A stretch of DNA of 34,179 bases, taken from assembly GCA_009783135.1 (NCBI GenBank), contig WRHS01000003.1, positions 1-34,179 of the forward strand, read 5' to 3'. Shown here piece after piece: positions 1 through 34,179 of this stretch. The first letter of the stretch is position 1; the number at the start of each line of letters is the position of its first letter. The notes below the pieces were generated by a model. That model saw nothing but the letters and a program-made list of their open reading frames with translations, had not been told where the DNA came from and did no database searches. This DNA comes from Dehalococcoidia bacterium (lineage in GTDB: Bacteria; Chloroflexota; Dehalococcoidia; Dehalococcoidales; UBA1222). A program made the translations under genes and the position numbers.

Positions 1-121
1 CCAGCATAACGGGTATGCCTTGGATAAAGATAAACCCGGTAATGAGAACCAGCGCGGATATGGATGAAAGGGCAAGCAACAGAAAAATCCATTCGGGTAT
101 TCTTTCTTTAAAATTGTTCAT
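1..121 (-). CDS. pstC: Phosphate ABC transporter permease PstC, N-terminal fragment (runs off the window)
   Basis: The ATG at 121 overlaps the PstS stop (ATGA). It translates MNNFKERIPEWIFLLLALSSISALVLITGFIFIQGIPVML, a PstC-like first TM helix directly after PstS. Confidence 0.8.
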   Translation of the reverse strand, partial: MNNFKERIPEWIFLLLALSSISALVLITGFIFIQGIPVML

Positions 122-1509
122 CGGTTCGCCCCTTCCGTCATCCCCATACCCATGGGGATTAGCCCCTCGTCAATGAGCATCTGCTGCCCTTGGGGAGAAG
201 TTACAAAATCGATAAAATGTTGTGTATCGCCTTGGGGCGGGGTTGCGGTTACAAATAAAAAGGGTCTGTATAGGCTGTAACTCCCGTCGACGACATTTTC
301 CCATTTGGGGGCAATGCCGTCAAGCCACAAAGCTTTGACCGAATCATCAACCAGCCCCAACGAGATAAAACCAATCGAGTTGGGATCGCCCGAAACCAGT
401 TGCCGTACCGACCCGTTAGAGTCTTGAATAATTGCCTTCGCATCTACAAAACGACCGTCCATCACCAAGTCGTCAAACGCGCTTCTTGTCCCCGAACCTT
501 CCTCCCGCGCAATGATGTGTATCTTTGCATCGCGCCCGCCTACCTCTGCCCAGTTGGTGAACTTGCCCGCGTATACATTACGAACCGCATCCATCGTAAG
601 ATTCTGCACAGGGTTATCGGGGTGTATGATAATCGCCAGCCCATCCTTTGCGATTTCGATATTCCACAAATGCATTTCTTTCTCGGTTAGCGCGCGTGAC
701 GACATACCGATGTCTGCCACACCGGTTTCGGCGGCGGTGATACCCGAAGACGAGCCTCCGCCCTGAATATCAACATGGTTATCGGGATATTGCTTCCAAT
801 ACTCTTCGGCAAGAACTTCGGCATAGGGCTGAACCGATGTCGAACCCGCAACAATAACCGCCGAATGCGGTCTGCCGCCGCAACCGGCAAGGATAAATGA
901 GAGAAGAATCCACCATCTGCGCCGCGATGCCAGCCACTTGGGGGAAACAAGACCCAGCTTAGCCAGCCCCATTATGGCCAAAGGAGTTTCAAACACCAGC
1001 CCGACAAACAGCAATACGCGGGATACTATGTTGACATAGTCGGAAATGCGTGGTGTGAGAGGGGCAAACTCGCGCTGGAAATTATAGAAAAACTCGAGCA
1101 TTAGCGGTAAAGCAACGAAGTAGGCGAAAGCAACTCCCAGGAGAAACATGATGGTAATGGCCGGGATTATGGAGAGAACAAAATGCTTTTCACGTTTGGT
1201 AAGACCGGGACCTATGAAAGCGAATACCTGATATATCAGAAAAGGCATGGCTAGTATAACGCCGGTTGTTAGCCCGATGTTAAACCATACGGTTATATTC
1301 TCCGTCATCTCAATTGCTATAAATTCAATATTGGGCGGTGCCGGCAACTGCAGCAGCCGAAGGACCCAATTAGCCGCGACCATACCCACCACCAAACCGA
1401 TGATAACCGAGGCGGCAGAATAAATAATGCGCTTGCGCAATTCTTTCAGATGCTCTATGACGGTGGCGCGGCCCTCTTCCTCTCGTATTGTCTGTGTGTC
1501 CTCAGCCAT
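118..1509 (-). CDS. tatC-pstS: In-frame fusion of C-terminally truncated TatC (aa ~1-208) and phosphate-binding lipoprotein PstS (from Cys210)
   Basis: The N-part has TatC motifs (EHLKELRKRII, YQVFAFIGPGLTKREK, GLVFETP, WLASRRRW). After LAGC the sequence is PstS (AGSTSVQP, QGGGSSSG, ADIGMSSR, REEGSGTR, YSLYRPF). Confidence 0.85.
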   Translation of the reverse strand: MAEDTQTIREEEGRATVIEHLKELRKRIIYSAASVIIGLVVGMVAANWVLRLLQLPAPPNIEFIAIEMTENITVWFNIGLTTGVILAMPFLIYQVFAFIGPGLTKREKHFVLSIIPAITIMFLLGVAFAYFVALPLMLEFFYNFQREFAPLTPRISDYVNIVSRVLLFVGLVFETPLAIMGLAKLGLVSPKWLASRRRWWILLSFILAGCGGRPHSAVIVAGSTSVQPYAEVLAEEYWKQYPDNHVDIQGGGSSSGITAAETGVADIGMSSRALTEKEMHLWNIEIAKDGLAIIIHPDNPVQNLTMDAVRNVYAGKFTNWAEVGGRDAKIHIIAREEGSGTRSAFDDLVMDGRFVDAKAIIQDSNGSVRQLVSGDPNSIGFISLGLVDDSVKALWLDGIAPKWENVVDGSYSLYRPFLFVTATPPQGDTQHFIDFVTSPQGQQMLIDEGLIPMGMGMTEGANR

Positions 1510-1542
1510 AACAACCTCTTTTTAAACCATCTGCATGGATAA

Positions 1543-2226
1543 TCAGCCCGAAATACTTTCCTTTTCTGCCGATGGCGTCACAATGGTATCCTTGGGGGTG
1601 GTAACAGGTGCCGACAATGGCTCGTCCTTGGGAGATTCAATAGTGGTGCGAGCAACAGGCTTCGGCTCAGCCTCATATACCGTTGCGGCATTGTTCTCCG
1701 GTGCGCTGGTATCACCGAACCAGTCGTCAGTTGTGCCATCGGAGCTGGTATCAAAGGCGTTATCAGTGCTTGCAGGGACCGGCTCAGACTTAACGCCGAA
1801 TGCGGTTTTTAACTCCCCTGCCTGATCATTAATGGTTTTGGATATGTCTCTGGCATTCTGCTGCAGGGAATCGACAGCCTCTTTGGTAGTGCTTTCTACA
1901 CTTTGCGAGATTGCTGTGGATTGCTCACTGAAAGTATTTTTCAGGTCGGAGATATCTTTTTCCAGTGATTTCCTTATGTCAGAAATATCCTGTTTGACGC
2001 TGGAAACGCCGCTGTCCTCATCGTCCAATCCGATGGATTTCGACAACTCGCTGGTAACGCTTGAGGTAATCTTGCGAATACGCCGTATAATCTTGGCAGC
2101 TTTGCGTGCGTATGAAGGCAGTTTCTCCGGTCCAACCAATATCGAGGCGACCAGCAGGATGACTGCCAGTTGCATCCAGCTAATACCCAAACCCAGAATG
2201 TTCACGCTACCATCTCTCTTTTTCAA
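1543..2226 (-). CDS. tatB: Twin-arginine translocase subunit TatB-like (true start possibly GTG at 2205)
   Basis: N-terminal TM with GPEKLP motif, amphipathic helix and long polar tail; lies between tatA and tatC. Confidence 0.8.
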   Translation of the reverse strand: MKKRDGSVNILGLGISWMQLAVILLVASILVGPEKLPSYARKAAKIIRRIRKITSSVTSELSKSIGLDDEDSGVSSVKQDISDIRKSLEKDISDLKNTFSEQSTAISQSVESTTKEAVDSLQQNARDISKTINDQAGELKTAFGVKSEPVPASTDNAFDTSSDGTTDDWFGDTSAPENNAATVYEAEPKPVARTTIESPKDEPLSAPVTTPKDTIVTPSAEKESISG

Positions 2227-2402
2227 CCTAATTCATGGCACATGCATGCCAAATTTGTAACTCATATGAATTAAAAACAGCACAGCTTTCAAACGAAAAA
2301 CATGGAATACCCGTCAGCGCCGAAGACGACATAAAATACAACGATAATCTGCCGGTTAACGCACTTCAACTTCAAGCGGAGTGGATTCTCGGCAAAACAG
2401 TT

Positions 2403-2433
2403 CAACCCAGAATGCCAAAAGGCACCTGGGTTG
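2403..2433 (-). terminator. Hairpin immediately after tatA (terminator or mRNA-stabilising stem-loop)
   Basis: CAACCCAG-GTGCC-TTTT-GGCAT-TCTGGGTTG on the - strand, 4 nt after the tatA stop; weak U tract. Confidence 0.5.
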
Positions 2434-2437
2434 TGTA

Positions 2438-2662
2438 TTATAAGGAATCGTCGGTTTTGGTCTTCTTGGATGCTGCTTTGCGCTTCTTTTTGGGCAACGC
2501 TTCTACGTCGTCATCTTCCTCTTCGTCGTCTTCCTGCGACTTCTTGAAAGCGCGAATAGACTTGCCGATGGATGCGCCCACCTGAGGCAACTTCCCTAAG
2601 CCAAAAATCATGACAAAGAGAACAAGAATGAGTACTATTTGCCAAACGCCTAATCTTCCCAT
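2438..2662 (-). CDS. tatA: Twin-arginine translocase subunit TatA
   Basis: MGRLGVWQIVLILVLFVMIFGLGKLPQVGASIGKSIRAFKKS has the FGxxKLP TatA motif; SD GGGAG. Confidence 0.92.
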   Translation of the reverse strand: MGRLGVWQIVLILVLFVMIFGLGKLPQVGASIGKSIRAFKKSQEDDEEEDDDVEALPKKKRKAASKKTKTDDSL

Positions 2663-2898
2663 TTGAACATCTCCCTTTCCCTTTAATATTGGATGGCGGC
2701 TCTTACGCCGGGATTCGATATCCCCATGCTCAGCGAACCAGCGGACGGGTTCATACCCTTTGACACTGCATCAGTGTCCCTTCCGCACAAACCACCCGAT
2801 ATTTAACCAAGACAAAGAACCCAGGAGACTTTACTTTTTCCTGCGAACAACCCACTTTGATTTCCAAAGTGTTCGCAACGGCATTTGGCTTATTGCAA
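2663..2898 (-). ncRNA. Candidate structured 5' leader or ncRNA upstream of tatA (family unassigned)
   Basis: About 235 nt lie between a good promoter and tatA, with multiple nested helices (see findings). Confidence 0.4.
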
Positions 2899-2904
2899 TT
2901 AACC

Positions 2905-2933
2905 AAAATAGCACTCTTTGCTTATGCTGTCAA
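2905..2933 (-). promoter_or_regulatory. Sigma70-type promoter for the tat operon
   Basis: TTGACA-17 nt-TATTTT with an extended TGn motif. Confidence 0.6.
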
Positions 2934-2981
2934 CTTTTGTTTTTGACGCATGGTTTTGTGAGATTGAGCCTGAAAAGCGAA

Positions 2982-3167
2982 TTATCTTTTGCGTAGTACC
3001 ATACTGACTGGTACAAAAAGAATCAGACCACCCAGTGCCACCCCGAATGCACCGAGCGCCGTGCGATGCTCAATTAGCATGCGGACTCCGATGGCAAGAC
3101 ACGCCCCGGCGAGCAGCATTAAGAACAGATAGCTAAAAATATCCCTGCGTAAGATTTTGACCTTCAT
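2982..3167 (-). CDS. Small two-TM membrane protein (61 aa)
   Basis: SD AGGAG before ATG 3167; MKVKILRRDIFSYLFLMLLAGACL...VLRKR has two hydrophobic segments. The longer ORF-track start overlaps the pseudouridine synthase and is rejected. Confidence 0.6.
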   Translation of the reverse strand: MKVKILRRDIFSYLFLMLLAGACLAIGVRMLIEHRTALGAFGVALGGLILFVPVSMVLRKR

Positions 3168-3303
3168 GGCGATGCTCCTATACCCGCGATGATCGAAGAC
3201 TGGGCTTACGCCAGCATTGTTTTTATAGCATACTGCGCACGTAAGGTCAATACCGTCTGATCCGGCTCTTAACTTATCGCCAAGAGTCCAAAATGTGTTT
3301 GAA

Positions 3304-4029
3304 CTATTCCGCGACAGAACTGCGCAGTTGTGACACCTCAAGTGCCGTAAGCAGACGGCTATGCCCCAAAGGCAGGTCGCCGAGCAGCAGATGCCCCTCG
3401 CGTATGCGCCTGAGTTGCATGACGCGGTATCCCAAAGAGCCGAACATGCGGCGCAGCTGACGCTTGCGACCCTCATGTAACGTAACATAACAAACGTTGG
3501 GCAGCGCATGATGCAGCCTGACGGCAACGGGTGAAGTTGGACCATCGCTGAGAGTCAGCCCGCGCTCCATTTGCTCCCGGTCCGTGCGGCTGAGGGGGCG
3601 GTTAAGCGTGAGGGAATATTCCTTTTCCTGCTCAAAGCGCGGATGTGTCAGATGGTAGGTTAGAGCCCCGTCATTGGTTATTATGAGCAGCCCGCAACTG
3701 TCCAGATCAAGCCTCCCCACCGCATGCAGACCGGCGAGGCGCAGGTGAGACGGCAGCAATTCAATAATGGTTTGCCTGCCGCGTTTGTCTTCGGTTGCGC
3801 AGAGTATACCTGTGGGCTTATTAAGCAGGATATAGATAAACTTCTGTGACGGAATTTTCAGGGGTTTTCCGTCTATGGCTAACGAATCGCCTGGAGCTAT
3901 GGCTTGGGTGAAAGCGCTCACGACCGTGCCATTGACGCATACGCGACCGGTCTTTACGGCGGCGGCCATCTCGCGTCTTGAGCCGCAACCGGCCATAACA
4001 AGGGCTTTTAGCAGACTCAGCTTTTCCAT
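3304..4029 (-). CDS. rluB: rRNA pseudouridine synthase, RsuA/RluB family, with S4 domain
   Basis: S4-like GCGSRRE...GRVCVNG, LLNKPTG, catalytic VGRLDLDSCGLL, HPRFEQEKEY, EGRKRQLRRM. Confidence 0.85.
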   Translation of the reverse strand: MEKLSLLKALVMAGCGSRREMAAAVKTGRVCVNGTVVSAFTQAIAPGDSLAIDGKPLKIPSQKFIYILLNKPTGILCATEDKRGRQTIIELLPSHLRLAGLHAVGRLDLDSCGLLIITNDGALTYHLTHPRFEQEKEYSLTLNRPLSRTDREQMERGLTLSDGPTSPVAVRLHHALPNVCYVTLHEGRKRQLRRMFGSLGYRVMQLRRIREGHLLLGDLPLGHSRLLTALEVSQLRSSVAE

Positions 4030-4085
4030 ATCAATAACACGGCTTTGGTTCAGGGGAGGGCACACGCCTGACGGTTTGGGAAAAG

Positions 4086-4364
4086 CTAGACGCTCAGCAG
4101 CTTGCGCAGTTCATTTTCCTGATAGCCGATAATGCAGCGGCTATTATCAACAACGATGGTGGGGAAAGAACGTTTGGGATTCCAGCGTTCCACATCTGCC
4201 ATGACGTCATGCCTTGAGCTGTCCACCAGTGTGTCAGCATCCTCGTAGTAGTATTCCAGCCCAAGATCAGCCAGCAACAGTTTCGTCTTTTGACACCACG
4301 GACAGGTGCTGATGCTATAAAGCATGAGATGAGGACCCTTTTTACCTGTTACATATTTTGCCAT
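4086..4364 (-). CDS. Glutaredoxin-family protein
   Basis: YSISTCPWCQKTK active site, cis-Pro motif SFPTIVV, IIGY; SD GAGGT. Confidence 0.85.
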   Translation of the reverse strand: MAKYVTGKKGPHLMLYSISTCPWCQKTKLLLADLGLEYYYEDADTLVDSSRHDVMADVERWNPKRSFPTIVVDNSRCIIGYQENELRKLLSV

Positions 4365-4469
4365 TTTCCACCTCTGCCGACATTTGTTTTTATTATAGAC
4401 GTAACAAAGCCGGATTGCCAATGAAAACAGTCCGGATGCCGAGAATCACCAAGCCCGGCGCAAGAAACG

Positions 4470-5114
4470 TTATGCCGGTGTGAGCGCCATGTTGATTACC
4501 ACGTAATGCAGTACGGCGCCGCCCAATATCAGAAGATGAAAGATTTCGTGAAAACCGAATATTTTGGGAAAGGGGTTTGGTCTTTTCATGGCATAAAGCA
4601 CCGCCCCGACGCTGTAAACAACTCCGCCCCCCAGCAGCAGAAAAAAACAGGTGTGCGGCATATTGCGCCATAACTCAAGCATAGGGAATATGGCCAGCCA
4701 GCCGAGCAGCAGATACAGGATTGTTGAGACAATGCGCGGCGCACCAATGAAAAATACCTTGAGCAGTATGCCGGCGCAGACAAAACCCCAGGCTATGAGA
4801 ATAATGCTCCAGCGCCAAGCCCCGGTGAGGTAGATATAGCAAAGCGGCGTATAGCTGCCGGCTATCATGAAGAAAATGGCTATGTGATCCAGCTTGCGCC
4901 AGATACTCACCGAGTTCTCGCTGCGTTTGGAGGCATGATAGCATGCGCTGAAAGAGAACATACCGCACATGGCAAGACCGTAAATCATGCATATAAGTAT
5001 GCGGTCGGCACCCCCGCCGCATTTTAAAAGAAGCCATACCAGCCCGGCAATGGCCGCCACGGCACCTGAAAGGTGCGAATAAAAGGCAAAATACTCGGAA
5101 CGATTGATTTTTAT
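4470..5114 (-). CDS. Hemolysin III / PAQR family membrane protein (probable non-canonical start at ATA 5114 or ATT 5120)
   Basis: SACYH, KLDHIAIFFMIAGSYTP and FGFHEIFHLLIL motifs. The frame extends upstream of the GTG at 5060 through the family motif E-x5-SH-x2-G. Confidence 0.85.
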   Translation of the reverse strand: MKINRSEYFAFYSHLSGAVAAIAGLVWLLLKCGGGADRILICMIYGLAMCGMFSFSACYHASKRSENSVSIWRKLDHIAIFFMIAGSYTPLCYIYLTGAWRWSIILIAWGFVCAGILLKVFFIGAPRIVSTILYLLLGWLAIFPMLELWRNMPHTCFFLLLGGGVVYSVGAVLYAMKRPNPFPKIFGFHEIFHLLILGGAVLHYVVINMALTPA

Positions 5115-5233
5115 GACAATACCCCTTCCCCAACAAATTGACCTAAGTATAACCTTTTGTTGTACGCTGTGGAAATGCGCACCGCCGGGGCGTCTTTTGC
5201 CGCAGGTACGGCGCGTTTGGTAAGGAAACGCTA

Positions 5234-5263
5234 TTGACAGCCCGTTGTGCGCAGTTATACCAT
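5234..5263 (+). promoter_or_regulatory. Promoter giving a probable leaderless transcript of the CPBP gene
   Basis: TTGACA-18-TACCAT with ATG 7 nt after the -10 and no SD. Confidence 0.5.
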
Positions 5264-5270
5264 AGCGTAT

Positions 5271-6029
5271 ATGTCTGATGAGTTGGAAAACGTAATACCC
5301 GTAACGGAAGAGCCGGCGCCGCCGAAAATTTACGGCGGGTGGGCTACCATCGGTATGGGCGTGGCCATAATCCTCACCGCACTGATCGCTGTGCCGCTGC
5401 TGGTGGTTTGCGGAGCGCGGGCACTTGAGCTCGCATTTAATCTGAGCCCTATAAGCAACGGCTTGGTGACGGCACTGTCTTCCATCGCCTCAGGACTCAG
5501 CGGTTTGGCGCTGACTTATCAGATCGTGCGTATGAATGGCAGCCTCAGTCTGAGGGAGTATATCGGGCTAAACCGGCTGAGCTGGAAAATCGTACTTGTG
5601 GCACTGGCGGCCTTTTTAATAGCCGTCGTTTGTATTTTGGGCATCGGGTTTTTGTATGAGGTCTTCTTTGGGGGAGCCGAAAGCACCAATGCCGATTTTA
5701 TGGAGGATATCCTTAGCGGCGCCGGCTGGCTGCTGATGTTTGTGGCAACGGTGATTTTTGCATCGTTCTTTGAAGAGGTTCTCTTCCGCGGTTTTATTTT
5801 CGTGGGGCTGCTGCGCTCAAAGCTGGGGGTTGCGGGCGCCATAGCCTTAACGTCGCTTGTGTGGGCCCTGCTGCATTTGCAGTATGATCTATTCGTCATG
5901 TTTACCATCTGCGTGATGGGAATCGTTATGGGCGTGACGCGTTATAAAACAGGCTCGCTGTGGAGCACGATTATAGTACATTCCCTGTGGAACGCCATGG
6001 CGTTCTTTATTACGCTGCTGGGAAGCTAG
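5271..6029 (+). CDS. CPBP (CAAX/Abi) family intramembrane metalloprotease
   Basis: FEEVLFRG, WALLH and HSLWNA motifs; multiple TM segments. Confidence 0.88.
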   Translation: MSDELENVIPVTEEPAPPKIYGGWATIGMGVAIILTALIAVPLLVVCGARALELAFNLSPISNGLVTALSSIASGLSGLALTYQIVRMNGSLSLREYIGLNRLSWKIVLVALAAFLIAVVCILGIGFLYEVFFGGAESTNADFMEDILSGAGWLLMFVATVIFASFFEEVLFRGFIFVGLLRSKLGVAGAIALTSLVWALLHLQYDLFVMFTICVMGIVMGVTRYKTGSLWSTIIVHSLWNAMAFFITLLGS

Positions 6030-6277
6030 CGCCCAAACAGAGCCAGCTTTTGCTCCAAGACCGCTTTGGGCGGCTCGACCAGCACGTCTCCGTCAGGAAA
6101 AACGATGGTAGGCACGCTGCGGTTTCCCTTGTTGATTTTCTCAACATAGGCGGCAGCCTCACCATCGCCTGAAATATCAACCCACTCGTAAGAAACCCCG
6201 CGTTGCTGAAAAACACGCTTGGCAAACGTGCAGTCGGGGCACCACGATGTTCCGTACATTTTGATTTCAGTAGCCAC
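6026..6277 (-). CDS. Glutaredoxin-like (NrdH/mycoredoxin-type) protein
   Basis: MYGTSWCPDC and GNRSVPTIVFPDG; SD AAGGAG before GTG 6277. Confidence 0.85.
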   Translation of the reverse strand: MATEIKMYGTSWCPDCTFAKRVFQQRGVSYEWVDISGDGEAAAYVEKINKGNRSVPTIVFPDGDVLVEPPKAVLEQKLALFGR

Positions 6278-6367
6278 GGCATTTAGCTCCTTTTGATTTG
6301 TATTACGGCGGCACTGCGCCAAAGCCGGCTGGCAGTCGGCAGGGCAGACAGGCGTGACCCCAAAGGG

Positions 6368-6949
6368 TTATTTGGCTGTGCTGAGCACCTTGTGTTTCGA
6401 TGCGCGCGAAAGCTGCAAGCGTTTTAAAAGCATAAGAGAAAAAAGCCCCAGCGGATAAAGGGCATATAAAACGAGGTCGCGCATAAACAGAACGGCGGTG
6501 AAAACGACGGCGACGCCGACGGCGGTGGATATGGTCGTGCGGCGGGTTAAGCCGACTGAGAGCCCGGCAACCAAAAGCCCGATGCAAAGCGGCCAGAATA
6601 CCAAGCCCGCCAGCGCACCTGTCATCGACGTTGCACCCTGCCCACCCTTGAATTTGAGAAAGAGCGACCAATTGTGGCCTGCCATGGCGGCAAGCCCGGC
6701 AAGCATGGCAACATAGTCGGAGTGCGTAATTACTCTGGCAAGCACAACGGCGGCCGCCGCAAGTAATATGTCCAGAATGGCGGCTAAAGCATATGGCAGT
6801 GCGCCAAGGCGGTAGTAAACCGATGCCGGACTGATGCGCCCGTCGTCTTCTGCGCGGATATCAACCTTGGCGCACAGGCGCGTGATAAGCCATGCCGCAG
6901 AAACCGAGCCCAAAAGATATCCCGCTGCAATACTGAAAACACCGCTCAT
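6368..6949 (-). CDS. plsY: Glycerol-3-phosphate acyltransferase PlsY family
   Basis: GYLLGS, DIR, GHNWSLFLKFKGGQG. Some motifs are divergent (the usual GSGN-G region is altered). Confidence 0.75.
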   Translation of the reverse strand: MSGVFSIAAGYLLGSVSAAWLITRLCAKVDIRAEDDGRISPASVYYRLGALPYALAAILDILLAAAAVVLARVITHSDYVAMLAGLAAMAGHNWSLFLKFKGGQGATSMTGALAGLVFWPLCIGLLVAGLSVGLTRRTTISTAVGVAVVFTAVLFMRDLVLYALYPLGLFSLMLLKRLQLSRASKHKVLSTAK

Positions 6950-7005
6950 ATTCTAATATGTCTCCATACCTGAAGTAAGCCTCATAATATGTTCTTGCGC
7001 GTGCG

Positions 7006-7410
7006 CTAGTCCTTCAGAGGGACACCCTTGGCGTCGGTTGCCACAGAGCCGGTCAAAATGAGAATGCCGTCAATAAGAGGCCATATGGCGCCAATGCCAA
7101 GCGTGAGAACGGAAACCAGAAGCTGTGCGACGGCGATACCGGTATAACCCAGATAAAAGCGCCCCAAACCCAACCAGCCCAGGAATATTTGAAGCAAGCC
7201 GGCAACCAGCTTGGATTTTTGCTCGGATGGCTGAGTGTACTCCTGCTGCGTTGACTGCTGGTTGTAAGAAGGTTGCTCGTAAAAAGACTGCTCCTGCGAC
7301 GTTTGTTTGCTTTGCTCGGATGCGCTTTGTGCAAAGGCACTCTTCGTCCCGCATTTGGAACAGAAATTTGAATCGGACTCAAGCTGGGTGCCGCAACGGG
7401 TGCAATACAT
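7006..7410 (-). CDS. Zinc-ribbon plus TM2 domain protein
   Basis: N-terminal YCxxCG...FCxxCG, Q-rich linker, then KSKLVAGLLQIFLGWLGLGRFYLG (TM2). Confidence 0.85.
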   Translation of the reverse strand: MYCTRCGTQLESDSNFCSKCGTKSAFAQSASEQSKQTSQEQSFYEQPSYNQQSTQQEYTQPSEQKSKLVAGLLQIFLGWLGLGRFYLGYTGIAVAQLLVSVLTLGIGAIWPLIDGILILTGSVATDAKGVPLKD

Positions 7411-7598
7411 ATTTTCTCCATTCGGTGAAAAAGCAGTGTTATTTTGTAGTGTCGACGATAAAATTTAACGCAAAGCCGCCCAAAAAGCAATTTTTGCACA
7501 AGCCCAATATGTTTTGAACCTAAAAAGTCACTATTTTCGCAACAGAAAAACCCTCCGCAAACATCTCATAATCCTTTGTGAATGCTTAGGCACGGAGA

Positions 7599-7631
7599 GT
7601 ATATAGAAAGTATATAACGGGTATATAGAAA
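7599..7631. repeat. Three tandem 11-bp repeats
   Basis: GTATATAGAAA-GTATATAACGG-GTATATAGAAA. Confidence 0.7.
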
Positions 7632-7658
7632 AGGCCTTAAAAATTTAACAATGCTTTA

Positions 7659-8102
7659 TTAACTTTGGGGCTGGTCACCATAAATCAACTCAAAAAAAAG
7701 AATAACCATACTAAGTTGGGAGTCTTTTCCTAAATAATATATTAGATTTCCAGTACCGCAAAGAAATAATATTCTGTCATTTTTATTCTCATTATGATTC
7801 ACTATCATCTCAAGTATTTCAAGATGACCGCCTAACCTTATGAGAGTAGTTTTAACAGTCGATAGCCTGTTATGAAAATCTCCTATATCATCATTTTTTT
7901 CGTATGGTATTAAGGGTGAGTTATTTTCTAGCAATTCAGCTATTTCATATAATTTGTTACATGTGTCACAAGTTGGTTTTTTACTATCACCATGCCTAAA
8001 CAACGATTTAATCCGAAATCCTCGTTTTGAAACCAGTGACTTTCCGCAAACTTTGCATGATACGCTCATGAAATACTTCCACTTCCTTCTTCTACTGCTC
8101 AA
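7659..8102 (-). CDS. Hypothetical protein with two CxxC motifs (start may be ATG 8069)
   Basis: CKVCGK ... CDTCNK; co-oriented and immediately downstream of the S subunit. Confidence 0.45.
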   Translation of the reverse strand: MSSRRRKWKYFMSVSCKVCGKSLVSKRGFRIKSLFRHGDSKKPTCDTCNKLYEIAELLENNSPLIPYEKNDDIGDFHNRLSTVKTTLIRLGGHLEILEMIVNHNENKNDRILFLCGTGNLIYYLGKDSQLSMVILFFELIYGDQPQS

Positions 8103-8130
8103 AAATAGTTAAGCAATTGCTGCAGGTTGT

Positions 8131-9561
8131 TTACAGTGCCCTGTTTTCCAACCATTTCATTGCCATTTCTTCTCCATCTTCAATTGCCATTTCGACAGCT
8201 AGTTTTGCAGAATTAAGCAAATATTCGGATTGTCTGCGAAGTTCAAATGACTGCTGTACATCAATTGCGATTTTATGTTGAACTGATTTAGCAACTAAAG
8301 GAATGACAAATTTCTGTATGTCTTTTGGATAAATATAAGGCTGAGCAGAAGCACTTTTCCATTTCTCTGCTTGCATTCGACCAATAAAGGAATTAAGAGC
8401 GACGCCAAGATATATGAGGTCAACCTTTTTCTTGTCTGCTCTAATTATCGTTATGAAACTCCCTGCCATTGATGGTGTTTCTACAAAATAGTTGTGACAA
8501 TAACCAATATTGGCTCCAACAGAATAATACAGAATATCGTGCATGCGTGAGACGTATTCGCTATTTGCATCTGCAAATTCTTGTGAAGTATAAGGCTCGT
8601 CTTCTGCTGTCAGAAAGGAATAGTCGATTGACTTATCACCTATCCATTTTTGTGAAAAAACTTTTACTTTGCCGTTATCGATATATGGTGGCTGTTTCCC
8701 ATGGTCAATAAATGAAACCAACTCTAAAACGCTTGAATAATCCCCAGATTTGACTGCGTTTTCAACATCTTCGAATTTCTTTTGATAATACTCCGCGTCC
8801 AATCTCCCACTTGTTCCAAAACTCTCTGAAAATGACTTGATTGAAACGGGTTCGTTTGATGGAGTGAAATTTTCCATTCCAAGCGCCGAGAGTAAGCGCG
8901 ATTCAGCAGATGCATAGAGGTTGGCGGATTGCGATAATAAATTCTCAATTTTTGCAAAATGCACAGCTAGCTGTTTCTGGAATCTTTCAGAAGCTAGAGC
9001 AATTTTTAATTCACTTATAAGTCCCATATTGATATTGGGTTGTGCTGTAATAGTCTTAAAACGATTTATTTGATTTTGCCCATATCGCGTGTTTAGAAAT
9101 GTTGAAATATAATATGGCTCATACCCTTCCATAACGGACAATTTAGCTATAGCTTGATTTGAGCTGGAAACGAAATCCTTATCATAGACTGCAACTCTAC
9201 CTAGTGACCCCGCCATCGTAATAAGCACTTGGTTCTTAACGCAATGAGACTTGTGCAATAAAGCGTGGCTTTTATCATCAATATGTCTAATGTCTGACCA
9301 GTCGATGTAGTTATGGTTAATATTTTGAGTCATCAAAAAAGGATGCCCAATATCAGAAAACACAATTTCATTACACAGCGAATATGCTCCGAAATTTTGT
9401 ATCTTTGTTGTACAGTCTTTTAGGCGCTTATGAGGGATAGAAGAGAGATGCTTTTCTGTAAGAACATAATCTTTCTGGTATGTGTTTGCATCTATCCTAA
9501 AATCAATTATCTTTAAGCATTCGCTGATGTTGATTTCTACTGCTTCCAGCCCGCTCATCAA
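8131..9561 (-). CDS. Restriction-modification specificity (S) subunit with two TRDs; may be expressed as the frameshifted C-terminus of RM
   Basis: Duplicated architecture (RIDANTYQK / RLDAEYYQK; AQPNIN / AQPYIY; helical spacers); weak SD and a start codon buried in a hairpin. Confidence 0.85.
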   Translation of the reverse strand: MMSGLEAVEINISECLKIIDFRIDANTYQKDYVLTEKHLSSIPHKRLKDCTTKIQNFGAYSLCNEIVFSDIGHPFLMTQNINHNYIDWSDIRHIDDKSHALLHKSHCVKNQVLITMAGSLGRVAVYDKDFVSSSNQAIAKLSVMEGYEPYYISTFLNTRYGQNQINRFKTITAQPNINMGLISELKIALASERFQKQLAVHFAKIENLLSQSANLYASAESRLLSALGMENFTPSNEPVSIKSFSESFGTSGRLDAEYYQKKFEDVENAVKSGDYSSVLELVSFIDHGKQPPYIDNGKVKVFSQKWIGDKSIDYSFLTAEDEPYTSQEFADANSEYVSRMHDILYYSVGANIGYCHNYFVETPSMAGSFITIIRADKKKVDLIYLGVALNSFIGRMQAEKWKSASAQPYIYPKDIQKFVIPLVAKSVQHKIAIDVQQSFELRRQSEYLLNSAKLAVEMAIEDGEEMAMKWLENRAL

Positions 9562-9606
9562 TGCTTCATATTTTGAAGCGTCAAATGGCGGGCTTAGGCG
9601 AAAAAA
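9548..9606 (-). promoter_or_regulatory. Candidate programmed -1 frameshift signal (slippery heptamer plus stimulatory stem-loop)
   Basis: T_TTT_TTC at 9606-9600 in the RM frame, spacer GCCTA, then stem-loop 9594-9548. The -1 frame is open into S. Confidence 0.65.
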
Positions 9607-11588
9607 CTTAACTTTTCGCGTTTGGCAAATTCAATAAACGCTTCAGCAATTCCGTCTTGAGTTAAACCACCATGGTTAAAGAGATCATGATCCACATACA
9701 AATGACCATGTTTATCAATTTTAGCTTTGCCATTGTCATCTTTAACATGGATTTTTTCACCGCTATTGTCTTTACTTGATTTTTGCATTGTGGCAAAGAA
9801 AATAGGGTAATCGTCTTTGTGCGGGCATAATTCATCGTCCCATTTTTGAACAAATAAAACACTAGTTTTGGTCCCGGTATGCGGCTTGAATACATTGCCA
9901 TGAAGCCCGACTACCGCAAGGATGCGGCATTGCGCTGCAATATAATCACGGATTCGTTTATCGCTTGAGTTATTGAAGCGCCCTTGAGGTAATACAATAG
10001 CCATACGTCCGCCTGGCTTAAGGAAATTCAAATTTCTTTCTATGAATAATATGTCGCGTCCAACCTTGTTTTGCTGTTTACCCTTTTCGTTTTTTCCTAG
10101 TTCGTAACGTGAAAGAATAGTGCCTTCCTTGATATCTCCGGCAAAAGGTGGGTTTGCCGTTAGTAAGTCAAATGAAAACTGGCTAAAATCATCGTCATCC
10201 GCACCATTTGGGCGGATATCAAGAAGACGTTCAAACCCTGTATTGTAGTTTCGTTTCCATGTTCTACCACTAGTTGTTTCATTCCAGCGTCCGTAATCTA
10301 GCGTATTGAGATGCAATACATTGCTTTGTCCATCGCCAGCGATTAAATTTAATGTACGAGCAACACGCACAGTCTTTTCGTCGAAATCAATGGCAAAGAC
10401 ATGGTCGCGAACAAAAGAGCTTTCACGTTCTGTGCGCTTATCAGTGGTAAAACCTTCCCCTTCTGGTTGGTTCATTTCTTTGCGAATACCTTTCCAAACA
10501 TGGAAAATCGCATGTACTGGAAAGCCTGAACTACCCGCTGCGGTATCAATAATGTTTTCATGCTCTTGCGGGTTCATCATCTTGACACACATATCAATAA
10601 CATAGCGCGGCGTGAAGTATTGCCCTTTTTCGCCTTTTTGGGATTTGCTCAATAGGTATTCAAATGCGTCATCCACAACGTCAAGATTATTATTGAATAG
10701 CTTGATATCCTGTAGCGTAGAGATACAGATAGCCAAATGCGATGGTGTAAGTTGGATAGTATCGCTGTCAGAAAATATTCCAGGCCACTTCTTTTTTGCT
10801 GACTTGAAAAGCTCTTCGATTTTGGCTTTAAGTTCGCTTTCTGTGTCGCCACCATTGCGAAATTGTAAATAGTAATTAGTATCATTAGCTGCAATGAGTT
10901 CATCATATAGTTTTACAAAAATTAGCTTGAATACTTCTTCAAAACTATCTACACCCGCATTTGCAAGCACTTCATCCTCAATTTCAACAATGATATCGCG
11001 TAGTGCTTTTCCCTCGTTTGAAATTTTGTCGCGTTTCTTCAACTCTTCGTAATTTATTCGCTCGTTAAGTATGTCGGATAGCTTTTCAGATGCTTTGGGA
11101 ATATCGGATAACTGTTCAAAGTAATTTGGGTCTTTGCGGTTATAACAGGATATCTGCTGCCCATTTGTCCAAACGGCAATAGGCGCTCCAGTGGCGTTGG
11201 TGTACGATTTAAGCTGTTCCTTTCCGTCTTTGAGAAGAGGCTTCTTTGTTTCAACAATTATGTACGGAGCCGTAGTATTGAGTTTATCCATGACTACGAT
11301 ATCGGCGCGCTTTTCCTCCCGTCCAAAATTAACTGTATATTCCACTTGCAAGCGGTCTACAGGATAATTGTATTTATTTATCAAACGGTAAAGATATAAC
11401 TGCCTTACAATTTCTTCTGGAGTAAGTTTAATATCCTTGTTCCGGACGAGGCATTTGGTATAGGCAACATCACGGGCTTTACCAGCGACTTGCTTAAGGA
11501 AAATTCGAGCTTCAATGGCTGTTAACTCTTCGTCATTGAAAAGAGAGTACCCATAGCCTGAATTAAATAATACATCTGAAATATTCAT
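9594..11588 (-). CDS. Fused restriction endonuclease / N6-adenine methyltransferase (type IIB/IIG-like RM subunit)
   Basis: N-terminal HsdR-N-like PD-(D/E)xK nuclease (PEEIVRQ, RADIVV...IVETKK), then GQYFTPR, motif I DTAAGSSGF and motif IV NPPF. No helicase HsdR nearby. Confidence 0.88.
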   Translation of the reverse strand: MNISDVLFNSGYGYSLFNDEELTAIEARIFLKQVAGKARDVAYTKCLVRNKDIKLTPEEIVRQLYLYRLINKYNYPVDRLQVEYTVNFGREEKRADIVVMDKLNTTAPYIIVETKKPLLKDGKEQLKSYTNATGAPIAVWTNGQQISCYNRKDPNYFEQLSDIPKASEKLSDILNERINYEELKKRDKISNEGKALRDIIVEIEDEVLANAGVDSFEEVFKLIFVKLYDELIAANDTNYYLQFRNGGDTESELKAKIEELFKSAKKKWPGIFSDSDTIQLTPSHLAICISTLQDIKLFNNNLDVVDDAFEYLLSKSQKGEKGQYFTPRYVIDMCVKMMNPQEHENIIDTAAGSSGFPVHAIFHVWKGIRKEMNQPEGEGFTTDKRTERESSFVRDHVFAIDFDEKTVRVARTLNLIAGDGQSNVLHLNTLDYGRWNETTSGRTWKRNYNTGFERLLDIRPNGADDDDFSQFSFDLLTANPPFAGDIKEGTILSRYELGKNEKGKQQNKVGRDILFIERNLNFLKPGGRMAIVLPQGRFNNSSDKRIRDYIAAQCRILAVVGLHGNVFKPHTGTKTSVLFVQKWDDELCPHKDDYPIFFATMQKSSKDNSGEKIHVKDDNGKAKIDKHGHLYVDHDLFNHGGLTQDGIAEAFIEFAKREKLSFFA

Positions 11589-11695
11589 TCATAGTCCCTT
11601 CCCGTTGAGTGGAGTATTTTGCAACATACAAAATATAGAACAAATCCGAAGCCATTGCCAATAAGGACGACAAGGTTCGGATTATCTGGTAGTTA

Positions 11696-11767
11696 TGGAG
11701 CTGAGGGGATTCGAACCCCTGACCCTCTGAATGCAAATCAGATGCTCTCCCGCTAAGCTACAGCCCC
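11696..11767 (-). tRNA. tRNA-Ala(TGC), CCA not encoded
   Basis: GGGGCTGTAGCTTAGCGGGAGAGCATCTGATTTGCATTCAGAGGGTCAGGGGTTCGAATCCCCTCAGCTCCA: cloverleaf, G3:U70 pair, anticodon TGC, GTTCGAATC T-loop. Confidence 0.96.
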
Positions 11768-11936
11768 ATGCGCCCACATTATAGCAGGCTGGTGCAAAAA
11801 GCAGAAATTCGCAACGGCATCACCCGCCGCCATGACCATGCCGAAAACGCAGTATGCGCATATAAGACAGACACGCCTAAGCCGACAATAATACAGCTTG
11901 ACCTAAAATTACCGCACGCCTAATTGCCGCATACTG

Positions 11937-13544
11937 CTACCGCCACAAATTATTTATATCCTCTTCTATTTCCTTTGGATTTGGCTGCTCGGATGAGATT
12001 TCTTTATAGAATCCCTCCGTGCCGTATTCGCGCGGGCAGAAGGCAACCGGCATTGGTACGGCATGCCCGAAAATTAGCGCCTGTTGCTTGGCAGCCAGTC
12101 TGGCAAGCACGCCTTTAAGTCCGCTTTTGCCGGACGTGCCGGCAAGCACGCTGTCGATGTCGCGTTCGTTATCCAGCAAACAGGTGATTTTGGTTCCCAG
12201 CTGGCTCATGACCTCGGTATCAATGCCTGATGGTCTTTGGTCTATGACCAGCAGGGTGCAGTTATACTTGCGCATTTCGCGGGCGATGGTGCCGAAGATG
12301 GTTTGGGATGCCACCTCGGCATTAAGGAACTTGTGCGCCTCCTCAATGGTGATGACCAGCGGCTTGGGTGCGGCGCTGCCGTCGGCAATGGACCTTTCGG
12401 TGCGCTCGCGGTACTTGTCATAAATGCGCCTTGTCAGCAAATTGGCAACCAGTATATATGCCGCAATATCGGTAAATCGTCCGAATTCCAGCACCACATG
12501 GGTTCCGTTTTCCAGACGGGTCAGTATCTGGGATACGGCTTGCTGCTCTACGTGCGGCTGTGTGAAAGTCAGCCTTGTCAGGGATGTAAGCCCGCGCTTA
12601 AGTGACTGGAAGCTCCCTTCGTGGATATTCAGCGCATTCAGTACTTTGGCGCTGTCCTCGCCGTCCAGATTCAAAGTTTTATTTATCCAGTCTTTTCCGA
12701 AATGCTTGCGCAGTGAATAAGACGCATCAACCGCAAGGTCTGTAAGATTAAGCGTCTGGCGCAGCAATGAAATATCCTCGGGCTCAATTTCGTCGTAGCC
12801 TATTTTAGCTACGAAATCTGGCGTTACCATGCGTTGTCTGGCGTTTTCCTCATCCAGCGTGAAAATAGCCACCTTTGAGCCGAAAAGTTGTTTGAGGGCT
12901 TTTACGTCGCGCCCTTTTTCGTTGCGGTGTTTCCATCCGTATTCCGAGTGCATGTCGAAGACAAGATTTACGGCGGCGCTTTTTTGCAGAATACCAATCA
13001 GCAGCATGCGCGTGAGGAATGTTTTACCCGTGCCGCTCTTGCCGAAAATACCGTTGGAGCGCTTTACCATCTCCGGCAAATTAAGGCATAGCTTGGTTTC
13101 CATATCCAGCGGGTTGCCAATCCAGAACTTTTTGTCATCTTCCTTACCGAAAACAAGTTCAATATCCGCATCAGAGGAAAGCCCCACCGGAGAAAAGTGG
13201 CTTGGTATGGTCTTGACCGGCTGCGGTTCGTTTACATCCGGCTGTGCGGCGCCTCCTATAAGCAGATACGGCGTTACGGTCAGCATGCCGTAGGCTGAGG
13301 TGCCCGAAAGTACCTCGGCGCTGAAATCGTCATCGGCTGACGGCGGGAAAAAGGTCATATGCTGGTCGCTGGCATCCAGCTTTACATCGGTAATCATACC
13401 CAGAAAGCGGTGCTTTTGCCCCTCAATAGTTACGTAGTGCCCCACGACGACATCTTCAACTGACGTATGCCCGTCCATGCGCACGGCGACGCCGTCGCTC
13501 AGTGAGCCGGAAACCACAATGCCCAGTCTGCTCTCTCTATTCAT
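11937..13544 (-). CDS. herA: HerA-family ATPase/helicase with N-terminal HAS barrel
   Basis: Walker A GKSGTGKT, Walker B ITIEEAHKF, REMRKY, DQRPS; in an operon with nurA. Confidence 0.88.
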   Translation of the reverse strand: MNRESRLGIVVSGSLSDGVAVRMDGHTSVEDVVVGHYVTIEGQKHRFLGMITDVKLDASDQHMTFFPPSADDDFSAEVLSGTSAYGMLTVTPYLLIGGAAQPDVNEPQPVKTIPSHFSPVGLSSDADIELVFGKEDDKKFWIGNPLDMETKLCLNLPEMVKRSNGIFGKSGTGKTFLTRMLLIGILQKSAAVNLVFDMHSEYGWKHRNEKGRDVKALKQLFGSKVAIFTLDEENARQRMVTPDFVAKIGYDEIEPEDISLLRQTLNLTDLAVDASYSLRKHFGKDWINKTLNLDGEDSAKVLNALNIHEGSFQSLKRGLTSLTRLTFTQPHVEQQAVSQILTRLENGTHVVLEFGRFTDIAAYILVANLLTRRIYDKYRERTERSIADGSAAPKPLVITIEEAHKFLNAEVASQTIFGTIAREMRKYNCTLLVIDQRPSGIDTEVMSQLGTKITCLLDNERDIDSVLAGTSGKSGLKGVLARLAAKQQALIFGHAVPMPVAFCPREYGTEGFYKEISSEQPNPKEIEEDINNLWR

Positions 13545-14140
13545 GGTTTTATCCTTTCCAGTATGGCCTTTAGTCTGGCATAGTCCTGCCCAAGCAGTGC
13601 CGCCAGTTCCTTGCCCGCATTGACCAAAAAGGCCCGCGGGTCCTCCTGTGAGGCGCTCATCAGGCGCAGCACGGCGGCAATTAACTCATCCGACGGCGTT
13701 TCCGCCTTGGCGTTGACCAGCAGCGTCAAAAATGTGTAACAGCGGCTGAAGCCGGCAATTTCCTCGCTGCTGCATTCGTAAACAAAGCCGTGTAAACGTG
13801 CCGGACGCGGCGGCAGGTATTGATTCACTCGTCCGTCTCTCTTATGCCCTACAACCAGCGCGGCGAACTCGCTGCGCAGCAGCTTGACAAGCTGCGGATT
13901 TGCCTTGAAAACGGCCTCCTCCGAAGGCTCGTCCTTGCCGCGCGCTATGGGCTTGCGCCCGGGTTCTATTCCTTCGGTGAATGCCTGATATACCACGGCA
14001 TAAAGTTCGTTGTCGCCCTCGTTTGTTTTAACCAGTGTCCCAAGAGGCGGCAGGGAGTACAACTCATAACACTGGGCACAAAATGTTGTGCTGGATGCCT
14101 GGATAACCTCTCCTAAACGCGTCTGTGATAATTCTTGCAT
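13541..14140 (-). CDS. HAS-barrel-like protein of the nurA-herA operon
   Basis: SD GGAGG before ATG 14140; FCAQCYELYSLPPLGTLVK and QYLPPRPARLH; ATGA overlap with herA. Confidence 0.7.
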   Translation of the reverse strand: MQELSQTRLGEVIQASSTTFCAQCYELYSLPPLGTLVKTNEGDNELYAVVYQAFTEGIEPGRKPIARGKDEPSEEAVFKANPQLVKLLRSEFAALVVGHKRDGRVNQYLPPRPARLHGFVYECSSEEIAGFSRCYTFLTLLVNAKAETPSDELIAAVLRLMSASQEDPRAFLVNAGKELAALLGQDYARLKAILERIKP

Positions 14141-14171
14141 GTCTTGCCTCCATTCTGCTTTGCAGGTGAGT

Positions 14172-15377
14172 TCAAAGCCACTTTGTTTTTTTACTGCTGC
14201 TTTTTGCCGATGATGCGGAACTAATATGCTCATCGGCCAGCCACGTTGCCAGCAGTTGCTGGAAATTTTCCCGGTCGGAGGCGCTCACCACGGCCTGCTC
14301 GTGCGCCTCAGACAGTGCCACGGGATAACCGTTGCCGCGCTGGCACTGGTCGAAAATCAAAGCGTGAGTCAGATCAAGCTTTTGTTTGTCACGTGCGATC
14401 CACTGCGGGATTTCCACGCGTGCGATTTCATCCTCCAGTTTGAGATAAAAGAAATGCACGGCGTGTCCGGCGTATTTTTCCCTGACGATTTTTGCCTGAC
14501 TGGTAAAAAGGGCCGAGCGTTCCCCTGTGACGAGCAACTCAAAGAATAATTCCTGATCCTGCACGCCGGAAAGAACGTCGCAAGGGCGCTGCCCGACGGG
14601 CTTGTACCCGCAGTGCCTTGAGCAGTCAGCCGTATTGTTCGGGCATATGAGCAGTCGCAGCGTATTGGCCACATTTACCGAGCGCGGGAAGCTGATATAG
14701 CTTGCAAGTGACAGGGGTTGTTTTTGCGCCAGTGCTTGCATTTCATCGAGATATTTCATAAAGCCGTTGTCCAGCAGTTCGGTTACCACGAAATCGGGGA
14801 ATTCCTTGCCGGATAGCTGCCACATAATCAGAGAGCCATCGATGACTGCCAGCGCCGGCTGCCCCGTTGGCAGTTCGGTTGCCATTTCCTTTAAGTGGCG
14901 GCATTCGTCCACCGAGCGCTTGAGATTTAGCAGGGGTCCTTCAACCATCTGCACCTGATGACCGGATGCTATAACCGTGTCGTTGTCGCCTGCGTATAAC
15001 AGAGGCAAACTCTCCAGTTTGGCTTCGGTCTTTTGTCCGTAATCCAGCCGCACCTGCCCTATATTAATCAGGTAACAGCGTGTTGACTGGTGCCGGTCAA
15101 CGTCAATCTGTGAGCCGTCCGTTGCAATGATGCTGAAATCCTCCGGAATGGAAATTGGCGGCACATGTGTGTAAAGAGGCTCTACCGGTCCCGCCAAAAG
15201 AAACGGGGAGGTATTCAGGCTTTGGGCGACTTTTTCCTTTAGATTGGTGAATTCGGGTTCATTGAGCGCAAGCAGACTGCGGGCTTTTTCCAGTCGGGCG
15301 CCTTTGTCGTGACCGCCGACTTTAAGCTGCTCCACCATGTTTTGCATTTGTGCGGCTACGTAATTTAGGTTCAGCAT
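14172..15377 (-). CDS. nurA: NurA-family 5'-3' nuclease
   Basis: ATDGSQI, IDGSLI, ARVEIP and GYPVALSEAHEQAVV motifs. Confidence 0.9.
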   Translation of the reverse strand: MLNLNYVAAQMQNMVEQLKVGGHDKGARLEKARSLLALNEPEFTNLKEKVAQSLNTSPFLLAGPVEPLYTHVPPISIPEDFSIIATDGSQIDVDRHQSTRCYLINIGQVRLDYGQKTEAKLESLPLLYAGDNDTVIASGHQVQMVEGPLLNLKRSVDECRHLKEMATELPTGQPALAVIDGSLIMWQLSGKEFPDFVVTELLDNGFMKYLDEMQALAQKQPLSLASYISFPRSVNVANTLRLLICPNNTADCSRHCGYKPVGQRPCDVLSGVQDQELFFELLVTGERSALFTSQAKIVREKYAGHAVHFFYLKLEDEIARVEIPQWIARDKQKLDLTHALIFDQCQRGNGYPVALSEAHEQAVVSASDRENFQQLLATWLADEHISSASSAKSSSKKTKWL

Positions 15378-15458
15378 GTTTTGTCTCTTTGGCCTGCCCT
15401 AGTATAGTCGAAAAACTGCTGCAGGTCTAAAATGGGCATGGTTTGGGGCGGCGTCAAC

Positions 15459-16070
15459 TTATTGTAGGGTTTCTCCCGTGACTGAACTGGAGTTATCATT
15501 TTTTACGCCTTGGTCTAATGCCGCAGCCGGTGGGGTCAATGCCAAATTGTGTTCTTTAGCATACTCGATGCACTTTTCCTCTAGCAGCTTGAAGTTGCAG
15601 CAAAGGTATTTGAATTTTCTGACTTGTCTGTCGGCGCTATTCCTATAAACCGGATTAGTAACCTTATCATAAACTTCGGCCGCCATAGCCCTAATTCTTT
15701 CAGGGCTATTTCCTTCACGGCAATAATAGTATTCTTCGTTTAACAATGACCTATAACTAACGTCCTGCTCATTTTTAATAATTTTTCTTTTTTCTAAACC
15801 ATACGGTATAGGCACCATATACTGAAAACAAACATTTGAAATCTTTTTCCCGCTTCTCTCTTGGATTACAAAGTTTGTCGGCGTATTTCTGATATGAGAA
15901 GAAACCGGTGCAAAATACCTAATACCTTTTTCTGTTTCAAACACCACTCCGCATAGAAATTTGTTGTGTGGGCTTGTAGTTGAATAGTCGAATTTAGGTA
16001 TCCTTGGTTCGAATTTTCTCAGATAATCTGCGTATGCCGCATCTATGTCATAAAAGTCTAAACTGCTCAT
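15459..16070 (-). CDS. toxN: Type III toxin-antitoxin ToxN/AbiQ-family endoribonuclease toxin
   Basis: FYDIDAAYADYLRKFEPRIP, KFLCGVV, YFAPVSS, FQYMVPIP, YRSLLNEEY, CCNFKLLEEKCIEY; preceded by promoter, pseudoknot and terminator. Confidence 0.85.
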   Translation of the reverse strand: MSSLDFYDIDAAYADYLRKFEPRIPKFDYSTTSPHNKFLCGVVFETEKGIRYFAPVSSHIRNTPTNFVIQERSGKKISNVCFQYMVPIPYGLEKRKIIKNEQDVSYRSLLNEEYYYCREGNSPERIRAMAAEVYDKVTNPVYRNSADRQVRKFKYLCCNFKLLEEKCIEYAKEHNLALTPPAAALDQGVKNDNSSSVTGETLQ

Positions 16071-16080
16071 CGCATAGTCC

Positions 16081-16112
16081 ATAAACAACGAGGGCGACGT
16101 ATGTCGCCCTCG
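16081..16112 (-). terminator. Intrinsic terminator between the antitoxin RNA and the toxin
   Basis: CGAGGGCGAC-ATAC-GTCGCCCTCG followed by TTGTTTAT. Confidence 0.85.
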
Positions 16113-16152
16113 CCAAGATACAACTCGCGCTTAACGGTGGCGAAGCACCTTT
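16113..16152 (-). ncRNA. toxI: ToxI-like RNA antitoxin, single pseudoknot unit
   Basis: AAAGGUGCUUCGCCACCGUUAAGCGCGAGUUGUAUCUUGG: S1 GGUG/CACC, S2 UUCGC/GCGAG (H-type pseudoknot). Confidence 0.75.
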
Positions 16153-16157
16153 ACACT

Positions 16158-16185
16158 ATTATACTCCGATGAAATACTGTGTCAA
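16158..16185 (-). promoter_or_regulatory. Consensus promoter of toxIN
   Basis: TTGACA-16-TATAAT. Confidence 0.8.
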
Positions 16186-16365
16186 CTGTTTTTCACCCAT
16201 TGTTTTATGACTAATTCTTCTACAAGCACTTTACCACAAGCACGCTTTGAGGCTTTCTGTGAAATAGTACCAACGGTTTCACTATTAGTCTCATCAGTCT
16301 CAACTAAATATGAGAAAATATACTCGCCAAAATTGAACTAACCGTTGTTATCAAGAGGCACCTGC

Positions 16366-17874
16366 TTAAGACGAAGGAATACCTTCTTCCAGCAGTTTTT
16401 TTACGTAGTCCAGCCCCTGCTGGCGTGTGCTAATCTCACCGGCTGCCTGTGCCTCACGCAACTCTTCCAGAAGTTGCCCAAGCTGCTTTCCCGGTTTTAG
16501 ACCGAACTCATTCTGGATGTCGTTTCCGTCCAGCAACAGTGGCATTTTATCCGGCGGTGTGCCTTTTTCGTATTCGTCTAGTATTTGGCGAACTATGCCC
16601 GCATGCCAGCCCCAGTCAGCACTCTCAAGGTTTGGTCCGCGGGTTGCCAGATGGTCGGCTAGGCTGAAGTATAGCGTGGCTATTCCGGCATCTTCCAAAT
16701 CGCGACGGAAGCGGTAGACGGCGCGTTTGGATGGCGCCTCTCCTGGCTCTGACAGCTGCACCGGGTGCAGGTGGTGGCGCACGATAGTTTCAATGAATTT
16801 AATTTCGCTGTGGCTGAAGCGTAGCCTTTCCAGTATGGCGGCGGCGATGGGTGCTCCCTGTTGCGCGTGTCTGTAAAAACGCACCCTGCCGGCATCATTG
16901 ATTATCTTGGTTTGCGGTTTGGCGATGTCGTGCAGCAATGCGGACAGCTTGGTCAGCACAAGGCGCGTTGCCGGCGGGCTTACAATTGTATCAAAGTAGG
17001 ATTTGACGCCGTCTTCCCAAGGGACATCTGCCAGCACATCTGTGCCGTAAAATTCCCAGCCTGCACGGCGGCACAGGAAATCAAATGCGTCAATGGAACG
17101 TGCGGAGTGGTGGAACACGTCCCATGTATGCTCCGTTGATTGCTCCATCTGGAGTGTTGGGGCAAGTTCGGGTATTATGCTCGTGAGTATGCCCAAACGA
17201 TGCATTAAAACCACGGAATTATGGGTATCGGTCAGTGCGAACAGCCGCAGCAATTCCTCGCGTACCCGCTCAGGGGAGACAGTACTTATTAGGGCATGCT
17301 CGCGCTGCATCAGGGCACTTGTCTGCTCATCAATGTCGAATTTTAACTCGTTGCTTAGGCGCACGCCGCGCAGCAGACGGATGGGGTCGTCGCGGAAAGC
17401 TTGTTCTGATACGGCGCGTATGATTTTATTTTGCAGGTCTTGCATCCCGTTGCATACGTCCAGTATGGCGGCATTTATTGAGCTTTCCTGCAGTTGCATC
17501 TGCGCCATATTTATTGCCAGCGCATTTATGCTGAAATCCCGCCGCATGAGGTCTTGTTCAAGCGTTTCCTGCAGCGTGACAATATCTATTTGCCATGTGT
17601 CCTCATCGCGCGGCAGCAGCCGTGCAACGCCGAACGTGTCGTCCAAGACGACATAATGTGTATTGAGTTTGTCCGCCAGCCGCTTTCCTATGACCAGCGC
17701 GTCGCCGTCAACGGCAATATCTATGTCTGCCCTGTCATGCCTTGCAACCAGATTTCGTACGATACTGCCCACAATGTATGCCTCGCATGACTCTTCCCCC
17801 AGCAATGCTTGCAGGCGAGCCAGTATGACAGCGGTATCGCGGTTTAAGGCGGCGTTAATCGGATAGCTTTTCAC
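16366..17874 (-). CDS. cca: CCA tRNA nucleotidyltransferase / poly(A) polymerase family with HD domain
   Basis: VGSIVRN...DIDI, DLMRRDFSINALA, DDPIRLLRGVR, ERVREEL, LLHDIAKP. Start is probably GTG 17874. Confidence 0.85.
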   Translation of the reverse strand: MKSYPINAALNRDTAVILARLQALLGEESCEAYIVGSIVRNLVARHDRADIDIAVDGDALVIGKRLADKLNTHYVVLDDTFGVARLLPRDEDTWQIDIVTLQETLEQDLMRRDFSINALAINMAQMQLQESSINAAILDVCNGMQDLQNKIIRAVSEQAFRDDPIRLLRGVRLSNELKFDIDEQTSALMQREHALISTVSPERVREELLRLFALTDTHNSVVLMHRLGILTSIIPELAPTLQMEQSTEHTWDVFHHSARSIDAFDFLCRRAGWEFYGTDVLADVPWEDGVKSYFDTIVSPPATRLVLTKLSALLHDIAKPQTKIINDAGRVRFYRHAQQGAPIAAAILERLRFSHSEIKFIETIVRHHLHPVQLSEPGEAPSKRAVYRFRRDLEDAGIATLYFSLADHLATRGPNLESADWGWHAGIVRQILDEYEKGTPPDKMPLLLDGNDIQNEFGLKPGKQLGQLLEELREAQAAGEISTRQQGLDYVKKLLEEGIPSS

Positions 17875-17880
17875 GTTTTC

Positions 17881-17909
17881 AGAATAGACGAAATAGGAGG
17901 GCTTGGCAA
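17881..17909 (-). promoter_or_regulatory. Promoter giving a probable leaderless cca transcript
   Basis: TTGCCA-17-TATTCT with GTG 6 nt after the -10 and no SD. Confidence 0.5.
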
Positions 17910-17921
17910 GGGAGAAAGGTT

Positions 17922-17961
17922 TTGACAAGAATATCGCGATATGTTACGATATATCGTAACA
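17922..17961 (+). promoter_or_regulatory. padR promoter with overlapping palindromic operator(s)
   Basis: TTGACA-17-TACGAT; perfect palindromes TGTTACGATATATCGTAACA (17942-17961) and ATATCGCGATAT (17931-17942). Confidence 0.75.
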
Positions 17962-17982
17962 AATAAAAGGAGGAAGAAAAAT

Positions 17983-18477
17983 ATGTTTGATACACGTTTG
18001 TATCACCCGCGACACGGGCGCTCAGTGGAGAAAGGGGCGCTAAAATACATCATTTTGGACTTGCTGAATGAAAAGCCAAGTCATGGCTATGAAATCATGC
18101 GTGCAATGGAGACAAGGTTTCATGGGCTGTATTCCCCCAGTGCCGGCAGCGTATATCCTACGCTTAACCTGTTGGAGGATATGGGTTATGTGACGGCAAG
18201 TGAGCGTGATGGCAAAAAGGTTTATACCATGACGGACGATGGGCGTAAATACCTAAGTGAGGAAAGTTCGCATATTGACGGCATAAAAGGGCGCATGTTC
18301 GGCTCCTGCGGCGCGCATTGCGGCGAGGATTTCCGCGCTACTATGCGCGAGATGCGCGAAGCGGGCATGCTTCTTCGCAAGAATGCCCGGGAGATTACCC
18401 CTGAGCAGTGGCAGCGCATACGTGAAAGTATGAATCGTACGTACCGCGAGGTCGTCGAAATTGTCGGAAGCGAGTAG
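17983..18477 (+). CDS. PadR-family transcriptional regulator
   Basis: ILDLLNEKPSHGYEIM, PSAGSVYPTLNLLEDMGYV, KKVYTMTDDG; SD AAGGAGG. Confidence 0.9.
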   Translation: MFDTRLYHPRHGRSVEKGALKYIILDLLNEKPSHGYEIMRAMETRFHGLYSPSAGSVYPTLNLLEDMGYVTASERDGKKVYTMTDDGRKYLSEESSHIDGIKGRMFGSCGAHCGEDFRATMREMREAGMLLRKNAREITPEQWQRIRESMNRTYREVVEIVGSE

Positions 18478-18491
18478 GCGGGTTCGTCTTG

Positions 18492-18533
18492 GCAAACAAG
18501 CCGGCATGACTACGGTTGTGCCGGCTTGTTTGC
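18492..18533. terminator. Hairpin (likely bidirectional terminator) between convergent padR and priA
   Basis: GCAAACAAGCCGGCA...TGCCGGCTTGTTTGC, 15-bp inverted repeat. Confidence 0.75.
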
Positions 18534-18540
18534 GCAATCA

Positions 18541-20961
18541 TCAGTTCAGACCCAGCGGGTCAACGTCTACGGACCAGCCTGCCGGCAGTTCTCCGTTTTC
18601 CAGCAGTCTGGCGGGCTGGTTTCCGCGCAGTGTCATCTGAAAGCGGTAGCGCCCGCGCAGCCGCGCCATGAAAGCCGGCGCTGGACCGCTTATTTGCACG
18701 TCTACAATTCCGGCGGATGACATCAGTGCCGTCAGTTGCCGTTTGAGCCGTTCCGCCTCGTTCTGTGCCGCTTTTTCATTTGTGTGCACATAAGTTAGGC
18801 GCACCATCTTTGAAAAAGGCGGGGAATTCAGGTTTTGGCGCTGCGTTACCTCCTGTTTGTAGAAAGAGATGTAGCTTTGCTGCAGCACCGCCTGAACGGC
18901 GTAGTGTTCGGGTGAGTACGTTTGTATGATGACTTTCCCTGCTTTTTCACCGCGTCCGGCGCGACCTGCAACCTGTGTCAGCAGCTGGAACGCGCGTTCG
19001 CCGGCTCGGAAGTCTGGAAGATTAATTGACGTATCAGCGCTGATTACACCAACCAGTGTAACATGCGGCAGATCGAGCCCCTTGGCTACCATTTGCGTGC
19101 CGATCAGGATATCAACCTGCCGTGTTTTCATCTTGTGCATGAGCATTTCATGCGCATGGCGGCTGCGTGTAACGTCGCTGTCCCAGCGCAGCAATCGCGC
19201 CTGAGGAAATTCTCTGGCAGTTTCCTCCTCCAGTTTTTGCGTGCCTATACCCACAAATTTTATGCGCCGGCTGTGGCAACGCGGACATATAGTCGGCACC
19301 GCCGTGTGATAATTGCAATGGTGACAGATAAGGGACTCCTCTGCCGAGTGATAACTCATGGGCACATGGCACCTGCGGCATTGCACTACTAAACTGCAGG
19401 TGCGGCATTGTACGAATGAGGCGCTGCCGCGGCGGTTGAAGAATAAGATTACCTGTTCTTGGCGCGCCAGTGCCTCTGTTATGCCTTCATGCAGACTGCG
19501 GCTGAAAATGCTGAGGTTGCCCCGTTTTAGTTCTTCGCGCAGATCCACCAGTTCGATGGATAGCTCAGACGCGTTGCCTTTTAGTTTAATGCGCTGCGGC
19601 AGCTTGAGCAGGGTGTGGCTTCCGTTTTGGGTATTGTAGTAGGTTCCCACGTCGGGTGTGGCGCTTCCCAGCACCACGGTGGCGCCTGTCAACTCGGCAA
19701 GTTTTATGGCAACGTTGCGCGTATGATAATAAGGCAGATGTTCCTGCTGTTTATATGTCCACTCATGCTCTTCGTCAATGACGATTAGCCCCAGTTGCGG
19801 CTGCGGGGCGAATATGGCGCTTCTGGCACCGACAACGACGTCAAAATCGCCGCGACTGATGCTATGCCATTGGTCAAACTGCTCCCCCAGCGACAGATGG
19901 CTGTGCAGTACCGCCACATGACGCGGAAAACGTGCGGCGAAGCGCTCGATAGTTTGCGGCGTGAGGGCTATTTCCGGCACCAATACCAAGCCTTTCCTGC
20001 CTAGATTGACTGCCTGAGCAAGCGCCTGCAGATAGACCTCGGTTTTGCCGCTTCCGGTCACTCCGTGCAGCACAAATACGCCTGCGCGTCCGGACTGCAG
20101 TCCTGAGCAAATAGCCGTCAGCGCTGCCTGTTGTGCTTCATTAAGAGTTAACGTCTTATCGCATCGCACGTGCGTATAGTCAATCGGCTCGCGTTCGACG
20201 CTGATTTTTTCTAATATTGCTATGTTTTGCGTGGTAAGCTGCTTTATTAGGGCGCGTGAAAAGCCTGCCTCCAAAACGCTCGACAGCGGCACCGCAGCGT
20301 TTTGCTGCTTTAGATAGTTGAGTAGTTCGGCTTGTTTTACGGCTCTGCGCTTTTGCAACTGTGCAATGGCGCTACTAATATCAGATTGTTCATTCAGCCT
20401 GAGATAATTTTCAAGCCGTGGTTTGATTTTCTCTTTTTGTATCCTGTAATGCCGCTGCGCCAAGCCGCGCTCAACCAGCTGTCCGACAGCTTTCTGCGAC
20501 GCCTTTTTGCCCAGAGCTTTTTCCAGTTGCTTGAGGCTTATTTCTGGGGTTTGCCGGAGCAGCTTGAGCGCTTGACGTGCACCTTCGCTTAATGCGATAT
20601 CATCCGGCAAAACCTTGTCTGTGGCGCTGAGGAAAGTGAGCGGCTGGCGCTCAAATCCCGGCGGCAAAAAGCAGGACAGGGCGGAAAAAATGGGACAAAG
20701 ATAGTAACTGCTAATCCACTGTGCCAGCTTTAGGCTGGCAGGGGGGATGACTGGTGTATTTTCGATGATGCCGTCAATGGGGCGTACCGCTTGCACTGCG
20801 GAGAACTGACTAATCGATACAACAATGCCCTGCAGTGTGTAGTTGCCGAAAGGAACCCATACGGCTTGTCCGGGACAGACGTCCAGTTCGGGAGGAATTG
20901 AATAGCTGAATAACTGCCGCCTGCCAGCAGGAGAGTTAACACTGACCTCGGCGTATGACAA
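18541..20961 (-). CDS. priA: Primosomal protein N' (replication restart helicase)
   Basis: HGVTGSGKTEVY, LVPEIALTPQ, IDEEHE, Cys-rich zinc motifs, GTQMVAKGLD, QVAGRAGR, VDVDP. Confidence 0.96.
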   Translation of the reverse strand: MSYAEVSVNSPAGRRQLFSYSIPPELDVCPGQAVWVPFGNYTLQGIVVSISQFSAVQAVRPIDGIIENTPVIPPASLKLAQWISSYYLCPIFSALSCFLPPGFERQPLTFLSATDKVLPDDIALSEGARQALKLLRQTPEISLKQLEKALGKKASQKAVGQLVERGLAQRHYRIQKEKIKPRLENYLRLNEQSDISSAIAQLQKRRAVKQAELLNYLKQQNAAVPLSSVLEAGFSRALIKQLTTQNIAILEKISVEREPIDYTHVRCDKTLTLNEAQQAALTAICSGLQSGRAGVFVLHGVTGSGKTEVYLQALAQAVNLGRKGLVLVPEIALTPQTIERFAARFPRHVAVLHSHLSLGEQFDQWHSISRGDFDVVVGARSAIFAPQPQLGLIVIDEEHEWTYKQQEHLPYYHTRNVAIKLAELTGATVVLGSATPDVGTYYNTQNGSHTLLKLPQRIKLKGNASELSIELVDLREELKRGNLSIFSRSLHEGITEALARQEQVILFFNRRGSASFVQCRTCSLVVQCRRCHVPMSYHSAEESLICHHCNYHTAVPTICPRCHSRRIKFVGIGTQKLEEETAREFPQARLLRWDSDVTRSRHAHEMLMHKMKTRQVDILIGTQMVAKGLDLPHVTLVGVISADTSINLPDFRAGERAFQLLTQVAGRAGRGEKAGKVIIQTYSPEHYAVQAVLQQSYISFYKQEVTQRQNLNSPPFSKMVRLTYVHTNEKAAQNEAERLKRQLTALMSSAGIVDVQISGPAPAFMARLRGRYRFQMTLRGNQPARLLENGELPAGWSVDVDPLGLN

Positions 20962-21009
20962 AGTTACTACTCCTCATACTCCAACAAGCGTTGAGCTAAA
21001 ATTTGCAGA

Positions 21010-21660
21010 TTATTCTGCCGGTGTTTGCGTTACTTCCTCTGTCTGAGGGGCTTCGTCAACCACGCCGCTGTTCTCGTCAGAAACGGCTGTCTCTTCTGCC
21101 TTGGGGGCTTCATCAACCGTGCTGTCGCCCTCGTCAGATGCGCTGACTATATCCTCTGCCTGTGGTGTTTCAACCTCAACGGAGGCTTCCTCAACAACTG
21201 GAATGTCCGCAACAACCTCTTCTGCGACAATATCCTCGGCGGCAACCTCATCAACGGCTGCGGCTCCGGCAGCTTCGAGCATAGCCAGCTTTTCCTTGCT
21301 CAGGCGCTTTTCCTTGATGCGGGCTGCCTTACCGGAAAGGTCGCGCAGGTAGAAGAGACGTGCGCGGCGTACCTTGCCGTGGCGTAACAGTTCTACGCGG
21401 GCTACGAGCGGTGATGCATATGGGAAAGTACGTTCAACACCCACGCCGTAAGCTACGCGGCGTACGGTAAAATTACCGCCGTCGGCAGCCGGGTGGATTT
21501 TGATTACAATACCCTGAAATACCTGAATGCGTTCTTTTCCACCTTCAATTATGCGCATGCTGACTTTGACACTGTCGCCGGTAGTCAGCTGTGGAATAGG
21601 CTCTTTCTTTATAACGACTTTCTTTTCTTTAGCTTCTTTTTTCTTGGTATCGACGGCCAT
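21010..21660 (-). CDS. rplS: 50S ribosomal protein L19 with a long acidic C-terminal extension
   Basis: [40 protein letters not shown], then a ~95-aa Glu/Asp/Ala/Val-rich tail. Confidence 0.95.
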
Positions 21661-21748
21661 GGATTTACCTCAATTTTTCAATATCCACATAAAATAACAT
21701 AACAGGCGCAAATATTCAACCCTGTGTATAGGTCCAGACGGCGTCAAT

Positions 21749-21989
21749 TTATTGCAGAGTTTCTCTCATGCCTGAACCGGAGATATCATTTTTTACACCT
21801 TGGTCTAATGCCGCTGCCTGTGGGGTCAATGCCATGTCATGTGCTTTGGCATACGCAAAGCACTTTTCCTCAAGCAGCTTGAAGTTGCAGCAAAAATATT
21901 TGAGTTTCTTGATTATCTTATCTTGGCTTTTACGATAAATAGGATTCGTAATCTTAACTTACTTTGTAAAAATCCAAATGGCTCATCAT
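21749..21989 (-). pseudogene. Internally deleted paralog of the ToxN toxin
   Basis: MMSHLDFYKVS* is joined out of frame to KITNPIYRKSQDKIIKKLKYFCCNFKLLEEKCFAYAKAHDMALTPQAAALDQGVKNDISGSGMRETLQ*. About 374 nt are missing relative to 15459-16070. Confidence 0.88.
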
Positions 21990-21995
21990 ATCTCC

Positions 21996-22030
21996 ATAAA
22001 CAGAGAAGGCGGCATAAGCCGCTTTCTTTG
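21996..22030 (-). terminator. Terminator of the second antitoxin locus
   Basis: CAAAGAAAGCGGC-TTAT-GCCGCCTTCTCTG-TTTAT, in the same position as in copy 1. Confidence 0.7.
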
Positions 22031-22068
22031 TTATATCGCTCGCACTTATCGGCGGCGAAGCACCGTTG
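22031..22068 (-). ncRNA. toxI: Second (orphan) ToxI-like pseudoknot RNA
   Basis: CGGUGCUUCGCCGCCGAUAAGUGCGAG: 23 of 26 core nt identical to copy 1, with both stems preserved. Confidence 0.7.
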
Positions 22069-22073
22069 CCTAC

Positions 22074-22101
22074 ACTATACTCCCATGACGCGCCTTGTCA
22101 A
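22074..22101 (-). promoter_or_regulatory. Promoter of the second toxI locus
   Basis: TTGACA-16-TATAGT; hexamers conserved while the spacer has diverged from copy 1. Confidence 0.75.
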
Positions 22102-22205
22102 CTATTTTTCACTCCTTGTTTTATGCCTAATTCTCCTACAGTAACTTTACACCGTCATAGGTCCAATGCACCCTGCGTATAAGCTTTCAGAACGGGTGTA
22201 TGTTA

Positions 22206-22748
22206 TTATGCAGGTTTGATTTCAAATGACCAATTTTTTAGATCTTTTATGTATTCGTCTGCAGCCGTTACGATGTTAATATTGCTTATGGAGATATCAA
22301 TCAATTCGCAATCTTGAATGGCTGTAAAAGTCATCTGGCAGATACTAACGTCGCTTCCATTAATTCCTTGCATTCCATTTATTTGCGTAGCGCCAATTTT
22401 TATGTAATTGTCAAAGTTGAGCGTTGATTTGAAAATGGTGCTTATTTCAGAGATATCTGATTTGAGTCCTCCACTGTATTCTAGGATGTCTTTATTATAA
22501 TTTACACATAGTTCATATCCATACATATCGCTTACGTCATCTGCCGAGATAGCTAAAACAATTTTATCGCCTGCGTTAACTTTGTTGCGAACAGGCTCAG
22601 AAGGCGACGGATTTTCGGGAAGATTTGGTTGTTGTACAGCTGAAGGCTCAGGGTTTCCACTTCTTACAAACCAAACACCACAAATAGTAACACCGATGAC
22701 AAGAAATGCCGTCAAAGAGAGCAACCCAAATTTCAATTTTTTGCCCAT
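22206..22748 (-). CDS. Membrane-anchored cohesin-domain protein
   Basis: N-terminal TM, Pro-rich linker, then a cohesin-like beta pattern (MYGYELCVNYNKDILEY, GSDVSICQMTFTAI); SD GGAGG. Confidence 0.65.
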   Translation of the reverse strand: MGKKLKFGLLSLTAFLVIGVTICGVWFVRSGNPEPSAVQQPNLPENPSPSEPVRNKVNAGDKIVLAISADDVSDMYGYELCVNYNKDILEYSGGLKSDISEISTIFKSTLNFDNYIKIGATQINGMQGINGSDVSICQMTFTAIQDCELIDISISNINIVTAADEYIKDLKNWSFEIKPA

Positions 22749-22942
22749 TTTATTACATCCTCCAAAATTATTACTGCACCTGGTTTAGTATCCTGCCGTT
22801 ATACGCTGATTACGTTTTTCAAATAGTTGCGCTTTGGATGATGCAGGTACGCATCTACAGCAATCATTATATAAGTCGAATATGAAATCACAATTAAATT
22901 AACATCAAATTTTTGTAAATTGTAGCCAGAACAATTGAACCT

Positions 22943-22990
22943 TTGGTAAACAAACAGGGGCCTGACAACAGGCCCCTGTTTGTTTACCAA
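22943..22990. terminator. Perfect 22-bp inverted repeat after the GDPD gene
   Basis: TTGGTAAACAAACAGGGGCCTG-ACAA-CAGGCCCCTGTTTGTTTACCAA. Confidence 0.8.
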
Positions 22991-23002
22991 GGAGGTTATT
23001 TC

Positions 23003-25414
23003 TTAAGTCAACATCTTAGAAAGCGTGATGATATCCTGGATGTCAATTTCGGAGTTGCCATTGAAGTCGAAGTGGCTGTAGTTGTCCCAGTCAGCATGGT
23101 CGGAAGTCATACCGAAAGCGTCAATGAGATTGGAGAGAACGATAAGGTCGACCACAAAGCTATCTGTTCCAACGTTACTGGTTTTTTGGTTGTATGTACC
23201 ATAGGCGAACTGAATGGATTTATAACCATCAGTTTCCTTTTCAACGAAATTAACACACGCGGTGATTGCGGAAGTTGCGACGACAACGGTGTCCTTTGAA
23301 AGGAGCAAAAAGGTACCTAAGCCCTCAGCTTCGTAATCGGATACCATGATGGTAAAAGACACAAGCCCATCGCTTACAGTGGTATCGAGAATTGTTGAAC
23401 CATTGGCAGGAGTATAGCCTGCGAATTCAAACTTGCTGCTGTCAAAAGTGAAGTTAAGAGTTAAGGCATTTGAAGAGACTTTCTCGTTGAAAGCGACTGA
23501 AACATTGAAATATTCATTCGGGCGCACAACGCTTTTGTCAGAACTTACGATAAGTTCGCAGGCGCAGCTAACTGTTACTGGCTGACTATACAGAGCGTAG
23601 GAGTTGGTGAATTCACCAGCTACAGATGTTGCTTTTAGCATAACGGTAGCTGACGTTCCGGGCATTACAGTTATAGCGTTTCCGCTGATATTAACGACGT
23701 TATCTGCGCCATCAATGACTACGAATTCAAACGGAAGATTATGCTCTGTGCCTAAGTAATCAAGGGATAAAATGTTGATTATTGCGGCTTCACCTGGCAT
23801 GGTTGTGTAAGATGATTGTGTGGCGGAAATACCCATGACAGCAGTGGAAGCCCTGTTAGTGTAGTTGGTAGTGATGCCCCATGAGCCCCAGTCGATGTGG
23901 TTTCTGGCGGTTGTGACGGCATCGATGGTATAGGCCCATACAGAAAGACCGCGGGCTTGCAACTGCGGAATGTTAGCCGCACTGAGGTTAGATGAGGTCG
24001 GGTTATAGCCGTTGCAGTAGATGGGAAGAACGGCTCTTAGGATATCCCTGGCGTTTCCGGCACCCAAAAGGCCTGCGGCTGTCAGACGACCAGTGGATGC
24101 CTCGGGATGGTTTTTGGCCATATAAGCGAGTTCGCTATCTTGGAAGCTAATAAAGATAACCTGATTGAACATGTCCTTGCCAACCTCTTCGCTGACCTGA
24201 CGAATGACCTCATAGGCTGGGCTAACATGGGCTACGTTAGCGTCTTTCAGTTCGCAATCAAGGATAACATCGGTATCTGCCAAGAGCAGTAAGACCTCCC
24301 GAAGAGTTGGAATCTCTACAAAGTCATAGCCTTTAAGAGCCCATCCGGTTCTGTTGGGGCCTGGTGCGAAAGTGTTATCTGACCAAGCAGCGGCATTCAG
24401 CCGCTTTATCTGCTCAAGGGTCAGGTCTGCCGGTGTAACTCTATTGGCACTCTTGCCGATAGCAGCCCTTTCCTCTTCAGAGAACTTGGTAGTCCAGTTG
24501 GCTTCTATATCGGTTGTTCTGGCGAAGTAGTCATCGTGAAGTAAGATGATTTCACCATCCTTGGTGATATAAATGTCGCATTCAACTAAATCAGCACCGG
24601 CAGCGATAGCGAGTTCATATGCCGGAAGAGTATTCTCGGGAGCTGCGCTAGGTAGTCCTCTGTGAGCAACATAGTATGGGCGGCGAACAAGTGTCCTGGT
24701 ATCATAAATAGAAGCATCATTTTTGAGTTTGGTGGCGTTGTCGGTGATGATGCCGTTTGAGCCCATATTAATTGTGTCAAGATTACCTATGGTGGTATCG
24801 CCACTAATAACCCATACGCTTATCATTCTTCTCTGTATTTGTTCCATCACTGCCTTAGTGATGTTTTCTACCGAGACGATGACGTTCAGCGCATAACATG
24901 AGTTGGCGCTATAAACAACTTGGGGATAATTATCTATGGTAATTTCGTCTTCGATGATTAGGCTGGCCCTAACCCGTCCGGCAATTTCGCGAAGTTTCTT
25001 TATTACGGTCGGATTGGTGGAGGCCACGTGTGTGTCCGTGTAGCCATTTGTGTTGTTAGCCGTTTGGTTGAGGTAAGTGCCGAGCTCTTCGGCCTGCTCA
25101 ATGGTGTAAATGACAAACATGGCGAGATTCTTGTTGGCAATTGTTGCGAGCATGGAACTCGCATCGTCAAGCCCGGTATAGTCAACCATGATGGTTGTGG
25201 TAACACCGTCTGCTATAACTGCATCAAGTTCATCCAGACTATTGATTCTGGTGATGACGGTGGGGCATCCGACGATGTTAGGATTCAGCGTTTTAGCTGT
25301 AACGTTGGTCGTCGGTGGGGGCGGCGGATCTGCTGCTGTGATAACGGAGCTTGCGAAAGTAAGCGTCATCATCGCAACAACGATGGCGGAAACAATGCGT
25401 TTCCAGTGTTTCAT
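23003..25414 (-). CDS. Secreted glycerophosphodiester phosphodiesterase with C-terminal cohesin-like and dockerin modules
   Basis: Signal peptide MKHWKRIVSAIVVAMMTLTFASS; GDPD motifs VAHRG, PENT, ECDIYITKDG, LLHDD, IPTLREVL; C-terminal DFNGNSEIDIQDI calcium loop; SD GGAGG. Confidence 0.82.
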   Translation of the reverse strand: MKHWKRIVSAIVVAMMTLTFASSVITAADPPPPPTTNVTAKTLNPNIVGCPTVITRINSLDELDAVIADGVTTTIMVDYTGLDDASSMLATIANKNLAMFVIYTIEQAEELGTYLNQTANNTNGYTDTHVASTNPTVIKKLREIAGRVRASLIIEDEITIDNYPQVVYSANSCYALNVIVSVENITKAVMEQIQRRMISVWVISGDTTIGNLDTINMGSNGIITDNATKLKNDASIYDTRTLVRRPYYVAHRGLPSAAPENTLPAYELAIAAGADLVECDIYITKDGEIILLHDDYFARTTDIEANWTTKFSEEERAAIGKSANRVTPADLTLEQIKRLNAAAWSDNTFAPGPNRTGWALKGYDFVEIPTLREVLLLLADTDVILDCELKDANVAHVSPAYEVIRQVSEEVGKDMFNQVIFISFQDSELAYMAKNHPEASTGRLTAAGLLGAGNARDILRAVLPIYCNGYNPTSSNLSAANIPQLQARGLSVWAYTIDAVTTARNHIDWGSWGITTNYTNRASTAVMGISATQSSYTTMPGEAAIINILSLDYLGTEHNLPFEFVVIDGADNVVNISGNAITVMPGTSATVMLKATSVAGEFTNSYALYSQPVTVSCACELIVSSDKSVVRPNEYFNVSVAFNEKVSSNALTLNFTFDSSKFEFAGYTPANGSTILDTTVSDGLVSFTIMVSDYEAEGLGTFLLLSKDTVVVATSAITACVNFVEKETDGYKSIQFAYGTYNQKTSNVGTDSFVVDLIVLSNLIDAFGMTSDHADWDNYSHFDFNGNSEIDIQDIITLSKMLT

Positions 25415-25721
25415 GATAGTTCCTCCAATCAAATTTTTGTGCTGCATTGCACAAAAACACAATATCACCTGTTTGTAAAAATTCCGTACATGAAATGGTA
25501 AGCGAATCGTAAAATTATGATAAACGCGTTGTAAAAGTCGTGGTTGGGTGTTTTTGCTCAAGCTAATCGGTTATGTGGATTTGTACCAACCAATTCATGT
25601 GCCGGATATTTTCTGTCTCATGCTATGATGAAATGCTCCCGTAAAAATCTGGCAATCCATGATTTCATGGGCATGCAAAATACGGCAAGGAATACTTTAT
25701 GGACGCAACTTTGCCATTACG

Positions 25722-25759
25722 ACAGAGGGCTTCCACCGGATCCGGTGGAAGCCCTCTGT
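25722..25759. repeat. Perfect 38-bp spacerless palindrome (possible terminator of the beta-propeller gene)
   Basis: ACAGAGGGCTTCCACCGGA|TCCGGTGGAAGCCCTCTGT. Confidence 0.8.
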
Positions 25760-25823
25760 TAGGCATTGAATGACCTGCCTTCTTGCCCGAAAACACACGT
25801 TGCGGGCTGGGGCAGCCTGCAGG

Positions 25824-27734
25824 CTAATCTGTGTAACTTACTGTTTTAACCAAATTGAAGTTTTTCATATCAATGATGCCGATGCCGTTGCCGGACACGA
25901 CATAGAAAAACTCTGAAATATAGAGCCCGCGGCTATCCTCCCACCCGTATTTATCCCACAAGTTACCATTCAGGTTGATGCTTGCGCGACGGAAAAATCC
26001 TGTTTGGTTGTCATATCCGTAAACCAAATACTCGGAGCCGGCAGGAAAACCGATGATATTTTTGCCCTGGTCAATCAAAATAGCCTTGTGATTATACAGC
26101 GCCGTGCTGTAGTAGGAGTTGAGAAGGAGTGTGTGTGCCTCAGTTACATTTCTGGGGTCAGAGGTGTCGAACATGGAAATCTTCATGCTCTCCCTCCAGC
26201 CTGTCGTTTCGTCTGCACTGTAGCCAAGCCCGAATAACAAGCCGTCGGCATAGACATGCAGATACTGTGAAAAGCCGGGTATTTTCAATGCGCTGAGCAC
26301 GACAGGCTTTTGCGGGTTGGATAAGTCTACGGCGAAAAGCGGGTCAACGGTGCGGAATGTGACAAAATACCCTATGTTGCCGTCAAACCGTACGGAGTAA
26401 ACCCGTTCGCCTTGTGCCAGATTTTCAACTGAGCCGACGCAGTTAAGTGCCATATCAAGTATGTAAAGCCCGTTGGATGATCCGGCATCACCCCATTTGT
26501 AATCCGTCGTTCCGAAGAATGCGTCCGTGGTGATGGAGTATTTGTAGGAATCGTCTGTTGTGACAACGCGAAGGTACCCGTTGTACTCATCCATATAGAA
26601 CTGATTTCCCAAACTTCCGGGGATACTTCCGTAGGCCGCGACCTTAACGTTGCCGTTTGATATGTCGAGCCTTGTGATGTTGGTCAGGGTGTAGTTTAGA
26701 TAATCAACAACGGTGTAAATACCATAGTCACGCGTGCTTTCCACGGACTTGTACTCGTAGCTGGTGATATAAATATTCTGTGCCGACATGTACACGACCG
26801 AGCCGCCGCCAAGGAGCGTCTGGTTGGTGCTTACCTTTCCGGACGGCACGTCAATGGTGGATACGACTGTGTAGGTCGTGGAGTTGATATAAGGCATTAT
26901 GGCTATGCAGTCGGGTGCAATAAGTCTTTTTTCGTCGTTGGTATATAGTGCCGGAACGAAGGTCTCGGGGGCATCCTCTTCAATGGAATAAACGGAGTGT
27001 GATGATAAAAGATATAGCGTGTTACCTACCATGCGGGAGGTGAGTATATAGCCGTCCTGCCCCAGATTATATGCAAGTGCCGGTGATGCGGGGTTGGATA
27101 CGTCATATATGTAGGTTTTGCTAATCTGGTCATATTTATAGCTGTAAGGTTCGTATCGATGTTCACTATGGTTGAACTGTGTGATTACCACGGCATATTT
27201 ACCGCAGAGATACATTTCAGTGGCATTCTCATAGGTATAATCATAAGCCATGTCATTATAGATTGTGGCTGGTTGTTCACTTGGCGGTTTGACGACTTCC
27301 GTGGTGGAAATAAGCCTGGTGTTTGCGCCGTCTGCTTTGAAAATCGAGAGTTTGCCGTCGCGTAAGCTGTAGATATATATGCCGTCGGTTTTGACGATAT
27401 CACCCTCGTCAATCCCCTCAACCTGAACGTTGGTACCGGAGTGGTCAGTTTCGCTGCCGCCTATAACGTTAGACGGGGGAGAATTCGCTGGCATATATCT
27501 TGCGGCTGAATCAGATGATTCAGATGCGAACGTTACAGTAACAAAGCCCGGACCATAATAACGATAGGGATTATTGCCCTGAGCTTCCTTAAGTGCATCG
27601 AAGATGGAGTCATAATCTGCGGCAAATGAGACATTGCTTGGAATTATTGGCGGGGGCGTGAGCGCCTGGGTACATCCTGCCAAGCTTCCGCAAAGCAACA
27701 GTATTGCGACCAAACTAATGAGCACCTTTTTCAT
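25824..27734 (-). CDS. Lipoprotein with beta-propeller domain (COG4880-like)
   Basis: Lipobox LAGC; SGTNVQVEGIDEGDIVKTDG, NQFYMDEYNGYLRVVTT, FVTFRTVDPLF, LKIPGFSQYLH; SD AGGAGG before ATG 27734. Confidence 0.85.
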   Translation of the reverse strand: MKKVLISLVAILLLCGSLAGCTQALTPPPIIPSNVSFAADYDSIFDALKEAQGNNPYRYYGPGFVTVTFASESSDSAARYMPANSPPSNVIGGSETDHSGTNVQVEGIDEGDIVKTDGIYIYSLRDGKLSIFKADGANTRLISTTEVVKPPSEQPATIYNDMAYDYTYENATEMYLCGKYAVVITQFNHSEHRYEPYSYKYDQISKTYIYDVSNPASPALAYNLGQDGYILTSRMVGNTLYLLSSHSVYSIEEDAPETFVPALYTNDEKRLIAPDCIAIMPYINSTTYTVVSTIDVPSGKVSTNQTLLGGGSVVYMSAQNIYITSYEYKSVESTRDYGIYTVVDYLNYTLTNITRLDISNGNVKVAAYGSIPGSLGNQFYMDEYNGYLRVVTTDDSYKYSITTDAFFGTTDYKWGDAGSSNGLYILDMALNCVGSVENLAQGERVYSVRFDGNIGYFVTFRTVDPLFAVDLSNPQKPVVLSALKIPGFSQYLHVYADGLLFGLGYSADETTGWRESMKISMFDTSDPRNVTEAHTLLLNSYYSTALYNHKAILIDQGKNIIGFPAGSEYLVYGYDNQTGFFRRASINLNGNLWDKYGWEDSRGLYISEFFYVVSGNGIGIIDMKNFNLVKTVSYTD

Positions 27735-27959
27735 GAAAACCTCCTGCCTGAAATGTTTTAGATAAAATACTCTTTTATTATTAGACAATCGGAGGTGCAT
27801 AAAAAGTTTCAAATGCGAGAATAATTTTTTTGGGGATGGTGATATGAGGAAAATGCAGCATACTTTTGCGTAGTATTCGTTCTCATTCTCCGCTATTAAA
27901 GTTGAAGTTGTGGAATATTTTCGTACACTGTATATACTAGTCTTTAAGGAGTGTGTTAC

Positions 27960-28232
27960 ATGCCTCAAACCACAATTAGTATCAGAATTGACGAAGAAGT
28001 TAAAAGAGGCTTTGAAAAGTTCTGCTCTGACGTTGGTCTAAATGTATCCGTTGCGGTCAACATGTATGCAAAAATGGTAATTAAAGAGCAGCGCCTACCA
28101 TTTGACGTCGCTTTGGATAGCCCAAATGGAGAAACCCATAGAGCTATTGACGATGTGGCGAACAGAAGGGATTTAAGCCGTTCTTTTTCATCCGTTGCAG
28201 AGCTTATGGAGGATTTGAATACTGCCGATTAG
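27960..28232 (+). CDS. RelB/DinJ-family type II antitoxin (no cognate toxin gene follows)
   Basis: RHH N-terminus TISIRIDEEVK...GLNVSVAVNMY...LPF and PNGET...FSSVAELMEDL; SD AAGGAG. Confidence 0.85.
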   Translation: MPQTTISIRIDEEVKRGFEKFCSDVGLNVSVAVNMYAKMVIKEQRLPFDVALDSPNGETHRAIDDVANRRDLSRSFSSVAELMEDLNTAD

Positions 28233-28239
28233 ATTGAAA

Positions 28240-28279
28240 AACTAGGGTACCAGCCCCCGCGGGGGTTGGTACCCTAGTT
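28240..28279. terminator. Hairpin (likely bidirectional terminator) between the antitoxin gene and ftsZ
   Basis: AACTAGGGTACCAGCCCCC-GC-GGGGGTTGGTACCCTAGTT. Confidence 0.8.
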
Positions 28280-28305
28280 CTGCTTGTTTGGTTCTTCTAA
28301 TTCAA

Positions 28306-29430
28306 TTATGAGTTGTAAGTGCGGGTCTGCTGGCGAACCATATTTTCCTGTGGTACTGCGCGGCGGTTACCCAGCTTATTCCAGCGGCGCAGGAAAGATG
28401 GCATATCCAACTCTTCCTCGGTCTTGATGCTGCGGAGTTTCTTGGTGAACTCGTCATCCTCTTTGGAGGATACTTCGGTCTTGTTGACGAAGCCCGTGGC
28501 TATAAGGGTTATGCGTACGTCATTTCCCATAGCGGCGTCTGACGCCACGCCGAAGATAATATTGGCATCCGGATCAACTGCCTGCTTGATGACCTCAGCG
28601 GCCTCATTCACCTCAAACAGTGTAAGATCGGTGCCGCCGACTACGTTGAACAACACGCCCTTGGAGCCTTCAATGGTAACGTCCAGTAAAGGACTTGCCA
28701 GAGCGGCACGGGCGGCGTCGATAGCGCGGTTTTTGCCGCTTGCGCGACCGATGGACATCCATGCGGGTCCGGCATCTTTCATTACGGCTCTTACGTCGGC
28801 AAAGTCAAGGTTAATCATACCCGGGACGGTAATGACCTCGGAAATCGCCTGTACGCCGTGGCGTAACACGTCATCGGCCATCTTGAAGGCTGTATCCACA
28901 CCCGTCTTGGGATCGCAAAGATTGAGCAGTTGGTCGTTGGGGATGATAATCAGGGTATCAACCTTGCCCAGTAGGCGTGTGATGCCCTCTTGCGCTACCT
29001 GCATGCGGTGAGCGCCTTCAAATGAGAATGGTTTGGTAACAACAGCGATGGTGAGAGCCCCGGTTTCCTTGGCGATTTGGGCTACCACAGGGGCTGATCC
29101 GGTACCTGTGCCGCCGCCCATACCGGCGGTGACGAAGACCATATCAGCGCCGCTTACCATTTCTTTTATTTCATCGCGGCTTTCCTCTGCTGCTTTCTGT
29201 CCGGTGTTGTGATCGCCGCCGGCACCCAGTCCGCGAGTCAGTTTCTCGCCGATTTGTAATCTGACAGGAGCCTCGGTAATAGCCAATGCCTGGGCATCGG
29301 TATTTACTGCAATGAACTCAACGCCCTGTATTTCCTCGCGCACCATGCGAGTGATAGCGTTGCTGCCGCCGCCGCCGCAACCGAAAACTTTGATGCGAGC
29401 CCCATTGGGAACAAAACTCGTTTTAGCCAT
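28306..29430 (-). CDS. ftsZ: Cell division protein FtsZ
   Basis: [18 protein letters not shown] tubulin signature, INLDFADV, C-terminal LDMPSFLRR. Confidence 0.98.
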
Positions 29431-29459
29431 TTTTCCTCCTTAATTTTTACCTTTCCTTA

Positions 29460-30686
29460 TTATTTGCCGCCGAATAGAGATGTTAGACGATTTGCAAAAC
29501 CACGCAGGCGGGCACCGAAGCCTCCGCCGTTCCATTCCTTTGTGCGCTGACCGCCGTGTTTTGAGCCCCACAGTAACAATCCTACGCCGGTGGCATAAGC
29601 CGGGTCGCGCAGGTAGTCGGTGATACCGGTGATGTGCAGCGGGCATCCGACGCGTACAGGAAGCCTGAGCACGTCACAACCGAGGGTTTCAATGCCGGAG
29701 AGATTGGAACTGCCGCCGGTGAGCACCAGTCCGGCCGGAATCACAGACTCGTAATCCGAGCATGGCAACTCAAGCATTACCAGACGCAGAATTTCTTCCA
29801 CGCGGGCGTGCAGTATGTCGCATAAGTCCTGATAAGAAATGCCGTGACCATCCTCAGAGATGGGGGTGGTGTTGGCCATTTTGTTCTCATAAACCGACAT
29901 CACGCTGCCGTAGCGTTTCTTCATTTCCTCGGCGACCTCAAACGGAAGTCCGAGGCCGATGGATACGTCGCGCGTCAGTTGGTAACCTGCAACCGGCAGG
30001 ATGGCTGTGTGATAGATGCTACCATCCTTAAAGATACAGATATCCGTGGTGCCGCCGCCGATATCGGCGATGGCTACGCCTGCCTGGCGTTCGTCCTCAG
30101 TCAGAACGGCCTCAGACGAAGCTAATGGCTCAAGCACCATGTCTTCGATGTCGATACCGATGCTGCGTACGCATTTGACCAGATTCTGAATGGAGTTTGC
30201 TGCCGCTGTAATGATGTGGGTTTCCACGTCAAGTCGGAAACCGTGCATGCCTACAGGGTTTTTGACTCCCGGCTGTCCGTCAACTGCGTAGGTACGCGGT
30301 ATGACATGCAGCAGTTTGCGGTCCTGTGCCACCTTAATGCTCTGGGCATTATTCATGACGCGGCGCAAATCATCGGGACGCACCAGTTTGTCGTTGCGTG
30401 TGATAGCTACCACGCCGCTTTTATTCGTGGATGATACATGCCGTCCGGTAACGCCCACGTAGGCCGATTCGACCTTGATGTTGCACGACTGCTCGGCTTT
30501 GCGGATTGAGTCGCGGATGGCGTCTTTGGCGTCATTGATGTTGACTACCAAACCTTTATGCATGCCGTACGAAGGGGTGATGCCTACACCGACAACACGT
30601 ACACCGCCGTTATCCTGTTCGGCGATGATGGTGGCTATCTTTGTGGTGCCGACATCAATCGCGGTAATGGTTGATTTCCTGCTCAT
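29460..30686 (-). CDS. ftsA: Cell division protein FtsA
   Basis: IDVGTTKI, DIGGGTTD, VLTGGSS, PAYATGVGLL; directly upstream of ftsZ. Confidence 0.96.
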   Translation of the reverse strand: MSRKSTITAIDVGTTKIATIIAEQDNGGVRVVGVGITPSYGMHKGLVVNINDAKDAIRDSIRKAEQSCNIKVESAYVGVTGRHVSSTNKSGVVAITRNDKLVRPDDLRRVMNNAQSIKVAQDRKLLHVIPRTYAVDGQPGVKNPVGMHGFRLDVETHIITAAANSIQNLVKCVRSIGIDIEDMVLEPLASSEAVLTEDERQAGVAIADIGGGTTDICIFKDGSIYHTAILPVAGYQLTRDVSIGLGLPFEVAEEMKKRYGSVMSVYENKMANTTPISEDGHGISYQDLCDILHARVEEILRLVMLELPCSDYESVIPAGLVLTGGSSNLSGIETLGCDVLRLPVRVGCPLHITGITDYLRDPAYATGVGLLLWGSKHGGQRTKEWNGGGFGARLRGFANRLTSLFGGK

Positions 30687-30797
30687 ATTTTCCTCCTCCT
30701 TTAGATACTCCTGTTATACAAAAACCCCCCGAGGGTTGTTTTTACCATCTCTATGTTGTCATATTCTCACGTCCGTAGCTGTTCGTCTCTTACCCTG

Positions 30798-31844
30798 CTA
30801 ATTCAAATTCAATACCGTGTTGAAACACATGCGCTTTTTAGAGGATTTCCGTGCCGTGCCACTTTCTCTTCTCGGGCTCACACGGAAAAGACGTGCTGCC
30901 TCGGGCCACTCTTGGCTGCTTATTATGCGTTCTGCTACGCGGAGCTTGGCGCTGCGTGAGCGCGGATTGGCTTTTTCTTCGGCCAGGCTGGGCACTACAA
31001 CCTGCTTGCTTAGCAGTTTCAGCCGCGGCCGGTGCTGGCAAACGCATTGCGGCAGTCCCGGCGGGCAAAGACATCTGGCGGACTCGCGTCGCATGAAATT
31101 CTTAACGATGCGGTCCTCCAGCGAATGATAACTGATGACGACCAGCTTCCCGCCGTGCCCCAGCAACTCCAGCGCCTGACCAAGGGCACTCTCAAGGTGC
31201 TGCAACTCTTCATTAACTGTTATGCGCAGTGCCTGAAAGGTCTTTGTGGCCGGATGGATACGACTGTGTTTGGGCACGACGCTCTCAATAAGCGATGCCA
31301 GCTGAGCGGTGCTGTAAAGCGGGCGCGAGCGCACGATAAGACGGGCAATCTGGCGGCTGTGTGTCTCTTCACCAAACTCAAAGAGTATGCGCGCAAGCTC
31401 AGCCTCGGAGTACTGATTTACAATATCGGCAGCCGATATGGTCTGATTGGGATCAAAGCGCATATCCAGCGGCGCATCGTGCTGAAAGCTAAAGCCGCTT
31501 CCGTTTTGGCTGAGTTGCATGGATGACAAACCCAGATCAAACAGTATGCCGTTAACAGGCTTAAAGTCGTGCCTGCTGCAGATTTGCGACAACTCGGCAA
31601 AATTGCCGTTGACTAAAAGAGCGGAATTGCCGAACGATGACAGGCTCTCCTGCGCTAATGCGATCGCAGTCGGATCGGCATCAATGCCCAGCAATTGCCC
31701 GCCGGGGGCACTGCGCTGCAAAATAGCCTCGGCATGTCCGCCGGCGCCCAGAGTGCAGTCAATATAGCGCCCGCCCGGCAGGATAGCCAGGGCATCAAGT
31801 GTTTCCTTTAATAGTACAGGGATATGCAACGTCGCGGTTGGCAT
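30798..31844 (-). CDS. rsmH: 16S rRNA m4C1402 methyltransferase RsmH (MraW)
   Basis: [58 protein letters not shown]; ATG at 31844. Confidence 0.95.
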
Positions 31845-31854
31845 GATGCTTCCT

Positions 31855-32280
31855 TTAATGTAACTCCAGACTTTCCAATATCTGCCATGCTTCGGCCAGA
31901 TCATCTGCTTTTTCGATTTCCCAGGCAGCCTTGTCCCACAACTCAAGGTAGTTGTTGGTGCCAACCACCACAACATCGCCTCCCAGGCTGGCATAGGCCC
32001 GCAGTGTGCTTGGTATGGTTATGCGACCCTGAGAGTCAAATTCCGTGGGTGAAGCCGAGCCGAAAAGGGCACGTTGTATTTTGCGCAGCTTACTGTGGGA
32101 TAATCCTCCGCCTGTAATACTGTCCGCCACTTTTTTCCATTCGGCAACAGTGTAAAGGGCTAGGCATTTCTCAGGGCTCGGCGCTACAATGACGCCGTCC
32201 CTGAAAAACGAACGAAAACGGGGAGGTAATGGCACCCGCCCTTTTTCATCCAAGCGATACTCAAATTCACCAAGAAACAT
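31855..32280 (-). CDS. mraZ: Division/cell-wall cluster transcriptional regulator MraZ
   Basis: [30 protein letters not shown]. Confidence 0.95.
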
Positions 32281-32291
32281 GGATTGTAAAA

Positions 32292-32324
32292 CCTCTTTCA
32301 CCACTTTTCACCACTATTAACCAT
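32292..32324 (-). promoter_or_regulatory. MraZ-binding direct repeats
   Basis: ATGGT-N5-GTGGT-N5-GTGGT at a 10-nt period just upstream of mraZ. Confidence 0.7.
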
Positions 32325-32540
32325 TCTACACTAGTTCAATGCGTCATTGTCAATACTTTTGAGAGGAAAATTTAGTTAACGGACAACTTATCTTGTCAAG
32401 GCTTGGGGCGAGTTTGGGGGGGGTGAACCGCTGATAACTTTGAAATAGGCTCAAAAGCCAGAAGGCTTGTTATCACTTGCTTTTTATTGTGTCTGTGCTA
32501 AAATAAAATCTGAGTTTAGATTAGCCGGAAGAGGTGTGGA

Positions 32541-33767
32541 ATGTATAGAAGAAGGCATATTGAAAAAGTAGTTGCGCAGACATCTGAAACATTTCAGACA
32601 ATACTGCTTACCGGGGCAAGACAGGTTGGAAAATCCTCTCTTTTTGAAAATTCTGTTGCAAGAGATATTCAGCAGGTTACATTAGACGACTTTAGCGTGC
32701 TCAAAGCGGTAAAACGCGATGCTCAAGGGTTCCTGGATGATAATCCTCCGCCTCTTTTCATCGACGAAATCCAGTATGCGCCTGAGCTTTTTCGTGGGAT
32801 AAAAATGGCTGTTGATAAAAGAAAGTCTGATAACGGACTTTACTATATGACAGGCTCTCAGAAGTTCGAGTTAATGCAAGGCGTAAGTGAAAGCCTGTCT
32901 GGAAGGATTGCCATATTAAATTTACTTGGCTTTTCAGCACGCGAGCTCGCAGGGGACGAATTTGATTTGCCTTTTATGCCAACACAGGAATATCTGCGGG
33001 GCAGAAAACCACTTAGCATGTTGGATATGCCGGAATTATGGTCGCGTATTCATCGCGGTTCTTTCCCGCAGGTGGCGTTGAATCCTTCGGTTGACTGGAC
33101 AAGATACTATTCTGCGTATGTAAAGACATATGTCGAAAGGGACGTGCAACAACTGTCACAAGTCGGAGACAATGTCGCTTTTGTAAATTTTATGACGGCA
33201 CTTGCCGCCCGCACGGGGCAACTCTTAAACATCGCCTCAATTGCGCGGGATGTTGGGATGAGTGAGCCTACAATCAAGAAGTGGCTTTCCGTTTTGGAGG
33301 CGTCAAACATTGTTTATTTGCTACGCCCCTTTTCTCTTAATGTAACATCGCGGGTAGTAAAAACTCCGAAGGTTTACTTTTTAGATACCGGTCTTGCAAG
33401 CTATCTTTGCGGGTGGTTAACGCCTGAAACACTGCAAAAAGGCGCTATGAGCGTACAGATGTTTGAAACATATGCCGTGGGCGAAATCCTGAAGTCCTAT
33501 TATAATGCGGGTAAAGAGCCGTCAATTTACTTCTTCCGCAACAATAGAGCCGAGGAAGTCGACATTCTGCTTTATCAGGACGGCACACTCTATCCGGTCG
33601 AAATCAAAAAAACGGCAAGCCCCAACCCCGGAGACGTTGCCACATTCAAACTATTGGAGGCCGCATATCCATCCATCCCAATTGGTGGCGGCGGACTTAT
33701 TTGCACCTATGACAAGGTGTTATCACTCGGCGAAAAGGTAAGGAGCATTCCGCTGAATTATCTATAG
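32541..33767 (+). CDS. AAA+ ATPase with DUF4143-like C-terminus
   Basis: TGARQVGKS, FIDEIQYAP, TGSQ, SESLSGR, KTPKVYFLDTGL, EVDIL...PVEIK. Confidence 0.88.
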   Translation: MYRRRHIEKVVAQTSETFQTILLTGARQVGKSSLFENSVARDIQQVTLDDFSVLKAVKRDAQGFLDDNPPPLFIDEIQYAPELFRGIKMAVDKRKSDNGLYYMTGSQKFELMQGVSESLSGRIAILNLLGFSARELAGDEFDLPFMPTQEYLRGRKPLSMLDMPELWSRIHRGSFPQVALNPSVDWTRYYSAYVKTYVERDVQQLSQVGDNVAFVNFMTALAARTGQLLNIASIARDVGMSEPTIKKWLSVLEASNIVYLLRPFSLNVTSRVVKTPKVYFLDTGLASYLCGWLTPETLQKGAMSVQMFETYAVGEILKSYYNAGKEPSIYFFRNNRAEEVDILLYQDGTLYPVEIKKTASPNPGDVATFKLLEAAYPSIPIGGGGLICTYDKVLSLGEKVRSIPLNYL

Positions 33768-33907
33768 GCTTCATGCTTTTGGGTGAGGTTTTGGGTTGGT
33801 GTCGGTAATCATGTTTATGGTACCAAGATTTGGTTTGCATGTGCATATAGGGTATAAATATATCTGTTAAGTGCAAAAAGCAGCAATAACACATAAAAAT
33901 ATGGCTA

Positions 33908-33942
33908 TTGACGCGCGCATTATTTTTGCATATAATGCGCGC
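33908..33942 (+). promoter_or_regulatory. Promoter with overlapping 11-bp inverted-repeat operator
   Basis: TTGACG-17-TATAAT; GCGCGCATTAT-N8-ATAATGCGCGC. Confidence 0.75.
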
Positions 33943-33976
33943 AACACTTTAGCATTGAAAGCGGGTTATGCTACAC

Positions 33977-34164
33977 ATGGATTTGGATGAAAAGAAATTA
34001 GGGGAGACCATACGCCGCCTTAGAATTCACAAGGGAATACCTCTTGAGGAAGTGGCTGCAAAAGCCTGTGTGCTATGGACCACATCGATTATAATCTGCT
34101 CCATACCAATCAGTATGATTCACTATTTGCGGTTATCCGCCGCTTAGATAGTGTGGACACGTGA
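33977..34164 (+). pseudogene. Truncated XRE/HipB-like HTH joined to a HipA-like internal fragment
   Basis: MDLDEKKLGETIRRLRIHKGIPLEEVAAKA is the first half of an XRE HTH. Another frame from 34063 reads SLCAMDHIDYNLLHTNQYDSLFAVIRRL. Confidence 0.55.
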
Positions 34165-34179
34165 TAAAAACAGTAGTAT

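Follow-up and report, generated by a model that had tools for sequence, protein, structure and literature searches.

A conserved slippery heptamer and hairpin between the RM and S genes of a BcgI-like restriction family suggest programmed -1 frameshifting

The junction between a restriction-methylase gene (RM) and its specificity gene (S) in a Dehalococcoidia bacterium carries a slippery heptamer followed by a hairpin. Both elements probably direct a conserved -1 ribosomal frameshift, a reading to which we assign a probability of roughly 80%, and the locus would then yield two proteins, RM (664 aa) and an RM-S fusion (1152 aa). The junction lies within a 34,179-nt stretch of contig WRHS01000003.1, hereafter the window. 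Frameshifting at this locus we infer from sequence comparison. The same cassette is conserved in many related systems of several bacterial phyla. A literature search found no prior description of such a two-product frameshift for restriction enzymes.

The original prediction had placed an in-phase heptamer, a long stem-loop and a poorly accessible S start at the end of RM, and every element it named was found on the minus strand where it had been placed (Table 1). The last A of the RM stop is also base 1 of the hairpin, whose minimum free energy is -27.1 kcal/mol compared with -15.8 +/- 3.0 kcal/mol for 200 shuffled sequences (z -3.83); only 1 of the 200 shuffles reached this folding energy. 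The -1 frame opens shortly upstream, as had been stated, with a TGA 8 codons before the FF, and from there reads FFRLSPPFDASKYEALMSGLEAVEI and continues into S. The annotated S start is indeed buried in the hairpin, preceded by a TTG and without a Shine-Dalgarno-like purine run upstream. Taken alone, however, the window gives weak support, since X_XXY_YYZ heptamers occur in phase 10 times among the 664 codons of RM.

Table 1. Features of the RM/S junction and its genes, in window positions
Feature	Position	Strand	Details
RM gene, zero frame	11588-9594	-	664 aa; ends ...AKREKLSFFA-stop
RM 3' end		-	AAG TTA AGT TTT TTC GCC TAA
Slippery heptamer U_UUU_UUC	9606-9600	-	in phase with RM as X_XXY_YYZ; read as AG[U UUU UUC]
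Zero-frame stop UAA	9596-9594	-	one codon past the heptamer
Spacer GCCUA	between heptamer and hairpin	-	5 nt
Hairpin	9594-9548	-	47 nt; begins 5 nt past the heptamer; putative stimulator
Hairpin outer stem	9594-9588 / 9554-9548	-	AGCCCGC / GCGGGCU
Hairpin middle stem	9587-9584 / 9559-9556	-	CAUU / GAUG
Hairpin inner stem	9579-9574 / 9568-9563	-	GCUUCA / UGAAGC
Hairpin loop	9573-9569	-	AAAUA
Trans-frame linker	9559-9599	-	-1 frame ...F-RLSPPFDASKYEAL; upstream of the annotated S start
AUG annotated as S start	9558-9556	-	within the hairpin 3' arm
-1-frame ORF, heptamer to S stop	8131-9606	-	491 codons + stop; specificity part

RM combines an N-terminal PD-(D/E)xK-type nuclease domain and a gamma-class N6-adenine methyltransferase in one polypeptide. 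Pfam HSDR_N_2 covers residues 57-164 (E 4e-30) and N6_Mtase residues 302-627 (E 4e-32), Eco57I is matched as well, and the match to PADLOC PDLC03034 runs end to end (1039 bits). The protein contains ...RADIVV...IIVETKK..., which we take to be the catalytic motif of the nuclease. S matches Methylase_S (Pfam) in 2 stretches and Specificity_I in PADLOC; its AlphaFold model (mean pLDDT 92.1) displays two alpha/beta domains, the presumed target-recognition domains, along with two long helices (207-241, 440-477). Among solved structures, RM.BsaXI (8w0p, E 1.7e-26) is the nearest, and the predicted trans-frame product would comprise 661 + 491 = 1152 aa. In the domain make-up of both subunits the system, as judged from sequence, fits a Type IIB (BcgI-like) RM plus S. 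None of the five neighbouring ORFs in the window recurs in the 2.5-kb flanks of 80 related RM-S loci, and on this basis no separate HsdR motor or obligatory partner appears to belong to the system. In NCBIfam, RM matched MAD2 best (E 1.8e-93) and S matched MAD5 best (E 4.5e-33). We did not file the system as MADS, because the scores (314 bits against a cut-off of 720 for MAD2, 114.8 against 400 for MAD5) lie far below the curated cut-offs and the neighbours are not conserved beside the 80 loci. A HerA neighbour in the window matches mad8 weakly (E 2.7e-12).

For the comparison, we assembled 81 junctions from the window and 80 species-representative genomes with RM proteins 60-74% identical; these loci are relatives, not independent draws. 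The original prediction had expected homologous junctions to share a heptamer in the same phase, S in the -1 frame, a covarying hairpin and a linker conserved as coding sequence, and all four were recovered. An in-phase slippery heptamer lies at the homologous place in 81/81 junctions, U_UUU_UUY in 63 and the unrelated classic G_GGA_AAG in 18. U_UU.U_UU.C and G_GG.A_AA.G are both named among the 'more efficient' heptamers of IS elements (PMC4066793). Based on the codon usage of each gene, NNT TTT TTY would be expected at 0.26 per lineage and occurs in 63/63 T-type junctions, while NNG GGA AAG, expected at 0.011 per lineage, occurs in 18/18 junctions of the second clade. The codon before the G-type heptamer varies in amino acid (GTG, CCG, CTG, TCG), but its final base is always G. 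Likewise, T-type junctions (63/63) always have TTT and never TTC as the first of the two Phe codons in the heptamer, although TTC is used at two other conserved Phe positions in 10/79 and 9/79 genes. At synonymous sites the heptamer is thus more conserved than the encoded protein would demand. 'SFF' is itself a conserved C-terminal peptide, so conservation of the T-run is partly at the protein level.

The zero-frame stop follows 1 codon past the heptamer in 58 junctions and 0 codons past it in 22, and is absent in 1. S lies in the -1 frame in 80/81 junctions, the exception (L016) being an in-frame fusion. The -1 ORF spans 466-727 codons in 73/81 junctions (it extends past the end of the locus in 4 and is shorter in 4), and upstream of the heptamer its frame meets a stop after a median of 8 codons. 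In two loci (L014 and L042) this stop lies directly before the heptamer, so that entry must be at the heptamer itself. This comparative pattern is far beyond chance.

These counts leave an almost negligible probability that the window junction is a decayed fusion gene, a pseudogene carrying a stop and a frameshift, or an artefact of sequencing. In fused members of its clade the sequence does run …SFFA[D/Y]ARPFDA…, where the window zero frame has A-stop-A-R and then one base lost. However, the identical arrangement recurs in 80/81 junctions, and the S ORF of the window is intact and in line with the lengths given above. The original prediction had itself considered a homopolymer error in a plain fusion gene, which T7 in the reads would reveal. 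Independent Logan contig sets of two runs (X1 and X2, possibly the source samples) show T6 instead, and across positions 9300-9900 they contain 0 other letters and 0 gaps.

The hairpin is conserved along with the heptamer. When junctions were anchored on coding features only, 779/825 cells of the homologous helix were paired in register, and sliding the helix by +/-1-3 lowered the pairing to 29-50%. One helix pair reads AT in 35, TA in 21, GC in 13, CG in 3 and GT in 2 junctions. In a gapless alignment of 27 sequences, 97.2% of helix cells are paired, with 5 compensatory pairs, and the covariation score of 0.265 (against 0.194 +/- 0.014) was reached in 0/500 shuffles; RNAalifold recovers the same helix with 13 bp. 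The spacing is fixed at 5 nt, and the comparison shows heptamer, spacing and hairpin to be under selection at the nucleotide level.

Ahead of the supposed S start, the linker in turn changes in the -1 frame in the manner of a protein-coding sequence. Its entropy by codon position is 0.48/0.34/0.85 and 0.74/0.50/1.17, an excess at third positions, and in the relatives F8 and L16 never vary and Y13 hardly does; protein-level selection on the linker is evident from these values. The codon homologous to the S start (n=78) is ATG in 42, TTG in 19, TTA in 10, ATA in 4 and CTG, GTG and TCG in 1 each. In seven loci, none of ATG, GTG and TTG is present between the heptamer and a conserved GLE motif, and in relatives the S start codon appears to be dispensable.

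RM and S could instead be two ordinary genes joined by hairpin-gated translational coupling. Ribosomes terminating at the RM stop would melt the hairpin and expose the AUG at 9558, S would be made solely from this start, and the T-run would merely encode the SFF tail. The layout lends itself to this: the AUG is part of the 3' arm, the 5' arm adjoins the RM stop, and the homologous codon is ATG or TTG in 61/78 junctions. EcoKI hsdM and hsdS are described as translationally coupled across a frame change (PMC3510504). Still, we consider coupling as the sole source of S unlikely, as it leaves unexplained the G_GGA_AAG heptamers of the second clade (18/18, expected 0.011), the constant distance of 5 nt from heptamer to stem and the protein-level conservation of the linker ahead of the AUG, and it is at odds with the seven loci that lack a start codon there. 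In the model of S, moreover, linker residues 10-18 are helical, and this predicted helix passes through the 'start' Met17. Separate initiation of S nevertheless is possible at this locus, given its ATG after TTG and the ATG or TTG in 61/78 relatives. A separate S, initiated once the hairpin melts, could coexist with a frameshift fusion or even dominate.

Slippage could also happen during transcription, with RNA polymerase adding one U at T6 to produce a minority of in-frame mRNA that is read by unshifted ribosomes. Runs of T6-T8 are present in the window and 62 other junctions, and homopolymers are known slippage sites; T6 is short for such an event, though. Avoidance of UUUUUUU in genes has been noted, possibly on account of slippage (PMC4066793). 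We regard this explanation as very unlikely. In 63/63 junctions the run holds the same phase in the RM frame, which slippage would not require, and the covarying hairpin 5 nt away matches the layout of a ribosomal frameshift site. Moreover, 18 junctions carry G_GGA_AAG and have no run of sufficient length. Since this heptamer cannot support homopolymer slippage by RNA polymerase, the event would be ribosomal.

Natural in-frame RM-S fusions with the cassette retained were found among close relatives, in agreement with the proposal that recoding links the split and fused architectures. Among the matches listed, 110/120 close homologues end 0-1 residue past LSFF, which also speaks against a pseudogene in the window, and 8/120 read on through the same linker. 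A metagenome set gave 32 distinct fused and 37 split junctions, numbers that represent no frequency because the set was fished with fused junctions. In 32/32 of these fused genes the in-phase heptamer is kept, and a -1 stop follows within 0 codons in 21, within 2 codons in 28 and within 6 codons in all 32. The hairpin begins 6 nt past the heptamer in fused forms, with 182/224 cells paired, and several fused junctions carry a different, inserted compact hairpin at the same spot. Such in-frame fusions are viable under natural conditions. Retention of the cassette in genes without a separate S is a further observation that translational coupling does not explain.

The coexistence of both forms brings up phase variation at the DNA level, in which replication would lengthen or shorten the T-run by one base and make a lineage alternate between the split RM + S and the fused RM-S layout. 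One extra T in a split T7 junction would give an in-frame fusion with the same linker, and fused proteins such as P0130 (…SFFNLSPSFDAERY…) resemble the -1-frame linker of split junctions; close relatives, moreover, show the two forms intermixed. Runs of T6-T8 are, however, short for frequent slipped-strand mispairing, and the G_GGA_AAG clade likewise has split and fused forms (L107, L112, L137). It is the spacer, not the run length, that sets most fused forms apart from split ones, and T6 alone was seen in the two contig sets covering the window junction. Phase variation is hence in our view extremely unlikely.

Under ribosomal frameshifting, most ribosomes on the RM gene would stop at the UAA and release the 664-aa RM. 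Some would pause on U_UUU_UUC while the hairpin, 5 nt further on, lies at the mRNA entrance and the stop codon nears the A site. In these paused ribosomes, both Phe-tRNAs would slip back by one base, and the shifted ribosomes would translate the 14-residue linker and then the specificity part to give the 1152-aa RM-S. The active enzyme would presumably consist of one RM and one RM-S, equivalent to the (RM)2S of BcgI and BsaXI, and the hairpin may additionally keep the internal AUG closed.

With slightly less than even confidence, we further suggest that the heptamer-hairpin module is a reversible two-product device serving split and fused layouts alike. In split operons, normal reading would give RM and the frameshift RM-S; in fused genes, normal reading would give RM-S and the frameshift, stopped at once, RM. 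If frameshifting has an efficiency near one half, the two layouts are equivalent, which would explain the repeated evolutionary flips between them. Single-chain RMS enzymes pose a published puzzle, namely how one catalytic unit deals with two half-sites. The 'single-chain' RMS proteins of this family would escape it if free RM is always made.

To our knowledge, conserved -1 frameshifting is rare in bacterial genes outside insertion sequences and phages, dnaX being the textbook case. A large, phylum-spanning family of defence genes would be added to these cases if our reading is true. The family also constitutes an unusually clear natural experiment, with two interchangeable heptamers, replaced or inserted hairpins and both polarities among close relatives, and for restriction enzymology it offers a mechanism that could set the RM : S ratio. 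At present such loci are annotated as two genes, an 'N-6 DNA methylase' and an S whose start is doubtful, and expressing these enzymes from separate clones would miss a fusion product.

The closest parallel in a cellular gene is E. coli dnaX (tau/gamma), where an in-phase heptamer and a downstream hairpin give two products from one mRNA, in a set ratio, by -1 frameshifting. The fused relatives (32/32) would work like dnaX, with the long product from normal reading and the short one from the frameshift. In the window and most relatives the polarity would be reversed, with the short product from normal reading and the long one from the frameshift, and the heptamers are U_UUU_UUY or G_GGA_AAG in place of the A_AAA_AAG of dnaX. 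In the orfA-orfB transposase genes of the IS3/IS1 family and in phage lambda G/GT, whose heptamer is G_GGA_AAG, a late -1 shift similarly fuses an upstream to a downstream ORF; there, the downstream ORF has no efficient start of its own and the fusion protein is minor. Unlike those, the genes described here encode restriction enzyme subunits, not a mobile element or phage gene, and have relatives with reversed polarity.

As enzymes, the systems resemble BcgI and BsaXI in their nuclease-N6-adenine methyltransferase RM and an S with two recognition domains. BsaXI is described as (RM)2S (PMC11997821) and BcgI as 2RM:1S (PMC4081073), a ratio of 2 RM : 1 S that RM plus RM-S would provide here. Cutting to either side of a bipartite site, like this assembly, is a biochemical property published for BcgI and BsaXI only. 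S is presented as a separate subunit in both cases, and the parts of their published descriptions used here mention no frameshift. BsaXI RM has 916 aa with knob and paddle inserts, which the 664-aa RM of the window lacks. The single-chain Type IIB enzyme TstI is reported as a homogeneous homotetramer of the full-length chain (PMC4027205), so free RM is no general requirement for RMS enzymes. An engineered EcoKI HsdM-HsdS fusion (Roberts et al. 2012), in which removal of the frame change linked the C-terminus of the methylase to the N-terminus of S, is active but needs added free M (PMC3510504), a combination akin to the proposed RM + RM-S. That fusion was obtained by mutagenesis, and its Type I system has HsdR as a separate protein. 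In the present case ribosomes would make the fusion from wild-type mRNA, beside the free subunit.

The RM gene and the specificity gene S downstream of it form, judged by architecture, a putative BcgI-like Type IIB (or IIG-like) restriction-modification system. PADLOC matched RM end to end with its 'Type I methyltransferase' model PDLC03034 (1039 bits) and labeled S as 'Type I specificity'. In NCBIfam the best-scoring names were the MADS-system families MAD2 and MAD5, both far under their cut-offs, and none of the neighboring genes in the window (the 147-aa ORF, the HerA-like gene, the 230-aa ORF, the NurA-domain gene and the ToxN/AbiQ-like gene) was present in the flanks of 80 related loci. 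Both a MADS-like system and a multi-gene system linked to HerA and NurA were rejected on these grounds; the two-gene RM-S module is self-contained. The stretch at 11937-15377 looks like a HerA-NurA-type defense pair. Upstream of the ToxN-like ORF (16050-16420), no ToxI-type tandem antitoxin-RNA repeats were revealed, by TRF among others, only two weak two-copy repeats of 16-17 nt. The 147-aa ORF belongs to no Pfam or NCBIfam family.

Genes and junction elements of the window
Feature	Position	Strand	Remarks
RM ORF, 664 aa	11588-9594	-	3' end AAG UUA AGU UUU UUC GCC UAA
HSDR_N_2 (Type I R-protein N-terminal nuclease domain)	RM residues 57-164	-	
N6-adenine methyltransferase domain	RM residues 302-627	-	
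Heptamer U_UUU_UUC	9606-9600	-	X_XXY_YYZ phase
Hairpin	9594-9548	-	begins five bases after heptamer; 3' arm contains S AUG
S ORF, 475 aa	ATG 9558 to 8131	-	specificity protein; two Methylase_S stretches
147-aa ORF	7659-8102	-	just downstream of S; weak PADLOC match to a Cas10 model, E 1.9e-4
HerA-like ATPase (DUF87 / HAS-barrel)	11937-13544	-	directly upstream of RM
230-aa ORF	13541-14233	-	upstream of RM; no family
NurA-domain protein	14172-15377	-	upstream of RM
ToxN/AbiQ-like type III toxin ORF	15459-16088	-	Pfam ToxN_toxin E 2.4e-28; PADLOC AbiQ

S lies in the -1 frame relative to RM. This frame is open upstream of the S start codon through the T-run, back to a TGA eight codons before FF, and reads FFRLSPPFDASKYEALMSGLEAVEI. 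The hairpin has a fold energy of -27.1 kcal/mol (z -3.83 against 200 shuffles). The original prediction had read the heptamer, the hairpin, the -1 frame and the AUG buried in the stem correctly in every position. It had also named a homopolymer error in a plain fusion gene, with seven T in the reads, as an alternative. Independently assembled contigs from two sequencing runs showed zero differences and zero gaps against 9300-9900, so the run really consists of six T and an assembly slip is excluded; as the two runs may be the source samples, this match bears on the assembly and not on strain polymorphism. In one of the runs, X2, the contigs break at 9581-9610, within the heptamer and the 5' hairpin arm, and a 49-nt record shares these positions and is unlike the window in the 19 letters that follow on the RM side, a pattern suggestive of another RM allele in that sample with an identical junction sequence. 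Rfam returned no family for 9450-9700 at E <= 1.

The heptamer by itself proves little, since the RM ORF contains 10 heptamers in phase. Among them is the highly shift-prone A_AAA_AAG at codon 265 (...SAKKKW...), which is probably incidental because the peptide is not kept in relatives (...AKRKW..., ...AKDKW...). A comparison with homologous junctions was more informative. None of 40 genomes related to the window genome contained a close RM homologue (best match E 4.6e-13); the module is thus spread horizontally, and the comparison was drawn from distant hosts. Using the C-terminal half of RM as query, 8000 proteins were returned at E <= 1e-10, the best 120 of which are 71-87% identical. The C-terminus lies 0-1 residue past [LF]SFF in 110 of these 120 and five residues past it in two, while the other eight continue via a linker (...SFF-xxxx-PFDAxxYxALMSGLEAVEI...) into an S domain, five of them being complete (1134-1158 aa). 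Many in-frame fusions from other branches appeared among representatives at 50% identity (P0122, P0123, P0125-P0127, P0129, P0130 and others), which is no measure of their frequency because the longest member of a cluster tends to be chosen as its representative.

At the level of genome contigs, 268 related loci were confirmed, and the best 80 of these (RM 60-74% identical) were joined with the window into a set of 81 junctions, all of them kin. Their hosts include Clostridia, Negativicutes, Streptococcus, Synergistaceae, Treponema, Flavobacteriia, Bacteroidales, Akkermansia, Desulfovibrionaceae, Sulfurimonas, Mariprofundaceae, Methylococcaceae, Burkholderiaceae, Vampirovibrionales and others. 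An in-phase X_XXY_YYZ heptamer occupies the homologous position in all 81 junctions, followed by the stop codon of the RM frame after one codon in 58 and immediately in 22. Locus L016 alone is an in-frame fusion; the other 80 junctions all have S in the -1 frame, without a stop across the heptamer. The -1 ORF extends over 466-727 codons from the heptamer in 73 of the 81, runs off the locus in four (L014, L058, L086, L088) and is shorter in four (L015, 80 codons; L016, 3; L027, 143; L090, 295). In L027, from a Gemmiger MAG, the -1 frame matches the conserved linker up to ...EAKY and is unrelated thereafter; its S part appears to have been replaced or rearranged. On the 5' side of the heptamer, the -1 frame extends back a median of 8 codons (maximum 50) before it is closed; in L014 and L042 a -1-frame stop abuts the heptamer and leaves no open codon.

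Two types of heptamer are found at this position. The T-type, (N)NU UUU UUY, accounts for 63 of the 81 junctions, and G_GGA_AAG for the remaining 18 (Flavobacteriia, a Streptococcus, Mariprofundaceae, Sulfurimonas and Vampirovibrionales). In the latter, the RM C-terminus reads ...LSF-V-G-K-(x)-stop; these junctions share their stop position, spacer and hairpin with the T-type. Based on each gene's own codon usage, the codons required for the T-type would be expected at a frequency of 0.26 and those for the G-type at 0.011, and they were observed in 63/63 and 18/18 cases. The first Phe codon of the heptamer is never TTC, a codon used at two other nearby conserved Phe positions in 10/79 and 9/79 genes. 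The codon preceding GGA is GTG, CCG, CTG or TCG, so that the amino acid varies and the final G is constant. The exchange of two unrelated slippery sequences at one position argues for selection for slipperiness and is hard to explain otherwise. It also bears on homopolymer slippage by RNA polymerase, which a T-run could accommodate: G_GGA_AAG at some of the junctions rules it out as the common mechanism.

The original prediction of a -1 frameshift further implied that the linker between the heptamer and the supposed S start is coding sequence, and conservation bears this out. In the -1 frame, the entropies of the three codon positions in this region are 0.48/0.34/0.85 in a class of 38 sequences and 0.74/0.50/1.17 in a class of 27. 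Among the linker residues, Phe and Leu never change, Pro is fixed in one class and nearly so in the other, and Tyr is found in 38/38 and 26/27 sequences; the codons of these four residues vary only synonymously. This pattern argues that the linker is translated. The codon homologous to the window ATG is ATG in 42 of 78 loci, TTG in 19, TTA in 10, ATA in 4 and CTG, GTG and TCG in one each, and seven loci (L017, L040, L041, L043, L061, L073, L090) have no ATG, GTG or TTG between the heptamer and the conserved G-L-E. In an AlphaFold model of the 491 aa that the window encodes in the -1 frame from the heptamer onward (alignment of 70 sequences; mean pLDDT 92.1), residues 1-9 are coil (block pLDDT 64) and residues 10-18 a helix (block pLDDT about 82) that passes through Met17. 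According to this model, an S protein begun at Met17 would be without most of the helix.

The hairpin was scored on anchors set without use of pairing: heptamer end + 5 for the 5' partner, and base two of the Leu codon in G-L-E for the 3' partner. With L016, L027 and L086 left out, 78 junctions were scored, 75 of them distinct; in these 75, 779 of 825 cells in the first 11 pairs held standard pairs, compared with 29-50% for shifts of +/-1-3. The sixth pair alone occurs as AT (35), TA (21), GC (13), CG (3) and GT (2). When the 27 distinct junctions of the 44-nt class were aligned without gaps, a helix of 13 bp was 97.2% paired, against 33-58% in slid registers, with five pairs altered on both sides. 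RNAalifold recovered the same 13 pairs unaided, and the covariation score of the whole structure was 0.265 versus 0.194 +/- 0.014 for shuffled alignments, a value reached by 0/500 shuffles. Some compensations alter the amino acid encoded by each arm: L077 has GCUC/GAGC in place of GCCC/GGGC, and a conserved Gly has become Glu; in L090 the 'Met' codon is UCG, paired with the 5' arm. Pairing of an inner helix (columns 29-31 with columns 38-40 of the alignment) reached only 43%, and this helix was dropped as a conserved feature.

The fused relatives were examined in a metagenome scan that took the junctions from ten fused proteins as its seed. It confirmed 452 relatives, of which 80 were kept and 79 scored (L099 was without the motif); this choice of seed favors fused forms, so the ratio of fused to split loci is not a frequency. 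All 32 distinct fused junctions retain an in-phase heptamer (24 T7, 5 T6C, 3 G_GGA_AAG), and a -1 stop follows it immediately in 21, within 2 codons in 28 and within 6 in all 32. Their pairing is best when the hairpin starts 6 nt after the heptamer (182/224 cells). The 37 distinct split junctions of the same set pair at 5 nt (241/252 cells), like the 81-junction set, and include a subclass with the zero-frame stop 7 codons downstream. Nine fused loci (L101, L110, L113, L119; L116, L121, L130, L142; L123) have a different compact hairpin right after the heptamer, encoded by a linker insertion. These inserted hairpins are perfect and GC-rich and lie about 10-60 nt past the heptamer, in place of the usual long-range stem or in addition to it. 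In the fused genes, a -1 shift would free an RM protein ending in ...SFF, the product of normal termination in split operons. The fused relatives thus seem to retain the heptamer-hairpin device with reversed polarity, and L016, with FFR-stop in its -1 frame, has the same arrangement.

Taken together, the phase of the heptamer, the -1 frame of S, the covarying hairpin and the coding conservation of the linker in relatives support the frameshift reading, and on this comparative evidence we consider a functional -1 ribosomal frameshift at the RM/S junction of the window probable (about 0.8). A ribosome with UUU in the P site and UUC in the A site would meet the hairpin 5 nt ahead, with the stop codon next. 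In a fraction of ribosomes, both Phe-tRNAs would re-pair one base back and translation would proceed via the linker into S, giving RM (664 aa) and RM-S (1152 aa) as predicted products. The hairpin may also hold the internal AUG closed; given that this AUG is present in the window, free S may be made as well.

BsaXI has been described as an (RM)2S heterotrimer by cryo-EM (PMC11997821) and BcgI as 2RM:1S (PMC4081073), and an engineered EcoKI M-S fusion was reported active only with free M added (PMC3510504). By analogy, RM plus RM-S would be a complete unit, which makes a stoichiometric rationale for the two products plausible. Free RM is not a general need, since the single-chain Type IIB enzyme TstI, which belongs to another size class, is reported to form a homogeneous tetramer of full-length chains (PMC4027205). 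Our literature search turned up no account of a frameshift that joins an RM or M gene to an S gene, and the available portions of the GeneTack paper (PMC3711429), the 2016 recoding review, Sharma 2014 and a 2025 preprint do not mention it; the supplementary cluster tables of the GeneTack and Sharma surveys may list the family. The proposed event is of the same -1 type as in dnaX and IS3, here in a new and widespread gene family, with two interchangeable heptamers in use and both reading polarities present among relatives.
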